From Candidatus Heimdallarchaeota archaeon (GTDB lineage: Archaea > Asgardarchaeota > Heimdallarchaeia > Heimdallarchaeales > Heimdallarchaeaceae), in assembly GCA_021399345.1 (NCBI GenBank), contig JAAFKI010000124.1, forward strand, positions 1 to 64,000: DNA of 64,000 nt. Reading direction: 5' to 3'. Positions 1-64,000 of the stretch are shown piece after piece; position 1 is the first letter of the stretch, and each line of letters begins with the position of its first letter. The notes under the pieces are model-generated. The model ran no database searches. It worked only from the letters and a program-made list of their open reading frames with translations, and was not told the DNA's origin. A program made the translations under genes and the position numbers.

Positions 1-15
1 ATATTATTGATAATT

Positions 16-426
16 ATGGCACTTGTGATTTCCACAGAACTAAATGTTGGTTATGATAAATTCAAAGAAGTAGAAAAAGCTACCAGAGAAATTTTAGCTG
101 AATATGGATTTGGAATTTTAACTGAAATTGATGCACAAGAAACTTTGAAGGACAAAATTGATGCAGATATTCGTCCTTATAAGATCTTAGGAGCTTGTAA
201 TCCCCCTTTTGCTCATAAAGCAATAGTTCTAGTACCTGAAATTGGTGCTCTACTTCCCTGTAATGTAATAATATATGAAAACGAGAATGGAAAGATCGTT
301 GTTTCTGCAATGAATCCGAAAGAAGCTATGAGTGTAGTTAAAGTTGATAAACTCAATGAACTTGCAGATGAAGTTAACGAAATCATGAAAGATGTAATAA
401 AAGACATTGAAAGCAAATTCTCTTAG
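16..426 (+). CDS. DUF302 domain protein
   Basis: Motifs GFGILTEID, YKILGACNP and IGALLPCNV typical of DUF302; ATG at 16. Confidence 0.9.
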   Translation: MALVISTELNVGYDKFKEVEKATREILAEYGFGILTEIDAQETLKDKIDADIRPYKILGACNPPFAHKAIVLVPEIGALLPCNVIIYENENGKIVVSAMNPKEAMSVVKVDKLNELADEVNEIMKDVIKDIESKFS

Positions 427-430
427 ACTA

Positions 431-1081
431 CTATTTTTCTCCTAAAAGGAAAATTCGAAATGGATGAACTCCAGGTTTCATTATCTCAGCGTCTACAACA
501 GGATCATTCTTTACGAAATCTTTTGCTTCCTTCAGACTATTTGCAGTGAATACTGTTAAACCAAATAGGCCTTCAGCTAGAATTGGACCTGCAAGTAGAA
601 GTTGTTTTTCATCAAACTTTCTTTTCAAATGCTCAAAATGAATCTCCATTATTTTTCCTTCTTCTTCAGTCATATCATTAATGAATGTTGATCGCCCAGT
701 TATTGTTCCCATATAGATTTTAGTTTCAGCATCACATATTGATTCAATATCAAAAAATTCTTTTTCTAGTACTTCTGGAACTTCTTCTTCAGTAACAAGT
801 GAGGCTTTGAATTTGTAAAGAGAAACTTTGAGCAAATGATTGTAAACATATGGATCATTTCTGATGATTCCTTTTGCTTCCTCTTCATTATCTGCTTGAA
901 TTATAGCAAACTCGCAGAAATTATCAAGGGAAGTACCAGCAAAAATTAGTTTCTTCTCTATCTTTAAGTTCTTTAGAAATTTCCAATGTTTAATGATTAT
1001 ATCACTATAATCGGAAAATGATTCATACAGCTTCTTATCCGACAAATCGTAAAGAAAAATATAGACATTTTCCTGTTCCAT
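431..1081 (-). CDS. Tandem YciI/YCII-related domain protein
   Basis: Two repeats of H...L..AG...A...EEA....NDP.V; ATG at 1081 avoids overlap with the upstream gene. Confidence 0.75.
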   Translation of the reverse strand: MEQENVYIFLYDLSDKKLYESFSDYSDIIIKHWKFLKNLKIEKKLIFAGTSLDNFCEFAIIQADNEEEAKGIIRNDPYVYNHLLKVSLYKFKASLVTEEEVPEVLEKEFFDIESICDAETKIYMGTITGRSTFINDMTEEEGKIMEIHFEHLKRKFDEKQLLLAGPILAEGLFGLTVFTANSLKEAKDFVKNDPVVDAEIMKPGVHPFRIFLLGEK

Positions 1082-1155
1082 ATGAATTAATAGTTTATAA
1101 CTAGATTTAATATCTTTTGAAAAGTAACGAAAAAGAGAAAAGTGAAAAACAGAGA

Positions 1156-2400
1156 TCAAAATTTGTCTGTATCTTCTTTTGCCCATTCATCTGGGTCATA
1201 TTTAGGAGGCATACATCTTAGGGGTTTATCTTCATAATACCCAAGTTCATATCTAGCCTGAATTATTTTTTGAATTTCATTGCTGCCTTCATATATGGTT
1301 GCCCCACGAACATTTCTGTAATAACGGGCTACAGGATAGTCATCAGAAAAACCATAAGCTCCATGAATTTGAATAGCTCTGTCTGCACATCTTACTGCAG
1401 CATTTGTGGCATACCACTTGGCTAATGATGTTTCTCTAGTATTTACTCTGCCTAAGTTCTTTGTCCAACCAGCTTTCCATGTGAATAATTCAGCAGCTTC
1501 AATGTCGGAAACACTTTCGGCTATCATTCCCTGTATGAATTGGTGATGACCGATTTTTTTACCGAAGGTTTCACGTTCATTAGCATATTTTACAGCTGCT
1601 TCCAGCGAAGCTTTCGCACCACCAACTGCACCACCAGCAACAGTATATCGCCCCCAATCAAGTGCAGCCATAGCAACCTTGAAACCTTCATCAGGCAAAC
1701 CAAGCAAGTTTTCTTTTGGAACAGGAGTATTTTCAAAATTAACCCATCCTGTCTCACCAGCTTTTACACCCATTTTATGATGTAGATTCCCTGAGGTTAC
1801 TCCACCAAAATCACGTTCAACTATGAAAGCTCTCATACCCTTATGCCGAACATCTATCTCATAAGCAAAGACAAGGAAGATATCAGAAGATTCAGTGTAG
1901 CTTATCCACATTTTTTCTCCATTAACAATCCACTCATCACCTTCAAGACGACAAGTAGCTTTCAATCCTGCAGGATCACTTCCAGCAGCTGGTTCAGTTA
2001 AACCATACGTGCCCATCTTCTCTCCTGAGGTTAAGATGGGAAGGTACTGTTTCTTCTGTTCCATATTACCCCATTGCCATATGGTTGAACAGGCTAATCC
2101 ATTGTGAACTGATAGAATCACTCTAAATGATGTGTCAATTCTTTCTAATTCTTCACAAGCTACAGCCAAAGCAATATAATCAAGACCTCCACCGCCATAT
2201 TTTACAGGGATACTAATACCAAGAAGACCTTGTTCAGCCATCTTTTTTAATATGGGTCTGTGAAAAGTATGTGCTTGATCCCATTCCTTAACATTCGGGG
2301 CAATTTCTGCTTCTGCAAACTCTCTCACACTCTGTTTTACCATTTTATGAGTTTCGGATAACTCAAAATGAGGACCGATCTCTTTGAATTGTTCGTACAT
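1156..2400 (-). CDS. Acyl-CoA dehydrogenase
   Basis: YGLTEPAAGSD, NGEKMWIS, QIHGAYG and IYEGSNEIQ motifs. Confidence 0.95.
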   Translation of the reverse strand: MYEQFKEIGPHFELSETHKMVKQSVREFAEAEIAPNVKEWDQAHTFHRPILKKMAEQGLLGISIPVKYGGGGLDYIALAVACEELERIDTSFRVILSVHNGLACSTIWQWGNMEQKKQYLPILTSGEKMGTYGLTEPAAGSDPAGLKATCRLEGDEWIVNGEKMWISYTESSDIFLVFAYEIDVRHKGMRAFIVERDFGGVTSGNLHHKMGVKAGETGWVNFENTPVPKENLLGLPDEGFKVAMAALDWGRYTVAGGAVGGAKASLEAAVKYANERETFGKKIGHHQFIQGMIAESVSDIEAAELFTWKAGWTKNLGRVNTRETSLAKWYATNAAVRCADRAIQIHGAYGFSDDYPVARYYRNVRGATIYEGSNEIQKIIQARYELGYYEDKPLRCMPPKYDPDEWAKEDTDKF

Positions 2401-2513
2401 ATTTATCACACTTAATAATTGTTAACGACGTAATGTCTTCTTGTTTCTTTAAAAGTTTCTGAATGAATATGAAGAAAAAAATATAGTTTGCTTTTAATTC
2501 TGAAGAATTATCT

Positions 2514-2939
2514 TCAATTGAAAGTTTCTTCAATAAGTGAAACAAAATAATCTTTTGAAAAACTGCTATCTTTTAATTCAACTAGATTCCATTTTCCACT
2601 TCTTATTGCATCAATCGCACCTACTTCTACTAATGCGCTAATATGATGAGAAACTGTGGATTGTGACAATTTGAGCAAGTGTTCTATTTCACACGCACAT
2701 CTAACTCCATTCATTATTAGCATGAGAATTAGCAATCTATTTTTATTTGCTAATGCTTTGAATAACTTAAGTATCTTATTGATTTTTTCATCCTTCATCA
2801 TTGATGGCACTTGAACTTCAATTTTCTCCAATTCTTGTATTCTATTCTTTGCTTCTTCGTTCACAATACCTTGTTCGAACAGTTGACCAAGTTTCTGTTC
2901 TAGTTCTTTCATTGATTGTTCGTGCTTATCGCTAGTCAT
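2514..2939 (-). CDS. ArsR/SmtB family transcriptional regulator
   Basis: FKALANKNRLLIL, CACEI metal site, LSQSTVSHH helix; divergent from the permease. Confidence 0.9.
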   Translation of the reverse strand: MTSDKHEQSMKELEQKLGQLFEQGIVNEEAKNRIQELEKIEVQVPSMMKDEKINKILKLFKALANKNRLLILMLIMNGVRCACEIEHLLKLSQSTVSHHISALVEVGAIDAIRSGKWNLVELKDSSFSKDYFVSLIEETFN

Positions 2940-3030
2940 TGTCAAACCACATTATATTTCAAATGACATAAAAGTTTCTATTAAAACGAAAGTTTATTAC
3001 AATTCTCGCCGGTCTAACCAACAAATTTAT

Positions 3031-3050
3031 ATATCGAATTTTTTCGATAT
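3031..3050. promoter_or_regulatory. Perfect 8-4-8 inverted repeat, probable ArsR operator
   Basis: ATATCGAA-TTTT-TTCGATAT overlapping a TATA-like TTTATATA, 20 bp before the permease start. Confidence 0.7.
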
Positions 3051-3070
3051 GAGTTAATAGAGGAATTAGC

Positions 3071-4507
3071 TTGGCATCAGCATTTTGGTTAACAATTCTT
3101 TCAATGTTACAGGGTGGATTTTTTTCTCTTGCTGATTATCTTTCACTTCATGTACTTCTGTGTTTAATTCCAGCATTCTTTATTGCTGGAGCAATGATTG
3201 TTTTTGTTCCAAAGGAGCTTATTGTGAAGTATATGGGAAAAGATTCTAGAAAGATTGTTGCATATCCAGTTGCAGCTATTTCAGGATTATTATTAGCTGT
3301 ATGTTCATGTACAGTTTTGCCATTGTTTGCAGGTATTAGAAAGAAGGGAGCGGGTTTAGGTCCAGCAATGACATTTCTGTTCTCTGCGCCTGCTGTGAAT
3401 ATCCTAGCCTTGACCTATACAGGCACACTTATCGGAATGGACATTGCAATTGCCAGAGCAATTCTAGCCCTTTCTTTTGCAATAATTATTGGCCTTATTA
3501 TGGAATTTATATTCAGAGACAAAAAGAAAGAAATGATAGCTGATCTAGAATCAGAGGAAGATAACGATACAAATACTCAAACTGAAATTCAAGAAAGAAA
3601 AAAAATAAATCTAATTACAGTAGCAAGAGGAGCAATTATCATATCAATATTAATTGTTGGAGTACTAATTGCTTTCTTCAATAGAAATAATCTTCAAAAA
3701 CTAGGGGTCAAAAATCCACCATTAATCCAGACAATTATCTGGGGTGCAGGTTTAACTTTACTAATCGCAAGTTTCTTCTTTATTAAAAGTACTAAAATCA
3801 ATCTTTTTTCAGGATTGATTTATTTGTTATTTACAGGTACTTCACAAATAAATTATTTCTTAGCTAAAGCAGATGTATTTAGTTCAGTTAGTGATTTTGG
3901 AATTGGCAAATACGCAAGCATCACTCAAGGCACCAACACAATACTACCTGGATCGTTTGAGTATTTTACAACTGAAGCATTTAGAATCGATTTAGCTAAT
4001 ATGGCAATTAAAGCTGTTCTTTCAATAATAGTAGCTGTTACCATTGCTTTGTATGTTATAAAAAGAATCGACAAAGAGGAAAGTAAAGAGTGGATGAGAG
4101 AAATTTGGTTTTTCATCAAGAAAATTGTCCCTTATCTAATTATAGGTGTCTTTGTAGCAGGAATGCTTAAAGAGTTAATTCCTCCAGAGTTTATTCAGAA
4201 TCTTGTTGGTAGGAACACAGTAGTTGCAAATCTCGTTGGTGTAACTTTTGGTGTAGTTGCTTATTTCCCAACATTAATGGAAGTACCTATTGCTCAGATG
4301 TTTCTAGACCTTGGGATGGCTAGAGGAGTCTTACTTGCTTACTTGTTAGCAGATCCAGAACTGTCTATTCAGAGCATTTTAGTTACACGCAAATTCATTG
4401 GAGATAAGAAGAATTTTGTTTACTTACTGTTAGTAATAATCTTTTCAGTTCTAGCGGGATTATTATTTGGTTTAATCGTATCGAATGAACCAATAACATT
4501 TCTTTAA
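3071..4507 (+). CDS. ArsP/DUF318 family permease
   Basis: LAVCSCTVLPLF, GPAMTFLFSAPAVN, YFPTLMEVPI; many TM segments. Confidence 0.9.
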   Translation: MASAFWLTILSMLQGGFFSLADYLSLHVLLCLIPAFFIAGAMIVFVPKELIVKYMGKDSRKIVAYPVAAISGLLLAVCSCTVLPLFAGIRKKGAGLGPAMTFLFSAPAVNILALTYTGTLIGMDIAIARAILALSFAIIIGLIMEFIFRDKKKEMIADLESEEDNDTNTQTEIQERKKINLITVARGAIIISILIVGVLIAFFNRNNLQKLGVKNPPLIQTIIWGAGLTLLIASFFFIKSTKINLFSGLIYLLFTGTSQINYFLAKADVFSSVSDFGIGKYASITQGTNTILPGSFEYFTTEAFRIDLANMAIKAVLSIIVAVTIALYVIKRIDKEESKEWMREIWFFIKKIVPYLIIGVFVAGMLKELIPPEFIQNLVGRNTVVANLVGVTFGVVAYFPTLMEVPIAQMFLDLGMARGVLLAYLLADPELSIQSILVTRKFIGDKKNFVYLLLVIIFSVLAGLLFGLIVSNEPITFL

Positions 4508-4524
4508 ATATTAGGTGAAAAAAT

Positions 4525-4770
4525 ATGTCAGATATGAAATTAATTCAAGTTGTAGGAAAAGGTTGTAAAAAGTGCGAAAAGCAGTATGAATTAGTTCTTC
4601 AAGCAGTTAAAACATCAGGAAAAGAAAATAAATACAAAGTTGAACATTTTACAGATATAACTAAATTTGCTGACCTTGACATTTTTTTGACTCCTGCACT
4701 AAGAATAGATGGAAAGATAGTAAGTGAAGGTAGAGTAATAGGTGTAGAAAAAATAAAGAAAATGCTGTAA
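4525..4770 (+). CDS. Small redox-active disulfide protein (MTH895/thioredoxin-like)
   Basis: GKGCKKC and TPALRIDG; SD AGGTGA; usual partner of DUF318. Confidence 0.9.
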   Translation: MSDMKLIQVVGKGCKKCEKQYELVLQAVKTSGKENKYKVEHFTDITKFADLDIFLTPALRIDGKIVSEGRVIGVEKIKKML

Positions 4771-4876
4771 CCTGTATTAGTAAGATGAAGATTGCTCCTT
4801 TGAAAAGAATTTTAACCTTTCAAATTAAATACACCTTTGGGGAACTTCATAAATCATTCAATATAGGTTGAGAAAC

Positions 4877-5539
4877 ATGGCAGATGAAATTAAACACTAT
4901 GCTACTGGTTCAGTAATTCCTCTAGGAGATGGGTTCACAGGAAAATCAGTATTATCACGTCTAATTATTAATCCCGATGTTTCTGATGAAGAACTAAAAG
5001 ACATTCTTCTGAAAACTAAAAAATCCTACAATATTGAAATAGAATTTAGTAGTGAGGTCGTAGAAGTAGATAGCTTATCAGTCACAACAACTTTGCAATT
5101 CTACGTATTTCCAGGTCAAAGGCAAAAAGCTTCTTCTAGAAGTACAACTTTTAATGAAATTCTATCTGTTTTTGATTGTTTTCCAGCTTTATTGAGAGTA
5201 TCTGCGTTATTATTAATTTATGATGTTTCTCGGTTTAGCACACTTGAGTCATTAGAGATATGGTTGCGATTTGCAATTGTAAAAGAATGGATCTATGAAG
5301 ACACTTTGATTTTACTTGTTCCAAATAAAGTAGATCTTGAAAAACCAAAACAAAGGGATATAGATCAAATAATCTCAACAATTTATGAATATATTGCAGA
5401 CCACAATCTTCCAATTGATGTTAATCACATCAAAGCTATAAATTCCTCCTGTGTAACTCTCGAAGGGATTAATGAGATTAGAGAGGAAGTGGTGGATTGG
5501 ATAGCTCATCGAGGAATACGCGGAGTAGGAATAAAGTAA
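4877..5539 (+). CDS. Ras/Rab-superfamily small GTPase, divergent
   Basis: G1 GDGFTGKS, LLIYDVS, G4 NKVD, G5-like NSSC..GI; G3 reads VFPGQ. Confidence 0.8.
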   Translation: MADEIKHYATGSVIPLGDGFTGKSVLSRLIINPDVSDEELKDILLKTKKSYNIEIEFSSEVVEVDSLSVTTTLQFYVFPGQRQKASSRSTTFNEILSVFDCFPALLRVSALLLIYDVSRFSTLESLEIWLRFAIVKEWIYEDTLILLVPNKVDLEKPKQRDIDQIISTIYEYIADHNLPIDVNHIKAINSSCVTLEGINEIREEVVDWIAHRGIRGVGIK

Positions 5540-5713
5540 TTCCTACATATTTTTCTCCACTAGAAATATAGGTCATTTCTACTGCCGAGAAGGTGGGAAG
5601 TTCTTGTAATGATACCCTTGTTAGAATGCCTCCCTCTTTGCAAAACAATGAAAATAGATAAATTCACCTTCTTAGAAGTGAAATTTATAAGTATCGTCTA
5701 ATCATCATAAATT

Positions 5714-6307
5714 ATGGATGAAACAGAAAATATCCCTGAAATTCCAGGAGTAGATCCATACAATACTAAAGTTACTCCTTATCAAGAAATAAGCATTTCT
5801 GAAATTCCTTCTGGTTCAATTATAGATATAGGAGCTGGAGGAGAAGGTGTTATAGCACAAATCGGTAGAGAAAGGATAACCGCAATAGATAAACTTCAAG
5901 CTGAAATTGATGAAGCAAAAGATAAGTCTCCTGAAGCAAAATGGATGGTTGCAGATGCGCTAAACCTACCATTTGAAAATGAAGAATTTGATAATGCAAC
6001 TTCTTTTTTCTGCGGCATGTACATGTCTAATGAGGATAAAAAGAAGGCAATCAAAGAGATTTATAGAGTAATATCTCCGGGTGGAGAATTTTGGATTTGG
6101 GATTCAAAAATTAACACAGAAAAAGAGAGATTCATAATTGTTCTGACAATTTCTTTACCAGGTAGAGAAAAATTCAATACTGGATATGGAACAAAAAACA
6201 CATTTCAGAATGAAGACATCTATAAAGAGTACCTTGAAGAGGTAGGTTTTGCCATAGAAGAGATTAAAGTGGATAAATACTGGTTTTTCATCAAAGCAAA
6301 GAAATAG
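5714..6307 (+). CDS. Class I SAM-dependent methyltransferase
   Basis: IIDIGAGGEG, DALNLPF and YRVISPGG motifs. Confidence 0.9.
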   Translation: MDETENIPEIPGVDPYNTKVTPYQEISISEIPSGSIIDIGAGGEGVIAQIGRERITAIDKLQAEIDEAKDKSPEAKWMVADALNLPFENEEFDNATSFFCGMYMSNEDKKKAIKEIYRVISPGGEFWIWDSKINTEKERFIIVLTISLPGREKFNTGYGTKNTFQNEDIYKEYLEEVGFAIEEIKVDKYWFFIKAKK

Positions 6308-6420
6308 ATTATACAGTCCTCAATATGGTGTATCTTGTTATAAAATCCAATTTTTAAAAAACATAAGAGAAAGGAAAAACTATAGAGTATTTTTTTATAC
6401 TCTCATACTTTTTTCATATT

Positions 6421-7692
6421 ATGTCTTCTTCAGAATATACCACTTGTTTCTACTGTTTGGAATATTCAAAAATCGCAAATGATTATCCTATCAATTTTGC
6501 TTCTAAAGATGTGGATTCTTTTACTCCTCGATGCTTCCTCCATTGGGAATATGAATGTAGTAAATGTGGAAAAATGACTCATTTTAATGGCGTTTCTTGG
6601 TGTTCCAGTTGTAAAAAGTTTACTTGTTTACGTTGTGTAGAGGAGAAAATTGAGAAAAAAGAATTTCTAACTTATGATTACTATTATAGAATTCCTTGTC
6701 ATAGTTGTGGAAAATACAATGCAGCTTTAGATTTTGCAGAATATGAGGGAACACATCCTTATCAGATTGGGGATCTTATACCAGAAGAAGATACAGTAGT
6801 CTGGATGCCTATCCATTTAGAAGAATTGAAATCTCAAACATTTCCTCATAAAGCATGGGGCTTGAGAAGAATACTTTCACTAGGAAAATATGTAGAATTT
6901 AAGAGACTTGATTCACTTGACAATTATGATCCAAAGTCTACTTGGGATGCTTTAGCACCATTTTGGGCACCTCTTTTTCAAGAAGGAGGAGATTATCATC
7001 ACAAATATAAGATTCTTCCAGAAGTAAATCGTTTGCTTGATGTTATGGAAGATGAAAAAATTCTAGATGTAGCATGTGGTGAAGGAAATGTTGCTAGAAA
7101 TCTAGCAAAACAAGGGGCACAAGTAACAGGTCTTGATATCTCTAAATTGGTTGACTATGCAATCGAGAGAGAAAAAGAAGAAAAGTTAGGCATTAAGTAT
7201 TTAAAACTTAATGCTGAAAAACTAGCTAGTAAATTTATAGAAGCATCTTTTGATAAGGTCATATGCAATATGGCATTAATGGACATAGAAAATTATAAAA
7301 CAACAATTGAACAAATTTCATATGTTCTTAAGGAAGATGGAATTTTTGTTTTTAGTATTACACATCCAGCTTTCGCTTGGCCAACTTGTACTTCCTTTCG
7401 AGTTCCAAGAGGTAGTCAAAGAAATGAAGATAAATTGCGATTAGTACTAAACTATTTTGATGAAAGACCAACGCTTATTGATTATGGAAATGATACACCA
7501 TCTCTTCAATTCCCCAGGACTATAAGTTCTTATCTTAATGAGTTGGTAAAAAACGATTTGATTCTTATGGAGATGAGTGAACCAAAAGCTTCAGAAGAAC
7601 TTGTAGATGAATTTCCGAGACAGGCATACTTGGATGACGAAACTTTTCCTGATTTTTTGATTATGAAGACGATAAAAAAAACTATACTATAA
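6421..7692 (+). CDS. Cys-rich Zn-binding domain fused to a class I methyltransferase
   Basis: N-terminal array of CxxC/CxxH pairs; C-terminal ILDVACGEG, FDKVICNMALMDI, FSITHP. Confidence 0.8.
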   Translation: MSSSEYTTCFYCLEYSKIANDYPINFASKDVDSFTPRCFLHWEYECSKCGKMTHFNGVSWCSSCKKFTCLRCVEEKIEKKEFLTYDYYYRIPCHSCGKYNAALDFAEYEGTHPYQIGDLIPEEDTVVWMPIHLEELKSQTFPHKAWGLRRILSLGKYVEFKRLDSLDNYDPKSTWDALAPFWAPLFQEGGDYHHKYKILPEVNRLLDVMEDEKILDVACGEGNVARNLAKQGAQVTGLDISKLVDYAIEREKEEKLGIKYLKLNAEKLASKFIEASFDKVICNMALMDIENYKTTIEQISYVLKEDGIFVFSITHPAFAWPTCTSFRVPRGSQRNEDKLRLVLNYFDERPTLIDYGNDTPSLQFPRTISSYLNELVKNDLILMEMSEPKASEELVDEFPRQAYLDDETFPDFLIMKTIKKTIL

Positions 7693-7696
7693 GTTA

Positions 7697-8482
7697 TTAA
7701 ACTCCAACCATTATAAATGAAGCATACACTTCATATCCCACTTTTGAATATACTTTTATTGCGGATTTATTGTCAGTTAGCACATGTATGATTGCTATTT
7801 CAGTGTGTTCCATCATTTTATGAACACTCTCATTAACCAAATAAGTTGCTAAACCTAAATTCTGATATTTAGGGTGTGTAGCTGCATTTGCTATAATTGC
7901 TGCAGTTTCATCTATCCATGCTAATGTGAAAGAAATTAGCTTATTTCCATCAAATAAACCAGTATAATTCTGATTTTCATCGAAAGTTAAATGTTTAGAA
8001 GTTATTTTACTCCAATAGGTTGGGCTTGCTTTTGCCATGAGCTTTGCTATCTTATGTGAATCTTCTTTCGTCAATTTTCTCTGTGTAAAGGGTTTATCTA
8101 ATGGAAAGCGAGGGATCATTCTATCTTTTTGGAGTACCATTCGATGTAGTTGTAGTTTTGTTTTTGGTTTTGGAATCAAAGAAGATAACATCTCTTGATA
8201 TCTTATTTCAAAATTGAACTGATTGATTGGAATATCTTCAGGGATTGCACAAAATAATGATTTTATGATTTTCTCATTCTGACCACGTAAGTGGGCAATC
8301 TGATTTTTCCATATAAGACATAATCCAACAATATCTTCATTTTCAATTGCTACTAAGAATTGACTTTGTTCAGGATACTGTTTTAAATCTAGAATGAAGA
8401 AGAAATAAAATGGTACATCACTAAGAACATAATCCCAGAATTTTTTTTGTTCTATGTGCTCTAGTTTAACGACTTGTAGCAT
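7697..8482 (-). CDS. GNAT family N-acetyltransferase (FR47-like)
   Basis: ATHPKYQNLGLA and NKSAIKVYSKVGY acetyl-CoA motifs. Confidence 0.9.
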   Translation of the reverse strand: MLQVVKLEHIEQKKFWDYVLSDVPFYFFFILDLKQYPEQSQFLVAIENEDIVGLCLIWKNQIAHLRGQNEKIIKSLFCAIPEDIPINQFNFEIRYQEMLSSLIPKPKTKLQLHRMVLQKDRMIPRFPLDKPFTQRKLTKEDSHKIAKLMAKASPTYWSKITSKHLTFDENQNYTGLFDGNKLISFTLAWIDETAAIIANAATHPKYQNLGLATYLVNESVHKMMEHTEIAIIHVLTDNKSAIKVYSKVGYEVYASFIMVGV

Positions 8483-8527
8483 GTAAATTACTATTGTAGT
8501 TGCGTTTATATAAATATCTTAGTTCAA

Positions 8528-9379
8528 TTATTCGAATTTTAGTTTTATTCTAATAGGACAGTGATCAGAACCCATTACTTCATTCATCATAATTGATTCA
8601 ACTAAATTATCTACTAAATCTTCAGATACAAAGAAATAATCTATTCTCCAGCCTACATTTCTTTCTCTGGCAGTTACACCTTTCACTATCGCCCTTGTTG
8701 ACCACCAGGTATAGTGTTCTGGTTCTTTGTTAAAATATCGGAATGTATCAACAAATCCTTTTGATATCAACTTATCTATCCATTTTCGTTCATTTGGAAG
8801 AAAACCAGAAACGGTTTCATTTGGTTTAGGATGCGTCAAATCTATTCCTGTATGAGCAGTATTAACATCACCACAAATAATTACTGATTTTCTTTGCTTC
8901 CTTAGATTAACAACATGTTCTAGAAATACTTCATAGAAATCCATTTTGTATTTGAATCTTTCATCACTAAGCTTCCCATTTGGAAAGTAAACATTCAATA
9001 AAACAAAATCTGGAAATTCTGTTTCCATTACTCTACCCTCTTTATTCAACCTTTCAACTGCTAAATCAGTGTTTACATGAACAGGTTTTGTTTTTGAATA
9101 AGTTACAACACCACTATATCCTTTTCTCTCAGCAGATGAGAAATTGCTCGTGTAACCTTGTGGTTTTAGAAGAGAGCTTGTGAGTTGATCAGGATGAGCT
9201 TTTGTCTCTTGAAGACATAAGGCATCTGGAGATAGTAGATGCAACCAATCAAGTAGTTTTAATTTTACAAATTCTTCTTTTTGCAAAATTTGATTAAATT
9301 TCATTCCTTCAGAAATATCTTTCTTGGAAACAGCTCTAATACCATTCACATTCCATGAAACTAGAGTAATTTCTTTCAT
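8528..9379 (-). CDS. xth: Exodeoxyribonuclease III / AP endonuclease
   Basis: SWNVNGIRA, LQETK, GYSGV, GDVNTAH, GWRIDY and GSDHCP motifs. Confidence 0.96.
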   Translation of the reverse strand: MKEITLVSWNVNGIRAVSKKDISEGMKFNQILQKEEFVKLKLLDWLHLLSPDALCLQETKAHPDQLTSSLLKPQGYTSNFSSAERKGYSGVVTYSKTKPVHVNTDLAVERLNKEGRVMETEFPDFVLLNVYFPNGKLSDERFKYKMDFYEVFLEHVVNLRKQRKSVIICGDVNTAHTGIDLTHPKPNETVSGFLPNERKWIDKLISKGFVDTFRYFNKEPEHYTWWSTRAIVKGVTARERNVGWRIDYFFVSEDLVDNLVESIMMNEVMGSDHCPIRIKLKFE

Positions 9380-9604
9380 ACAGATATTTCGTTATTTGTG
9401 TCTTAAACTTTGCGAGTTATCCATTTTTTGAGCTTTAACCATTCAGCTAAAGCCTTGCACTTCTCCTTTAACATCTTTAAGGAATTAACTATATTATATT
9501 CTAATCCAGTTACGTTATTTGACCAAATAGTTTAACCATTAATCGAATTAATTAAAAAAATCCTTTAATAAAGAGGTGATTATGTAATATTAGGTGCAAA
9601 AAAA

Positions 9605-9727
9605 ATGGCAATGAAAATCAAAACTGGAAAAACAAAAAATCAGAAACTAATTCAAGAGTTAGAAAATGAATATACTAGAATAAATCAACTAACTTTAGCT
9701 GCAAAAAATGGTGTATTTAACTACTAA
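9605..9727 (+). CDS. Putative 40-aa small protein (MAMKIKTGKTKNQKLIQELENEYTRINQLTLAAKNGVFNY)
   Basis: Own translation; AGGTG SD-like sequence upstream, T-rich tract downstream; lies in an otherwise empty 450-bp gap. Confidence 0.5.
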   Translation: MAMKIKTGKTKNQKLIQELENEYTRINQLTLAAKNGVFNY

Positions 9728-9835
9728 CCTTTCTTTTCATCTTCCATTAAAGCAATAGCTTTTTCTTCAATTAAATCTCTAACTTTCCTATATTCATTAA
9801 TTGATTTGTCTTTGGAATCATCCAAATCTTAATTT

Positions 9836-11212
9836 TCAATTTTTCTTTGAGAAGATTTGCTTGAAAATTGATGTTGTTTTTACTTTCTCATCCTTCATAA
9901 ATGGATCAAAGTCCCCCTTCCAGAGTATTGGAAGAGATATTAAGATGAAAATTGCACAAATAGGACCTAGCCAAACAAGCCCTAGGTTTATAGTTTCGCT
10001 CCCCACTACTTTGGTCCAACTTCGCAGAAAGCCTGCAGCTATAAATCCAATTGCTTGAGCTATATTGAAAGGTAAACTTTTGAAACCTGTATAGAGTCCT
10101 GAACGATTTTCAGAAGTATTTCGTTCATCTTGATCAGCAAAGTCTGCCAAGATCGCATATGAGAAAAGATAAACTGCCGAAACACCAAATACAGCACCGA
10201 TACCAAAAACATACCCTTGAATTATGGGAGAAATAAATGTGATTCTTCCAATGAGTGGAGTTAATGGCATCCAAATTAACAACCACGTGAAAGCAACTAT
10301 CAATGACCATTTCTTACCAAATTTCTTAGCAAAACTTCCCCAGAGAAGGAATCCCAACACAATAACACAAAGCATTACTGCTGCAAAAAGAAATTTCTCC
10401 ATAGCATTAACAATTCCTATAATATTTTCTAGAAAATCTAGAATCAAAGCAGACATTATAGTAACTCCAACATTGAGAATTGTAAACCCGCCTACCCAGA
10501 TCATGTAATTTCGGTTACGAAATGCAACTTTTATCTCACTCCAAGCTTTCTTCTTCTTATCTTCAATTTTCTTTTCTTTGATTTTCAATAATGCTGGTAA
10601 AAAGAACAGAAGTTCTAAAACTGCAAAAAGAAGTGCGAAAATCAACAAGTATTTTCCAGCAACACCATAGATTCCCTGAGGATCTTCGCTAATGAAACCA
10701 GACATCACTAAAACAAAACCACCACCAATTGCACTTCCAATTAAATTCACAGTACTCATTAAACCAGATACCTGAACTCTTTCATCTTCAGAAGTTATTT
10801 CTGGCATCCAAGATTGATAGGGAATCAAGAGATAACCATAGAATAGATGGAAAGCTGAATTCCAAACTAACAACCAAACGAACTTCGCTGTTTGACCTCC
10901 TAAGGGGATAATGAATTGGGGTGTAAACAACATAACAAAGGAGACGGCTAGTGCTGGTGCGCCAGTCCATATGAAAAACTTCCTTCTTCCTAATCTCGAT
11001 TTTGATGATAGTGAATCGGATACAATGCCAAATACAACAGAAGAAATTCCAATTACTATTTTTCCTACAGCATTACCAATACCGTTGAGTACAGGATCCA
11101 AATTCACTTGATTAGTATACATCCAGAAGGTTGCCACAAAAACCACATTCAGTAGAATCGTTGTCCCTGTTCTACATATCGAATAGTAGATTTTTTGTCT
11201 AACTGTAAGCAT
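9836..11212 (-). CDS. MFS transporter, GPH/MelB-like
   Basis: GIVSD..SRLGRRK, PYQSWMPEIT, ADFADQDE...RSGLY; about 12 TM. Confidence 0.9.
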   Translation of the reverse strand: MLTVRQKIYYSICRTGTTILLNVVFVATFWMYTNQVNLDPVLNGIGNAVGKIVIGISSVVFGIVSDSLSSKSRLGRRKFFIWTGAPALAVSFVMLFTPQFIIPLGGQTAKFVWLLVWNSAFHLFYGYLLIPYQSWMPEITSEDERVQVSGLMSTVNLIGSAIGGGFVLVMSGFISEDPQGIYGVAGKYLLIFALLFAVLELLFFLPALLKIKEKKIEDKKKKAWSEIKVAFRNRNYMIWVGGFTILNVGVTIMSALILDFLENIIGIVNAMEKFLFAAVMLCVIVLGFLLWGSFAKKFGKKWSLIVAFTWLLIWMPLTPLIGRITFISPIIQGYVFGIGAVFGVSAVYLFSYAILADFADQDERNTSENRSGLYTGFKSLPFNIAQAIGFIAAGFLRSWTKVVGSETINLGLVWLGPICAIFILISLPILWKGDFDPFMKDEKVKTTSIFKQIFSKKN

Positions 11213-11368
11213 GATAGTATCCTTCTGAAAGCATGATAGTAAAAGAATGATATTATTGTGTAGTTGATTTTATTTAAGATTTTGTAATTAATTGATTACT
11301 TCATAAGATATTGCGCCTAAAGCAAAAGTTTTTTGTTTTAACATGAAATGTTTACATGAAGTGTTTGG

Positions 11369-12253
11369 ATGTCAAATGATGAGATATTAAAAATAATAAA
11401 ACTACTAGAAAACCCAAGTCCTGCTCTCCGTCAACTTGCATTGGAACAATTAGCTCCTTTTGGAAGTGAAGAAATTGCAAAACAGAAGATAATCCAGTCA
11501 TTGAAAGATTCTGACCACGAAGTTAGAATTTATGCTGCAGAAATCCTTGGAGATATAGTTGATAGTCAAGCATTAATTGCTTTAAGTCAAGCTCTAGAAG
11601 ATGAAAATTGGGGAGTAAGAAAAGCTTCTGTTGATTCTTTTGGTAAGCATAAAAATCCAGATACTCTCTCCTTCATTATCCACACATTAGACGATGAACA
11701 CCCTCAAGTTAGATATTCTGCAGCTAAAGCGTTAAAGAATTTTGATGACCTAACTATAATTGAACCATTATTTAAGAGATTGAAGGATGATACTGAATCA
11801 GTTAGAGAAGAAGCTAAGACAACTATACTAAGATTTCCAATCAAAGTTCCAGCTTCCCTTGTAGCTAATTATGTTCTAGATTCTAATAAACTAGTTAAGG
11901 AAGTAGTCGTTGAATTTCTGACTTATCGTGTAGAAGGTAATCCTGTTCCACATTTAATAAAAGCTTACGATGATCAAGATTGGGAAATTAGATTACAAGC
12001 TTTGCAAGAAATAAGAAAACTAATTGATATAGGGGAAATAGAGGATTCCAGGATTTATGAAGCAAATTTAAGGGCTTTGGACGATAATGACCCAAGAGTA
12101 AGATTTGAAGCTATCAGCAACATCGGTATTCTAAAAGACCCAAATGCTATAGACATTCTAGGAGAAATAGCTAGGAATGACGAGGATTCTAATAATAGAT
12201 TGATGGCAACAGAAACAATGACATCTATCAGGAGAGCTATGAGATTAGAATAG
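11369..12253 (+). CDS. HEAT/PBS-lyase repeat protein
   Basis: Repeated L.D....VR..AA..LG units. Confidence 0.9.
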   Translation: MSNDEILKIIKLLENPSPALRQLALEQLAPFGSEEIAKQKIIQSLKDSDHEVRIYAAEILGDIVDSQALIALSQALEDENWGVRKASVDSFGKHKNPDTLSFIIHTLDDEHPQVRYSAAKALKNFDDLTIIEPLFKRLKDDTESVREEAKTTILRFPIKVPASLVANYVLDSNKLVKEVVVEFLTYRVEGNPVPHLIKAYDDQDWEIRLQALQEIRKLIDIGEIEDSRIYEANLRALDDNDPRVRFEAISNIGILKDPNAIDILGEIARNDEDSNNRLMATETMTSIRRAMRLE

Positions 12254-12298
12254 ATAAATTTCCCTAAAATTTTTATAATGAACACTTCAGTTGAATGT

Positions 12299-12547
12299 AT
12301 GAAGCCACCAATTTGCATTATTTGTTACAAGGAATTCAGAGATTCAGATGAAGGAGGATTAGTTTACTTTGAGAAAAGCAAAAGCGATGAAAGATGGATT
12401 AAAGCTATGAAAGTTGAAGGATTAACTGGTCATCCACCCTATGCGGATTGGTTCTGTGAAAAACACTATACAGCAGCCAAGGAATTATCCCATCTAACAA
12501 TATTAGAAGCTATAGAAATATTGAAAGAAAAATTTACAGAGGAATAA
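12299..12547 (+). CDS. Small putative Zn-finger protein (paralog 1)
   Basis: MKPPICIIC...GHPPYADWFCEKH. Confidence 0.75.
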   Translation: MKPPICIICYKEFRDSDEGGLVYFEKSKSDERWIKAMKVEGLTGHPPYADWFCEKHYTAAKELSHLTILEAIEILKEKFTEE

Positions 12548-12553
12548 TATCAG

Positions 12554-12805
12554 ATGAAACCACCAATTTGTGAAATCTGTCTAAAAAGATTTAATCATGC
12601 AGAAGAAGGAGGAACTATTAGTTTTAAGAAAACCAAATCTAATTTGAAATGGGAGAAAAGAGTCAAAAAGAAGGGAATAGTTGAGCATCCACCGTATATG
12701 GAATGGTTTTGTGGAGAACACTTTGATGCAGCAAAGAAACTAGAACACCTACATCGGCATGAAGCTCTAGAAAAACTGAGAAATCTATTGTTAATAGAAG
12801 AATAA
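12554..12805 (+). CDS. Small putative Zn-finger protein (paralog 2)
   Basis: MKPPICEIC...EHPPYMEWFCGEH. Confidence 0.75.
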   Translation: MKPPICEICLKRFNHAEEGGTISFKKTKSNLKWEKRVKKKGIVEHPPYMEWFCGEHFDAAKKLEHLHRHEALEKLRNLLLIEE

Positions 12806-12857
12806 TCTTTATCTTAATGAAAAAACACATTATGAAACAATATTCAAGTGAGTATCC

Positions 12858-13139
12858 ATGACGAATATAGAAATTATAACTTTCACTAAAATTAAAGAGA
12901 TTATAGGCAAGAAGAAATTCTTCTACGAGGCATCATCTGTAGAAAATCTACTCGATAAGTTGTTTGAAGAATTCGGTGAAATTCTCAGAACTGAGATTCT
13001 CGACATCAATGGTGAGGTTAAAAAACACTATAGAATAATCGTAAATGGAAGAAATATCAATCTTTTAGAGGGATTTAAAACAATATTAAAAGAAGGAGAT
13101 ATGGTAGCGTTTATGCCAGCAATCGCTGGTGGAAATTAA
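12858..13139 (+). CDS. MoaD/SAMP ubiquitin-like protein
   Basis: Beta-grasp pattern IIVNGRNI...T.LKEGD.VAFMPAIAGG followed by N. Confidence 0.9.
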   Translation: MTNIEIITFTKIKEIIGKKKFFYEASSVENLLDKLFEEFGEILRTEILDINGEVKKHYRIIVNGRNINLLEGFKTILKEGDMVAFMPAIAGGN

Positions 13140-13190
13140 TGTTAATGTTATTTTGAGTAAGTTTTTAACTGTCTGAAGTACAATAATATT

Positions 13191-14999
13191 GTGCAATTCA
13201 GAGAGTACAATTATGGGTTAAAATCGACTAAAGTCAGATTCATAGAGATTTTTGTCTTAGTCCTTGGCCTTTTAGTACTCAGTATGCCAGTTGCAATTTA
13301 TAGTTTTGATGACACCCTAATAGGTGGACAATATTTAGGAACATCCTGGTCAACTCCTTTTGGTAGGAACATCAAAGGATCACCCGCTCTTGTTGACCTC
13401 GACAGAGACGGAAATATTGAGATTATAGTCTTGACCACCAACTATGTTTTTTGTTTGAATAACATAGGTTCAATAGAGTGGTATCTTAATCTAGACACAA
13501 CTCTTTCTGGAAAAATCAACTTTGCGGATCTAGATGAAGATGGTAAGATTGATTTATTAATCTCAGGAGAATCCTCACTAATTTGTATTAATCACAGGGG
13601 ATCAATTCTTTGGGAATATTTAGCTGATTCTGAACTTAAGGACTTTACTCCTTGTATTTTTGATATCGATGGTGACATGCATTTAGATATTATTGTTTCT
13701 ACAGCAGAAATTACAAGCCAACCTTTTGTATTAAATCGAAAAGGAAAATTTGTTTACTCTTTTGATATAACATTACAATATTCAGGATATTGGACACTCC
13801 TCTTTGGTTCAGCTCCAATCATTGCAGATATAGATAATGACGATATTTTAGACATTTTACTAATCGGAAATGATTACAAACTTCATTCCTTTACCACTTC
13901 AGGTGAAGAGAAATGGATATCACCAACAATTAGAGGAGATTCTTTAATTGGAGTAGCAGATCTTGATGGAGATAGTACCGCAGAAATAATAGTTGGAAGC
14001 ACTTTTCACCTATATTGTTTTGACCATAATGGCGAAATAGAATGGTCATATACACAGGAATTACAAAATAACAGAAGCAACATCATGGACTTCAATCCTT
14101 GTATTGCTGATTTAGATAATGATGGTAGCTTAGAGATTATATCTAGTGCCTATAACCCTTTAACAGGTGAAGGAAACATCTTTTGTTTAAATGAAACCGG
14201 ACAACTTCAATGGAGATATAATTCTACAAATGGTTTAGGTAGTCCTTGTGCAATTGATATTGATAACGATAAAACTTCGGAGATTCTTTTCGGTGAAGGA
14301 AACACTAATTTTGTGGGATTGAATCATCTAGGGGAATTATTGATATTTCGGGAAGTTGGGGGCATACACACAGATCCGCCCTTAGTTGCAGATATTGACA
14401 AAGATGGCAAACTAGAAGTAATAATATCAAGAGCAAACAAGAAAGATGTCCATTGTTTTGAACTTCTTGAGTCAGCCAATTCTACTAGCTCTTGGTGGAC
14501 CTATGGAGGAAGTTTTCAGCGACATGGAAGCCCAGATAGTGATGGGGATTTTCTGAATGATTTTGCTGAAGTCAACTTATATAAAACAGACCCACACTCA
14601 AATGACAGTGACGGAGATTTACTTTTAGATAGCTGGGAGGTGGAGTATTTCTTGGATCCACTTAAAAATAGTACTTATGAGGATCCAGATAAAGATGGTT
14701 ATACAAATATCGAAGAATTCGAAAGAGCTTCAAACCCAAACAAATGGGATAACTGGGGAAGACTCTATGGGGGATATCTAATTCCAGCATGGTTACTGAT
14801 TCTTGGGGCACTAGTTTACAGCAGCATCAAACTAAAAGCTATATCACCAAAAATCTGGAATTCATTAGTTACAATTTATATTTATCTTAGAGTACGATTT
14901 GCACGAGACATAACTAAACAAAGAGAGATTTACATCACAGATAGAGAATTTTTCGGTGATGTAGAAGAAGCCTTGAAAGAACAAGAAAATAATTTATAA
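13191..14999 (+). CDS. Membrane-anchored FG-GAP/VCBS beta-propeller protein with bacterial TSP3-like Ca-binding repeats
   Basis: About 8 ADLDxDGxxEII repeats, DSDGDxLxD repeats, N-terminal hydrophobic segment and C-terminal TM; start uncertain. Confidence 0.85.
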   Translation: MQFREYNYGLKSTKVRFIEIFVLVLGLLVLSMPVAIYSFDDTLIGGQYLGTSWSTPFGRNIKGSPALVDLDRDGNIEIIVLTTNYVFCLNNIGSIEWYLNLDTTLSGKINFADLDEDGKIDLLISGESSLICINHRGSILWEYLADSELKDFTPCIFDIDGDMHLDIIVSTAEITSQPFVLNRKGKFVYSFDITLQYSGYWTLLFGSAPIIADIDNDDILDILLIGNDYKLHSFTTSGEEKWISPTIRGDSLIGVADLDGDSTAEIIVGSTFHLYCFDHNGEIEWSYTQELQNNRSNIMDFNPCIADLDNDGSLEIISSAYNPLTGEGNIFCLNETGQLQWRYNSTNGLGSPCAIDIDNDKTSEILFGEGNTNFVGLNHLGELLIFREVGGIHTDPPLVADIDKDGKLEVIISRANKKDVHCFELLESANSTSSWWTYGGSFQRHGSPDSDGDFLNDFAEVNLYKTDPHSNDSDGDLLLDSWEVEYFLDPLKNSTYEDPDKDGYTNIEEFERASNPNKWDNWGRLYGGYLIPAWLLILGALVYSSIKLKAISPKIWNSLVTIYIYLRVRFARDITKQREIYITDREFFGDVEEALKEQENNL

Positions 15000-15029
15000 A
15001 ACAAGTGAAATTTTTCTTCAGCAAATTCT

Positions 15030-15506
15030 CTAAGGAATAACTTCTGGTTTATCTGCATCCAAATCTTTTCTTTTATATTCTGCAAATTCCTTTGCTGATT
15101 TGAAGTGCAGTGCTTCTTCAGGGCAGTATTTGACACATTGTGGGTCGCCATCACATAAATCACAAGTTATTGCAATGTTCTTCTCTGGATTAAATCTCAT
15201 AACATCAAATGGGCAGGCTTCCACACAAATTTTACATCCAGTACACAATTCTTTGTCTATCTGAATAGCTCCAGTTATTGGAGATTTAGATATTGCTTTC
15301 TCTGGACATGCCTCTATGCATTTCCCACATATAACGCATACTTTAGGGATTGTAATCCCTTCTACTTCGTTCTTAATAACCTGGATTCTAGAGAGAAAAG
15401 GAGAAAAAACTTTCTCATGTTCAAAGGAACATCGTAGTTCACAAATCCGACACCCATTGCACTTTTCATTTTGAGCGAATATTCTTTTTTTGATTTCTGA
15501 ATTCAA
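15030..15506 (-). CDS. 4Fe-4S dicluster protein (AOR electron-transfer subunit)
   Basis: Four CxxCxxCxxxC-type motifs; 1 bp after the AOR stop. Confidence 0.92.
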   Translation of the reverse strand: MNSEIKKRIFAQNEKCNGCRICELRCSFEHEKVFSPFLSRIQVIKNEVEGITIPKVCVICGKCIEACPEKAISKSPITGAIQIDKELCTGCKICVEACPFDVMRFNPEKNIAITCDLCDGDPQCVKYCPEEALHFKSAKEFAEYKRKDLDADKPEVIP

Positions 15507-15507
15507 T

Positions 15508-17418
15508 TTATTTCTCCTCCTTTACTAAATTAAAAATTTCTGCTGATTCAAGAAGACCCAATTTCCTCAACAAGGATTCCTTTGGTAATCCTGTTTCAAA
15601 ATCCCATCCCCTCAATTCATAATATTCCGGCAACATTTTATCTAATTCTACATATTGGCCTTTTGCAGGTCCTTCAGATAAAGGTTCCTCAGTAAATCTC
15701 TTAGGAAGGTTATCTTCATCTTTCCCTATTCCTTCCCTTAAATTAAACAATCTTTCTAAATTGTATATCCGTTCCCCTATTAGAAGCAATTCATCAGAGG
15801 AGATATTTTTTCCAGTTGTGAGAGACAGAAAAATAGCCATATCTTCCGGTCTAACTGCATATGCGGAAAAGCAAGTATACTTGCACATTTCTGCTGAATC
15901 AACTATTGCTCCAAAATTTTCATGCCAGACCACCATCCTTGGTTTTCCTTCATAAGAGTGGGGATCTACTGCTTTTTCAGAACCAAACCATTCCAAACCC
16001 TTTTCAGGTTCATAACCCAACAGCTCAAAATTAGGTAAAGCGGCAAGATGATCTGCTCCTCTTGTAGCCGTTGCCCAGCCTAAGCCAAAAGCTTTTGCAG
16101 TTCTAACATCATATGCTGGTGGTTCCATTCCTTTTATGTGAAGTGCAAACTCTTCAGATCCAGCATTTATTTTTTCAGAGAATCTCTTAGTTCCTTCGGC
16201 AAGATCATTTCCGATTCCTTCACGAAAGGCTATTTTTTCTATTAGTTCAATTAAAGCGTCATCATTTCCCCATATTAATTCTAGTCCATCAGTATCTTTT
16301 GATGACAAGATTCCTTTTTCATAAGCTTCCATAGCAAATGCTATAGTATCTCCTAGTGAGATAGTATCCAGGCCAAATTTGTTGGCCAACTCATTCGCTT
16401 TTAGAATTGCTCCAAGATCACCAATTCCACACTTAGATCCTAAACAAACAACGGTTTCATATTCGGGACTTCCGCCTTTAGTTCCAGCATATTTCCCAGT
16501 TTTCACCTTAGAATACTTTCCACAATGAATGGGGCATGCAAAACAGCTTTCAGATTTAATTTTATACAATTCATCAAATGTTTCTGCGGAAATGTTCTCA
16601 TATTGGTCAAATATTCCTGATTGGTTATTTCTAGTTGCTAGTCCTCCACTTATATAAGCTAAATCAACTAAAAATGTCGTTCCATAATATGAAAGACTTG
16701 GAAATGCAGGATCATCATAAATTTTCTTAAGAGTTTCATCAACAAAATCATGGAATTCTAGTGGCTTCGCTATCTCTACTGCACCAGTTCCTCTAACAGC
16801 AATAGCTTTCAAGTTCTTTGAGCCCATTACCGCGCCTAATCCAGTTCGGGCTGCAGCTCTGGAAAGATTGTTCATTAGTGCCGCGTATTTAACTAGATTT
16901 TCTCCTCCTTGCCCTATACACAGTACTTGAAAATTTTCAGATAGCTCACTTTTTAATATAGCATCGGTTTCCCAAGTATCTTTTCCCCAAAGATGAGATG
17001 CATCTCGTAATTCTATTTTATCATCTTCAATGTAAAGGAATACTGGTTTTTCTGATTTACCATGTAGAAAGATAGCATCATATCCTGCATAAGCAAGTTC
17101 TGGAGCAAAGTGTCCTCCAGAATTTGCATAGCCAATTCCTCCAGTCAGCGGAGATTTTGCTGCAACGGTATATCTTGCTGTTGAAGGAGCAAATGTTCCA
17201 GTAAGTGGTCCTAGACTTACGATAAGTATATTTTCTGGACTAAGGGGATCAATACCCTGCGATAAATTATCATAAAGATACTTAATTGCCCAACCTCGAC
17301 CTCCTAAGTAATTCTCAATCAACAATGGATCAGTTTCTTTTACAAGAAAAGATTGTTTTGTTAAATCTACAACTATAGTTTTACCTCTATAGCCTTTATA
17401 GTGTGTGGTGGAGTTCAA
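15508..17418 (-). CDS. aor: Tungsten-dependent aldehyde:ferredoxin oxidoreductase family protein
   Basis: KSPLTG, ARTGLGAVMGSKNLKAI, CFACPIHC, GLDTIS and RGADH motifs. Confidence 0.93.
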   Translation of the reverse strand: MNSTTHYKGYRGKTIVVDLTKQSFLVKETDPLLIENYLGGRGWAIKYLYDNLSQGIDPLSPENILIVSLGPLTGTFAPSTARYTVAAKSPLTGGIGYANSGGHFAPELAYAGYDAIFLHGKSEKPVFLYIEDDKIELRDASHLWGKDTWETDAILKSELSENFQVLCIGQGGENLVKYAALMNNLSRAAARTGLGAVMGSKNLKAIAVRGTGAVEIAKPLEFHDFVDETLKKIYDDPAFPSLSYYGTTFLVDLAYISGGLATRNNQSGIFDQYENISAETFDELYKIKSESCFACPIHCGKYSKVKTGKYAGTKGGSPEYETVVCLGSKCGIGDLGAILKANELANKFGLDTISLGDTIAFAMEAYEKGILSSKDTDGLELIWGNDDALIELIEKIAFREGIGNDLAEGTKRFSEKINAGSEEFALHIKGMEPPAYDVRTAKAFGLGWATATRGADHLAALPNFELLGYEPEKGLEWFGSEKAVDPHSYEGKPRMVVWHENFGAIVDSAEMCKYTCFSAYAVRPEDMAIFLSLTTGKNISSDELLLIGERIYNLERLFNLREGIGKDEDNLPKRFTEEPLSEGPAKGQYVELDKMLPEYYELRGWDFETGLPKESLLRKLGLLESAEIFNLVKEEK

Positions 17419-17479
17419 GTTAATACTATATCACAATTATAGAGGATATAAGCTTTACTTCATAATTCAAGATTAATAA

Positions 17480-18019
17480 CTATTTAGGCAAGATTTTAAC
17501 TACTTCAACTAATTCAGAGAAGGATGTAAAATCAGCTGTTACAGGATCATCAGTTTTAGGATTCCAACCAAATAACATCTTAGCAGCCTTAGGATATTTA
17601 GTTACATACCACTTAAACAAATCATTTTTTTGCTCAATGGATGAAAGTAATTCAAAACTTATAGATTGCTTTCTGAATCCAACCTTAATTCTGACATCTT
17701 CTGGATTTGCTAACATGTTCTTGAGCCAATGAGCTTTCATCCCTCTACCCGCAACAAAATGAATTATTCCATCTTTTTTTCTATATTCTACTGGAATAAT
17801 CCTTCTCTTACCTGTTTTTCTTCCTTTAGTATAAAGGAGTAAGAAGATTTTTCCAAAACCGAATAAAGGGAGAATATTTGCTCGATATAAAGGGATAGTG
17901 AAGTATTTGTTTAATCTCTTCCAAGTCTTGAGAGTCTTTGCTTGAGATTCTGAATCTCCAAATAATAAGTTGTACTCAGCAGAACCTGGACGAGGAAAAT
18001 CAGAGATTTGATTAGTCAT
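17480..18019 (-). CDS. Deazaflavin (F420)-dependent nitroreductase family (DDN-like) protein
   Basis: LLLYTKGRKTGKRR..PV and WLKNMLANP.V motifs. Confidence 0.8.
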   Translation of the reverse strand: MTNQISDFPRPGSAEYNLLFGDSESQAKTLKTWKRLNKYFTIPLYRANILPLFGFGKIFLLLYTKGRKTGKRRIIPVEYRKKDGIIHFVAGRGMKAHWLKNMLANPEDVRIKVGFRKQSISFELLSSIEQKNDLFKWYVTKYPKAAKMLFGWNPKTDDPVTADFTSFSELVEVVKILPK

Positions 18020-18121
18020 GTTTAACAAAAACTCTTTACATTCAAAAAAATTGTTGTTAAGATGAAAGTGAAAATGTGAAATAGGAAAGAGTTATCTTTG
18101 TAGATATTAATCTAAAACTAG

Positions 18122-18493
18122 GGATTTTCCTTATTTACTGAAGAATTTGTCATCGAAGAAGAGGTTCTTTTAGAAGAAGATGAAATTGAAGATATTTATC
18201 AATACCATGGTGCAGAGTATGATGAACTTCCCTTCATTGAGTTCAAAGATTATGAGGAGGAGAATCATTCTGATTACCGTTTAACTCTCTTCTTTGCACT
18301 ATTGTTAGCTATTGTAGGTGCTGTTGTACTCGGTTTCTTAACTCCTCGAACATACGGAGAAACATTAAATGATGTTTACTGGTGGACTCCTCTTATTGGT
18401 GGATTGGTTGGAGCTTTTCTAGGAGGTTTTGTTGGTTTAATGATAGATTCTCTACTTTATGGCAAATCTAAAAATAGTCAACAAACATCATAA
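18122..18493 (+). CDS. Acidic N-terminus plus 2-TM membrane protein; start codon unresolved
   Basis: Frame is open from 18122 with Glu/Asp-rich coding-like sequence, but the first ATG/GTG/TTG is at 18302. Confidence 0.55.
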   Translation, partial: GFSLFTEEFVIEEEVLLEEDEIEDIYQYHGAEYDELPFIEFKDYEEENHSDYRLTLFFALLLAIVGAVVLGFLTPRTYGETLNDVYWWTPLIGGLVGAFLGGFVGLMIDSLLYGKSKNSQQTS

Positions 18494-18530
18494 TTATGAA
18501 GAATTTTATAAACTAATAATCAGCAATAAT

Positions 18531-19304
18531 TCATGTTTCTTTTGATGACTTAATTAAGAATCTATGACTCACATACTCTATATATCCTTTATCAGATATG
18601 GTAGAATGAAGTTCAAACAGTTTGTCTCTATATTTTTCAACTGTAAATCCAGGTATTTCCCAAGGAGCCGCTAATAGATAAAAAACAATCGCACCAACAT
18701 CAAAGAATCGTTTTATAGGAAAACACTCTTTCTTCTTGAGAATCTTAAATCCATTATTTTCTAATTGATCTGCTGCGAAATCTGCAGTCCATTCAGAATA
18801 ATCACTCACTTTATCATTAAGGAAAAATTCTCTTAAACCATCATCATTATGAGCTCCTACTTGCTGAGTTAGAAAAATACCGTCTTCTGAGAGTATTCTA
18901 TAAACCTCAGAGGGAGAATAAGATTCATGTCTATTAATAATCAAATCAAATATACCATTCTCAAAGGGTAGGTTTTCATCACCACTAATTTGAGTCACTT
19001 CTACTCCTAAGGGTTCTAGTCTTTTTTTTGCAATGGGTACATTTGGCTCATAAGATTCAGTGGCATATGTTTTTTCTGGAAATGGCTGTAACATTGATAG
19101 AAACTCTCCACCACCAGTTCCCATATCAAGAAGAGAATTAATCTGCCTTAACACCGGTAATATCTCTATTGTATAACTCCACGTTAATGGTGCTGTAACA
19201 AATCTGTCTTTAATATAAGAGAAATCCCATCCTAGAAAAGGTCTTTGAGCTTCTTCAACCAATAAATCAAATACTTCTTTTGAAGCTCTAGAATATTTAT
19301 TCAT
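18531..19304 (-). CDS. Class I SAM-dependent methyltransferase
   Basis: FLGWDFS, LLDMGTGGGE, FDLIINRHE and FLTQQVG motifs. Confidence 0.9.
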   Translation of the reverse strand: MNKYSRASKEVFDLLVEEAQRPFLGWDFSYIKDRFVTAPLTWSYTIEILPVLRQINSLLDMGTGGGEFLSMLQPFPEKTYATESYEPNVPIAKKRLEPLGVEVTQISGDENLPFENGIFDLIINRHESYSPSEVYRILSEDGIFLTQQVGAHNDDGLREFFLNDKVSDYSEWTADFAADQLENNGFKILKKKECFPIKRFFDVGAIVFYLLAAPWEIPGFTVEKYRDKLFELHSTISDKGYIEYVSHRFLIKSSKET

Positions 19305-19418
19305 ATTTTAAGTTTGAGAGACATATTAATGATTTTTATGACTGTGGAAACTTTTTTGTGCTTCTTCAGATACAATGCTTTAAATATATATTTTGCTAGT
19401 GAACTAGGTAGAAATCAG

Positions 19419-20327
19419 TTGAATAAAAACAAATGTTTCTCTCTTCTATTAACATTTTTGTTTCTTAATGTTCTAGTTGTTTCAACAGATGTTGTTGCGG
19501 ATAAGCAATATGAAATTCTTTCGGGAGAGAGTTTAATATTAAGTTTCTCTGAAACGGTTTTTAGTTTAATGAATATTGAAATTGATAATTCAATTTCTAA
19601 CAAACCTTTCAATTTTGAGCTGAAAAATCAGTATGACATCGTGATAGCTTCAAGAACCAATTACACACACAATCTAGTAATATCTTTTGTTGGGAGTGGT
19701 AATTATACAGCATTAATATCAAATATCAATACTGAAACTATCGAAGTTTCAATTATTCAAGAAAGTTTCAAACTGAGTTTAAATGATGAAATAGATGGTT
19801 TTTCATATAAGGAGAAAATTTATTGTTGGTACTTTAATTCAAACGAAATTTCTACATATAAGATTCTTCCAGTTGAATCCTTAAATAAAGTGAAATATTT
19901 CGATATGTATGTAATCGCTTTAGCAGAAGATATTCATTCAAATATATGGTTATCAAGCAAGCATCCAAGCGAGGGAGCAGAATGGAACAATTATTTGGAT
20001 CCCTATGACTATGAGATAAATTCTAAAAAACTAATACGATTAGAAAGAGATGTTAATTGGATTGTATATGATATATATGAATCAAGTAGTTATGATGTTC
20101 TCATCTTTTTAAAATCCACAATTGCTGGAAACATACTGATTACTATAGTTGGTATAAGTGCTGGTGTCGTTGGAATTGTCATTTTCGTGTTGTATTATCA
20201 TAATCCATTGAAGTTACGTAAGCGTAAAGTAGATGGAAAATCATATGATACTACAAAAGTTAATTATGAAAGTCCTAAAGATGTTACTGATACTTTAAGA
20301 GAATTATTAACTTCAGAAGAAGATTGA
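19419..20327 (+). CDS. Hypothetical single-pass surface protein
   Basis: Signal peptide after TTG 19419, beta-rich ectodomain with NxT/S sequons, C-terminal TM and basic tail. Confidence 0.7.
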   Translation: MNKNKCFSLLLTFLFLNVLVVSTDVVADKQYEILSGESLILSFSETVFSLMNIEIDNSISNKPFNFELKNQYDIVIASRTNYTHNLVISFVGSGNYTALISNINTETIEVSIIQESFKLSLNDEIDGFSYKEKIYCWYFNSNEISTYKILPVESLNKVKYFDMYVIALAEDIHSNIWLSSKHPSEGAEWNNYLDPYDYEINSKKLIRLERDVNWIVYDIYESSSYDVLIFLKSTIAGNILITIVGISAGVVGIVIFVLYYHNPLKLRKRKVDGKSYDTTKVNYESPKDVTDTLRELLTSEED

Positions 20328-20363
20328 GGTAATTATTAAAAAATAGAAAGAAAAAAGAGTGTT

Positions 20364-20747
20364 TTACTCTACTTTTACTTCTTTTTCATATTTCCAAAAA
20401 CCGTGTATGTTACAATAAGATGTTGCAATAAGCTTTCCTGGTTTGTCAGTTTTTAATTGAAAAACTGCATAAGGTTCTGAATAAACACCGCTTGTATCAG
20501 GTCCTTTTATTGAAGCTCCATGAGCATCAAAATTGGCTAGACCAAGTTGATAGGGGTATTTCTCGCCTTCAGGCCAGAACATTAGTTTTATCCAAGAAAT
20601 ATGATGCTCTGTTTTGTTAGGGTGAGCAATTTCTTTTCCAACACTAACAGTTACAAGAGCTTTTTCTCCAGCTTTAATAACATCTGCAATTTCAATAACA
20701 GGTACATGTTTTTCTGTTTTCCAATCAGCTGTTCCATATAATTCCAT
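20364..20747 (-). CDS. sor: Superoxide reductase (neelaredoxin / class II SORL)
   Basis: EKHVP, HPNKTEHHISWI and YCNIHG motifs; SD AGGTGA. Confidence 0.93.
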   Translation of the reverse strand: MELYGTADWKTEKHVPVIEIADVIKAGEKALVTVSVGKEIAHPNKTEHHISWIKLMFWPEGEKYPYQLGLANFDAHGASIKGPDTSGVYSEPYAVFQLKTDKPGKLIATSYCNIHGFWKYEKEVKVE

Positions 20748-20828
20748 AGGAAATCACCTAACCCTAGAAAAAACACAGCTATAAATAAATTTCTTGGAAA
20801 GACAAAAATAAAAGTAAATAGAAAAAAA

Positions 20829-21332
20829 CTACTCGTCGTAATCTTCGTAAGTTGTTGTTAGGGGTTCATCTTCATCATATTCATCTTCATCGTCTAGTAC
20901 TGATGCTTCAAGAGGAACAGTAGAGGATAAAGGAGATGATACAGCTGCAGGTGTAGGTTCGTCGCTATCATGTGTTCTTATATCAGATTCAGCTTCCTTT
21001 AGTTCAAATTCAAGTTTTTCCAGATCTTCTTCAACTTTTAGTATTTTTCTTTCTAATTCCTTAAGCTTGTAATCCCTTTCTGCAATTGAAGCTTCTTTTT
21101 TCTTTGCAGCAACTTCACTTTTCAAAGCTTTATCTGGTACTCCTTGATTTTCAAAACCTGCTTTCTTGACTAGATTTTCTTCTCGATCTTTGTTATCTTT
21201 TGCTCTCTTCTTGTTTTCGTTGGCTATTTTTTTCTTAAGATCTTGTATGTCACCAAGCTTCTTGTAAATGTCTTCTTCAATGTCATACTTTTTCTCCAAG
21301 AGTTTGAAATATTGAACTTTATGCTCACTCAT
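20829..21332 (-). CDS. Hypothetical coiled-coil protein with acidic tail
   Basis: K/E-rich heptads, then a Pro/Ser linker and DDEDEYDEDE...YEDYDE. Confidence 0.7.
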   Translation of the reverse strand: MSEHKVQYFKLLEKKYDIEEDIYKKLGDIQDLKKKIANENKKRAKDNKDREENLVKKAGFENQGVPDKALKSEVAAKKKEASIAERDYKLKELERKILKVEEDLEKLEFELKEAESDIRTHDSDEPTPAAVSSPLSSTVPLEASVLDDEDEYDEDEPLTTTYEDYDE

Positions 21333-21522
21333 AATAATCCAATAAAATAAGGAAGAACATATTTTTAAGTTTACTCAATTAGGGGACAATAGTGTGAAAA
21401 TAGCTAATTTGTACTCACTTAGTGACATAACTATTCAATCGAGAGAGAAAAGAAAAATTTAAGAACAAAGCAGAATGGAAAAAAGTGTAGATGATTAATC
21501 TACAAAAAATCAAAAAGGAGTC

Positions 21523-21676
21523 CGGGCTTTAGCTCAGTGGCTTAGAGCTCTCGGCTGTAGTCAATAGACACCCTTGTGAGCAATGATCAAGGTGTCAGCG
21601 GGAGAAACCGAGCGGTCCCGTGTTCAAAAGATTTCAGATGCGTTCTGAAAATTTGAAAATCACGGAAGCCCGACCA
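21523..21676 (+). tRNA. trnY: tRNA-Tyr(GTA) with two introns (21561-21606 at 37/38; 21629-21659 at 59/60) and encoded CCA
   Basis: Acceptor CGGGCTT/AAGCCCG with A73 and CCA; D stem GCTC/GAGC; anticodon stem CTCGG/CCGAG with GTA at 21557-21559; T stem CCGTG/CACGG; BHB motifs. Confidence 0.92.
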
Positions 21677-21678
21677 CT

Positions 21679-22434
21679 TTATCTTTTTCTACCTATTGCA
21701 TAAAAAACAGGAATGAAAATAGTTCTTTTGTTTTCATTTATTATCTCTTTTTCCGCTATTATTTTATTTCTGAACTCCTCTTTTGAAATTAATTTTGATT
21801 CATAAATAAGTCTCCATTCTTGCTCAATATTCATCAAGAGGTTTTCCTTATCCCACACTTGTGCAATTACACCTATTGAAGTATCGAGGTTAGCTGTTTC
21901 GAATAAAGTTTTGAGTTTTCTTCCCATGAAAGGATCAGCACCTTCACTCTTCAGATAATCTGTATGATACTTCCCTAAATTATACTCTGGGTATTCTAAC
22001 CAGCCCCCATAATCTGGTTCTGCTAACGCCGCTACAAACCCTCGTTTCTTACACACTCTACTCATTTCCTTAATTGCTTTCTCAGGTTTAGATAACCATA
22101 GAAAGAGATATTGACAGAGCACAATGTCAAACATACCAGATCTCATTGAGAGTTTCTCAACATTTTCCCGCTTAAAGTTAACATTTTTCACGTTCTCTTC
22201 TGCAAAAGAAAGCATAGATTTATCATGATCAACTGCAGTGATTTTTGCTCGAGTTCTTTTCCTTAGTTCATCTGTAATAATACCTGTTCCACACCCCACC
22301 TCTAAAACTTTCTTTGCTCCTCGCAAGTTTATTTGAGGATATATTTTGTTCCTAACAGATTCTGTCCATTTAGCTTGGCGGACAAATTGCTCATGGATTT
22401 GTGGACCCCAGTTAACATCTTCTCTGTTTGTCAT
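21679..22434 (-). CDS. Class I SAM-dependent methyltransferase (third gene of the radical SAM operon)
   Basis: VLEVGCGTG, FDIVLCQYLFLW and ALAEPDYGG motifs; ATGA overlap with the radical SAM stop. Confidence 0.9.
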   Translation of the reverse strand: MTNREDVNWGPQIHEQFVRQAKWTESVRNKIYPQINLRGAKKVLEVGCGTGIITDELRKRTRAKITAVDHDKSMLSFAEENVKNVNFKRENVEKLSMRSGMFDIVLCQYLFLWLSKPEKAIKEMSRVCKKRGFVAALAEPDYGGWLEYPEYNLGKYHTDYLKSEGADPFMGRKLKTLFETANLDTSIGVIAQVWDKENLLMNIEQEWRLIYESKLISKEEFRNKIIAEKEIINENKRTIFIPVFYAIGRKR

Positions 22435-23735
22435 GAAAATGCTTCCTTACAGATATTGGAGGAGGTAGTGTAATTCAAGGGACATCCACCTCCACAAAGC
22501 TCTCTTTCTGGACAATCTAAACATTCTTCTGGGAGGTATTCCATCTTGCGAAGATTTTTAGATACCTTATGATTCCAAATCTTTCTCCATTTAGTTGTAA
22601 GTATATTTCCTAAGGGTTCAAAATAGCTTTGACAAGGGAGTACAGCTCCATCAGGTTCAATAGCCATTGCGATATGAGATGCTGAGCACTGTTTCATCCC
22701 TAATCCCTTTTCAATAGGATTGAAGTCACAATATCTTGTAGGACTATACCAAATGAAAGACATTTCTTTTTTCTCTGCAGTTTTTAGAATCTTTGTAAGA
22801 ACTTTATCTAGTTCTTCAAGAGGGAGAGCTAATTCTTTTTGTTTTCCTCCACCGGATTTTATAATGCTATTTGCTGCAAAATGATCAATTCCCAAAGAAC
22901 CTAAAAATTCAACTGTCTTTTCTATTTCTTTGACATTAAATGGAGTTAGGGTTGTATTTGTCATGATATAAACTGGAGTTGGGACAACATTCTTTATTCC
23001 TTGTACAGTTTCTTTCCATGCTCCTTTAACTCCACACAATTGGTCATGAATCTTTGAATCATGACTCTCTATTGTTAATTGAAAATGATCTATTCCAGCT
23101 GTAACAAGCTTATCTACTAGAGCCTTATCTTTTAATTCTCTACCGTTTGTAATCAAGCCTGTTATAATCCCTAAATCTTCAGCATATTCCACTAAATCTG
23201 GCAGGTCTTTTCTAAGTGTAGGTTCTCCTCCTGTAAATGTAACATGTGGTACACCTATGTCCCACAGTTTGTCTAGAACTAGCTTCCATTCGCCTGTTGA
23301 TAGTTCCTTAATTTCTCTTGGAGTTTCAACATAACATTTAGTACATTTACTATTGCATTTGTATGTTAGAGCTAAATCCATCCTTAAAGGAGCAGAAAAA
23401 TGAGTCTCGTTTAAAGGACTTATATCTTGAGATAAATGCTGAACAGGATCTATATCAGGTGTTATCATAAGTTCATTAATAGATGTTTTAAGCTCACGAA
23501 GGTCAATTTCTAACTGTTCAATCGATACTCTGTATTTCTTCTTCATTTCGAATAAAATATCAACATCTTCTTTACCTTCAATAATCCGTGAAACAAAATC
23601 TGTTGCAGTTTTGTTTAGATGAAGGATTCTTGTAGCATTAACTAGTAATAAACCTGTTCCACCCTTTTCCTTTCTAAGATGCATTCTAGCAGTAGTATCA
23701 AGATTTCTTTGATGAAAAACTCTATCCTTACCCAT
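22431..23735 (-). CDS. Radical SAM/SPASM peptide maturase with N-terminal PqqD/RRE-like domain
   Basis: CNSKCTKC, FTGGEP, ITNG; SPASM motifs C..S...IEPDG.VLPC and CLDC...CGGGC; N-terminal LHLNKTA...KKKY.V...L..D winged-helix pattern; TAATG overlap. Confidence 0.9.
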   Translation of the reverse strand: MGKDRVFHQRNLDTTARMHLRKEKGGTGLLLVNATRILHLNKTATDFVSRIIEGKEDVDILFEMKKKYRVSIEQLEIDLRELKTSINELMITPDIDPVQHLSQDISPLNETHFSAPLRMDLALTYKCNSKCTKCYVETPREIKELSTGEWKLVLDKLWDIGVPHVTFTGGEPTLRKDLPDLVEYAEDLGIITGLITNGRELKDKALVDKLVTAGIDHFQLTIESHDSKIHDQLCGVKGAWKETVQGIKNVVPTPVYIMTNTTLTPFNVKEIEKTVEFLGSLGIDHFAANSIIKSGGGKQKELALPLEELDKVLTKILKTAEKKEMSFIWYSPTRYCDFNPIEKGLGMKQCSASHIAMAIEPDGAVLPCQSYFEPLGNILTTKWRKIWNHKVSKNLRKMEYLPEECLDCPERELCGGGCPLNYTTSSNICKEAFS

Positions 23736-25417
23736 TATCTTCCACCTCCAGCACATGCGCAAGCACAAGCACATGCACAAGCACAGCCCCCTCCACTGTA
23801 ACTTCTTCCACCACTACTTGATCTAGTTGGTGGAGGTCGAGTTATATTTTTCACAGAATCACGTAATGAGCCAGGTTTATGCACCAACCCAGACATGAAA
23901 CTTTGGACAGGAGCTGTATGAGATATTCTTCCCTGTCGACTTATTTGCATAAAAGGTCCTATACTTTTATGTCTTCTGCGAGATATGCTTGAACCAATTG
24001 CATAATAATAGTAACTTCTCACATACCAACCAGGATAATAATAAGTTCCTCCATATTTCTCCAAACGCTGGTCATAATTTTCATCTACCATAATCCAAAG
24101 GAAGGCATTAAGCAGTTCTGGATTTGATTTACTCATTTCCTGCCATGCTTTATCTATTATTGATTCATAATAATCCCTTGTTTTTCTAGCAGAAAAGCCT
24201 TTCATTTTTTTAGCTACACTTTTTATTTGAGCAACTAGTGCATTTTTCAAATCAGTTTGATGAACAGGTTCTTTTGGTATTGTTCCTGAAGCTGCTCCTC
24301 TCTTCCACTTTTCATCTTCTTTGTTCCTTTTTCGTATACCAACAATCATTGATTTATGTGGTTTTGAAAATTCAGCTATAGTAGCATCTGTAGCAGCAAT
24401 ATCTAATCTTAACTCAGGTTCCCTTGTTCTAATATTTAGATACCCTTTTTCCATTAATTCAAATAGCATTAAAGAAGCAACTTGTGTTAAAGGTCTTTCA
24501 AAAAGTAATGCAACTTCAGAGGGGGCCAGATCTTCTCTAACTCCTCCTCCTAATGAACTAATAGAGGGCGGGAGATATCGTCTAGAGTTTCTTATTTTTC
24601 TAAATATGTACATAATCACAGCTAGTACAATTATGCAAGCTATTGCAGTTGCCATGGGGTATCTTATCATACTGCCCCATACTAATAAAGTCCAAAACGA
24701 ATTGAATGTTTTTGAATATTCTTCAGGAAATGCTACCCCTACTTCATAGCTGAAATATGGTGTTCCTATTGAAGAAAACTGTACATAAGGACCCTCAGGT
24801 GAACTTGCAACCCTGGTAAATTCTGCCATATCTGCAATTCTATAATCAACTTCCGAAATATCTGTGAGGTCTTCAGGGAAATAAAATCTAACAGTTCTGT
24901 TTGTTGATCCGGACGAATAGTCTATCCCATACCATGTTTGATAAAACACAACTGAAGCTAAACCTTCTTGATTATCATTGTAAACCATTTTAGGATTGTG
25001 ACATTCAACCTCTAAGATTCCAGTTTGACCAGCATAAATATAACCTACTTCATCAAGCCAAATCTCTACACCGATATCAATATATTCACTTTTTCTTATA
25101 TCTGTAACTTCTGTCCCATTTAACCAAGCTTTTACAGATTTTAGCTGGTAGTAAACATTAGGGAAACCAACATCAACTACATCTATTGCTTGACCTAAAA
25201 CAGGGTCGTTAACAAACTCAAATCTATAATAAATGTCAATGGATCCATTATCATTTATTGATATTTCAGTGTATATTGATGGAACCTCAAAGTAATAATC
25301 TTCCATTCTTGGATTAGACAAAGTCACATCATTTTCTTTTGCTATTGAAAACGATGGTGATAAGCTGATAGATAAAATCACAATACTAAGAAACACAAAT
25401 ATTTTTTTCAAAGTCAT
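23735..25417 (-). CDS. DUF2207-like membrane protein with C-terminal GGG(CA)6GGGR tail
   Basis: Signal peptide, I.INDNGSIDI.Y ectodomain, TM, LAPSEVALL and LMEKGYL motifs, Gly/Ser-rich tail; SD AAGGGGAG before ATG 25417. Confidence 0.85.
   Translation of the reverse strand: MTLKKIFVFLSIVILSISLSPSFSIAKENDVTLSNPRMEDYYFEVPSIYTEISINDNGSIDIYYRFEFVNDPVLGQAIDVVDVGFPNVYYQLKSVKAWLNGTEVTDIRKSEYIDIGVEIWLDEVGYIYAGQTGILEVECHNPKMVYNDNQEGLASVVFYQTWYGIDYSSGSTNRTVRFYFPEDLTDISEVDYRIADMAEFTRVASSPEGPYVQFSSIGTPYFSYEVGVAFPEEYSKTFNSFWTLLVWGSMIRYPMATAIACIIVLAVIMYIFRKIRNSRRYLPPSISSLGGGVREDLAPSEVALLFERPLTQVASLMLFELMEKGYLNIRTREPELRLDIAATDATIAEFSKPHKSMIVGIRKRNKEDEKWKRGAASGTIPKEPVHQTDLKNALVAQIKSVAKKMKGFSARKTRDYYESIIDKAWQEMSKSNPELLNAFLWIMVDENYDQRLEKYGGTYYYPGWYVRSYYYYAIGSSISRRRHKSIGPFMQISRQGRISHTAPVQSFMSGLVHKPGSLRDSVKNITRPPPTRSSSGGRSYSGGGCACACACACACAGGGR
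23750..23785 (-). repeat. Six Cys-Ala codon pairs
   Basis: TGT GCT TGT GCA TGT GCT TGT GCT TGC GCA TGT GCT; synonymous variation between units. Confidence 0.95.
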
Positions 25418-25566
25418 TATATCTCCCCTTCTATTTTCGATTATGAGTACTAAACTTTTTCCATCGCATGAGTGAATTCTGTAGATAAAATACAAACCCA
25501 TGTTTGACAGGCATATTGAATTCACATCTATTTTTAATTGAAGAAGTAGAACTGGAGTTTAATCAT

Positions 25567-26274
25567 CTAGAAGAACAAATGCTCTTCTGCTTCTCTGTCC
25601 TTTTTTTTCTTTCTTCGCTTTCTTTTCTTAATAGGTTCTTCTTTAGGCTTAACAGGTTCATCCACATCAATTTCTTTATCTAGTTTAGTAGCTATCTCCA
25701 CTAAAGTTTTGTATAACAAAGAACGCATTTTGAATTTTGTTTCTTCATCAAAAATAGTTTTCAAAGAAGCATAAACAGTTTGATTTGCATATTTAGGGAT
25801 TATACTTAGAGCAATTTGTCTAGGATATACATCGTGATCATTCTTAATGGTTTCCAAGATTAATTTTCTCATTTCGACTTTTTTTAGTTTCTTTCTTTCG
25901 TGCAATTTTCTAAGGGCAGCAGATCTAACAACGTCATTTAGATCATTTTTCGCAATATTCAGAAGCATCTCATCAGTATTTGAAGTAGACATGTCACCAA
26001 GTGATTCAGTTATAGCTAATCTAACATTTCTATCTCTTTCATAAGCATAAAGCTCACTCAATTTTTGCGCTATTTCACTATCTTCAAATTTTTTGACCGT
26101 CATTACAGCTTTAATTCGAATTTTATAGTATTTGTCACTCTCACTTATCTGAATAAGAAAATCTACCAAATTCTGACTTTTTTGTTCATTTCCTAATTTG
26201 TCCAATAACTCAAATTTAGCAAAATCGGGAGAATTTTTGAATTTCTTCATCATTTTAGCTAATTCTTGTTCCAT
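25567..26274 (-). CDS. HEAT repeat protein with polybasic C-terminal patch
   Basis: VRLAITESLG and VRSAALRKL repeats; KKRKRRKKKK near the end. Confidence 0.8.
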   Translation of the reverse strand: MEQELAKMMKKFKNSPDFAKFELLDKLGNEQKSQNLVDFLIQISESDKYYKIRIKAVMTVKKFEDSEIAQKLSELYAYERDRNVRLAITESLGDMSTSNTDEMLLNIAKNDLNDVVRSAALRKLHERKKLKKVEMRKLILETIKNDHDVYPRQIALSIIPKYANQTVYASLKTIFDEETKFKMRSLLYKTLVEIATKLDKEIDVDEPVKPKEEPIKKRKRRKKKKDREAEEHLFF

Positions 26275-26381
26275 TACATCTAAATTACAGTTTGTGCTTT
26301 TATAATTTACTAACAATCCAGTCCAAACTTTTCTTAAATTGGGGTTTTTATAACATAGTAAATGAAATATTATGATTCAAG

Positions 26382-26936
26382 TTGACCACGCTACAGGATA
26401 CTGAAAATATAGAAAAGGAGGGCTTTGCAATCGTATATTTTGCTGATAGTGGTTTTGAGATTTTTGCTTCAGATTTAGACGATGTTAAACTTGAAACAAT
26501 GCTTACAACGTATCCTACATTAATGGGAATCATGCAAAACCAAGAAATAAAGGGATTGGCATCAACAAAAATCAATGAAAAGTCATTCTTGTTAGCCTTT
26601 GCTATAAACCTGAAGAACCTAAATGCAAAGGATACCAGATTAAAATCAAAAACTGCGACAATAATTAACTTCATTGTATCAAGGGAGATATATAAACAGT
26701 TAATGGTTAACTTTGACGAATTCGAGAAGTTTCTAGAAAAATACTTTGAACCAATTGTTTTTCTCTTTGATCTTTATGCTGTAGACTTATCAAGAATAAT
26801 ACCTTTATTTCTTGAAAAACAGAAACGAAAGCAAAAGCTAAAAAGAATAAAGGAGACAAAAGAGGATAATATCTCATTTGCAACAGAGTTTAACGATTGG
26901 TTAAATAGTACAATTTTTGAAAAGAAAAATGTTTGA
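26382..26936 (+). CDS. Hypothetical protein, possible longin/uDENN-like fold
   Basis: 184-aa ORF with TTG start; N-terminal AIVYFADSGFEIF beta-hairpin pattern. Confidence 0.55.
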   Translation: MTTLQDTENIEKEGFAIVYFADSGFEIFASDLDDVKLETMLTTYPTLMGIMQNQEIKGLASTKINEKSFLLAFAINLKNLNAKDTRLKSKTATIINFIVSREIYKQLMVNFDEFEKFLEKYFEPIVFLFDLYAVDLSRIIPLFLEKQKRKQKLKRIKETKEDNISFATEFNDWLNSTIFEKKNV

Positions 26937-26998
26937 TATTTAATGTTATTCCAATAATTTTATTACGCCCTTAAGCATTCGATGATTAGTGACATTTT

Positions 26999-27913
26999 AT
27001 GCTAGAAATAAGATTCCATGGGCGAGGAGGATCAGGCTCAGTTTTAGCATCAAGGGCTTTGGCCAAAGCTGCTTTCTATGAAGGAAAATATGCTGTTTCT
27101 TTTCCTTCTTTTGGTGCTGAGAGAAGAGGATCACTTGTTCTAGCATTTGCACGTATTAATGATAGAAAAATCTTCAGAAGAACGCAAATCTACACCCCTG
27201 ATATTGTTGTTGTTCTTAATGAAGATATTCCAGAGTTGATTGATATTGTCAAAGGATTGAAACCTGAGGGTATAGTTGTTTTAAATTCAACAAAAATGCC
27301 AGAAACGATCATTTTGTCTGAATCCATTAATGTAGGGGTTGTTGGAGCCACAAAAATTGCACAAGATATCCTCGATGAACCAATAACAAACACAGCAATG
27401 TTGGGTGCTTTAGTAAAGAGCACTGGTATAATATCATTGGAAAATCTTGAGAAGGGAATTTATTCAGTTTTCAACAATAGATTAGGAGAAGAAATAGCAA
27501 GAAAAAATGTTGAAATCGCTCGAATTGCATATAAAGAAACAATAATCGGAGTCTCAAAAGCAGGTAAAACTTATGCTGAATCGCGTCCGTGGAGACCAAC
27601 AGTAGATGAACTCCCGTTAGGAACAATTCTTCCAAAATCAGTTCTTCAAAATGGACAAAAAATAGGCCCGGGGGCTGCAAAACGCAGGAAAACTGGAACA
27701 TGGAGCAAAGAAAAAGCAGTAGTTAATCAAGAAAAATGCATTGGGTGTCTAAAATGCTTGTTTCATTGTCCCGAGGGAACAATCTATAGAAATAATGGAA
27801 AAGTTAAGGTGAACAATATATATTGCAAAACATGTGGGATTTGTGTTAGTGTTTGCCCAGTCAATGCTATTTCGATAGAAGAAATAGAAGACTATACGGA
27901 AATCATAGATTGA
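26999..27913 (+). CDS. 2-oxoacid:ferredoxin oxidoreductase gamma-delta fusion
   Basis: EIRFHGRGG, FGAERRG and NTAMLGA (gamma); KTGTW, CIGCLKCLFHCP and YCKTCGICVSVCP (delta). Confidence 0.92.
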   Translation: MLEIRFHGRGGSGSVLASRALAKAAFYEGKYAVSFPSFGAERRGSLVLAFARINDRKIFRRTQIYTPDIVVVLNEDIPELIDIVKGLKPEGIVVLNSTKMPETIILSESINVGVVGATKIAQDILDEPITNTAMLGALVKSTGIISLENLEKGIYSVFNNRLGEEIARKNVEIARIAYKETIIGVSKAGKTYAESRPWRPTVDELPLGTILPKSVLQNGQKIGPGAAKRRKTGTWSKEKAVVNQEKCIGCLKCLFHCPEGTIYRNNGKVKVNNIYCKTCGICVSVCPVNAISIEEIEDYTEIID

Positions 27914-28783
27914 TTATTTGTATCTCTCCAAATCGTCTCTTTCATTTTTATTTTCAGAAAAAGTTGAATTTGAACTAAAGGAAAATGTTTTGTTAGAATT
28001 TGAGGATTTATCGCTTTCATCTGTATTTTTGAAATCTTCATCAAACTCTTCATCATATTCCTCTTTATAATCTTCATCAAACTCTTCATCAAAAGACGCA
28101 TCATCTTGGATGAAGTCAAAGCTACTTTCGAGGAATGAATAATCAAATTCTTGTATTTCTTTTGATTCTAAAACTAATTTTAATAGTATTTCTAATTCCT
28201 TTAGGGCTAATAAAGACGCATCTAAATCGACTTCATATGTATTACAATAAGAAAGAATACTTAGAACAGGAAATCTATACGCAGTTCCTTCAGCAAGAAG
28301 GAAACTTATTGGACCTTTGATTGATAAATCATCTCTAAAGGTTCTCTTAATACCAAAGAGTTCTGTATATTTTTTTGTTGGAATCAGAGTTACCCAAGAA
28401 TCATCAGAAGAATTACGAACGTCTTCTCTTAATCCACCTATAATGATGTAACGCTTCGCTTCCCAAGACAGAATCTCTTGTGTTATCCATTTCCAAAAAG
28501 CATCAGGAAGAGCGTTATAACCAACAACAGGTATAGGCAATCTAGAAGTTACTAGTACAAACTTTTCTTTTGGATCTTCAGACTTTACATCAAGTTCATA
28601 CATGGTAATAGGTGATTCCAAGTTTCCTTTATGAAACCAACTAAGGTTTCCCCAAAAACCAATTGATTCAACCTTAAGTACTTCTACAATATGATTAAGA
28701 ACAGTTGTTCCAACTGAGCCATAACCAGAAAATCCCAAAATCACTGTAGTGTCAGAATCAATTTTTGTAGCATCAAAAGACAT
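27914..28783 (-). CDS. PAC2 family proteasome assembly chaperone with acidic tail
   Basis: ILGFSGYGSVG, IIIGGL and IKGPISFLL motifs; C-terminal RYK. Confidence 0.75.
   Translation of the reverse strand: MSFDATKIDSDTTVILGFSGYGSVGTTVLNHIVEVLKVESIGFWGNLSWFHKGNLESPITMYELDVKSEDPKEKFVLVTSRLPIPVVGYNALPDAFWKWITQEILSWEAKRYIIIGGLREDVRNSSDDSWVTLIPTKKYTELFGIKRTFRDDLSIKGPISFLLAEGTAYRFPVLSILSYCNTYEVDLDASLLALKELEILLKLVLESKEIQEFDYSFLESSFDFIQDDASFDEEFDEDYKEEYDEEFDEDFKNTDESDKSSNSNKTFSFSSNSTFSENKNERDDLERYK
28033..28091. repeat. 23-bp direct repeat (36-bp period) in the PAC2 acidic tail
   Basis: AATCTTCATCAAACTCTTCATCA at 28033 and 28069. Confidence 0.8.
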
Positions 28784-28864
28784 CTGATTAAGAAACAGCC
28801 ATGTATTCTTCATTATTTGACAGCCAATTTTACTAGGTTAAAAAAGTGATGGTAAGGAAGTTTT

Positions 28865-30493
28865 TCAGTTCTCTTTTTTCTTATCTAGTCGATCTTTATT
28901 TCTTCGCCTTACCTTTACTTTTTCAACAAATTCATCTTCTGCTGGCCAAAGAAATGTGAATATAGATGTTAGTATTAGAAGAATGGTGATAGGTACCAAA
29001 ATACCTACTATATTGTATGCAAAATTATCACTGACTCCTGATACGGCAAAAACAACTAATAATGCCAACCCACCAAGAATAATCCCAATAATTTCACTTA
29101 TAGACATAATGGTTTGTTGAATGCTCATAGTTGCACCATGGAATTCAACTTGTTTTTCTAATTCAACTTCTGTTTTTGAAACGCCATTTTTTATATCTAA
29201 TGAACTACTATCGCCAAGCCTTCCACTGATTGCTGGAAAATATGCTGATGCCATCAAAACTGCCAATCCAAGTATTATCAGAATCCAAACATTGCTATAA
29301 AGACCTCTGGGATCGAATTTAGAAGAAGGATCGTTCCAAGCCTGTCCTCCTGTTAGAAGGTTTGAAAAGAAAGCAACCCCTATTCCTCCTACAAGCAAAA
29401 TCAAACCTATTACTCCAATAACCAAGGTTTTCTTTCTTCCAATTTTATCTGCAACCCAACCCCATAAAGCCATTGGAACCCCCATAGCGAGAGTTATCCC
29501 TACTGTTGCATAACTAGCAGTACCTGGCGTGGACTCAATTGATAAAATTAGGAAACCCCAATTGTTTAACACTCCTATAATTGATGCCGTCCCAAGTAAA
29601 GGTAAAATAATTCCTCGTCTGCGTTTATTTGTCATCATTCGCCAAGATGTGGCTAATTCTTTCTTTACACTGTACTTTTCTTCCTTTACAACTGATTTAG
29701 TTTTATCAATCATGAAGTAAACAACAACAGCCGATATAATTATCGCGAAACCAAAAAGAAGATAAATATATGCTAATCTTTCTGGATTTACTGGATCCCA
29801 GAAATTAATGAATTGACTTGCTGTAATTTCATCAAGTCCAAAAACAATTCTGTTTTTACCTCTATACAATCTAACTTTCTCATCAATCCCCACAATTTTA
29901 TCATAAAGTAATCCAGCAAGGATAACACCAACTGAACGACCACCAGTAACAGCAACATTATAAAATCCAATCCTAGTTGCTCGGTTTTCATAAACAGAGA
30001 ATCTAGAGATGTAACCGTAAGAAGCATTTACTTTACACGATCCAGCTAAACCATGAAGGAAATGATAAAGACTCATACCAAAAATCAGTAACCCATTTGT
30101 TAAGGGAATTATTCCTATCCATCCGAGCCAATTTAATGCGCAAATTCCATAGCCACCTAGAATCAACCCTCCAGCTGCAGTACCGAATAAAATCCACCTT
30201 TTAGCATCTGAAGTATCTGATTTGAAACCAAAATACCCTGAACTAAAAATAACAGCAAGTGCATAGGTTATTTCAACTACAATCACAGAAATATTGGCTG
30301 CCCAACCCTCCATACCCAAGTGCTCCCAAATGAAGATTGGCATTAAAACAGTAGTACTACCAAATGCTACACGTAAAAAGAAAGTTGATATCAAAATACC
30401 AATAAGAGATAAGTTTGGATGAGGAAGTTTATACAAACCCTCTTCGCTCTCAGTAGAAGAATCAGAGTTTGTTTTTAGTGCATCTTTACTCAT
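28865..30493 (-). CDS. MFS transporter
   Basis: About 12 TM; WGWVADKIGRKK motif A; ENRATRIGFYN. Confidence 0.88.
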   Translation of the reverse strand: MSKDALKTNSDSSTESEEGLYKLPHPNLSLIGILISTFFLRVAFGSTTVLMPIFIWEHLGMEGWAANISVIVVEITYALAVIFSSGYFGFKSDTSDAKRWILFGTAAGGLILGGYGICALNWLGWIGIIPLTNGLLIFGMSLYHFLHGLAGSCKVNASYGYISRFSVYENRATRIGFYNVAVTGGRSVGVILAGLLYDKIVGIDEKVRLYRGKNRIVFGLDEITASQFINFWDPVNPERLAYIYLLFGFAIIISAVVVYFMIDKTKSVVKEEKYSVKKELATSWRMMTNKRRRGIILPLLGTASIIGVLNNWGFLILSIESTPGTASYATVGITLAMGVPMALWGWVADKIGRKKTLVIGVIGLILLVGGIGVAFFSNLLTGGQAWNDPSSKFDPRGLYSNVWILIILGLAVLMASAYFPAISGRLGDSSSLDIKNGVSKTEVELEKQVEFHGATMSIQQTIMSISEIIGIILGGLALLVVFAVSGVSDNFAYNIVGILVPITILLILTSIFTFLWPAEDEFVEKVKVRRRNKDRLDKKKEN

Positions 30494-30651
30494 ATTGACT
30501 TATCCCGCAATTAATGAAGAAAAGAGTGTGTGAGTGATATTAAAATTTATGGTTTAAATGTAGGTAAGAGCTCATTAAAATTTGAATAAAATTCTTTGAG
30601 TTAATCAATTGATTATAAAAACGAAATAGCTTATTGTCACACGCAGTAGCG

Positions 30652-30708
30652 TAAAGTATTTAAGAAAGGCATAAAGTATTTAATATTGTAGTTACATAAA
30701 GTAATCAA
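30652..30708 (+). promoter_or_regulatory. Three direct repeats TAAAGTA(T/A)T(T/C)AA upstream of the MoxR operon
   Basis: Copies at 30652, 30672 (both TAAAGTATTTAA) and 30697 (TAAAGTAATCAA). Confidence 0.5.
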
Positions 30709-30736
30709 TAATAGTTATAGATGGAGAATAAAAAAA

Positions 30737-31165
30737 ATGAGCAGCGAAAAGCAATCAGTAACGATCGCAAAGATGGTGAAATTAGAGGCTGAAAAGCCAA
30801 TTGAACTACCAGAAGAATTCTTATCAGCCCTTAAACCAGATGGCAAAACATTTGCAGTACTTATATTAGCACCAAATACAAGAATTATTAGAATCATTCC
30901 AACAAGTACAAATGAGGTTGCTAAGATTAACATCAACATCGGAAAACTCTCTCCTGACTTCCTTCGTAAAATGGGATCTATCTTCATCAGGCTCGGTATT
31001 AAGACACTGTACAGTACAGGTTTATGTTTTACCCAAAGTGCCTGCGTTTACGAGGGCTACATAGATTCTGATGAACTTAAAGAAGTCAGCATTGACCAAA
31101 TTAAGGATGAACTTGAGAGAATCGAAGGCGTTTCGAGTGTCGAAGTTGATGCCTTAACTGCCTAG
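30737..31165 (+). CDS. AbrB-like plus ACT domain regulator
   Basis: IELPEEFLSAL...RIIRIIP swapped-hairpin pattern, then an ACT-like fold ending ELERIEGVSSVEV. Confidence 0.6.
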   Translation: MSSEKQSVTIAKMVKLEAEKPIELPEEFLSALKPDGKTFAVLILAPNTRIIRIIPTSTNEVAKININIGKLSPDFLRKMGSIFIRLGIKTLYSTGLCFTQSACVYEGYIDSDELKEVSIDQIKDELERIEGVSSVEVDALTA

Positions 31166-31179
31166 AGGAGCGAACCGTC

Positions 31180-31893
31180 TTGGTTCGACGGAGAGTAAAG
31201 GAAAAACGTCTCACTTTGCTTCTCCATCCATTGCGTAGAGAGATTTACCGTCTTGTGTGTGAGACTCCAGGGGCATATTTTTTTGAATTATCTAGTGCTT
31301 TAACTGCACCGCATGGTACTATTAATTGGCATTTAAGAAAGCTAGAAGAATCTATGCTTATTAAATCTACTAAATTTGGTGGAAAAAGAGTTTATTTTTC
31401 TAGAACTTTACGTTCTGAAGATGTCGAAAAAGCCTTTGTTGTTCTCAAGCATTCTACAGCAAGGAAAATCTTTGCTTACATTTTGAATAACGAAGGATGT
31501 CATCAAACTCTAATAGCTAAATCCTTAGGAATTCATCATGACACAGTTCGTCATCACACAGATAGAATGGTACAAGCTAATTTAATATCAAAATTTAGCG
31601 TAGGTAGAAAAACTTGCTATAAGCTGGATGAAGTGGGTATAAAAATACAAGAAGAAAGTATCAATACTATCTCCAATACATATGTAGCTGCTTTAATGGA
31701 TATCCTTGAAGAAAATTGTTTACATCCAGAAATAGAGGAAGTTTCCAAGGATCATTTGACAGTTAGGATAGAATGTCCAGGATCAACTGATGCAACTTTT
31801 ACAATATCTCTTTCTCAGTGGACATTTGATGAAGAATGGGAGGAAACTGTACAAATAGATGGTGAAAAAGAAAAAGTTGAGGAAGCAACTTAA
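31180..31893 (+). CDS. Tandem winged-HTH transcriptional regulator
   Basis: RREIYRLV..TPG....EL..GTINWHLRKLE and ARKIF..I...GCHQ..IA..LG...TVRHH; SD GAGG. Confidence 0.85.
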   Translation: MVRRRVKEKRLTLLLHPLRREIYRLVCETPGAYFFELSSALTAPHGTINWHLRKLEESMLIKSTKFGGKRVYFSRTLRSEDVEKAFVVLKHSTARKIFAYILNNEGCHQTLIAKSLGIHHDTVRHHTDRMVQANLISKFSVGRKTCYKLDEVGIKIQEESINTISNTYVAALMDILEENCLHPEIEEVSKDHLTVRIECPGSTDATFTISLSQWTFDEEWEETVQIDGEKEKVEEAT

Positions 31894-31982
31894 TCTAGAA
31901 ACATTTTTTTTGTTTTTCCGTTAGTTTTAATTTCTATCATTAAAATACTTTTATAAGGGAATTTGTCACATAATCTTAAGGA

Positions 31983-33005
31983 GTGTTAGACATGAGTTCT
32001 AAGGAGAAAACCAAATCTCGAAAGAGCACAAAGACTTCAAAAACTAGTTTGAAAACGATTTCAACAAAAATTAATGAAATTTACACTAATATGAGTAAAG
32101 TGATTGTAGGGCAAAAGGAAGTAATTAACGCGATGATTACAGCTGTTTTAGCAGACGGTCACGTTTTACTTGAAGGTGTACCAGGAATAGCAAAGACCTT
32201 AATGGTTAGAGCACTTGCAAAAGCAATATCAGCAGATTTCAAAAGAATACAATTCACACCAGATCTGATGCCTTCTGATGTTACAGGAGTAATGGCCTAT
32301 AAACCAGAAACGGGAGATTTTTACTTCAAGGAAGGACCGGTATTTACAAACTTGTTACTAGCAGACGAAATTAACAGAGCACCACCAAAAACACAGGCAG
32401 CAATGTTAGAGAGCATGCAGGAAAAACAAGTAACAATAGAAAAGCAAACAACAGCTCTGCCTGATCCATTCATAGTTTTTGCGACTCAGAATCCAATTGA
32501 AACTGAGGGGACGTATCCTTTACCTGAAGCCCAGATTGACAGATTTGCATTCAAGGTTTTAGTTTCCTATCCAGCTGAAGATGAGGAAACTGAGATAGTC
32601 AATCGGTTCACTGGAGAATATGATTCTTATGATAAACTTGAGGATATTATTCCAGTAATGACTGCTGAGGAAGTAATAAGTTTACAAAAGGTTGTTAGAA
32701 AAGAAGTTAGTATTTCTGAAGAGCTTTCTAAGTATATTGTTAGAATTGTTACTTTAACTAGAGAAAGTGATGAGGTTTACATGGGTGCTAGTCCTCGAGC
32801 TAGTCTTTGGATGACCATCTCAGCTAAAGCATCGGCAGCTATGGATGGAAGAAATTATGTTAATCCTCTTGATATTCAGAAAGTTGCTAAAAATGTTCTT
32901 CGTCACAGAGTTCTCATTAAACCCGAGTATGAATTCGACGGGACCACTTCAGAGATAATTATTGACAGGATTCTAAAGCATACTCCCGCGCCAAGCATTC
33001 AATAA
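31983..33005 (+). CDS. moxR: MoxR family AAA+ ATPase
   Basis: [46 protein letters not shown] and GASPRA motifs. Confidence 0.96.
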
Positions 33006-33011
33006 TAGAGA

Positions 33012-35195
33012 TTGAGATACATGAAGCTAAATCGTAAGTATTTCTTACTACTCGTTATATGTTTAGAAATGGTTATGTTAGTTGGTGGAAGCACCTACAT
33101 TATCAATGCTAAAACCAATAATGTGGTCGCACAAGAAACTGATTTCACAGTCGTAATTTCTAAAGATCAGTACTATTTCAAAAACGATACAATGAGAACA
33201 GATGGCTATATCTATTGGGTTGACTTAAACTCTCCTGGTGGATACCTAACCATCTTTGGGAATACTTCCGATATGTATGAAATCTCTTTTTGGGACGGCT
33301 TAGGTGATATGAATGAAGGTCAAGACTATGAACTTGAACCTGACAGAATAAGGGTGTATCCAAGAACAACTGGTTTAAATTATAAAATTAGGAGCAATTA
33401 TTATCCTGATTATTTCCTTGATACCAATTTTGTAGTAATATTTGACACCTTTTGGGCTCAATTCAGTTATCTAACACCAGATGGAGATGAAAGATATGCT
33501 CCAGTAACCTATCACAATAAACAATTATTACCTGAGGATGCTGGTCTAGTAAGTTTTGCTCCCACAGATAATGCAATAATTGTTAAAGAGGGCGACTCAT
33601 TTGGAATAACATGGGATTATGAAGAAAGAGCTATGGATCCATTCCATGAACCATTGACATATGAAGTTACTTACAATTTTGATCCAATTTATTTACAGTT
33701 TACAGAACAGATGTTCGAAAACCAATCTCAACAACAAGAGATTGAACAAGTTGAGAGCTTGTTAAATCTATTACAAATTTACTTCAAACTTATTGCATTT
33801 ATTGCGATAGCAATTAGCATATTTGCTGCACTTTTTGGTTATTTAAGAGCTAAAAGGAAATTCAAATCCAAGCTCAATGAAGCACGAAGTATGCCAAAAA
33901 AGATGTTAAAAGATATTGAAGCTGAAATAGACCCCCGGAAAAGAGTATCATCGCTCTTCAACGCTTTCTTTATTTTACTTTTAATCTCTCCAGCACTTTA
34001 TACGAATCAGCAGATAACAACCGATATGGATGTTGTAGCAAATAATAAAATGGTTACAATCGAGGGATATACCCCCATCATGTCAGGTGAAAGAGATATT
34101 AGGTATGAATCCTCTATCGAACTGGGAGCGGATGGAATTGCATTTGAGACAGTTATTATGGAATTACCTTTTACAGTGGATAATTTCAGTATTTGGGCCG
34201 ATACAGGTTCAGTTTTAGAATTCAGAGCATATAATGAATTTCATGCTCCCCTATCTTACCAACAATTCAGCGATAAATATGTAATAAGAAATCTTCAAGG
34301 ATTTATTGAGTATGAAATAGTACGACCTTATACATACTATAACAACAGCAACATCTTAGTATATCTTGATTATTTCTGGTTATTATTCGTTGATCCAGAA
34401 TTGCAAGAAGAATCTCAACCACCAATTTATTCAAAGGCAGATATCAAATTTACAGTAATTGTTCCAGAGGGGGCAATATTATACAGTGCATCACCTGAAA
34501 GCATTCTAACTCTAAGTCAAACTCCAGAAGGTAGAAGAAAAGTAACTTTCACCGATGAAGATAGAGATATCGATCCTTATCATGATTTGTTCTCAACACA
34601 GATTACATATTCGTTTATTGATGTAATTGAAGCAATAGAAAATCAATCTGCCAGATTTGAACACTTCAGAGTTGAAACAAAAATATCTGAAGAACAGAGG
34701 GCTTCTTTAAGTAGAAATCTTATATTTATCAGTTTATTAGGTTTAATTGCACCTATTCTAGCTTTTCTTTTAACATATTTTATTGTTCGAAGAAGAATGT
34801 TAAGAAAAATTCAAGAAGAGGAGCAAAAATATGAAATGCTTGTTTCAGTTGAAGAAATACAATTGCAGGCTATGAATAGAGCTAAGGAAATAGATGCAGC
34901 ATCAGAACCATGGAAAGCAATGTTGGGTGAGTACTGGGAATTATTAGGATATATTAGCAGGATTGTACCAGTAAACTTACTAGCAGCGCCTGAAGAGCTC
35001 CATGAGAGGACTGTCAGACAATATATTCCTGCTAACCTTATCACTGAGACTTTAGAGATTCTCTCAGTAGGGGGAGCCCTTTCAAACAGTTGGATAAGTA
35101 ATGAGCAAATCTACTATAATAAACAACAAGCTCGAGATTATTTAGAATCCGTAATGAAATTAATCGAAAAAATAGAAAAATGGAGAAAAGATTAA
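33012..35195 (+). CDS. Membrane protein with two homologous ectodomain-TM modules
   Basis: Signal peptide and three further hydrophobic segments; internal repeats (LPEDAGLVSFAP / VPEGAILYSASP). Confidence 0.75.
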   Translation: MRYMKLNRKYFLLLVICLEMVMLVGGSTYIINAKTNNVVAQETDFTVVISKDQYYFKNDTMRTDGYIYWVDLNSPGGYLTIFGNTSDMYEISFWDGLGDMNEGQDYELEPDRIRVYPRTTGLNYKIRSNYYPDYFLDTNFVVIFDTFWAQFSYLTPDGDERYAPVTYHNKQLLPEDAGLVSFAPTDNAIIVKEGDSFGITWDYEERAMDPFHEPLTYEVTYNFDPIYLQFTEQMFENQSQQQEIEQVESLLNLLQIYFKLIAFIAIAISIFAALFGYLRAKRKFKSKLNEARSMPKKMLKDIEAEIDPRKRVSSLFNAFFILLLISPALYTNQQITTDMDVVANNKMVTIEGYTPIMSGERDIRYESSIELGADGIAFETVIMELPFTVDNFSIWADTGSVLEFRAYNEFHAPLSYQQFSDKYVIRNLQGFIEYEIVRPYTYYNNSNILVYLDYFWLLFVDPELQEESQPPIYSKADIKFTVIVPEGAILYSASPESILTLSQTPEGRRKVTFTDEDRDIDPYHDLFSTQITYSFIDVIEAIENQSARFEHFRVETKISEEQRASLSRNLIFISLLGLIAPILAFLLTYFIVRRRMLRKIQEEEQKYEMLVSVEEIQLQAMNRAKEIDAASEPWKAMLGEYWELLGYISRIVPVNLLAAPEELHERTVRQYIPANLITETLEILSVGGALSNSWISNEQIYYNKQQARDYLESVMKLIEKIEKWRKD

Positions 35196-35197
35196 AA

Positions 35198-35872
35198 ATG
35201 AAAACTAAATCAAAAATCTTCTATTTTATGTTGATATCGCTTCTTATCGCGAGTATATTTCCAGTTTATCATTCAGTTGGGCAAGAAGGTGTGTATACTT
35301 CCCCCACATATTCATTTGAAATAGATGAAAATACTAATTTCACTGTCGTTTCTCAAGCCCCTCTTACTTGGCAACAAAATCAATATGAAAATATAACAGT
35401 CACAATAAAAACTACAGGATTAGCAGTAGGTGAGAATCTCTCATTAACTTTGGTTTCTTTCTTTTTTAATTATCCAGAAGATCCAGTTCCTCACTCATCT
35501 GGTTCAAAAATAATAAACCAGAATCTTACACAAATAGATCAAACCTATGAATTTAATAGAACATTTATCCCACCAGATGAAGATAGATTCAATATTACTA
35601 TCAAGATTATTGCTAATAGTACTGGAATTCCTGTTGCTCAGGAGTTTTTTGCTCAATTCCCAGGAGATGAGCCATATATTGAAGTTAAAAAAAGCAAAGC
35701 TTTACCCGTAATCAACCTTCCAGGCTTTCCTGATCCACAGACTTTTGCTAGATGGATATTCATTTTTCTTGTAATTATTGGGATTATATCACTACCATCT
35801 ATCTTTGTAGCTTATACGAAAATCCAGGAAACGGTGAAAGGTAGAAAAAAGAAAGGAGAAGATGAGAAATGA
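35198..35872 (+). CDS. Single-pass surface protein
   Basis: Signal peptide, many NxT/S sequons, C-terminal TM and basic tail. Confidence 0.75.
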   Translation: MKTKSKIFYFMLISLLIASIFPVYHSVGQEGVYTSPTYSFEIDENTNFTVVSQAPLTWQQNQYENITVTIKTTGLAVGENLSLTLVSFFFNYPEDPVPHSSGSKIINQNLTQIDQTYEFNRTFIPPDEDRFNITIKIIANSTGIPVAQEFFAQFPGDEPYIEVKKSKALPVINLPGFPDPQTFARWIFIFLVIIGIISLPSIFVAYTKIQETVKGRKKKGEDEK

Positions 35873-37461
35873 GTTCTGAAGAAACTACAACTCCACTTGA
35901 AAGATCTATGAAGAAGATGGATGTTCTAATGAGATCGTTTGGACTGAGGACAAGGGTATTCAAAGGCACATCTAGAGCAGTAGTAAAGGGCACACGAAAA
36001 CTCTATCCTTATGAGTTAAATGCCACATTAGTAGAGACAGCTAGAGGAGTTGGAATTCGCGTTAGACTTGAAAAGATCTGGTACACATTCCTCAAACTCA
36101 CCCCATTCTTTATCGTTATACTCTTTTCAATTTTACAAGCAACAGTTCCTGCAGCAGGAGAAAGTATTGCAAGTGCTACAGGAGTAAATTTGTTTTTACT
36201 TCTTTTAGGAACAAATTCAAATGGCTTAGGTATTTGGATAGCACTACCTATTATAGGATTAATAGTTGTTGGTGCAGAAATTCTAGAAAGAATCATTCGT
36301 GCAAAATATATTCAAGATCGAATGCCTAGATTTCTCAGTGGAGCTGAGTGGACAGTTGCTGAACCACCAGTAGTTCTAGATCTCATTGGTTCCGCAAATA
36401 ATCTATTTTGGTTAATGTATGTTGTACTAATTATTAGCTTTGCACCGATATCCTTCCATGGGGATATATTTGCTAAATTCTTAGAAGTATATGAAGTAGA
36501 TGCGGGAGCATTGATTGAAACTACAAAGTTTATTTCAATCCTGAATATAGGCTTTTTAGGGGGACTTTTGTTTGCAGTTCTTTATCAAAACTATGAAAAA
36601 TTTAGAGGTAGTCTCGATAGACAACAGCTAAGACAGGATATCAAATTTGAGAGCCAAACAAGACAAATGTTTCAGATTGCAATCGGAGCAACAATGTTTG
36701 CAACACTAATGCTAGTTGGATATTATTTCACATTTTGGTCAGGAATTACTGTGACTCAGGTTTTGATATTTTATGCTGTTACTATAATATCAAGTGTTCT
36801 TGGTGTATGGTTATTCTGGCAAAAAGAAGGCTATATCTTCATCACAATGGCGATTTGGTTCTTCCTAAGTGCGGTTGTAATGATTTTTATGAATGCCAAC
36901 AATCCATCTTATTCATGGATGATTATTTGTAACTTGTTCCTTATTGTTCTAGTAGTAGTTTTATCTCTGAATAGATATTTTACGAAAAATTTGGAAAAGA
37001 AAGGAATTCATGAACCAAGCTGGATGTATAACCTCTTCCCATTATTTGCATTTATTTCAGTACTCATCAAAAAGAAGGTTAGAATATCAAGAGGTGTGGA
37101 TAAAGAACTTGATGAGATTCTAGAAGAGGAAATGAAGGATAGAGTAAAAGAGAAAGAACCGCTAGTTATCGACATGGGTAAAGTTAAGAAGAAAGGAAAA
37201 GAATCTATAAAAATTATTCAAACCTATCAAAAAATACTCTCAAGAATTGTCAAGGGTGAGGTTAACATTGTGTCTCTTGTCGGTCTTAATAATCTTGTTT
37301 TAGATATAATTAAAGACGATAAGAAATTACACAAGGAAGCAATTCAAGTTTTCAAAGTAGTAGATAGTTTACTTTGGGATGATAATTATGTTTTGAAACA
37401 AGGTGAAACTATTCTGACTTCTGCAACAAACATCTATGAAGAACTTGTAAAACAAAGGTGA
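35869..37461 (+). CDS. Multi-pass membrane protein
   Basis: About 9-10 hydrophobic segments; ATGA overlap with the previous gene. Confidence 0.75.
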   Translation: MSSEETTTPLERSMKKMDVLMRSFGLRTRVFKGTSRAVVKGTRKLYPYELNATLVETARGVGIRVRLEKIWYTFLKLTPFFIVILFSILQATVPAAGESIASATGVNLFLLLLGTNSNGLGIWIALPIIGLIVVGAEILERIIRAKYIQDRMPRFLSGAEWTVAEPPVVLDLIGSANNLFWLMYVVLIISFAPISFHGDIFAKFLEVYEVDAGALIETTKFISILNIGFLGGLLFAVLYQNYEKFRGSLDRQQLRQDIKFESQTRQMFQIAIGATMFATLMLVGYYFTFWSGITVTQVLIFYAVTIISSVLGVWLFWQKEGYIFITMAIWFFLSAVVMIFMNANNPSYSWMIICNLFLIVLVVVLSLNRYFTKNLEKKGIHEPSWMYNLFPLFAFISVLIKKKVRISRGVDKELDEILEEEMKDRVKEKEPLVIDMGKVKKKGKESIKIIQTYQKILSRIVKGEVNIVSLVGLNNLVLDIIKDDKKLHKEAIQVFKVVDSLLWDDNYVLKQGETILTSATNIYEELVKQR

Positions 37462-37465
37462 AATA

Positions 37466-38407
37466 ATGTCAGTAGCAGGTGAACCAAAAACTGTGAAAGA
37501 GAAGAAAGATAGCGTTAAAATACCTCTGAAGAAGCTAAGGAGATTGGAGATTCTTGCCAAAGAAAAAACTACTAGCTTCCTTCAAGGACATAGACGATCC
37601 ATCTTTCGAGGACCTGGTACTGAATATGCAGATTTAAGAGAGTATATTGAGGGTGATGATCTCAGATTTGTAGATTGGAATGCTTCATCCAGAGTTCCTT
37701 TCAAATTGATAGTTAGGGACTATGAACAAGAGAGGAATACAAATGTCATATTAATGTTAGATACTAGTTATTCTATGTTACTGGGTGAACCAAATCCCAG
37801 AATTAAAATGGCAGTAGAAGCAATAGCCACCCTTGCATATACTGTTATGAATAACAGAGATAATTTTGGATGGGTTTCTTTCTCAGAAAAAATACACAAA
37901 TATATTCCTGCTAGAGGTGGAAAAACACACCTTTATCATATTTTTAATGAAATGTTGAAGATTGCTCCATTTGGTAGCACAAATATAGGCGAAACTGTAA
38001 AAGAAATTGCTTTAGCTCAGAAGAGAAGATCGATTATAATAATACTTACCGACCTTCATGGCAATCTTGAGGAAGCAATGGATGGGTTCAAGGTTGCCAA
38101 TGTTAAGCATCACGATTTTAAACTGTTTCATATTCATGATCCTGAAGAATTTTTATTTCCTAAAAACCCTAGACAAGTAAAATACCAAGATCCTGAAACA
38201 GGAGAAATAAAAACAGTTAATTTGAGTAATTTACTTGAAAGAGGAAAGTTCATGTATGAGCTCGGCCTCGAGATTAGAAAAATTAATGAATTTAAGCGAA
38301 AGGTTAGAGGTTTAAATATAGAAGTGATAGATGCGCCAACAACTGTTCTAACAGAAAAATTATTGCTTACTTATTTTGGTTCAAAGAGGAGAGGACTAGT
38401 AAGATGA
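37466..38407 (+). CDS. DUF58 (vWA-like) protein
   Basis: GPGTEYADLREY..GDDLRFVDWNASSR, MIDAS-like DTSYSM and ILTD motifs. Confidence 0.94.
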   Translation: MSVAGEPKTVKEKKDSVKIPLKKLRRLEILAKEKTTSFLQGHRRSIFRGPGTEYADLREYIEGDDLRFVDWNASSRVPFKLIVRDYEQERNTNVILMLDTSYSMLLGEPNPRIKMAVEAIATLAYTVMNNRDNFGWVSFSEKIHKYIPARGGKTHLYHIFNEMLKIAPFGSTNIGETVKEIALAQKRRSIIIILTDLHGNLEEAMDGFKVANVKHHDFKLFHIHDPEEFLFPKNPRQVKYQDPETGEIKTVNLSNLLERGKFMYELGLEIRKINEFKRKVRGLNIEVIDAPTTVLTEKLLLTYFGSKRRGLVR

Positions 38408-40266
38408 AATACGTTCGAGTCAAGTCTCTATTTATTCTACTGTTAATCATAACCTCAAGCAATTTCATCATTATCACAACAATTGAGTACGCAATTGCTG
38501 GGAGTCCTAGTTCAGGAGATATTCCTCCTCCAGACGGAGGAGGTGAAGATACAAGTGGTGGGAGTTCCGCTGGAGGATTATATATGAATTATAGAATTCC
38601 TTTAGTAATAAAATCAGGTCCATTTGGTCCCACATTGATAACAATCAATACTTTCTATGATGGAGTTCCGATAATCTTTGGTTTCGAATCTATAGAACAT
38701 GGAAATGAAACCATTTTAAACCAAAATGAAACATTGGTAATCAATCCCTTGTTTGAACCTAATCTAGTAAATGGGTCTTTGATTCAAACCTTTGCACCAC
38801 TTCAAATTAATATATATCATCCATTTAGTAATTCAACCTTTGATGATACATTTTCCTATTCCCCCTTAGTCATGTCTATGTGGGGAAGGCATTATCAAAG
38901 TCAGTATGACAATATGAAAGCAATGATAGTAGCAGGAATTAATTCAACGGATATCACAATTACAAATCCCGGAGAAAATCCTGAGTTTTATGATTTACCA
39001 CTTATAGGAGACACTTTGGAATTAGATGTACAAAAGGGTACGATTATTGAATCCACTAATCCAATTGGAGTGGTTTTTTATTCTCTCTCAATTACTGAAG
39101 GATCATTTGCATACAATGCAATTCCCCGTTTTTTGTGGGGAAAAGAGTATTATGTATACCCAGCACAAGAAATTGATTCAATCCCGCTTTTACAAGGTGA
39201 TACTGAACTCACTATATCTACAATAGGCGAGGGGGAAACTATTCATCCTATAACAAGTAATCTGAATGATCCTATAGAGGATTTACCTGAAAATGGAGTA
39301 GTAACGCTTTCTAATAGTGGTCTTGCTGCAGGTGAGTTTTACCACTATATTACTAGTAATTATATAAATTTCTCATTAACATTAATGTACAATTATACTT
39401 TTAATGGAACAACTCATAAAGCAACAGTTCAATACATGGCATCAGAAAAAATGACTTATGCTGAATGGTACTTAACTGCTTTAAGTTATAAAAACCAAGA
39501 ACTCGGTATTATTATTCATAGAGAAGAATCTTGGATAATTCCAATGATATTAGAAGATAATGGAACTATTTACTATGATATTGGAGGATATGTTGAAAAG
39601 AATCTTGGTGATTCATTTACCCATATTTGGAATAATTCTCTTGGTATTTTTGCAAATGGTTCATTCCATGGTTTTCTTTTAACTTCACCCCCAGAATCAG
39701 CCAATTGGAACAGTTCTGCCAACAATCTCTACCCACTCAATTTATTATCACACTTTGACAACACATCTACCTTCTTTCCATCTTGGTACAGATTCCCCAA
39801 TTTAAATGTAAGAGAAGTATTTGTAAGTCCAACAAATCCTACAGAATTCAGGAGACTTCAATTAGATATTATTGTTCAGAATAATGGTTCAGTACCTTCT
39901 GCTCCTTTTTGGGTAAGGGTAGTTGTCAATGATACAATAAGAATCAACAAAAAAGTTGAAGGGGGGCTTGACGTAATGGAAGCGATCCCAATCATTTTTG
40001 AAGAGTTTCAAGGATTCGGACTGAAGGTTTGGAATATTTCCATTTTTACAGATTCTGAAAGTCAAATATATGAGCTTCACGAGTTTGATAATTCTTATCA
40101 ATTATTTATTGAAGTAACTAGAAATTGGAATATAGTTTACACTGGTATTGCTATAGCAGTTGCGATAGTATCTTTCATCATTTATAAAATTACCAAAAGA
40201 TTAAGAAAATCAAGAAGGAGAAGAAAAACACAGTTTGATGTAATACTGAGTGATATTGAGGTTTAA
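38404..40266 (+). CDS. Surface protein with IgGFc-binding-like N-terminal region and CARDB domain
   Basis: P...WG..Y repeats (MWGRHY, LWGKEY), IESTNPIGV; CARDB motifs PNL.V, VQNNGS and DSESQIYELHEFDN; C-terminal TM and basic tail. Confidence 0.7.
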   Translation: MKYVRVKSLFILLLIITSSNFIIITTIEYAIAGSPSSGDIPPPDGGGEDTSGGSSAGGLYMNYRIPLVIKSGPFGPTLITINTFYDGVPIIFGFESIEHGNETILNQNETLVINPLFEPNLVNGSLIQTFAPLQINIYHPFSNSTFDDTFSYSPLVMSMWGRHYQSQYDNMKAMIVAGINSTDITITNPGENPEFYDLPLIGDTLELDVQKGTIIESTNPIGVVFYSLSITEGSFAYNAIPRFLWGKEYYVYPAQEIDSIPLLQGDTELTISTIGEGETIHPITSNLNDPIEDLPENGVVTLSNSGLAAGEFYHYITSNYINFSLTLMYNYTFNGTTHKATVQYMASEKMTYAEWYLTALSYKNQELGIIIHREESWIIPMILEDNGTIYYDIGGYVEKNLGDSFTHIWNNSLGIFANGSFHGFLLTSPPESANWNSSANNLYPLNLLSHFDNTSTFFPSWYRFPNLNVREVFVSPTNPTEFRRLQLDIIVQNNGSVPSAPFWVRVVVNDTIRINKKVEGGLDVMEAIPIIFEEFQGFGLKVWNISIFTDSESQIYELHEFDNSYQLFIEVTRNWNIVYTGIAIAVAIVSFIIYKITKRLRKSRRRRKTQFDVILSDIEV

Positions 40267-40269
40267 TAA

Positions 40270-42531
40270 ATGACATCACCAGAGCCTGAACAAGTAAAGA
40301 ACTTTTCTACAAGAATAAGGCAATTCCTCAATAAATTTTGGAAGAATTTTAAAGCTAAAGGTGTTCTACCAAAGGATCAATATGAATCATTTAGTGTAAT
40401 TCTAGGAAGAGACTTAGTTTTTATGGATTGGACTATTCAATTTGGTGGGCAACTTCTAGGTATTCTTCTAGGAGCTTTGGTAAGTTTTCTTATTGGTGCA
40501 AATCTCTTCAAAGATCTCTTTGGTGCAAGTGAATCTATAAATCCAAACTCTTACATCTCACTTTATGTTGGAACTTTACTAGCAGTCGTAGGTTTATCTG
40601 TATATTATATAATGAAACTTGGGATTAGAATTAACACACCTAAAAAAATAGCTAAAAATAAATTCAACACAGCCAAAGTAGCATTTTTTGGTCTTTCGTT
40701 TGTTTTTGGTTTATCTTATTTGTATAATACTTTCTTGGAACCAGCTGTTAACAAAATTGCCGGCATTGTGAATCCTTTGGATCCAAATGGAGGAGATCCT
40801 GGAAATGGAGGAGGGGGAGTTGATTGGCAGTCAACAAATCAATACATAATTCTTATAGCTTCTATTTTAGCAGCAGCAGCAGTATTTGCTCTTCTTTATT
40901 CCGGAATAATGTATTCGATGAACAAGAAAGTTGGAACAATAGATGGAGTAGCTATTATTGCAGCGTCTACATTATTGATGTTCTATTTATTATCACAGTT
41001 TTCAATGCCTCAATATTTAATCGAGGCATTTCAAACTAAATCATATTCACTGCTCTTACCCTTACTAAATGATATTCTATATTATTCGCTTATTGCATTT
41101 GTAACAATAATGGTTTATCACCTAAGCAGGAGAATTGAGTTATCTATCATCATATTGTTCCTTGGTTTTGCATTTGGATATGAAACCACAAATATTGTTG
41201 AGTTTCTTATTATTTTAAAATGGGATTTTCCCGAGAAATCGTATATTTCAGCTACTTTAATCAAAACTTTGCAAGGGTTACAATATGCAGGTTTAGCAGG
41301 AATGATTGCATATCCTCTGGTTTTCTATAGAGACACAGCAGCATTCTTTAGGAAAGCATATGTAACAATTAGAAATCAGGGACTGGTTTTATTTGTATTC
41401 TTCTTAGTAGTGCTTGTAATCGAAATAATATTGCAATTTATTTTTACATACCTAGGTATTTTATTCTCACTTATTATTTTCATTGTTCTAGTTGGCGTGG
41501 TTAATTCACTTATTACGAAAAAATATGGAAAGCAAAGCTTTACAGGTTTGTTGTCAACAATGTCTCAGGCAACTCTCCAGATGGGTGAATCTGTGATTCC
41601 TACATTGAAAAAGCAAACTAAATTTCTTGAGGAAAAATCGATCAGAAGAAGATTGACCACCGTGATTTTAGGAACTACAATTCCTTTAGCTCTATATTTT
41701 GGTATTATGTATCTAACGACAGCGATAACTGAGCAAACAGTTATTGGTACAACAGTATTTCTGTATACAGCTGTTCCTATTTCTATTGGGTTCATCGCAT
41801 TTTCATTGAGTTACCTCTGGGTTAAGAATCCAATTATAAGAAGTAATTTTAATTATCAATATCCTCTAAAAATAGCTGGATTGATTGGAGGAATTTTTTA
41901 CTTCTTCTATGCAGTTAATGGTTTAATCTACAATAGAGTAGGAGTATATCCCTTAATTGCTCTTTTCTATATACCAATAGTTTTGATAGCTGTTTTTAGA
42001 AAAGATAAACTAGGTACTTTGTTACTCTCTTTAGCTGGTGATAATAAAGATACAGCACTCAAAGAGCTACTCCTCAGGAGGGATTTAGATATTCCTTCTT
42101 TAGATGAGAAATTTTACAAATCTCCACCTTACCTAAAAACTTGGCTTGCCTTGATTTTGACAAAACGAGGAGAAAAAGCTCAAACTTCTCAGAATCTTGT
42201 ATCAATGCTAACAAGTAGCTTTCCATTAGAAAGGGCAACAGGTGCTTTGTGCATACTTTATCTAAATGATAAAGATACTATGGAAAGAGTAATTAAAATT
42301 CTTGAAAGTGATTCTGATCCTAGAGTTAGAGATGCCATAGCCTATGGTATTAGATATTTTGATGATCTTCCTGAAGAAATTTACAAAAGAATCATCGACT
42401 CCCAACACTATGAAGATGATGCTAAAGTACTTGAAACACTGAAAGAAACCATTTCTTCTTTGGATATAAGGTTCTCTGCTGAGGAAAAAGAAGAGGAAGT
42501 GGAACTAGAAGAGTATTTTGAGGAAATTTAG
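40270..42531 (+). CDS. Polytopic membrane protein with C-terminal HEAT repeats
   Basis: About 14 TM, then ERATGALC and DSDPRVRDAIAYG; acidic end. Confidence 0.75.
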   Translation: MTSPEPEQVKNFSTRIRQFLNKFWKNFKAKGVLPKDQYESFSVILGRDLVFMDWTIQFGGQLLGILLGALVSFLIGANLFKDLFGASESINPNSYISLYVGTLLAVVGLSVYYIMKLGIRINTPKKIAKNKFNTAKVAFFGLSFVFGLSYLYNTFLEPAVNKIAGIVNPLDPNGGDPGNGGGGVDWQSTNQYIILIASILAAAAVFALLYSGIMYSMNKKVGTIDGVAIIAASTLLMFYLLSQFSMPQYLIEAFQTKSYSLLLPLLNDILYYSLIAFVTIMVYHLSRRIELSIIILFLGFAFGYETTNIVEFLIILKWDFPEKSYISATLIKTLQGLQYAGLAGMIAYPLVFYRDTAAFFRKAYVTIRNQGLVLFVFFLVVLVIEIILQFIFTYLGILFSLIIFIVLVGVVNSLITKKYGKQSFTGLLSTMSQATLQMGESVIPTLKKQTKFLEEKSIRRRLTTVILGTTIPLALYFGIMYLTTAITEQTVIGTTVFLYTAVPISIGFIAFSLSYLWVKNPIIRSNFNYQYPLKIAGLIGGIFYFFYAVNGLIYNRVGVYPLIALFYIPIVLIAVFRKDKLGTLLLSLAGDNKDTALKELLLRRDLDIPSLDEKFYKSPPYLKTWLALILTKRGEKAQTSQNLVSMLTSSFPLERATGALCILYLNDKDTMERVIKILESDSDPRVRDAIAYGIRYFDDLPEEIYKRIIDSQHYEDDAKVLETLKETISSLDIRFSAEEKEEEVELEEYFEEI

Positions 42532-42574
42532 TTTCTCGCAATTATTTTTTCACTTACCAAAGAAAAGAAGAGAA

Positions 42575-43261
42575 TTACTTCAGAATTATTCGTGCATCTA
42601 CAGGGAATAAACCATCCTCATTTGCAATTATTGGATTAATATCCATTTCTGCAATATACTCCTTATATTCCCATGCCAATTCTGAAAGTTTTACAATCAA
42701 ATTAGAAAGTTCTTCTTTATTCACCTTTGGCATTCCTCTGAAACCTTCTAACAAAACCCTTGCTTTGATTTCTTCAATAGCTTGTAATGCTTGTGGTTGA
42801 GTTGTTGGACACAAACGAAAAACCACATCCTTGATTGCTTCAACCATGACTCCCCCTACACCAAATAGAATGACAGGGCCAAAAGTTGGATCAGTATTTG
42901 TTCCTATAATCAATTCAAGGCCTTTACCAACCATTTTTTCAACAAGAACACCTGCAACATCAACACTTGAAAATCTATTCATAAAATCATCAAATGTTGA
43001 TTTTACTTCCTCTTCTGATTGTAGATTTACTACAACTGCATCATAGTCTGTTTTATGGATAACTTCAATCGACATCAACTTCATAACTACGGGATATCCA
43101 AATTTGCTAGCTGCTTCTATAGCTTCTTCTTTTGTTTTCACTAGAGTAGAAGGAGGAACAATTATCCCCATTTTTCTCAATATCATTTTTGCTTCATGTT
43201 CTAGAACAGCTTTCCTCTGTTCTGATTGGATTATTGTAAATATTTCTTTTATTCCACTCAT
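42575..43261 (-). CDS. acdB: ADP-forming acyl-CoA ligase, beta (ATP-grasp) subunit
   Basis: GYPVVMK, IHKTD, DPTFGPVILFGVGG, EMDINP and VDARI motifs. Confidence 0.92.
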   Translation of the reverse strand: MSGIKEIFTIIQSEQRKAVLEHEAKMILRKMGIIVPPSTLVKTKEEAIEAASKFGYPVVMKLMSIEVIHKTDYDAVVVNLQSEEEVKSTFDDFMNRFSSVDVAGVLVEKMVGKGLELIIGTNTDPTFGPVILFGVGGVMVEAIKDVVFRLCPTTQPQALQAIEEIKARVLLEGFRGMPKVNKEELSNLIVKLSELAWEYKEYIAEMDINPIIANEDGLFPVDARIILK

Positions 43262-43263
43262 TT

Positions 43264-44685
43264 TTAGTCCTCCACTTTGATAGATCTTGGATCCACACCA
43301 TGTTTTTGAATATGTTTAGTATATTCAGTAAGCATACCTAAAGCTCTCACAGCTCTACCAGGACTTTCAAATGCAGGTAAATCATCCTTCAATAATTCTG
43401 CAGTTGCATAATCTGCTTCTTCGCCTCCAACTAAAGCTGTTACAAAGGGTTTTTCTTTTCTTTTAGCTAATTCTTTTGTAATTTTGATATATTCTTCTAT
43501 ATCTAAATCAGGTATAACTGGAATACAGATGTTAACAATTGAATCTACATTTGGATCATCATAAACAGATTCTAAAGCAATTCGATAATCTTCTGCAGTT
43601 GCACTACCAGTTATATCAATTGGATTTCCTGTTGAATAAAATGATGGGAAAGTGTCATCAAGTTTCTTCTGTACTTCAGCTGAAAACTTAGCAAGTGCAA
43701 GGCCACAATCAGAAACCATATCTGATGCCATTACTCCAGCTCCACCACCATCTGTTACGATTGCTACTTTATTTCCTAATGGCAAAGGTTGAGTTCCAAA
43801 TACTAAAACACAATCTTCTAATTGATCCCACGTTATTACTCGGATTATACCAGCGTCATTTAGCAAGTCATCCACTATTACATCATTAGCTGATAATGCA
43901 GCAGTATGTGATGCGCCTGCTTTTGCACCAGTTTCAGTACGATTTGCTTTAATTCCCATAATAGGTTTTTTCAGAGATATTTCTCTTGCTTTTTGCATGA
44001 ATTCTCTGCCGTTTTTGAAGTCTTCCAAATAGATAATAATCATTTTTGTATCAGGGTCTTGTCCAACATATTCTAAAGAATCAGTTTCGTTAATGTCACT
44101 TGCATTTCCATATGAAATAAATTTGGAAACCCATTTACCAGAACCTAAACGAGAGAGCTGATCAATGAAAGCAGCACCGAAAGCTCCACTTTGAGTGAAT
44201 ATTGATACAGGCCCGTTAGTTGGTCTTTTCAATTTACTATCTGGTAAAAACATTGTGTCATAACCAAGAGCTGGTGAGTATAAACCCAAGCAATTTGGTC
44301 CAATAACAGTAATTTCAAACTCTCTCATAATATCTAACATTTGTTGTTGAAGTTTGATTCCTTCATCCCCAATTTCGCTAAAACCACCAGTTGTAACAAT
44401 AATGTTCTTTATACCTTTTTTTCCACATTCTTGTAATGCCAAAGGAGCATATCGAGCGGGAACGATAATGCATGCTGCATCAATTGAATCATCTATCTCT
44501 AAAACTGATTTGTATAATTTATTATTATATAGCTCTCCACCTTTTGGGTTAACAAGATATGTTTTCCCAGGAAAAAAGTTTACAAAATTATATGCTACTA
44601 CATTCCCAGGTTTATTGGGAGTAGTTGAAGCACCTACAACACAAAATGATTTGGCGTTAAAGAATTTCTCTAGCCTTGCTTTCAT
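43264..44685 (-). CDS. acdA: ADP-forming acyl-CoA ligase, alpha subunit
   Basis: VVGAS..PNKPG, IGPNCLG, QSGA, ASHTAAL (phospho-His) and NPIDITG motifs. Confidence 0.93.
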   Translation of the reverse strand: MKARLEKFFNAKSFCVVGASTTPNKPGNVVAYNFVNFFPGKTYLVNPKGGELYNNKLYKSVLEIDDSIDAACIIVPARYAPLALQECGKKGIKNIIVTTGGFSEIGDEGIKLQQQMLDIMREFEITVIGPNCLGLYSPALGYDTMFLPDSKLKRPTNGPVSIFTQSGAFGAAFIDQLSRLGSGKWVSKFISYGNASDINETDSLEYVGQDPDTKMIIIYLEDFKNGREFMQKAREISLKKPIMGIKANRTETGAKAGASHTAALSANDVIVDDLLNDAGIIRVITWDQLEDCVLVFGTQPLPLGNKVAIVTDGGGAGVMASDMVSDCGLALAKFSAEVQKKLDDTFPSFYSTGNPIDITGSATAEDYRIALESVYDDPNVDSIVNICIPVIPDLDIEEYIKITKELAKRKEKPFVTALVGGEEADYATAELLKDDLPAFESPGRAVRALGMLTEYTKHIQKHGVDPRSIKVED

Positions 44686-44763
44686 TAGCTATCAGAAACA
44701 AGAAATATTGTTTTGTTAAAAATTTTTGGAATAATACTACAAAAACTCCTTTCATATTCCTAA

Positions 44764-44848
44764 TTGATTCTGTATTTATTGCGAAACCTCGAATAATGCA
44801 GTAGATGCATTGTGCATAAATTGTGGAGTAAAATTAATAAACAAATAA
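44764..44848 (+). pseudogene. Zinc-ribbon micro-ORF or remnant (F-CIYCETSNNAVDALCINCGVKLINK)
   Basis: CxxC-x10-CxxCG in frame 44768-44848; upstream TTG is off-frame by one base. Confidence 0.45.
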
Positions 44849-44908
44849 ACTCCATTTTTCTCTTTTGTTAAAGAGAAAGCTTTCAAACACAACCTTATTT
44901 ATTATTTC

Positions 44909-46108
44909 ATGTTTTCTTCAAGTATGGATAATGAGATTTTAATCCCTGCATATTGGAAAATTCCATATCAAGAAGAAATGACAGGAAAAATAACAAAAAC
45001 TAGAGGAAGGGAGTTACAGTTCAGTAAGAAATTCTTTTACCCAGGAGGAGGGGGACAATTATCAGATAGAGGTACTATTATTTATACTGATAAAGAATTT
45101 CCAATAATTGATGTCTATAAAGACGAGGAGGGAATCTGGCATAAAATAAAATCTAAAGAAAAAATTGAATTTGAAGAAGGAAAAGAAGTACTTCTAAAAT
45201 TAGATTGGGAAAGAAGATATTCGTTTATGAAAGCACATTCTTCCCAACATCTCATATCTCACATTCTAGAAGAGTTTTATCAATGTAAAACTCTAAAAGC
45301 TAATTTTGAGGAAGGTAAGATCGATATTGAAACTTCCATAAAATTATCACTTGAGCAGGTGTTAAAAGCGATAGAACATGCAAATGATATTATAAATTCA
45401 GGAACTAAAATTGAATCAATTGTTGTAAATCAAGAGAAATATAAAAGAGAATTCAAACAAAGAACAAGAGGGAAGACCTCAGATGAAAAAACGGTTAGAC
45501 TCATTCAACTTGGTGAAGATGAAGGATTTGATTTAGCCTGTTGTGGAGGTATTCATGTGAAGAATCTTTCAGAAGTTAAGGGAATAATTCTTGAGAATCT
45601 CAAGGCATATACTCTCAAACTTCTAGTTGATCAACATGGTCTTACATTTGCAAATCAACAAAGAAAAATGATGATTGCTTTAGAAGAGCTCACTCAAAAG
45701 AAAGATGAAAAACTTATTGAGATGATACAAAATAAACTTAACAACTTCGATGTCCTACAATCAGGAAATGTAAAATTATTGAAAATGATTTTCAGAAATC
45801 TACAACATTGGAAGATAACAATCAATGGAATATCTTGCATTTTTTTCGAATTACCAGAAATTGACCGTCAAGCAATTCAATCAGCTGCTAAAGAAATGAT
45901 TGAAGGATTTCTTATAGTTATAATAGGAAAGAATGAAATTCTTTACATCTTGTCTTCTGATGAAAGAATTCCAGCAGATGAAGTTACGAAGAAGCTTCTA
46001 GAAATTACAAAAAATAAAGGTGGGGGAAACAAAGCTTTTGCACAAATATCAATACAAAAAGTAGAAAATCCACTAAAACTAGTTAAAGATGTAATAAAAA
46101 ACTTCTAA
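44909..46108 (+). CDS. alaX: AlaX-type alanyl-tRNA editing protein with C-terminal DHHA1-like domain
   Basis: FYPGGGGQLSDRG, HSSQH, CCGGIHV and KGGGN..FAQ motifs. Confidence 0.88.
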   Translation: MFSSSMDNEILIPAYWKIPYQEEMTGKITKTRGRELQFSKKFFYPGGGGQLSDRGTIIYTDKEFPIIDVYKDEEGIWHKIKSKEKIEFEEGKEVLLKLDWERRYSFMKAHSSQHLISHILEEFYQCKTLKANFEEGKIDIETSIKLSLEQVLKAIEHANDIINSGTKIESIVVNQEKYKREFKQRTRGKTSDEKTVRLIQLGEDEGFDLACCGGIHVKNLSEVKGIILENLKAYTLKLLVDQHGLTFANQQRKMMIALEELTQKKDEKLIEMIQNKLNNFDVLQSGNVKLLKMIFRNLQHWKITINGISCIFFELPEIDRQAIQSAAKEMIEGFLIVIIGKNEILYILSSDERIPADEVTKKLLEITKNKGGGNKAFAQISIQKVENPLKLVKDVIKNF

Positions 46109-46119
46109 GCTTAATTTGC

Positions 46120-47118
46120 TTAGAAGAACACATCATCTCTTGGTGCAATGTAAGTATAAGTTATTGGATCAGATTTCTCATTTTTCTGAACTTTGTTTTC
46201 ATCTATTAGTTTATTCAGATGGGCAGTCATGTTGGTTTTTGGTGCCAATATAGAATAGGGATGATACCAAACGATACCTTGAGAATTATGAACTCTTTCA
46301 ATTAGTTGGTTCATAGTCAGATACTTCTGTTCTGTCATCGCCATTTCTAATTGATTTTCAAACTGATGAAATGCTTCCTTTACATCATTTACGTAAGGTA
46401 TAACATGTCGATTTTCTTGATAATTATCATGAGCAGGACATATCATGGAAATTTCTGCTTTTTCGAGAAACTCGATATTTTTCAACCATATTTTATAAGA
46501 ACCCGAATAATCAATTAAATAGCTGCTAGAGAGAGCAGGATACAAATTGAGTGCATCACCAGTAAACATAGCTCTTTCTGCAGTTGCAAAAAACATACTA
46601 TGACCTTCACATATTCCATCAAAATTAATTACCATCAACTTTGTATCATCGATTTCAAACTTTTCTCCATCTTTGAAATAAATATCTGGTTTGAATGCAT
46701 CTAAATCATCGAATGGATCCTTCTTAACAGCAAAGTATAATTTCTCCTTTCTTGTGAAATTGAAATTATTTTCTTTAATCAGATTATTAGGGTCATCCAT
46801 TATAGATTTACATTTTTCATTAATAGCGACTTGGGCATTAGGAAATATTTTCTTTAGCTTGTACACTCCCCCCATCACGTCAGGATAGGGATGTGTAAGG
46901 AAAATAAATTTTACATCTTTTGTGTCTTTTCCCTTATTGAAAATTGCTTCTAGAAATGTGTTTTCTATACTTCCTCTTCTTCCAGTGTTGATTATTGCAA
47001 AGGAATCTTTACCTAGCAAATATCCTCTATTACGTTCTCCCCCATCTCCAGAGGGACCATCTATTATTGAAATTCTTTCATTTATCGCATGAATTGGATC
47101 AGATATCATTTTAGACAC
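46120..47118 (-). CDS. Metallo-beta-lactamase fold protein with degenerate metal motif
   Basis: INTG, LTHPYPDVMGG, FTGDA and CPAH motifs. Confidence 0.8.
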   Translation of the reverse strand: MSKMISDPIHAINERISIIDGPSGDGGERNRGYLLGKDSFAIINTGRRGSIENTFLEAIFNKGKDTKDVKFIFLTHPYPDVMGGVYKLKKIFPNAQVAINEKCKSIMDDPNNLIKENNFNFTRKEKLYFAVKKDPFDDLDAFKPDIYFKDGEKFEIDDTKLMVINFDGICEGHSMFFATAERAMFTGDALNLYPALSSSYLIDYSGSYKIWLKNIEFLEKAEISMICPAHDNYQENRHVIPYVNDVKEAFHQFENQLEMAMTEQKYLTMNQLIERVHNSQGIVWYHPYSILAPKTNMTAHLNKLIDENKVQKNEKSDPITYTYIAPRDDVFF

Positions 47119-47121
47119 CGT

Positions 47122-47961
47122 TTATCTTGCTTCTGCTAATATTTCAGCAACAGTTTTACTTACTTTCTTCATCTTATCAATTTCTTTTGATTTCTCTAAC
47201 TTATGTTTCTCATATTTCTTTTCTGAAATCTCACCAGTTTGTGAGTTCACATATAGAACCTCTAAATCTCTTTGTAGAGATTTCATCTTGTTTTCTAGAG
47301 CATCAAAAGTTTTGCGCATTTTAGCCAATTCGATATTGAGTTTAGTTGTAAGATTTTCTATGTTCTTCTTGAACCTTGTTTCCATTTCTTCTAAAGTAGC
47401 TCTACTAACTGCTTTATCTCCCTTAAGTCCAGAGAGCTTTTTGAGCTTCGAGCGTTCATTATTTCTATCTTCGATGATTTCTTCAATTGGCAAAATTGCA
47501 GAGAAGTTTTCAAATTCGTTTTCTTCAGAAATAACAAAATCTACTTCTTCTTTTAACTGCTTGATTCTGGGTAAAGCTTCATCTTTAGGAATTAATTTAT
47601 TCTTCACCCTATCTAGTAATTTATCGATTTCTGCATCGATATCAGTTCTTCTTCTCAAAAGAGCGTTATAATCATCTCTCTTTACTATTACATCTGCTAT
47701 TCGCTCTACTAGTTCATCATCAGTTAAGTCCTTTATCTCCTCCTGCGTCTCTTCTACTTCAATTTCTTCAACTTCCAATGGTTCATAAATCATACCAGTG
47801 GGAGAAGTGGGGTCTACCTTAGCAATTTCAATGACTTCTTCGGACTTTACAATTAGTTCTGGTTCTTCCTTATGTAACAATCTTGCACCGCATTTACGAC
47901 AAAAGTTCCAATGAGATTGTACTGGGTTTCTACAGTAATGACACTCATTCATCCTTAACAC
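47122..47961 (-). CDS. Zinc-ribbon plus coiled-coil protein (CdvA/SHOCT-like C-terminus)
   Basis: CHYC...FCRKCG; long heptads; TGEISEKKYE. Confidence 0.7.
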   Translation of the reverse strand: MLRMNECHYCRNPVQSHWNFCRKCGARLLHKEEPELIVKSEEVIEIAKVDPTSPTGMIYEPLEVEEIEVEETQEEIKDLTDDELVERIADVIVKRDDYNALLRRRTDIDAEIDKLLDRVKNKLIPKDEALPRIKQLKEEVDFVISEENEFENFSAILPIEEIIEDRNNERSKLKKLSGLKGDKAVSRATLEEMETRFKKNIENLTTKLNIELAKMRKTFDALENKMKSLQRDLEVLYVNSQTGEISEKKYEKHKLEKSKEIDKMKKVSKTVAEILAEAR

Positions 47962-48021
47962 CTAAACTACCTTTGTACATCATGCTTAAAAAAGATATCA
48001 TTATTTAGAAACTGAAAATAT

Positions 48022-48576
48022 ATGAAAGTTGTAATTTGTTCTACCAATCCAGTTAAAATTGAAGCAGTAAAAGAAGCTTTTAGTTCATTTTTTGAAAATA
48101 TAGTTTATTTTCCTCTCGAAATGAGTAATCATAAGGAAATTGTAAAACAACCTATGTCTTCCAAGAAAACACTTAGTTCAGCTGTAAAACGGGTTCAGGT
48201 TGCAAGAAAAGAAGAAAATGCAGAATTTTTTGTTAGTATGGAAGGGGGCATGGATTGTGATGATTATGGTGCTTTTCTAACTTGGTATGTATGTGTAAGT
48301 AATAACTCAGGTAAAGATTCAATTGCAGGGGGAGGGAGAATGCCTCTTCCAAGGACAATTTATGAGGAATTAGTAAACAATACATCTTTGGAATTAGGGG
48401 ATATAATGGATAGAATAACAAATGAAGAGAATGTTAAACAAAGAGGTGGTAGTACGGCTGTATTTACAGGAAACAAAATATTCAGAAAGGACGTTTTTAC
48501 AAGAGAACTGATTATTGCTTTAATACCTTTCACAAGTGATATTTTTCAAAAAATAGAAGGAAACGAGAAAATCTAA
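48022..48576 (+). CDS. yjjX: Non-canonical purine NTP phosphatase (YjjX/DUF84)
   Basis: STNPVKIEAV, QPM, SMEGG, ELGDIMD and KQRGG motifs. Confidence 0.9.
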   Translation: MKVVICSTNPVKIEAVKEAFSSFFENIVYFPLEMSNHKEIVKQPMSSKKTLSSAVKRVQVARKEENAEFFVSMEGGMDCDDYGAFLTWYVCVSNNSGKDSIAGGGRMPLPRTIYEELVNNTSLELGDIMDRITNEENVKQRGGSTAVFTGNKIFRKDVFTRELIIALIPFTSDIFQKIEGNEKI

Positions 48577-48702
48577 ATTAACAAAAACATCTCTACGATT
48601 CTTTAGGCATAAGATTATCTAAAACAACAAATTAGTGTACAAAAAATCACACTTATAAATGCAAAATTGAAATACACTCAACCGCAAAATATTGTGATTA
48701 TA

Positions 48703-48930
48703 ATGAAAGATAAAGTTCAAGCAACATTAAACGAAATTCGTGTAGCACTACAACAAGATGGTGGAGACATTGAACTTGTAGATGTAGAAGAAGATGGTAC
48801 TGTAAAAGTAGAATTACAAGGTGCATGTAGAGGGTGTCCTTATAGTCAAATGACTTTAACAGGTTATGTAGAAAAAGTACTAAAGGAAAGAGTTCCTGGA
48901 GTTAAAGAAGTTATAAATGTGAATTCTTGA
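48703..48930 (+). CDS. NifU/Nfu Fe-S carrier
   Basis: LQQDGGDIELV and LQGACRGCP motifs. Confidence 0.93.
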   Translation: MKDKVQATLNEIRVALQQDGGDIELVDVEEDGTVKVELQGACRGCPYSQMTLTGYVEKVLKERVPGVKEVINVNS

Positions 48931-49015
48931 AGCTTTGAGAACAGAGTAACAGTTACACAAACTTTTTTATCTTAATCTCCGTTGTTTTTTTATTACTGCT
49001 TGCAGATGATTATCA

Positions 49016-51559
49016 ATGACAGATTCTTTACCTCCTGAAATAGCTGCTCATAGAAACCGCATCAGTCCAGAATTAGCAGATTTTATTATTAAAGCACTTC
49101 AAGGAGAATTTACATCAGAAGCCTCTAAACAAATAGGGAGAATTTTATGGAATGTTATTGATGATCCTGTCTATGAGAAAGATGAAGAATTAAGGTATCT
49201 AGCAAGCAAAATAGGTGTAATGACAGGGCAATATGATTTAGCTATCAAAGCGATTACAGATGATATCGTAGGTACAAAAGTATGGGGAAGTGTTGCTCTT
49301 TTCGAAATTGGTGAGGTTGATGAAGCTATCTCTACATTACAGCAAATAATAGAAAAGGAAACATCAGACTTTATGCCTCTGATAGAAGCCATTTTTTGGT
49401 TGGTATATCTGAAGCATTTAATTGGTGATTCAGAAAATATTGACAGTTACAAAACCATTTTAGAGGATATCTTTGATCCTCGAAATACGAGAAGAATACA
49501 TCAACAAATTCAAGACATAAAGGATTTCACTGAAGGATTAATCGATCTTCAATCTGCAAGCAATATAGCAGGCTTAAAGAAAATTGAAGAATTTATTCAC
49601 AAAAGAGAAAATGCAGGAGATCAATTTTGGCAACTAATAGGACTATTAATACTTGGAGAACAACAACTTGATTCCTCTGATTATATTGCCTCAAATAAAA
49701 TATATGTTAAAGCAAGAGTTTTAGCAGAAAACATATCTAATGTTCCTCTAATAGGAGCCGTTGATATCGGTTTAGCTCATGTTCATTTTCTCAAAGGAGA
49801 ACTAAAAGCGGGAAATATACTATCTGCACAAACAAATGATAAATTGCAGGGAATTTCTCAGTATTATCTGGCTAAAGGACATTTTGTTAGAGGACAGATA
49901 ATGATTAAATTGGGTCATCATAAGATGGCAAGAGATAGCCTTAATGCTGCTTATTCACTTGCTAACCATTATCATGATTACAATAAATCATTCATAACTC
50001 TTTTAGCTATTGCAGAAAGCTATGCAATTACCAATGAAAAGGATAAGGCTCAAGAGATTTTTGATAAAGCTTACAATCAAGTCGTAAATATAGGAAACAA
50101 AAGGCAATTTGCTCAAGCATTGGTGCAAATTGCTACCAGCGATTATAGGCAGGGAAAGTTTGATTCAGCACTAAAACGAGCAGATCAAATTGAAACATTA
50201 TCAGAGGAGATACAATATCAAAAAGGAAAAACAGATGCTTTACGCCTAAGATCTCAAATTAATATAACTCGAAATAATGAAGTAGATAGAAACATCTTTA
50301 CTCTTCTTGCCTGCCAGATTCTATATTTGGAAGTTGGCGATGAGGATAGTAGTGCTAACTGTGATATCTTAATAGCAGAAGGCTATACAAAGCTAGGTAA
50401 TTCTCGAAAAGCAGCAATCCATTTAAATAATGCGAAAAACTTCTTCTTAAGAATTTCAGATAGTATGAAGATTGCAGAAATTAAAGAACTTCAAGCTTCA
50501 TTTGATATAAATGATGGTAAATTCGATGAAGCTTTAGTTAAACTTAGATCCTCTTATAGTCATTACTCTGATGTGTTTGATCGTAATAAACGAGTAGGAT
50601 GTTTACGAAAAATAGCAGACATTTTAGCTCTGAAAGGAGATTTCAGAGAGAGTTTAGCAAGATATACGAAGGTACAAGGCCTCATAAGTGAAAACAATGA
50701 TATGGTTGATAATGTTGTACTCCAGCTCAACAAAGCTAGAATTAGTCAGTATGCGAGTAAAACTGATATTGCTCAAGAGAGCTACAAATTTGTAGAGAGG
50801 TATTTAAGAGAAAATAAACTTAAAACTTTATTGGGGCAAATTTTGGTTGAAAAAACACTAATGTATATTGTTGAAGATAAAGAAGAGCTTGCAACTGAAA
50901 TAATGTCTCAGATTCAAGAATTAGCCAAAGAGGGTTATGACGACTTTAAATACTGGTATTGTTATCTTGAAGCCCTTAGGAATATAAAATCAGGCGAGTA
51001 TGTTAAAGCTTATTCTGACCTTACAAGTATTCTTCAGCAAACTTTGGAAAAGAACAATATTATTTCAATAGGAATTCTATTCAATCTAATTCGTCTCGTG
51101 ATTGAGATAAACGAAGAAAACCTTGCAGATTTGTTTGTTTATCAGGAAGTAAATAACTACATTGTTCTGCTGAAGGGGATTGTAACTGAAGGAAACTTCT
51201 ACTATCTAAGAGGAATTACTTTTTTGGTCGATTTATTATGGCAATTCATGTCTGAAATTGAGAGTGACTATAATGAAATAGTTGTTCAAGCTTCTGAATA
51301 TTTTGCAAGCACAGGAATAGAAGAGTTTGGGAATCTACTTCTAACATTACAATATAATATAGGAGATTGGGAAGGGCAAACTGAATCCAGAATTAGAACA
51401 ATTTTAGGGGCCCCCAAAACATATGAATCTCCAAAAATAGCTTTGTTAGAGATTCTTGAGAAGTCCAATAAATCACTATTTATAGAAGAAATTCTAAGAA
51501 CAGAGAACAGATTCTTAAAAGAGATTAAGTCCTTGAAAGAAGCTAAAGATAAAAAATAG
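49016..51559 (+). CDS. Large TPR-like alpha-solenoid protein
   Basis: Repeated about 40-aa helical units (G.FD.AL, LA..H...G). Confidence 0.8.
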   Translation: MTDSLPPEIAAHRNRISPELADFIIKALQGEFTSEASKQIGRILWNVIDDPVYEKDEELRYLASKIGVMTGQYDLAIKAITDDIVGTKVWGSVALFEIGEVDEAISTLQQIIEKETSDFMPLIEAIFWLVYLKHLIGDSENIDSYKTILEDIFDPRNTRRIHQQIQDIKDFTEGLIDLQSASNIAGLKKIEEFIHKRENAGDQFWQLIGLLILGEQQLDSSDYIASNKIYVKARVLAENISNVPLIGAVDIGLAHVHFLKGELKAGNILSAQTNDKLQGISQYYLAKGHFVRGQIMIKLGHHKMARDSLNAAYSLANHYHDYNKSFITLLAIAESYAITNEKDKAQEIFDKAYNQVVNIGNKRQFAQALVQIATSDYRQGKFDSALKRADQIETLSEEIQYQKGKTDALRLRSQINITRNNEVDRNIFTLLACQILYLEVGDEDSSANCDILIAEGYTKLGNSRKAAIHLNNAKNFFLRISDSMKIAEIKELQASFDINDGKFDEALVKLRSSYSHYSDVFDRNKRVGCLRKIADILALKGDFRESLARYTKVQGLISENNDMVDNVVLQLNKARISQYASKTDIAQESYKFVERYLRENKLKTLLGQILVEKTLMYIVEDKEELATEIMSQIQELAKEGYDDFKYWYCYLEALRNIKSGEYVKAYSDLTSILQQTLEKNNIISIGILFNLIRLVIEINEENLADLFVYQEVNNYIVLLKGIVTEGNFYYLRGITFLVDLLWQFMSEIESDYNEIVVQASEYFASTGIEEFGNLLLTLQYNIGDWEGQTESRIRTILGAPKTYESPKIALLEILEKSNKSLFIEEILRTENRFLKEIKSLKEAKDKK

Positions 51560-51569
51560 ATTTTAACTA

Positions 51570-52862
51570 TCATTTCACTGAATGCAATAGATCATCAATA
51601 ATGTGTTTTGATAATCCAAGATAATTTATCGGATCAAGAATATCTTCAATTTCTGTAGATGAGAACATTTCAGCAATTATGGAGTTTGTTTTTGCTGCTT
51701 CTATAAAGTCTTCTTCATTTGATAATTGTTTGAGTAATTCATGTGCTTTCTGCCTTCCCATTTTATTTGATAAACGAATCATCAGATGTTCTGCACATTG
51801 AGCTCCTTTCCGAAGATAGAGATTCTCTTTTATTTTTGGAATATTAAAATGCAGATTCTTCAGAATATCATTCATCTGTAATAAGATATAATGGGTTAAA
51901 ATAGATGTTTCAGCAAAAATAACTCTTTCTGCACTTGAATTTGATAAATCTCTTTCATGTTCCAATCCCACATTTTCTAGAGTAGGTTGTATTTTACTTC
52001 TAATGATTCTAGCTAAGCCACAAATTCTTTCACTCTTTTCAGGATTCTTTTTTTGAGGCATAGTTGAAGAACCTACTTGCGTACTGATGAAAGATTCTCT
52101 AATTTCATTGATTTCGGTTCGTTGTAAATTTCTGATTTCTTTTGCGAAATGCTCTAAGACAGTAGCAATAAGTGCAAGGCTGTAAATGTAATTTGCATGA
52201 ATAACTCTAGAAATTACTTGTGTAGTAATTGGTTGTTTTTCTAAATCTAGTTTTTCAAGGATTATCTTTTCTATTTCTTGGGTTCCATATGATGCGTAAG
52301 TTCCAACCGCTCCTGAAAATTTACCATAAGCTACCTTAAATCCTTCCAATGTCTTTTTCGCTAGAAGTAATTCATTTAGAAAATTCCCAAATTTCATTCC
52401 ATATGTTGTTGGTACAGCATGTATTCCATGTGTTCTCCCAATACATGCTAATTCCTTATGTTCTTCAGCTAATTTACTTACAATTTCAATTGTAGTTTCC
52501 AAAGCGCTCAAAATCTCTTTTTTAGCTTCTCTGAGTTGTAATCCTCTCACAGTATCCTGTATATCATAAGAAGTAGCTCCAAGGTGGATGTATCCGCCAT
52601 ACTCACCACATTGTTCAGAAATTGCAAGGACGAGACTCATAAGATCATGGTGGATTTCCTTCTCTATTTCTTTAGCTCGCTCCAATTTAACAAATTCAGG
52701 TATGCATTTCAATTGAATAACATCATTAGCTTCTTTTGGTATCTTTCCAACCTTGAAATTAGCATCAGCCAATTCCTTCTCTATCAACAGTTGTAATTCA
52801 AATTTTCTCTGTGATGAAAAAACATCATTTAAGTTAGTTTTATACCTTTCAATTTCGAGCAT
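51570..52862 (-). CDS. purB: Adenylosuccinate lyase
   Basis: HLGATSYDI, GRTHG.HA.PTT.G, GSSTMPQKKNP and HERDLSNS motifs. Confidence 0.95.
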   Translation of the reverse strand: MLEIERYKTNLNDVFSSQRKFELQLLIEKELADANFKVGKIPKEANDVIQLKCIPEFVKLERAKEIEKEIHHDLMSLVLAISEQCGEYGGYIHLGATSYDIQDTVRGLQLREAKKEILSALETTIEIVSKLAEEHKELACIGRTHGIHAVPTTYGMKFGNFLNELLLAKKTLEGFKVAYGKFSGAVGTYASYGTQEIEKIILEKLDLEKQPITTQVISRVIHANYIYSLALIATVLEHFAKEIRNLQRTEINEIRESFISTQVGSSTMPQKKNPEKSERICGLARIIRSKIQPTLENVGLEHERDLSNSSAERVIFAETSILTHYILLQMNDILKNLHFNIPKIKENLYLRKGAQCAEHLMIRLSNKMGRQKAHELLKQLSNEEDFIEAAKTNSIIAEMFSSTEIEDILDPINYLGLSKHIIDDLLHSVK

Positions 52863-52930
52863 ATTACCACCTCACACTACAGTATAAGGTATTTAGTAGT
52901 ATATTAAAAGATGTCCGACACTAAATACAG

Positions 52931-54232
52931 TTATTGTTTCAATTTCTTTTTCTTTCTTACCGCAAGTGTGAATACTGCAAGGAAAGCAAACAAGTAAGCA
53001 TAGTTTGAAGGTGTTGGAGTTGTTGGTGGAATATAAGGGAGTAATTCAAAATTGTACGTTGTAGAATCTACACTTAAACTTGTTTCATTTAGAATTGTAA
53101 ATTGAGTGAATCCCCTATCAAAAAGAGGTTCTTGTATGTGATATAGAACATCATTACTCAGATATAGACTTTCTATGTGTTCATGTCCATATAGATTAAC
53201 TTCTATTGGATATCGTTTGTTGAAGTTTGTTGCATCACTATGGAAATCATGATGATAATATAGTATTGTAGCATCGTCACTGTTTTCACTAAGAATTTGT
53301 CGCATTTGTAAGATCTCTTCTGAATTAAGTCCTTCAAATGATGATCCGAATCCAACCAGTGCCCAATCCAGATATGTAAAATTTTGATAACGAATAGGTC
53401 CAAGATAGTTATACCAATTATCTTCTACTATGTCAGGAACCATTGTACTTTGAGAAAATTCATGATTTCCATGTATACAATATACAGGTAAATCAAGAGT
53501 GTCTAAAGCCCAAAGTCCAAGACGAAGCTGAATCTCTCCTCTCATATGTCCACCAGTCACAGGATTAAGAAAATACAAAGTTGGACCTTGTATTAAATCA
53601 CCAGTAAAAATTACAAAATCTGGATCTAACTCTTTAATTTTGGCTAATTCTTCTAGATTGATATCTGAAGAATTAAAGGCAGTATCATTACTATATGTAT
53701 ATGAGGGGAAATGAGCATCAGATATGTGTACAAATGTAAATGGATATGTTTTTTCCTCAATTATTTTTACTGAATGAGTCTGATAATCAGATCCTTCGCT
53801 ACAATTTAATTGTAAATCATATAGTCCCTCCTCCATTTGAGTTGGTAAGACCTCAAAATACCACTTTTCATCAACATAATCAGAGGAAACTATGTTAAGA
53901 ATTTGAGAGGAGTTGGTTTTATGTAAAGTGAAATTCCAATCTGATGCGCTAGAAGAGCCAGATGTAATTATATTCAGTTTTTCATTAAAAACAATGATAG
54001 AGGGGTTAGCTTTGTTTGGATATTGTATCATCCCAAAAAATCTAGCTACTAGAGCATATCTTGGGTCCTGTGTTTCGTTAAAGAATTCATCTGGTGAGTT
54101 GGCAAAATAATCAAAACTAGGGTAATAGTCCTCTGGTTTTTCCTGTTTTGACAATATATTTTGATGGGGAAGAATTAAACTTACTGTAAGAAACAAAATA
54201 GTTAAACCCAATACAAATGACTTAGATTTCAT
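52931..54232 (-). CDS. Secreted metallophosphoesterase with C-terminal membrane anchor
   Basis: HISDAH, FTGDL, GNHE and GHEH motifs; signal peptide; PTTPTP linker, TM and RKKKK. Confidence 0.88.
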   Translation of the reverse strand: MKSKSFVLGLTILFLTVSLILPHQNILSKQEKPEDYYPSFDYFANSPDEFFNETQDPRYALVARFFGMIQYPNKANPSIIVFNEKLNIITSGSSSASDWNFTLHKTNSSQILNIVSSDYVDEKWYFEVLPTQMEEGLYDLQLNCSEGSDYQTHSVKIIEEKTYPFTFVHISDAHFPSYTYSNDTAFNSSDINLEELAKIKELDPDFVIFTGDLIQGPTLYFLNPVTGGHMRGEIQLRLGLWALDTLDLPVYCIHGNHEFSQSTMVPDIVEDNWYNYLGPIRYQNFTYLDWALVGFGSSFEGLNSEEILQMRQILSENSDDATILYYHHDFHSDATNFNKRYPIEVNLYGHEHIESLYLSNDVLYHIQEPLFDRGFTQFTILNETSLSVDSTTYNFELLPYIPPTTPTPSNYAYLFAFLAVFTLAVRKKKKLKQ

Positions 54233-54358
54233 TTTATCAAATAAAGGAGTTAACTCATTGTTCAAAAAGATTCTGGAAAGACAATGTGTATTGAGGAGAT
54301 TTTTTTGTGATTTCCTTCATGGAAAACCTTTTTTTAGAATCCAAACCTAGTAATAATT

Positions 54359-55447
54359 ATGCCACATGTAAGAATGTCTCGAAATCTTAATCAAAGTATT
54401 TTCGCACTTATTGTTGGAACAATGTTTAGTGTTCTTCTTATACCAGTTTTTGGAATGAATGTTTTAATTCTGGCAATCTTTGAGATTCCCTTAGCCTTTC
54501 TTGTGGCATTAATAGCAGTTACGGAATGTTTGTACCAGTATAAAGATGATGTTTCGGTAGATTCTACTTTCAACATGATTATGCCTCTATTGAAATCATT
54601 AGGCATTTCGATACCTGTTGTTCTGTTTTATGGGGCCATCACAATAATTTTCAATGAAACAATTCCAGCTTTTGAACAAGCTCTACTCCCGCTTTTTATT
54701 CAATATCAAGGTTTACCAAGCCTAGTAACAATTTACCTAATCAATTTTGTTCCAATTTTTGTAATGCTGTTTGCATTACCTTTCTTTTTGTATATTTACG
54801 GAAAAGTACATGTTCTTTTCTTCACTGATAAAGAAGATAGGAAGACCAGAGTAACAAAAGCAGATATGGAAGAAAAGGAACTTAACAAAAAAGTATTCCA
54901 AATGACAGATAAACTGGAAAATTATGCTTTTCAACTACAACAATATCTTCTAGAACTGCAAGGTGTACCAAATCAAATAGCCGTAGTTAATGATTATGAA
55001 TCTTTCAAAGCTTTAAGTATGAGATTGAACATGGTTAAAGATTACGTAAAAACAATAGACATAGCTGATGATAAAACAACTAAAAAGATTCTTTCAGAAG
55101 AAGAAGTGAAAATGAAATTAAATGAAGTAGAAATGCAGAAGAAGACAGTCATTGACATTGTTGAACAAAATCTCAAAAAGCTCAAAAAGGATAAAAAACG
55201 ATTCGAAAAAGAAGAGGAAGAGGGCATAGAAGAGGCTGAAGAGCCAGAAGAAATTAAGCTGCCAGATGAAGTCGAGGAAGCTGAAGAACCAAAAATTGTT
55301 CAAGAGCCAGAGAAAACAAAGCCAAAGAAAACAAAGCCAGAAGAACCAAAACCAGAAGAACCGAAACCAGAAGAGCCAGAACCAGAAGAGCCAGAATCTG
55401 ATGAAGAAGAATTACAAGATCCAAGTGAAATTATTCAAGACGATTAA
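54359..55447 (+). CDS. 4-TM membrane protein with coiled coil and PEEP-repeat tail
   Basis: Hydrophobic N-half, K/E-rich middle, low-complexity tail. Confidence 0.75.
   Translation: MPHVRMSRNLNQSIFALIVGTMFSVLLIPVFGMNVLILAIFEIPLAFLVALIAVTECLYQYKDDVSVDSTFNMIMPLLKSLGISIPVVLFYGAITIIFNETIPAFEQALLPLFIQYQGLPSLVTIYLINFVPIFVMLFALPFFLYIYGKVHVLFFTDKEDRKTRVTKADMEEKELNKKVFQMTDKLENYAFQLQQYLLELQGVPNQIAVVNDYESFKALSMRLNMVKDYVKTIDIADDKTTKKILSEEEVKMKLNEVEMQKKTVIDIVEQNLKKLKKDKKRFEKEEEEGIEEAEEPEEIKLPDEVEEAEEPKIVQEPEKTKPKKTKPEEPKPEEPKPEEPEPEEPESDEEELQDPSEIIQDD
55334..55396 (+). repeat. 15-bp coding tandem repeat (K/E-PEEP x4)
   Basis: AAGCCAGAAGAACCA-type units. Confidence 0.8.
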
Positions 55448-55480
55448 TTTTCATAAAAAAAGAATAGAAGGAAGGATAAA

Positions 55481-56140
55481 TTAAGCTTTTTCATAAGCTT
55501 CCATCAATTTTTCTACAAAATTATCCTCAGGAAAAGATCCTTCAAACTGAACATCCCCTTGATTAATCACAGTTTTTGGAACGCCCATTACAAAATATTT
55601 CTGTGAGAGCAGTGGAAATTCAGTAGCTTCAACCATCTCACCATAAATATTTGGATTTGCCATTGCTGCTTTATGAGCTAATCTAACAGCAGCTGGGCAA
55701 TAAGGACAAGTAGGTGTTACAAAGACTTGAATCTTCATTGGTTTGTCAATCTTTTGAATTTTCTCTAAATTCTCTTTTTTTAGAGTAATCTTTCCTGCTG
55801 AGATATCTAATATATCTTCCACCAATGAACCAAACTCATAACCACTTGGAATTCCAGTAAACACAACATTACGCTCTTCTTTTCCATGTAATATAATGGT
55901 TGGAAATCGTTCAATGTTATATTTTTGAATTTCAGGAGGATTTTCTTCCTTATTGAAAAGTTCAACCTTTATCATGTTTTCAGGAGCGAGTTCCGCTAAC
56001 ATCTCCATGATTTCTTTTGTTTGAGCACATGTCAAACACTTCTCTTTATCTACAAATAACTTGGCAGTAACTTGGTTTTCCATGTGTTGGAAAATCTCTT
56101 TAACTTGCCTTTTGATATTATCATCAACATCTACTGACAT
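55481..56140 (-). CDS. Protein disulfide oxidoreductase (PDO, two thioredoxin folds)
   Basis: CLTC, GIPSGYEFGSL, TPTCPYCP and VMGVPK motifs. Confidence 0.93.
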   Translation of the reverse strand: MSVDVDDNIKRQVKEIFQHMENQVTAKLFVDKEKCLTCAQTKEIMEMLAELAPENMIKVELFNKEENPPEIQKYNIERFPTIILHGKEERNVVFTGIPSGYEFGSLVEDILDISAGKITLKKENLEKIQKIDKPMKIQVFVTPTCPYCPAAVRLAHKAAMANPNIYGEMVEATEFPLLSQKYFVMGVPKTVINQGDVQFEGSFPEDNFVEKLMEAYEKA

Positions 56141-56224
56141 TTAAATTCACCTTCGTGTGTGCTATATTTATACACACTCAATCAAATATAAATATTTCTC
56201 TCTTGCAAAAAGAAAAAAAAGAGA

Positions 56225-56497
56225 TTAACCAGTTCGTTTTATTATATGATAACCAAATTCTGTTTTTACTAGACCTGAGAGTTCTCCTTTTGCTAATGAA
56301 AATGCTGTTTTTTCGAATTCCTTTACCATCTGTCCTCTAGTGAAGAATCCTAAACTTCCTCCTTTCTTTCCTGAAGAGCAAATTGAATGCTTTTTTGCTA
56401 GTTCTGCAAAATCAGTTCCAGCTTTTATTTCATCTAGTATTCGAATAGCTTCCGATCTTTTTTTAACGAGAATGTGGCTTGCTTTAACTTTGGACAT
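56225..56497 (-). CDS. ppiC: Parvulin-type peptidyl-prolyl isomerase
   Basis: [18 protein letters not shown]...GG.LG.F.RGQMV and TEFGYHII motifs. Confidence 0.95.
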
Positions 56498-56564
56498 AAT
56501 ATCACCAAGTTTCCTTTTTTCAAGATATTAAAAAGTATTTGATTTATCATTTGGAGATAAGAAT

Positions 56565-57260
56565 TCAGCTTAGAATTATCCGAGCATCGATTGCCTTCAA
56601 TCCTTCCTTAGTTGCTACAACAGGATTCAAATCCATTTCCTTTATTACCTTATTTTCTTCAATAATCTTTGAAACATTTATCACAAAATTACTCAGTTCC
56701 AACAAGTCAACTTCAGGTAAACCACGATAACCGTCTAACATTTTCTTACCCTGAATTTCCTCTATCATGTCTCTTACATCCTTTTCAGATATGGGAATTA
56801 AACGGAATGTTACATCTTTATAGATTTCAACAAAAATCCCTCCTATTCCCAGAGCAATCATTTTACCAAACTGATCATCTGTATTAGTTCCAATAAGAAG
56901 TTCCACTCCTTCAACCATTTCTTCAATACTAAAACCTTCAATTTCTGCTGAGGGGTAATAGTTCTTAACACTAGTCAGCATCTCATTATACGCTGTTCTT
57001 AATTCACTATCTGAAGAAATCCTGATTTTAACTCCTCCCGAATCAGATTTATGAATTACATCTTTTGATATTATCTTCAAAACCACAGGATATCCTATTT
57101 CATTTGCTTTTGTAACACATTCATCTAGATTTTTTGCAAAACACATTTTGTTTAATGGTAAACCAGCAAGTTTCATTATTGTCCTTGATTCTGCATAAGT
57201 AAGAATATGCCGTCCTTCAGATGATATTTTGTCTAAAATGATTTTAATTTCAGAACTCAT
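56565..57260 (-). CDS. acdB: Second ADP-forming acyl-CoA ligase beta subunit
   Basis: GYPVVLKI.S, HKSDSGGV, EMDLNP and IDARI motifs. Confidence 0.9.
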   Translation of the reverse strand: MSSEIKIILDKISSEGRHILTYAESRTIMKLAGLPLNKMCFAKNLDECVTKANEIGYPVVLKIISKDVIHKSDSGGVKIRISSDSELRTAYNEMLTSVKNYYPSAEIEGFSIEEMVEGVELLIGTNTDDQFGKMIALGIGGIFVEIYKDVTFRLIPISEKDVRDMIEEIQGKKMLDGYRGLPEVDLLELSNFVINVSKIIEENKVIKEMDLNPVVATKEGLKAIDARIILS

Positions 57261-57445
57261 GATAATCACAGATATTCCTTAGGTGGAATGTTTCAAGTAG
57301 TAAGTTTACCTTAGACCTTTATCTTTTAAAAGCTTCCAAAGTCACTTCTATTTCTTTTCATCTAAGAACAATTATTTAAGCTTCAAAGAGAAATATTTTT
57401 GATAGCTATATTTCTTTTAGATTAGAGAGATAATAAGGTGAATCT

Positions 57446-59335
57446 ATGAATTATAGAAATAAGATGGAAGAAATCATTTCAGGAAAAAATCGATTATCTG
57501 AGGAAGAGCGCCTAAAGCTAGACTTCAAACCTGACGAAATTCCCCCCCTTCCAAAAGGAGAAGAGGCTTTAAAACCTAGAACAAAGGCAGGATGGGAGAC
57601 TGAAGCTATTATCAGAGCAATGATATCTAATCTGCATAATGGTAGAGATTGGGAATCATTATACATCTATGGTGGTTCTGGTAAAGTTGCCAGAGACTGG
57701 AAATCCTTCTATGAGACCATTGATCTCTTAAAAAATTTAGAACCAAATGAAACATTATTTTTGCAATCTGGTGTCCCTTATGGTAAAATGCAAACAACAC
57801 GCTGGTCCCCCAGATGTGTTATAACAAATAGCGTTATTGTACCTCATTGGGCCCCTAATTTTGAAGAATTTGTTGCTTCAGGATTATCTGTCTATGGACA
57901 AATGACAGCTGGTTCGTTTATATTCATAGGATTACAAGGTATTATTCAAGGAACTTATGAAACAATTGCAGCTGCTATCAAAACTGCAGAAAAGAAAGAT
58001 GTCTATCAGAAATTATCAAATTTTGAGAAAAAGCTGATTGTTAGCGCTGGTTTAGGTTTAATGAGTGGAGCACAACCCCTATCAATCAAAATGTGTGGTA
58101 AAATCGCTATAGTTGCTGAAGTAAATCCGAATTTAATAGATAGAATGTATAATACGGGAAGAAATCAAGGGGTTCCTTATCTTGATTATAAGACTGAATC
58201 TATCGAAGAAGCAATAAAAATTGCTAGAGAAGCAGCGGCAAAAGATCAATCCATTTCTATAGGCGTTTTATGCAATGCTGTTGACCTTTTACAGCATCTT
58301 GTTGATAACAACATCACACCTCATGTTCTAACTGATCAAACATCAGCACATGATTTGTTAAATGGTTATTACCCCATGGGTATTTCCTATGATGAGGCAG
58401 ATATTCTAAGAGTTGAAAGCCCTGAAGAATATATCGAGCAATCTAGAAAGACTGTTATTCGTCATGTAAATCAGATGGTTGAACTTAACAAGCGAGGATC
58501 AGAAACATTTGATTATGGTAACAATATTCGACAACAAGCCTATGAATTGGGAGTGAAAGACGCCTTTGATTATGGAGGATTTGTTCTAGAGTATGTTAGA
58601 CCACTTTTCTGTGAAGGAAAAGGACCTTTCAGATGGATGGCTTTGAGCAATGACCCCCAAGATATCAGAACTACTGATGACTACGCAAAGAAGTTATTCT
58701 TTGATGATAAACAATTAGTGAATTGGTTGGAGTTAGCTGATAAATATATTCCTTTTGAAAATGGATTGCCTGCTAGAGTTTTCTGGGCAGGTTTTATTGG
58801 TCGAGCAGCTTTTGGAATGTTAATGAACAAACTTGTTGCAGAAGGAATTCTTAAAGCTCCTGTTGTTATAGGAAGGGATCATCTTGATGGTGGAAGTGTT
58901 GCATCCCCAAACAGAGAAACTGAAGGTATGAAGGATGGCAGTGATGCTATTGGCGATTTTCCTGTTCTAAATCTGATGGGGAACGCGTTGAGTGGAGCAA
59001 CTTGGGTTTCATATCATGGTGGTGGTGGAGTGGGAGTAGGATATTCGCTTCATGCAGGACAAGTAATTCTAGCAGATGGTACTAGACTATCTCAAGAAAG
59101 ATTATTCAGAGTACTAACTTGGGATCCGATGAGTGCAGTTTTAAGACATGCTGCAGCGGGATATGAGAAAGCTATTGAAATTGGAGAGAAACATCAACTA
59201 GTTATACCAGGGAAAAATGAGCATAAAGAATTTGACTATAATAAATTATATCAACACATAATTAGTTGGGTCAAAGAAAGAACAGGAATCGAGTTATTTC
59301 AACCACTAGAGAAACTAGAGCTAGATCTATCTTGA
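57446..59335 (+). CDS. hutU: Urocanate hydratase
   Basis: YGGSGK.ARDW, YGQMTAGS, TDQTSAHD, FDYGNNIR and GRDHLD..SVASPNRETE motifs. Confidence 0.96.
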   Translation: MNYRNKMEEIISGKNRLSEEERLKLDFKPDEIPPLPKGEEALKPRTKAGWETEAIIRAMISNLHNGRDWESLYIYGGSGKVARDWKSFYETIDLLKNLEPNETLFLQSGVPYGKMQTTRWSPRCVITNSVIVPHWAPNFEEFVASGLSVYGQMTAGSFIFIGLQGIIQGTYETIAAAIKTAEKKDVYQKLSNFEKKLIVSAGLGLMSGAQPLSIKMCGKIAIVAEVNPNLIDRMYNTGRNQGVPYLDYKTESIEEAIKIAREAAAKDQSISIGVLCNAVDLLQHLVDNNITPHVLTDQTSAHDLLNGYYPMGISYDEADILRVESPEEYIEQSRKTVIRHVNQMVELNKRGSETFDYGNNIRQQAYELGVKDAFDYGGFVLEYVRPLFCEGKGPFRWMALSNDPQDIRTTDDYAKKLFFDDKQLVNWLELADKYIPFENGLPARVFWAGFIGRAAFGMLMNKLVAEGILKAPVVIGRDHLDGGSVASPNRETEGMKDGSDAIGDFPVLNLMGNALSGATWVSYHGGGGVGVGYSLHAGQVILADGTRLSQERLFRVLTWDPMSAVLRHAAAGYEKAIEIGEKHQLVIPGKNEHKEFDYNKLYQHIISWVKERTGIELFQPLEKLELDLS

Positions 59336-59500
59336 TTCACTATACTTTTTTCCAATATAAGCATATTTTGAAAATCGTACATTAATCATTCTTTTTATTA
59401 ATTAATAATGGCAAATCAGGTATGACTAAGAGAACTTCTTTAGATCAACGTTTCGTGACTTATTCGTAACTTTAATAAAGACTTACCAGAGTTTTCGACC

Positions 59501-60859
59501 ATGAAAGTTGTATATGTTGGACATGGTTCCTCTGGCTGGACATCAGCTACCACTCTCCGTGCATGGGATAGAAATGCAGAGATCACAATAATTGACAAGA
59601 AGAATTATGATGCATATCATCCTTGTGCTATGCCTTATGCAATTGGTGGATTGTGGGAAGATGAGAGTCTTCTAATCGAATCTTTAAATTACGATATGAT
59701 GAAGATAAACTTTTTGCGTCGTCATGAAGCTCTCAATATTGATCGCCAAAATAAGAAGGTAAATGTTAAAAATCTAGAAAATGATGAAGTTTTCGAAGTT
59801 GAGTATGATTATCTTGTTATTTGTATAGGTTCTAAAGCAAAATTTCCTCCAATTCCAGGAGCTGATGGAAAAAATGTTTATGCTCTAAAATGGATTGAAG
59901 ACTCTGCAAAAATACGAGAAGCTGCTGCGAAAGCTTCAAAAGCTGTCGTTTTAGGTGCTTCTGCAATAGGGCTTGAAGTTGCTACAGAACTCGCTCATAG
60001 AGGAATTGAAACCGCTGTTCTTGCTAGATCCAGACTCATGCGTTTACTAATAGATCCAGATTATGCAAATGAAACTGTAAAACTCCTAGAAGAGAAGCTC
60101 CCCAAGCTAAAATTCGTTATTGGAGTAGGGATAAATGAAATTGTTTTAGATGAAAATGGCATGGCAACAAAAGTTACAACTGATCAAGGAGATTTTGATT
60201 GTGATTTTGTTGTTGCAGCAACAGGTATTAGACCAGAAGTCACCTTAGCACAAGAAGCAGGATTAAAAATAGGTGAATCTGGTGCAATTGTAACTGATGA
60301 AGAATTGAAAACTTCTGACCCAAACATACTTGCAGTAGGTGATTGTGCTGAAACAATTCATTTAGTTTCAAAACAACCTATCAATTCAGCAATAGCAACT
60401 TGCTGTGTTAGAATGGCAAGAGTAGCAGCTATGACAATTGCAAAACCTGGAACTTTGAAGTTTCCAGGTACGATGAACAATTTCATAGTGCCATTTATTG
60501 ACCTTAGAGTTGGGTCTGTTGGACTAATTAAGAAAGCAGCAGAGGATGCAGGTTTTGAGGTAGTTATTGCCAAAATTAAGACACACAACAAACCTCTATA
60601 TATGCCAGATGCTGAAGAATTGTACTTCAAAATACTCGCCGATAAGAATACAGGAAAAATACTTGGTGCTCAAGCAATTGGACCAGATTCTATAACAGAT
60701 AATTTGAACGTAATTTCTTTGGGAATGCAAAACGAGATGACTTTTCTAGAACTACTTCAATCTGATTTGTGTTACGCTCCAGCAGTAAATGAGACGATTT
60801 ATCCAGTTACCCAAGCTTTAGAAATAATCTCAAGAAAAATGCTAAGAAGAAAAAAGTAG
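59501..60859 (+). CDS. NAD(P)H oxidase / CoA-disulfide reductase family flavoprotein
   Basis: GHGSSG, YHPCAMPY redox Cys, TSDPNILAVGD and LCYAP motifs. Confidence 0.9.
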   Translation: MKVVYVGHGSSGWTSATTLRAWDRNAEITIIDKKNYDAYHPCAMPYAIGGLWEDESLLIESLNYDMMKINFLRRHEALNIDRQNKKVNVKNLENDEVFEVEYDYLVICIGSKAKFPPIPGADGKNVYALKWIEDSAKIREAAAKASKAVVLGASAIGLEVATELAHRGIETAVLARSRLMRLLIDPDYANETVKLLEEKLPKLKFVIGVGINEIVLDENGMATKVTTDQGDFDCDFVVAATGIRPEVTLAQEAGLKIGESGAIVTDEELKTSDPNILAVGDCAETIHLVSKQPINSAIATCCVRMARVAAMTIAKPGTLKFPGTMNNFIVPFIDLRVGSVGLIKKAAEDAGFEVVIAKIKTHNKPLYMPDAEELYFKILADKNTGKILGAQAIGPDSITDNLNVISLGMQNEMTFLELLQSDLCYAPAVNETIYPVTQALEIISRKMLRRKK

Positions 60860-60988
60860 TTAAGGATAATGATGAGTAATTTAAGCTCATCTTCGCTTTT
60901 CTTCTCTCGCTATTCCATTTTAATATCAATTTTCTAGAACATTATATAAGTTAGAAAAACAATCATACTTTGTGTTTAGTGATTGAAG

Positions 60989-61948
60989 ATGAATAAATAT
61001 AAACCAGTTGATCCAATAAAATCACCTAGATTTTCAGGAATCCAAACATTCATGCGCTTACCTTTTATTAAAAAACTGGAAGGAGTAGATTTTGCAATAA
61101 TAGGTGTACCTTCAGATGCAGGAGCATCTTTTAGAACAGGACAAAGAGAAGGTCCAGCAGCAATTAGGAAAATATCAGCCTTGCTTAGGCACCACAATCC
61201 TATATTGGACATTAGTCCTTACGAATTTCTTTCAGGGATAGACTACGGAGATTTACCTGTCGTCCCAGGATACATCGAAGAAGGTTATAAGAGAATCGAA
61301 GAGAGTTTAGTACCAATTATAGAAGCAGGAATTATACCCATTCTACTTGGTGGTGACCATGCAATATCTTTACCAGAATTGAGGGCTATAACCAAGATTC
61401 ATGGTCCTGTTAGTTTAATACATTTTGATTCTCATAGTGATACAGTCGACGAATATTTTGGTAAGCCATATAATCATGGAACACCATTTAAAAGAGCAAT
61501 TGAAGAAAATCTTTTACTTGCTGATAATTCTATACAGATAGGATTAAGAGGATCAATTTATTCCTCAGAACATCTAGAAATCCCAAAGTCATTAGGATTT
61601 GATGTTGTAACAACAGAAGAGATTAGAGAAATAGGTTTGGATTCTTTAATAGAACGAATTAAAAAAAGGGTAGGAGAATCTAAAGTTTTTCTTACTTTTG
61701 ATATAGATTTTGTAGATCCTGCATATGCACCTGGAACGGGTACTCCTGAAATTGGTGGCTTTACTAGCGGAGAAACTTTGAAATTAATCAGAGGATTAAA
61801 GGATTTGAATTTCATAGGGTTTGATGTTGTAGAGGTTTTACCTGCATATGATCCTTCTGAAATTACTGCTCTTTTAGCAGCAAACATAGTTTATGAATTT
61901 ATTTCAATTATCGCCATTTTGAAAAAAAGAAAAATTAAAAAAAATTAA
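60989..61948 (+). CDS. speB: Ureohydrolase (agmatinase-like)
   Basis: GGDH, HFDSHSD, NHGTPF and TFDIDFVDP..APGTGTP motifs. Confidence 0.85.
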   Translation: MNKYKPVDPIKSPRFSGIQTFMRLPFIKKLEGVDFAIIGVPSDAGASFRTGQREGPAAIRKISALLRHHNPILDISPYEFLSGIDYGDLPVVPGYIEEGYKRIEESLVPIIEAGIIPILLGGDHAISLPELRAITKIHGPVSLIHFDSHSDTVDEYFGKPYNHGTPFKRAIEENLLLADNSIQIGLRGSIYSSEHLEIPKSLGFDVVTTEEIREIGLDSLIERIKKRVGESKVFLTFDIDFVDPAYAPGTGTPEIGGFTSGETLKLIRGLKDLNFIGFDVVEVLPAYDPSEITALLAANIVYEFISIIAILKKRKIKKN

Positions 61949-61950
61949 GC

Positions 61951-63591
61951 TTACCTTAATTTTCTTTTCTTTCTAAATCTTACAATAGTAACAGATGATA
62001 TTAAGATGATAACACCACCAATAGAAGCTGCATAGTAAATTATCTCATTATTCACATTATCAAATTTTACTAGGATTGATGTTTGATTGTTTAAACCAGC
62101 CTTATCTACTGCAACAGCTGTAATGTTGTGCATTCCTTCTGCATAGAGACTTGTATTGCATTCAAACCGAAGTTCAGAATATGGATAATAATCTGGCATA
62201 ACTAAACTTTTTACTAGCAATCCATCTATGTAGAGTTCAATGCTTTCCAATTCTTGATTATCATCACCTTTTGCAACTATTTCTACAATATCAGAGAGTG
62301 TATCGTCTGAATTTGGTTTTAGTATAACAATTGATGGAACTTCTATATCTGGAGGTGCCTCACCATCTGCATTAAATGAAAGAGAGGTTGATACGATGTC
62401 TGAAGCTAATCCATCAGCATCATATGCTAAAATATTAACCATAAATGAATCACCAAGAGCAAGACCATCGAACGCTACATCTCCTGAATAAATTCCGTTC
62501 ATTAAAGGATCTTCTAATTCAATCATTTTTATTGAAGCATCATTAATTGAGTACATATATCCATCCAGTGGATCATTGGGTTCCCAGCCTGAAGGTACAA
62601 ATCTTGCATAAACTTTACTTATTCCCGTAGAACTCCCAACTTCTACTTCAATATTTGCTACACTTGTAAAAAGATTCCAGATTTCATAAATAGGTAAAGG
62701 AACCATTTCGATTTGTATTTTAGGAAAACACACTATTGGTTTAGCCCATATCTTCACGTCTAATGCATCATTTCCATCTCCATCCACAGGTAAATAGCCA
62801 CTTGGAGCTACAGTGTGCCCTTGACTATCATGATTGTCATCTATCTGTGGTGCTTGGTGACTGCCAAGATTTCTTACATGAATAACAGCTTCTTCAAATG
62901 CAGTCCCAATTGTTAAGCAAGAAGCTACCGATGACCAAAAGGATTCTGAAAAAGCTCCGTTTGTTCTATCAGCATTGAAAGCTGCACCAGATAGTGTATG
63001 GGCTGATGTTACTATTATTCTATTATCTTTACTGTTTGGGTAAATAAATGAACCAGAATGGCATCCTTCAATTATAAGAATGATTCTTTTACATCCCGTA
63101 GTAATTTCAAAATTACGCAGATATGAATTCAGATCAGTATCCCATAAGGCATCACCAACCATCACTGCAAGAGCATCATAATCACCATGAGAAAAGAGGG
63201 CTATCCCTAAACTCTGGCTTGAATTTACATGCTGTGGTGCCCATTCTTCAATTGCCCATTTAAGATTAATCTTTGTTGAAGAAGTATTTACATAAGGTTG
63301 GCTTGGTCCAACTTCAGGACCCATATAGTAAATCTGCTCTGAAGTAAACCCATTACCTCTCAGAATTTCGTAAGTTATATTAACTGCACTTTGAATAGAA
63401 TCCATATCCTTATGATCCGACCTATCTCCTGCAAGAAGAATCCAAGCACTTTGAACTTCACTACTTGTAGGAACTTCCTTTATACCTAGGGAACAATCTT
63501 CAGAACGTACATTTGTTTGTAGACATGCTACAGAAAGAAAAGTGGTTAATAACAAAACTACTGATATAAGCTTTTTAGAGTTGTTTTTCAT
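61951..63591 (-). CDS. Secreted clan CD cysteine peptidase (C13/caspase-like) with Ig-like domain and TM anchor
   Basis: LFSHG and IEGCHSGSF His-Cys dyad; signal peptide; GMHNITAVAVDKAG Ig fold; TM followed by RKKRK. Confidence 0.82.
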   Translation of the reverse strand: MKNNSKKLISVVLLLTTFLSVACLQTNVRSEDCSLGIKEVPTSSEVQSAWILLAGDRSDHKDMDSIQSAVNITYEILRGNGFTSEQIYYMGPEVGPSQPYVNTSSTKINLKWAIEEWAPQHVNSSQSLGIALFSHGDYDALAVMVGDALWDTDLNSYLRNFEITTGCKRIILIIEGCHSGSFIYPNSKDNRIIVTSAHTLSGAAFNADRTNGAFSESFWSSVASCLTIGTAFEEAVIHVRNLGSHQAPQIDDNHDSQGHTVAPSGYLPVDGDGNDALDVKIWAKPIVCFPKIQIEMVPLPIYEIWNLFTSVANIEVEVGSSTGISKVYARFVPSGWEPNDPLDGYMYSINDASIKMIELEDPLMNGIYSGDVAFDGLALGDSFMVNILAYDADGLASDIVSTSLSFNADGEAPPDIEVPSIVILKPNSDDTLSDIVEIVAKGDDNQELESIELYIDGLLVKSLVMPDYYPYSELRFECNTSLYAEGMHNITAVAVDKAGLNNQTSILVKFDNVNNEIIYYAASIGGVIILISSVTIVRFRKKRKLR

Positions 63592-63749
63592 AATGTTCTA
63601 TTTTATTTCACTCCACTTACATCTAATAAATTTATCTGGAAGACTTTAAAAAAGAAGTTCCACAAAAATGAGGGATAAAATTCCTCTAATAAGAAAGTGA
63701 AATAGATTTGAATGGTAATAGTTTTTAATGCTTATCTATTCTTCAAATT

Positions 63750-64000
63750 ATGTCTAATAAAGATTTGATTAAGCAAGCTTTACATCTCATCGATAATTGG
63801 CTTGATTATCAAGTATATATCAAAGAGATACCAGGAATAGCTGTAGGTGTTTTTTTTGAAGATGAAATTATTTTCAAGAAAGAATACGGATATGCAAATT
63901 TGGAAGAAAAAATTAAACTTACTAATCAACATTTATTCCGTATTGCTTCTCATTCAAAATTATTCACTGCTACTGCAATAATGAAACTCTATCATAAAGA
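63750..64000 (+). CDS. Serine hydrolase (beta-lactamase/AmpC family), truncated by window end
   Basis: Own translation: MSNKDLIK...IPGIAVGV...YGYANLE...FRIASHSKLFTATAIM (SxxK). Confidence 0.88.
   Translation, partial: MSNKDLIKQALHLIDNWLDYQVYIKEIPGIAVGVFFEDEIIFKKEYGYANLEEKIKLTNQHLFRIASHSKLFTATAIMKLYHK

What the first reader, a model, noticed from the sequence alone, without database searches (positions are those of the whole stretch)
21679..25417. Candidate new RiPP-like system: RRE-radical SAM/SPASM and methyltransferase acting on a (Cys-Ala)6 tail fused to a membrane protein
Seen: three genes are translationally coupled (TAATG overlap at 23733-23737, ATGA overlap at 22431-22434). The first is a 560-aa protein with signal peptide, ectodomain and TM, ending ...RSSSGGRSYSGGG-CACACACACACA-GGGR. 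The second has CxxxCxxC, a full SPASM Cys set and a roughly 90-aa N-terminal PqqD/RRE-like domain. The third is a class I methyltransferase. I found no small precursor ORF nearby. Established: RRE-radical SAM-SPASM enzymes (PqqE, AlbA, CteB/SCIFF, PapB) modify ribosomal peptides, often forming Cys thioether crosslinks. Inference: the substrate is the cytoplasmic Cys-rich tail of the membrane protein, giving either a post-translationally crosslinked or methylated membrane protein or a peptide released at the Gly tracts. I know of no characterised example, and none in Asgard archaea.
Basis: partly seen in the sequence, partly recalled or inferred. Interest (0 to 1): 0.92.

Follow-up and report, generated by a model that had tools for sequence, protein, structure and literature searches.

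The report
Radical-SAM cassette for Cys-Ala protein tail
A Heimdall-group archaeon carries a tightly coupled three-gene operon in which a membrane protein ending in an invariant (Cys-Ala)6-Gly-Gly-Gly-Arg tail sits next to a peptide-modifying radical-SAM enzyme and a methyltransferase; the same trio recurs across many anaerobic bacteria and archaea, so it probably makes an undescribed modification of a whole membrane protein.

Summary
The chemistry is untested.

- **Operon.** Three minus-strand genes overlap (TAATG, ATGA). They encode a 560-aa single-pass membrane protein ending GGG-(CA)6-GGGR, a 434-aa RRE-radical SAM-SPASM enzyme, and a class I methyltransferase.
- **Tail.** It is the hallmark of one protein family: 513 representatives at E<=1e-30, and 127 of 148 top representatives end in (CA)n[G](CA)mGGGR. 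A DNA pattern for the tail hit more than 120 species.
- **Linkage.** The radical SAM ortholog lay in the same 8-kb chunk in 104 of 123 loci. All five exceptions I tested have it elsewhere in the genome.
- **Own phylum.** 58 of 59 tail-bearing genomes have the enzyme. In one genus, 11 genomes have both and 11 have neither.
- **Enzyme fold.** The model matches SkfB and SuiB over its full length, including the RRE.
- **Family membership.** No Pfam or NCBIfam family claims the tail protein or the enzyme, and no paper in the library holds the motif.
- **Precedent.** Radical SAM thioether crosslinking of whole proteins is published (CrpC/CrpA 2026; QhpD/QhpC), so this is a new variant of a known kind.

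This scan found the same system earlier on other Heimdall genomes (e1-1479799, e1-4835098, e1-5449837).

New here:
- a Cys-free pseudo-radical-SAM paralog and a Zn-ribbon membrane partner in the bacterial cassettes;
- two independent origins of (CA)6;
- a ribophorin-I-like fold match for the tail protein.

The parts
23735..25417 (-). Gene for the 560-aa tail-bearing membrane protein (P0001), stop codon included
   Evidence: It has homologs in Asgard archaea and bacteria, all with the same tail. The AF2 model has mean pLDDT 83.
25343..25417 (-). Signal peptide, residues about 1-25
   Evidence: Hydrophobic N-terminus, helix 4-19 in the model. It aligns with the signal peptides of homologs.
24725..25291 (-). 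Extracellular beta-sandwich domain, residues about 43-231
   Evidence: AF2 strands 43-231 with pLDDT above 90. Foldseek matches ribophorin I/Ost1 and the N-terminal domain of M1 aminopeptidases.
24584..24658 (-). Single transmembrane helix, residues 254-278, followed by RKIRNSRR (positive-inside)
23786..24583 (-). Cytoplasmic part, residues 279-544: winged-helix-like unit, helical bundle, two short helices (502-526), conserved T(N/R)PxP motif and a Gly/Ser linker
   Evidence: AF2 model and family alignment A2.
23738..23785 (-). The tail, (Cys-Ala)6 (23750-23785) followed by Gly-Gly-Gly-Arg (23738-23749); the proposed substrate
   Evidence: These columns are invariant in 50 aligned homologs. 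127 of 148 family representatives end in this kind of tail. The segment is disordered in the model.
22431..23735 (-). Gene for the RRE-radical SAM-SPASM enzyme (P0002, 434 aa)
   Evidence: Pfam Radical_SAM E 4.5e-24 and SPASM E 5.4e-10. AF2 mean pLDDT 86.5. VIA Z 28.7 to SkfB and 28.3 to SuiB.
23463..23720 (-). N-terminal PqqD-like RiPP recognition element, residues about 6-91
   Evidence: Beta3-alpha3 topology. Pfam PqqD matches 37 of 55 orthologs. The full-length structural alignment with SuiB and SkfB includes their RRE.
23334..23357 (-). CxxxCxxC radical SAM cluster motif (C127, C131, C134)
   Evidence: Invariant in 55 orthologs.
22482..22730 (-). SPASM region with seven conserved Cys (C336, C350, C368, C405, C408, C414, C418)
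21679..22434 (-). Gene for the class I SAM-dependent methyltransferase (P0003, 251 aa)
   Evidence: Pfam Methyltransf_11 E 1.4e-21. Orthologs sit in the cassette in 85 loci.

Best explanation
The three genes form one post-translational modification cassette.

**The substrate protein.** The membrane protein is made with its N-terminal beta domain outside the cell. Its C-terminal half is in the cytoplasm. There a flexible Gly/Ser linker presents the invariant (Cys-Ala)6-GGGR tail.

**The enzymes.** The radical SAM/SPASM enzyme docks on the protein through its PqqD-like RRE. It uses a 5'-deoxyadenosyl radical to modify the tail while the tail remains part of the full-length protein. The methyltransferase adds a further methyl group. 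That methyl goes either on a remaining thiol or on the invariant C-terminal Arg carboxylate.

**The chemistry I think most likely.** Intramolecular thioether (sactionine- or ranthionine-type) crosslinks from Cys sulfur to carbons of neighbouring or cross-strand Ala/Gly residues. In a hairpin register every Cys faces an Ala, as Cys faces Gly in StsA.

**Shown versus inferred.**
- Shown: gene coupling, co-occurrence, enzyme class, RRE, topology.
- Inferred: that the tail is the substrate (about 0.7), that it stays attached, and that the products are thioethers (about 0.4).

The confidence given is for the core claim, that enzyme and methyltransferase modify the tail of the whole membrane protein.
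For: **Coupling**
- Overlapping stop and start codons join the three genes.

**The tail is exclusive to one family**
- In 117 of 123 loci the tail belongs to a P0001 homolog. The other six show too little of the gene to tell.
- 127 of 148 family representatives carry the tail.

**The enzyme follows the tail**
- The radical SAM ortholog is in the same chunk in 104 loci and the methyltransferase in 85.
- Five loci without it all have a 520-670-bit ortholog elsewhere in the genome.
- In 400 genomes of the phylum, 58 of 59 tail genomes have the enzyme. In genus g14 the split is 11 with both and 11 with neither.

**The enzyme is a peptide maturase by build**
- CxxxCxxC plus a 7-Cys SPASM region.
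- PqqD-like RRE.
- Nearest solved structures are SkfB and SuiB.
- From my own knowledge: seven rather than eight SPASM Cys, as in CteB and CrpC, leaves an open Fe site that can bind a substrate Cys. PMC13692751 says this of CrpC.

**No rival precursor**
- No small Cys-rich ORF lies nearby.
- The bacterial Zn-ribbon partner is absent from this genome.

**Published precedents**
- StsB makes a hairpin ladder from CxCxC...GxGxG (PMC10288494).
- CrpC crosslinks a whole Cys-rich protein, at ACAGM, CAVD and PCAGD motifs among others (PMC13692751).
- Class I methyltransferases in RiPP pathways methylate C-terminal carboxylates (LahSB) or Cys sulfur (PtyS) (PMC11285071).
Against: - No chemistry is shown anywhere for this system.
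- Cys-X-Cys repeats are classic metal-binding motifs, so the tail could work unmodified.
- In one archaeal family (f12) the enzyme and methyltransferase occur in 19 of 19 genomes. The tail was found in only 7 of these. There it is not adjacent and lies at contig ends.
- The enzyme fails the curated cut-offs of every named maturase family, so its reaction cannot be read from homology.
- Some lineages replace Ala by Val and end GGGAR or GGGAG. Neither the acceptor residue nor the terminal Arg is therefore strictly required.
Confidence: 0.6

Rival explanations
1. The tail is the substrate but the chemistry is different. Candidates: anSME-like oxidation of Cys to formylglycine, epimerisation, C-C crosslinks, or sulfur insertion or removal. 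Methylation would follow.
For: The catalytic core also aligns well with anSME (Z 25.4) and PqqE (Z 24.8). The best NCBIfam scores are to PqqE and NirJ2, not to a thioether synthase. Homology cannot fix the reaction.
Against: anSME lacks an RRE, and its CxPxR/CxAxR motif is absent from the tail (sequence). RRE-SPASM enzymes with Cys-rich substrates characterised so far mostly form thioethers (PMC10288494, PMC13692751).
Confidence: 0.17
2. The modified tail is cut off at the Gly tracts and released as a small peptide or cofactor. The membrane protein would serve as a carrier or precursor, as PqqA and MftA do for PQQ and mycofactocin.
For: PqqE- and MftC-type SPASM enzymes with PqqD-like RREs make cofactors from C-terminal residues of a precursor (NCBIfam matches). 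Gly tracts flank the repeat.
Against: No peptidase or exporter is conserved in the cassette in 123 loci. The roughly 540-aa body of the protein is itself conserved, with 513 representatives. That would be wasteful for a mere leader.
Confidence: 0.08
3. The tail is an unmodified metal- or Fe-S-binding site. The neighbouring radical SAM enzyme and methyltransferase act on something else, or only help load a metal centre.
For: Alternating CxCxC is metallothionein-like. The bacterial cassettes add a Zn-ribbon membrane protein. The f12 genomes keep the enzyme and methyltransferase without a detectable adjacent tail gene.
Against: The RRE is a peptide-docking domain. No other candidate substrate is conserved. 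Presence and absence of tail and enzyme co-vary within a genus. Many cassettes add a second, Cys-free paralog that keeps only the RRE, which fits protein or peptide handling.
Confidence: 0.12

Closest known systems
CrpC/CrpA of Methanococcus voltae (radical SAM-SPASM with RRE that installs thioether crosslinks in a 29-kDa Cys-rich protein; PMC13692751, 2026)
   Same: An archaeal RRE-radical SAM-SPASM enzyme with seven SPASM Cys. It is encoded next to a full-size protein whose Cys sit in a repetitive C-terminal region. The product is a modified protein, not a peptide. Some modified motifs (ACAGM, PCAGD) resemble the CAG junctions of the tail.
   Different: A different enzyme family: P0002 scores 31.7 bits against TIGR04463, cut-off 525. 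CrpA is a soluble repeat protein with 17-residue motifs, not a membrane protein with a 16-residue tail. The Crp cluster has no methyltransferase. The paper does not mention this system.
StsB/StsA and other hairpin-forming sactisynthases (SkfB, AlbA; PMC10288494; PDB 6EFN)
   Same: SkfB is the best solved-structure match (phmmer E 3.8e-27, VIA Z 28.7). The StsA core is CxCxC...GxGxG, and its alternating Cys link to small cross-strand residues in a ladder. That geometry fits (CA)nG(CA)m.
   Different: Scores lie far below the family cut-offs: SkfB 105 of 300, StsB 88 of 625, AlbA 80 of 850. Their substrates are short, leader-bearing, secreted peptides. Here the donors and the presumed acceptors interdigitate in one repeat at the end of a membrane protein.
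QhpD/QhpC (quinohemoprotein amine dehydrogenase gamma subunit; PMC7876137)
   Same: A SPASM radical SAM enzyme forms several intra-protein Cys thioether crosslinks in a protein that stays part of a larger assembly.
   Different: QhpC is a small periplasmic enzyme subunit crosslinked to Asp/Glu. The family, context and substrate sequence are unrelated.
Haft's ACGX-repeat peptide system (TIGR04340 rSAM_ACGX)
   Same: A radical SAM/SPASM enzyme paired with a short-period Ala-Cys-Gly repeat substrate.
   Different: P0002 scores 63.4 bits against a cut-off of 400. The ACGX substrates are small peptides. That system is uncharacterised as well.
DUF2207/YciQ-type membrane proteins and ribophorin I/Ost1 (for the tail protein body)
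   Same: Same layout: signal peptide, beta-sandwich ectodomain, TM helix, cytoplasmic helical part. Foldseek gives E 2e-9 to human ribophorin I. The Atlas neighbours include DUF2207 and DUF2207_C clusters.
   Different: Only 1 of 50 members touches Pfam DUF2207 (E 0.0086). TM-scores are 0.24-0.44. None of these relatives is known to carry a Cys-Ala tail.

Membership tests
RRE-dependent radical SAM/SPASM peptide maturases (functional class) | CxxxCxxC motif for the SAM-binding [4Fe-4S] cluster within a radical SAM barrel | tested here: met
   C127, C131 and C134 are invariant in 55 orthologs. PF04055 E 4.5e-24.
RRE-dependent radical SAM/SPASM peptide maturases (functional class) | C-terminal SPASM domain with the 7-Cys set for two auxiliary clusters | tested here: met
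   PF13186 E 5.4e-10. Seven conserved Cys at 336, 350, 368, 405, 408, 414 and 418.
RRE-dependent radical SAM/SPASM peptide maturases (functional class) | PqqD-like RiPP recognition element (three strands plus three helices) | tested here: met
   P0002 alone is weak (E 0.012). PqqD matches 37 of 55 orthologs, best E 4e-9. AF2 topology E-E-E-E-H-H-H over residues 6-91. Aligned with SuiB over 8..426 at Z 28.3.
RRE-dependent radical SAM/SPASM peptide maturases (functional class) | Acts on a genetically linked ribosomal substrate | not testable with these tools
   Linkage is shown. Catalysis is not.
Sactisynthases SkfB (TIGR04403), AlbA (NF012164), StsB (NF045574) | Score above the curated equivalog cut-off | tested here: not met
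   104.8 of 300, 80.4 of 850 and 88.4 of 625 bits.
Sactisynthases SkfB (TIGR04403), AlbA (NF012164), StsB (NF045574) | Forms S-to-C-alpha thioethers; catalytic-site proximity profile of group 1 (PMC10288494) | not tested
   The reference residue tables are in a supplement that is not held.
TIGR04463 rSAM_vs_C_rich (CrpC family) | Score above the cut-off of 525 bits | tested here: not met
   31.7 bits.
TIGR04340 rSAM_ACGX | Score above the cut-off of 400 bits | tested here: not met
   63.4 bits.
PqqE (TIGR02109) | Score above the cut-off of 381 bits | tested here: not met
   145.3 bits.
anSME (anaerobic sulfatase-maturing enzymes) | Substrate motif C/S-x-P/A-x-R; no RRE | tested here: not met
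   The tail has no such motif. The enzyme has an RRE. Only the core aligns, at Z 25.4.
DUF2207 (PF09972), for the tail protein | Match to the Pfam model | tested here: not met
   No match for P0001. 1 of 50 homologs matches, at E 0.0086 and below the Pfam threshold. The structural neighbours are weak, TM 0.38.
Ribophorin I / Ost1, for the tail protein | Shared fold of the lumenal domain, TM helix and cytosolic helices | tested here: inconclusive
   Foldseek E 2e-9 over 518 columns, but TM 0.24-0.26 and rmsd about 20 A for the whole chain. The domains were not searched singly.
Class I SAM-dependent methyltransferases | Rossmann-type SAM-binding domain with the GxGxG motif | tested here: met
   PF08241 E 1.4e-21 and the motif EVGCGTG. 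No NCBIfam equivalog reaches its cut-off.

The most novel reading that the evidence does not exclude
The cassette makes a new kind of protein modification. This would be a two-sided ladder of Cys-to-Ala thioethers that folds the last 16-20 residues of a membrane protein into a rigid, methyl-capped knot. The knot would act as a protein-derived cofactor or metal or redox module on the cytoplasmic face of the membrane. It would be conserved from Chloroflexota to Asgard archaea.
Probability: 0.3. Interest if true: 0.85.

Novelty: new variant of a known kind. Interest (0 to 1): 0.72.

Why it matters
RiPP-type radical SAM enzymes are nearly always thought of as makers of small secreted peptides. Only a few cases of whole-protein substrates are known (QhpC, and since 2026 CrpA).

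This cassette would add three things. The system is widespread: hundreds of sequence clusters, many phyla, mostly uncultured anaerobes. The substrate is the tail of a membrane protein. The motif, alternating Cys-Ala, has no described chemistry.

It gives a simple, testable target. Three genes and a 16-residue tail are enough, and a cultured carrier exists (Ornatilinea apprima). The result could define a new protein modification and explain a large family of membrane proteins of unknown function.

Tried and rejected
- **Complex prediction.** Complex prediction of the enzyme with residues 495-560 of the tail protein, three 4Fe-4S clusters and SAM gave 0.03 against a mark of 0.32. The verdict was 'no answer', so it counts neither way.
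- **Expression.** No run listed as a holder is on record as RNA. Four runs with RNA-like library labels hold short pieces of all three genes. Their nature is uncertain and contigs cannot show transcripts, so I did not use this.
- **Literature.** The word 'CACACAGGGR' found nothing. 'ACGX' found nothing relevant.
- **Zn-ribbon partner.** A search for a homolog in this genome gave only a chance-level match, E 0.15.
- **Family f12.** I looked for tail proteins in five genomes that have the enzyme. One truncated hit and four blanks came back, in 74-89% complete MAGs. I could not decide between assembly loss and true absence.
- **Sister clade.** I examined the sister radical SAM clade of family f31 (about 360 bits) for an alternative substrate. 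No tail protein or Cys-rich neighbour was seen.
- **Catalytic-site proximity profiling.** I considered the method of PMC10288494 to tell sacti- from ranthisynthase. The reference tables are in a supplement that is not held.
- **Methyltransferase and LahSB.** The match (E 2e-7) covers only the generic SAM-binding part. It is a lead, not evidence for carboxyl methylation.
- **Promoter and terminator scans.** They gave no more sites than shuffled sequence.


Full report
**1. What is in the window**

Three genes lie head to tail on the minus strand.

- **Tail protein (25417..23738, 560 aa).** It starts with a hydrophobic signal peptide and ends ...RSSSGGRSYSGGG-(CA)6-GGGR.
- **Radical SAM enzyme (434 aa).** The TAA stop of the first gene shares two bases with this gene's ATG (TAATG).
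- **Methyltransferase (251 aa).** The TGA of the second gene overlaps this gene's ATG (ATGA).

The twelve Cys and Ala codons mix TGT/TGC and GCT/GCA. The flanking intergenic stretches hold no small Cys-rich ORF.

**2. The three proteins**

*Radical SAM enzyme.*
- Pfam finds Radical_SAM (E 4.5e-24) and SPASM (E 5.4e-10). PqqD is a weak match (E 0.012) at residues 31-82.
- In an alignment of 55 orthologs, the three Cys of CxxxCxxC and seven Cys of the SPASM region are conserved.
- PqqD matches 37 of the 55 orthologs, best E 4e-9.
- An AlphaFold2 model (mean pLDDT 86.5) shows a strand-strand-strand-strand-helix-helix-helix domain at residues 6-91, ahead of the barrel.
- The model aligns over its whole length with two RiPP maturases. 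SkfB gives Z 28.7 over model residues 16-423. SuiB gives Z 28.3 over residues 8-426, which takes in their recognition domains.
- No NCBIfam equivalog comes near its cut-off. Examples: PqqE 145 of 381 bits, SkfB 105 of 300, StsB 88 of 625, rSAM_ACGX 63 of 400, the CrpC family TIGR04463 32 of 525.
- So it is an RRE-radical SAM-SPASM enzyme of a family that has no name.

*Methyltransferase.* It is an ordinary class I enzyme (Methyltransf_11, E 1.4e-21) with no equivalog.

*Tail protein.*
- It has no Pfam or NCBIfam match.
- Its model (mean pLDDT 83) has a beta-sandwich ectodomain (43-231) and one TM helix (254-278) followed by RKIRNSRR.
- The cytoplasmic part has a winged-helix-like unit and helical bundles.
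- The last 22 residues are disordered.
- The tail is therefore a flexible cytoplasmic appendage within reach of soluble enzymes.
- Foldseek's best matches for the whole chain are ribophorin I/Ost1 (E 2e-9, but TM only 0.24-0.26). For the ectodomain they are the N-terminal domain of M1 aminopeptidases.
- The ESM Atlas neighbours are unnamed Chloroflexota clusters and weak DUF2207/YciQ clusters.

**3. Is the pairing real?**

*Homologs.* All 15 homologs found by word search end in the same kind of tail. Three contigs from unrelated organisms show the same gene order: tail protein, radical SAM/SPASM, methyltransferase.

*Genome-wide scan.*
- A DNA pattern for CACACAGGGR plus a stop codon hit more than 120 species. 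I expect about 0.02 hits by chance (my estimate).
- The carriers are mainly Anaerolineae. Planctomycetota, Thermoplasmatota/Methanomassiliicoccales, Heimdall, Hod and Prometheoarchaeota, Aminicenantes, Zixibacteria, Fermentibacterota and others also appear. The cultured Ornatilinea apprima P3M-1 is among them.
- In 117 of 123 loci the tail belongs to a P0001 homolog. In the other six too little of the gene is visible to tell.
- Within the same 8-kb chunk, the radical SAM ortholog is present in 104 loci and the methyltransferase in 85.
- Five loci that showed no enzyme all have a strong ortholog (520-670 bits) elsewhere in the genome.

*Own phylum (400 genomes).*
- 59 genomes have the tail and 73 have a strong ortholog of the enzyme. 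58 of the 59 tail genomes have the enzyme.
- The one exception has its tail at a contig edge.
- In genus g14, eleven genomes have both and eleven have neither.

*Family size.* A profile search of 1.84 billion representatives gives 513 proteins at E<=1e-30. Of the 148 best, 127 end in (CA)n[G](CA)mGGGR. Most of the rest are fragments. Seven carry longer variants with Val for Ala and endings such as GGGAR.

*Caveat.* In archaeal family f12 the enzyme and methyltransferase are present in 19 of 19 genomes. The tail was found in only 7. There it is never adjacent and always lies at contig ends. I cannot tell assembly loss from true absence.

**4. What the wider family adds**

- **Tail variants.** (CA)4G(CA)3 is commonest (62 loci). 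Then come (CA)3G(CA)4 (13), (CA)3G(CA)3 (12), (CA)6 (9, archaea only), (CA)5G(CA)3 (8) and (CA)2G(CA)4 (7).
- **Origins of (CA)6.** On a tree of the enzymes the (CA)6 form appears twice, in Heimdall archaea and in Thermoplasmatota. The sisters of the Heimdall clade carry (CA)3G(CA)3. The central Gly is therefore dispensable, but six or more Cys-Ala units are kept.
- **Zn-ribbon partner.** Most bacterial and Thermoplasmatota cassettes start with a protein of about 125 aa. It has two TM helices and a zinc ribbon and ends EEPKW. It is present in 71 loci and absent from this genome.
- **Pseudo-enzyme paralog.** Chloroflexota and Planctomycetota add a second paralog of the enzyme. It keeps the RRE but has lost CxxxCxxC and nearly all Cys. 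This is a pseudo-enzyme, reminiscent of NCBIfam's pseudo-SAM/SPASM proteins.
- **This window.** The Heimdall operon is the minimal three-gene form.

**5. Mechanism**

*Shown:* translational coupling, exclusive co-occurrence, enzyme class, a peptide-docking domain, a cytoplasmic flexible tail, and no other conserved candidate substrate.

*Inferred:* the enzyme docks on the protein and modifies the tail in place.

*Why I favour thioethers.*
- StsB turns CxCxC...GxGxG into a hairpin with three Cys-Gly sactionines (PMC10288494).
- CrpC of Methanococcus voltae installs thioethers in a whole 29-kDa Cys-rich protein, at motifs such as ACAGM and PCAGD (PMC13692751).
- QhpD does so in QhpC (PMC7876137).
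- In a hairpin centred on the Gly, or on the middle of (CA)6, every Cys faces an Ala. That is a geometric observation, not evidence.

*Methyltransferase.* It could cap the invariant C-terminal Arg as a methyl ester, like LahSB. Or it could S-methylate left-over Cys, like PtyS (PMC11285071). Its match to LahSB (E 2e-7) covers only the SAM-binding part.

*Rivals.*
- Other chemistry on the same tail. The anSME and PqqE cores align nearly as well.
- Release of the tail as a peptide or cofactor. No peptidase or exporter is conserved.
- An unmodified metal-binding tail with the enzymes acting elsewhere.

**6. Known or new?**

- No paper in the library holds the motif. No curated family covers the tail protein or the enzyme.
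- The CrpA paper does not mention this system.
- The principle now has direct experimental precedent: a RiPP-type radical SAM enzyme working on a whole protein. I therefore class this as a new variant of a known kind.
- This scan has already found and followed up the same cassette on other Heimdall genomes (e1-1479799, e1-4835098, e1-5449837). A later check there counted 2,790 genomes of 38 phyla. I did not repeat that count, but my own smaller tallies agree.
- The leads to StsA/StsB, QhpD and the ACGX system came from those notes. I read the papers and tested the ACGX family myself.
- The CrpC/CrpA paper, the pseudo-enzyme paralog, the Zn-ribbon partner, the two origins of (CA)6 and the ribophorin-like fold match come from my own searches.

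**7. Verdict**

The chemistry is open. Interest is high but not extreme. The system is widespread, sharply defined and easy to test, but its concept is no longer without precedent and nothing about its product is known.

Noticed in passing
L064:2121-3278 (-), L046:4275-5447 (+), L072:2452-3735 (-): Chloroflexota and Planctomycetota cassettes carry a second paralog of the radical SAM enzyme. It keeps the PqqD-like RRE but has no CxxxCxxC and almost no Cys (0-3), so it is a likely pseudo-enzyme or docking subunit. It is absent from the Heimdall operon.
   Followed up: partly
L064:6440-6811 (-), L014:2313-2666 (+), L006:3984-4394 (+): A protein of about 125 aa with two TM helices and a C-terminal zinc ribbon, ending in the conserved EEPKW, lies directly upstream of the tail-protein gene in 71 loci. 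It has no homolog in the window's genome (best E 0.15).
   Followed up: partly
L136:6337-7770 (-): A sister clade of RRE-radical SAM-SPASM enzymes (about 360 bits to the profile) is present in 56 of 89 genomes scored in three families of the same phylum, nearly all in f31. It has no Cys-Ala tail protein in the genome and no obvious Cys-rich neighbour. Its substrate is unknown.
   Followed up: partly
L135:5758-7848 (+): In archaeal family f12 the enzyme and methyltransferase are adjacent, but the tail-protein gene is elsewhere. It is always at contig ends, and it was undetected in 12 of 19 MAGs.
   Followed up: partly
window 23735-25417 (-): The predicted structure of the tail protein has ribophorin I/Ost1 as its best PDB matches (E 2e-9, low TM).
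   Followed up: partly
P0019-P0022, P0024; P0153, P0160-P0162, P0166: Some family members are 766-838 aa long and match the profile in two or three stretches, which suggests an N-terminal duplication of the ectodomain. Others have longer tails of three or four blocks with Val for Ala and S/N/H spacers, ending GGGAR, GGGAG or GGGVGK.
   Followed up: no
window 20364-20747 (-) and 20829-21332 (-): A 127-aa protein that looks to me like a superoxide reductase (from its sequence; no family search was run) and a 167-aa acidic protein that looks coiled-coil follow the operon. Both are syntenic in related Heimdall loci (L033, L060, L092). This is synteny among close kin only.
   Followed up: partly
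window 21523-21676: The two-intron tRNA-Tyr proposed in another first-stage note is called neither by ARAGORN nor by Rfam (E<=0.01) in 21200-21800. That does not rule out an intron-bearing archaeal tRNA.
   Followed up: partly
window 21679-25417: Near-identical DNA is held by marine and other sediment, seawater and hydrothermal-vent metagenome runs from at least nine studies.
   Followed up: no

Follow-up and report, generated by a model that had tools for sequence, protein, structure and literature searches.

The window analysed here is a 64,000-nucleotide stretch of a Heimdallarchaeota contig, and on its minus strand lie three overlapping genes that we call A, B, and C. Gene A (23738..25417, with its TAA stop at 23735-23737) encodes, by its open reading frame and translation, a 560-residue type-I membrane protein. 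Its stop overlaps the ATG of gene B (TAATG, with the ATG at 23735-23733), and gene B (22434..23735) encodes a 434-residue enzyme with RRE, radical SAM, and SPASM domains. Gene C (21682..22434), whose start overlaps the stop of gene B (ATGA), encodes a 251-residue class I SAM-dependent methyltransferase. Upstream of gene A there is a HEAT-repeat gene (25570-26316); we considered it as a member of the cassette and leave it out because it has no homologue in the other loci. For a tRNA-Tyr with two introns that had been suspected at 21523-21676, neither ARAGORN nor Rfam (E-value up to 1) gives a match.

Gene A ends in a tail, GGG-(CA)6-GGGR (23738..23794, minus strand), in which the (CA)6 tract occupies 23750-23785, the upstream GGG 23786-23794, and the C-terminal GGGR 23738-23749. 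The minus strand at 23735-23800 reads AGA AGT TAC AGT GGA GGG GGC (TGT GCT)(TGT GCA)(TGT GCT)(TGT GCT)(TGC GCA)(TGT GCT) GGA GGT GGA AGA TAA, which translates as RSYSGGG-(CA)6-GGGR-stop. A preliminary description of this DNA had pointed to synonymous codon variation, to the framing of the tract, and to a concentration of cysteines at the C-terminus, and all of these are borne out: there is one TGC among the six Cys codons and two GCA among the six Ala codons; GGG stands on both sides, the terminal residue is Arg, and a linker of Pro, Ser, Gly, and Arg (TRPPPTRSSSGGRSYS) precedes the tract; and six of the eight cysteines in the protein fall within its last 16 residues. Tandem Repeats Finder describes 23750-23785 as a repeat of period 6 with 6.0 copies and 80% matches. 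In the whole 3.27-Mb assembly this is the only run of four or more consecutive TGY-GCN units, and a control with the reversed pattern finds none.

Hydropathy gives only two hydrophobic segments in the gene A protein, a signal peptide (residues ~1-27) and a transmembrane helix (residues ~254-279). The AlphaFold2 model (mean pLDDT 83.1) predicts a beta-sandwich ectodomain (residues 43-231), and a cytoplasmic part that is winged-helix-like and helical (residues 284-526). The variable Pro/Ser/Gly/Arg linker (..ITRPPPTRSSSGGRSYS; 23795..23850, minus strand) then connects the folded cytoplasmic domain to the tail. From residue 534 on, the pLDDT is below 50; linker and tail are disordered, and the model contains no conformation for the tail. 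The sequence RKIRNSRRY directly follows the transmembrane helix. Earlier it had been proposed that the ectodomain is outside and the tail inside, where cytoplasmic enzymes can reach it; the hydropathy, the positive-inside charges, and the AlphaFold2 model are all consistent with this topology and support a cytoplasmic tail.

What kind of protein is this? A profile search of 1.84 billion proteins places gene A in a family of 1161 clusters at 50% identity. Gene A has no match in Pfam or NCBIfam. With the C-terminal 45 residues as the query, NCBIfam gives nothing even at an E-value of 10, either for the window protein or for the Ornatilinea protein. The ectodomain fold, as modelled, resembles the membrane-proximal domain of ribophorin I/Ost1. 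DUF2207 membrane proteins (PF09972 and PF20990) share with gene A the order of signal peptide, beta-sandwich ectodomain, transmembrane helix, and cytoplasmic part, and they too have a low-complexity Gly-rich C-terminus. Among 79 relatives of gene A, three match PF09972 weakly (E-value 0.009 or weaker, none reaching the Pfam threshold) and one matches PF20990, also below threshold; the window protein itself matches neither. No member of the gene A family scores above the Pfam gathering score. Neighbours of gene A in a protein language model include DUF2207 clusters, at 0.94. A weak kinship to DUF2207 is possible.

The preliminary description held that the tail is selected at the protein level, as opposed to being a slipped microsatellite. 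We collected 27 same-family orthologues by whole-protein homology, without using the tail as a search key, and their whole-protein identity goes down to 42%. In the last 14 codons, (CA)5GGGR, there are 0 nonsynonymous and at least 23 synonymous changes, and every codon varies synonymously; by our own arithmetic, a random single-base change in these codons would be silent only about 25% of the time. The Ala residues are held just as strictly as the Cys residues, with all four Ala codons in use. No other 16-residue window of the protein is as conserved as the tail (0.985 vs a mean of 0.63), and the amino acids of the linker, at positions -20 to -30, vary freely. The repeat has six Cys-Ala units in 24 orthologues and five in the other three, it is in frame in 27/27, and GGGR never changes; no orthologue has lost the tail or carries it frame-shifted. 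These alignments establish purifying selection on the amino-acid sequence of the tail and a length that is stable in frame, and they bear out the claim of protein-level selection.

The tail is present in all 29 of the relatives' loci that have an intact 3′ end, all 11 full-length homologues from a homology search end in it, and distant relatives at 28-34% identity keep it. In the profile search, 134 of the 138 C-terminally complete family representatives have a Cys-Ala tail. Bacterial forms have two to five repeat units in a first block, and the length of the block adjoining GGGR is constant; the Cys-Ala run of the archaeal form has no break, and otherwise the second block is again CACACA. Across phyla, the X in Cys-X-Cys is Ala, or Val in one subfamily. 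No indel or substitution appears in the tail across Logan contigs from four independent studies; since Logan contigs drop rare variants, slippage variants could still exist in the population at low frequency.

The tail is also tied to its neighbour gene. Its Gly codons contain a Shine-Dalgarno-like word, GGAGGTG (23743..23749, minus strand), seven nucleotides before the ATG of gene B, which may serve as the ribosome binding signal for that gene. GGAGG is kept in 26/27 family orthologues, and in 23/27 the stop of gene A and the start of gene B overlap as TAATG or TGATG. Among 61 related genomes, the same 32 have both gene A and an orthologue of gene B, and both genes are absent from the other 29. 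Genome comparison thus demonstrates that genes A and B are coupled and that their phyletic co-occurrence is perfect.

A pattern scan of GTDB species genomes finds at least 120 tail loci, and the groups among those listed include Chloroflexota, Planctomycetota, Acidobacteriota, Methanomassiliicoccales, and Heimdall/Hodarchaeota. About a dozen groups of bacteria and archaea, under different labels, carry the tail family, with A and B adjacent in most loci; the cultured carriers include Ornatilinea apprima P3M-1 (locus L058) and a Methanomassiliicoccus strain. Among the matches listed, an orthologue of gene B is immediately downstream of the tail gene in 53/66 judgeable type-1 loci and in 9/10 judgeable archaeal-type loci, and it is upstream in 6/7 judgeable type-2 loci. 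An adjacent gene B is missing in about one fifth of the judgeable type-1 loci among the matches listed, and in two loci (L006 and L029) the surrounding ~3 kb contain no radical SAM gene. A homologue of gene C appears in 59 of the 120 loci listed, about half, many loci being incomplete. The only genes that recur among these 120 are gene A, gene B, a Cys-less paralogue of gene B, and the methyltransferase; no protease or transporter recurs among them.

Gene B, which the preliminary description left unmentioned, is the key to interpreting the tail. It matches PF04055 (4.5e-24) and PF13186 (5.4e-10). Its CxxxCxxC motif, CNSKCTKC at residue 127, is kept in 71/71 orthologues and is followed by a Tyr, as in SkfB. 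The SPASM cysteines (Cx13Gx4C at 350, Cx2Cx5Cx3C at 405, and a further Cys at 429) make up the full seven-Cys signature and are kept in 69-71 of 71 orthologues. For an N-terminal PqqD-like RRE the sequence evidence is by itself marginal, with residues 31-82 matching the PqqD Pfam model at an E-value of 0.0026 (18.5 bits, below the cutoff of 23.4) and the family profile matching the lasso RRE TfuB1 at 5e-5; the structure model agrees, with four strands and three helices at residues 6-91. Over its full length the model aligns with SuiB (Z 28.3, residues 7-426) and SkfB (Z 28.2, from residue 16), and the nearest solved relatives by sequence are the sactisynthase SkfB (4e-29), PqqE (5e-27), and SuiB. 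Gene B thus has the complete three-domain architecture of a RiPP maturase with all cluster-binding cysteines. It reaches no NCBIfam cutoff, the best 25 of its 67 matches all lying far below theirs. Gene C matches Methyltransf_11 (1.4e-21) and Methyltransf_25 (6e-20) and also reaches no NCBIfam cutoff, the best family being BioC-like (5e-21).

What is the tail for? It appears to be a functional, strongly constrained module, and it is probably a site of chemical modification carried on a whole membrane protein. The reading that we favour, and consider reasonably probable, is that the tail is a built-in "core peptide" of the downstream, translationally coupled RRE-radical SAM-SPASM enzyme, probably for thioether crosslinks. 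Of the functions proposed in the preliminary description, enzymatic crosslinking gains the most support, because such an enzyme is coupled to the tail gene and co-occurs with it perfectly; the link between gene B and the tail is one of genomic association.

The mechanism would run as follows. The tail, on a flexible Gly/Ser/Arg linker, would face the cytoplasm, and the RRE and substrate cleft of gene B would bind the C-terminal region of gene A. Chemistry by the 5′-deoxyadenosyl radical would link Cys sulfurs to carbons of neighbouring or cross-strand Ala or Gly, giving sactionine or ranthionine-type thioethers so that a floppy tail would become a stiff, crosslinked knot or ladder. Gene C may then methylate the product, for instance at a thiol left over or at the carboxylate of the invariant C-terminal Arg. 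The modified tail would remain part of the membrane protein, since the cassette has no conserved protease or exporter.

A stronger statement can be made, which we offer tentatively and with clearly less confidence than the substrate role itself. On a full-size membrane protein, a radical SAM-SPASM enzyme may crosslink the (Cys-Ala)n tail into a ladder of thioethers, with the methyltransferase finishing the product. Anaerobic bacteria and archaea would then have a widespread, unnamed system of post-translational modification, whose product is a protein-borne "RiPP" that stays permanently at the cytoplasmic side of the membrane. Some rungs of the ladder could join Cys directly to Ala, as lanthionine- or sactionine-type bridges formed without a dehydration step.

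Gene B could instead modify the tail by chemistry other than thioether formation: Ala to D-Ala epimerisation resulting in an alternating L,D peptide, C-C crosslinks, or a formylglycine-like oxidation of Cys. The reaction type is not fixed by homology, as the nearest relatives of gene B include the non-thioether enzymes PqqE, SuiB, and anSME. Among the structural neighbours are PqqE and SuiB, which make C-C crosslinks, anSME, which oxidises Cys (Z 25), and, at a greater distance (Z 18), the epimerase EpeE/YydG, and the strict two-residue alternation would suit a regular L,D pattern. However, characterised RRE-radical SAM-SPASM enzymes with Cys-rich substrates make thioethers (PMC10288494, PMC13692751), the anSME motif C-x-(A/P)-x-R is absent in register from the tail, and the EpeE match is weak (E-value 6e-4). 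We regard other chemistry as unlikely.

Another view is that no covalent modification happens, and that the tail is a metallothionein-like metal or Fe-S site, with the enzyme linked to it for another reason; for instance, the tail would donate or hold a cluster or metal for the enzyme, or recruit the enzyme to the membrane for a different substrate. Cys-X-Cys is the standard metallothionein motif, its repeats are classic metal-binding motifs, and the tail fits it in spacing, with a disordered cytoplasmic segment that brings six to eight thiols close together. The carriers among the matches listed are mostly anaerobes rich in Fe-S proteins, and in an analogous system the expression of the CrpABC genes rises on pyrite, a hint that it handles Fe/S (PMC13692751). 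We nevertheless think a metal site unlikely, if still a serious competitor. In metal sites X is variable, but here it is held at Ala, or Val in one subfamily, across phyla despite free codon choice, and the RRE and peptide-maturase architecture of gene B and its perfect co-occurrence and translational coupling with gene A also speak against this view.

Lipidation, by S-acylation or prenylation, or a signal for re-anchoring in the membrane, had also been suggested. The clustered cytoplasmic cysteines near the end of a membrane protein do resemble eukaryotic palmitoylation sites, but the cassette, in the 120 tail loci listed, has no conserved acyl- or prenyl-transferase, and there is no CaaX-like end, the terminus being GGGR; we reject this suggestion as very improbable. 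Finally, a neutral, slippage-prone hexanucleotide microsatellite, or a low-complexity tail without specific function, can practically be discarded: the tract is indeed a period-6 tandem repeat whose unit number differs between lineages (5/6 in Heimdall relatives, 2-5 in the bacterial first block), but frameshifting length polymorphism is absent, the synonymous excess is present, the repeat is only 80% pure with a GGGR-adjoining block of fixed length, the contigs of four studies show no indel, and the tract is retained from Asgard archaea to Chloroflexota.

The substrate reading matters because of what is kept together: a 16-residue Cys-Ala module, conserved between groups as far apart as Asgard archaea and Chloroflexota, that forms part of a membrane protein and is tied to a radical SAM-SPASM enzyme. 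If the tail is modified, this would be a new and very widespread protein modification with a new class of substrate. It would also offer a first clue to the function of many hypothetical membrane proteins in a large DUF2207-like family. Our searches turned up neither a paper nor an NCBIfam or Pfam model for the tail-enzyme system; a full-text literature search for the tail strings returned only DNA primers, and literature searches on Cys-Ala repeats, ACGX repeats, or radical SAM enzymes with membrane-protein tails gave nothing on the gene A family.

How does the proposed system compare with known ones? To our knowledge, radical SAM-SPASM maturases are known almost solely from short exported natural-product peptides, and cases on whole proteins are rare (QhpC, and CrpA since 2026). 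Sactipeptides and ranthipeptides come from a short precursor with a cleavable leader and are released and usually exported; the tail falls outside this class, its carrier being a 560-residue membrane protein. The sactisynthases SkfB and AlbA, and PqqE and SuiB, have the three-domain layout of gene B, but their substrates are short peptides, gene B scores far below their family cutoffs, and PqqE and SuiB form C-C, not C-S, bonds.

The hairpin sactipeptides of StsA/StsB(/StsC) and BlaA/BlaB share with the tail an alternating-Cys donor motif, CxCxC in StsA/StsB (PMC10288494). There, an RRE-dependent radical SAM-SPASM/twitch enzyme joins the donors to small residues at alternating positions of the return strand, forming a nested hairpin ladder (PMC10288494). 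The acceptors of StsA, a short leader-core peptide, are GxGxG, whereas in our tail the second block is CACACA again, or there is no break at all. Unlike in StsA/StsB, the RRE of gene B is fused to the enzyme, and the product would stay on the membrane protein.

CrpC, a radical SAM-SPASM enzyme (TIGR04463) of Methanococcus voltae, crosslinks the C-terminal repeats of CrpA by ranthionine-type thioethers (PMC13692751, 2026). As in our cassette, an RRE-radical SAM-SPASM enzyme adjoins the gene for a large Cys-rich protein in an archaeal anaerobic host, and the substrate (here putative) is a whole protein, not a short exported peptide. CrpA is soluble, with ten 17-residue repeats and C-x-x-(Q/D) motifs, whereas gene A is a single-pass membrane protein with a 16-residue Cys-Ala tail and no similarity to CrpA. 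In contrast to CrpC, gene B does not reach the TIGR04463 cutoff (this model is not among the best 25 of its 67 NCBIfam matches), and its cassette includes a methyltransferase.

In QhpC, a SPASM enzyme makes thioethers from Cys to Asp/Glu. This small periplasmic subunit has a leader and acidic acceptors; it lacks a repeat and a membrane anchor, and its sequence is unrelated to gene A. The radical SAM enzyme QhpD pre-forms triple intra-peptidyl crosslinks in QhpC, the gamma subunit of quinohemoprotein amine dehydrogenase, and the crosslinked subunit stays in the mature complex (PMC7876137), as we propose that the modified tail stays on its membrane protein.

The 560-residue membrane protein encoded by gene A (23738-25417, minus strand) ends in RSYSGGG-(CA)6-GGGR, followed by TAA (23735-23800, minus strand). 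A preliminary description had taken synonymous Cys and Ala codons, GGG flanks, a terminal Arg and clustered cysteines as marks of selection on the protein rather than of slippage. All of these features are present in the sequence: Cys is written as TGT in five of the six Cys-Ala units and as TGC in one, Ala as GCT in four and as GCA in two, and a Cys count places six of the eight cysteines of protein A within its last 16 residues. As DNA, 23750-23785 is an imperfect hexanucleotide repeat (6.0 copies, 80% matches), and it is the sole occurrence of four or more consecutive TGY-GCN units in the 3.27-Mb assembly, where the reversed pattern, used as a control, gives 0.

We performed three homologue searches for protein A, none of them keyed on the tail. 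A word-indexed search returned 15 homologues (28-58% identity; Heimdall- and Promethearchaeota among the sources), and all 11 that are full-length end in (CA)n[G](CA)mGGGR. When 1.84 billion representatives were searched with a profile, 1161 clusters were found at E ≤1e-3 (851 at ≤1e-10). Of the best 147 of the 1161, 123 have the canonical tail at their end, 9 are fragments that stop short of the C-terminus, a three-block variant (S-CxCACx-S-CACxCAC-VS-CACACA-GGG..) is found in 8, 3 deviate only after GGG, and 4 have no tail. The three-block subfamily (P0143, P0144, P0146, P0153, P0156, P0157, P0159 and P0163) has longer tails, with two residues after GGG, some Ala replaced by Val, and a terminal Arg that is not constant. 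Finally, a whole-genome search of 60 relatives located protein A in 28 of the 30 same-family genomes, in 3 of the 7 from one other family, and in none of the rest. Of these loci, 29 have an intact 3′ end, and in all of them the tail is in frame: it is (CA)6 in 24, (CA)5 in three, and (CA)3G(CA)3 in two, both from the other family.

The last 14 codons of 27 same-family orthologues show 0 amino-acid changes and at least 23 synonymous changes; every one of these codons varies synonymously, with whole-protein identity down to 42%, and amino acids change freely in the linker, 20-30 residues upstream. By our own arithmetic, only about one quarter of random single-base changes in the tail codons would be silent, yet all those observed are, so the tract departs widely from neutral expectation. 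No other 16-residue window of protein A is as conserved as the tail (majority fraction 0.985 vs. a mean of 0.63). In contigs that cover the tract, drawn from four independent studies of sediment and seawater, it has no indel and no substitution, with 2-7 differences nearby, although contigs can hide rare tract variants. Thus, the proposal of selection on the protein is supported, and a search of close relatives for absent, frameshifted or variable tails found the tails kept. Slippage does appear to change how many units the first block has (5-6 in Heimdall relatives, 2-5 among bacteria); the block adjoining GGGR has a fixed length.

In three metagenome runs (X3, X9 and X10), many short contigs of other community members pile up on 23750-23785 only, with a summed depth on the tract of up to ~3900 vs. 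5-45 on the flanks. Since the loose ends of some of these contigs resemble other Gly/Ser linkers, many co-occurring organisms of these sediments seem to carry the same tail.

Protein A has only two hydrophobic segments, an N-terminal signal peptide and one transmembrane helix, the latter followed by RKIRNSRRY. The AlphaFold2 model (79 homologues, mean pLDDT 83.1) has a beta-sandwich ectodomain (residues 43-231; 24725-25291, minus strand), the transmembrane helix (residues 254-279) where the hydrophobic segment lies, and a cytoplasmic part, winged-helix-like and helical (residues 284-526). The model leaves the linker and tail disordered, with pLDDT <50 from residue 534. Taken together, these features predict a cytoplasmic and flexible tail. 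The best structural matches of the ectodomain are the membrane-proximal lumenal beta-sandwich domain of Ost1/ribophorin I (Z 14-16.6; ~180 residues at rmsd 2.6-3.0), followed by M1-aminopeptidase N-domains (Z ~12). Ost1 also has a single transmembrane helix after this domain. The family of protein A occurs in bacteria as well, so the likeness to Ost1 reflects a shared fold and is no evidence for a link to OST. Protein A itself has no match in Pfam or NCBIfam; weak Pfam matches in its relatives and its language-model neighbours point to a distant kinship with DUF2207.

Gene B (22434-23735, minus strand) encodes a 434-residue protein with a radical SAM and a SPASM domain, whose CxxxCxxC and full SPASM cysteine signature are kept in 69-71 of 71 orthologues. 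An N-terminal PqqD-like recognition element is supported in three ways: by a Pfam PqqD match (E 0.0026, below cut-off), by a family-profile match to the lasso RRE TfuB1 (5e-5), and by alignment of the model (mean pLDDT 85.8) with SuiB (residues 7-426, Z 28.3) and SkfB (residues 16-424, Z 28.2). By sequence, its closest relatives of solved structure are SkfB, PqqE and SuiB, and no NCBIfam family reaches its cut-off. Genes A and B meet at TAATG, in which the last A of the gene A stop is the first base of the gene B ATG. Seven nucleotides before that ATG lies a Shine-Dalgarno-like GGAGGTG (23743-23749, minus strand), made of the tail Gly codons GGA GGT G. The overlap is kept in 23 of 27 orthologues, GGAGG in 26, and GGA as the first Gly codon of this stretch in 26; therefore, the tail Gly codons may be doubly constrained, by the protein and by ribosome binding. 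Gene C (21682-22434, minus strand) encodes a 251-residue class I methyltransferase of no specific family, and its start overlaps gene B by ATGA. Just downstream of gene C, at 21523-21676, ARAGORN and an Rfam scan (E up to 1) detect no tRNA, although a tRNA with non-canonical introns could escape them. Directly upstream of gene A, a HEAT-repeat protein (25570-26316, minus strand; PF13646, 6e-12) is encoded that lacks a homologue in each of the 120 other tail loci listed, and we therefore place it outside the cassette.

In 61 genomes (the window's own assembly and the 60 relatives), protein A and the gene B orthologue (E 1e-110 or better) share exactly the same 32 and are both missing from the other 29; they are adjacent wherever the contig permits. 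B is more conserved than A, with 65-67% identity where A has 42-44%. A scan of GTDB species genomes with a back-translated CACACAGGGR-stop pattern found at least 120 loci. Those listed are mostly Anaerolineae; the archaea are Methanomassiliicoccales, other Thermoplasmatota, and Heimdall- and Hodarchaeota, and there are also Planctomycetota, Acidobacteriota, Aminicenantes, Hydrogenedentes, Sabulitectum and Polyangiaceae. One of the carriers listed, Ornatilinea apprima, is cultured. Nearly all of the 114 tail-ending ORFs among the matches listed are homologues of A; the tail is therefore the hallmark of one family, not a portable tag. Among the same matches, the next gene downstream is a gene B orthologue in 53 of 66 judgeable loci of type 1 and in 9 of 10 of the archaeal type, and the orthologue is upstream in 6 of 7 type-2 loci; a methyltransferase homologue accompanies 59 of the 120.

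Chloroflexota loci (L002, L004, L021, L040, L053, L058 and others) have an additional B paralogue after the active enzyme. It lacks CxxxCxxC (0 of 42) and nearly all cysteines (mean 2.8 vs. 14.8 in the active enzyme), and from its sequence looks like a catalytically dead partner; none is found in the window or in Heimdall relatives. Two loci, L055 and L093, have tandem paralogues of gene A. In L093 both tails are visible, of type (CA)3G(CA)4; in L055 the second gene extends past the end of the locus and its tail is out of view.

These comparisons establish a constrained Cys-Ala module, flexible and cytoplasmic by prediction, that is translationally coupled to and co-inherited with an intact RiPP-type radical SAM maturase. 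Gene B would act on the tail of protein A as its substrate, and we consider this modification probable. The most likely chemistry would convert the Cys sulfurs to thioethers, because characterised RRE-radical SAM-SPASM enzymes make them from Cys-rich substrates. StsB turns a CxCxC motif into a hairpin ladder (PMC10288494), and CrpC acts on repeats at the C-terminus of a large protein from an archaeon (PMC13692751). By analogy, a thioether ladder is our tentative candidate for the product. That Ala is as invariant as Cys despite free codon choice suggests that it is more than a spacer; it could be the acceptor, or be required for the fit to the active site. At a guess, the methyltransferase might cap a thiol or the C-terminal carboxylate. 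Set against the thioether precedent, some other radical chemistry on the tail is unlikely. A tail left unmodified as a metal or Fe-S site, beside an enzyme inherited with it, is improbable too, and lipidation of the tail is very hard to credit. Neutral slippage of the tract, given the silent changes, we regard as practically dismissed.

A radical SAM-linked Cys-Ala tail system is apparently undescribed in the literature searched, where we found no paper on it, and in Pfam and NCBIfam, which hold no model for it. The A/B cassette belongs to none of the CrpC/CrpA, QhpD/QhpC or StsA families, since no family model is matched, the substrate would be the tail of a membrane protein, and neither a protease nor an exporter belongs to the cassette. 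In its proposed working it is like CrpC/CrpA and QhpD/QhpC, which likewise involve a radical SAM-SPASM enzyme working on a protein, and the donor motif of StsA resembles the Cys-Ala tail.
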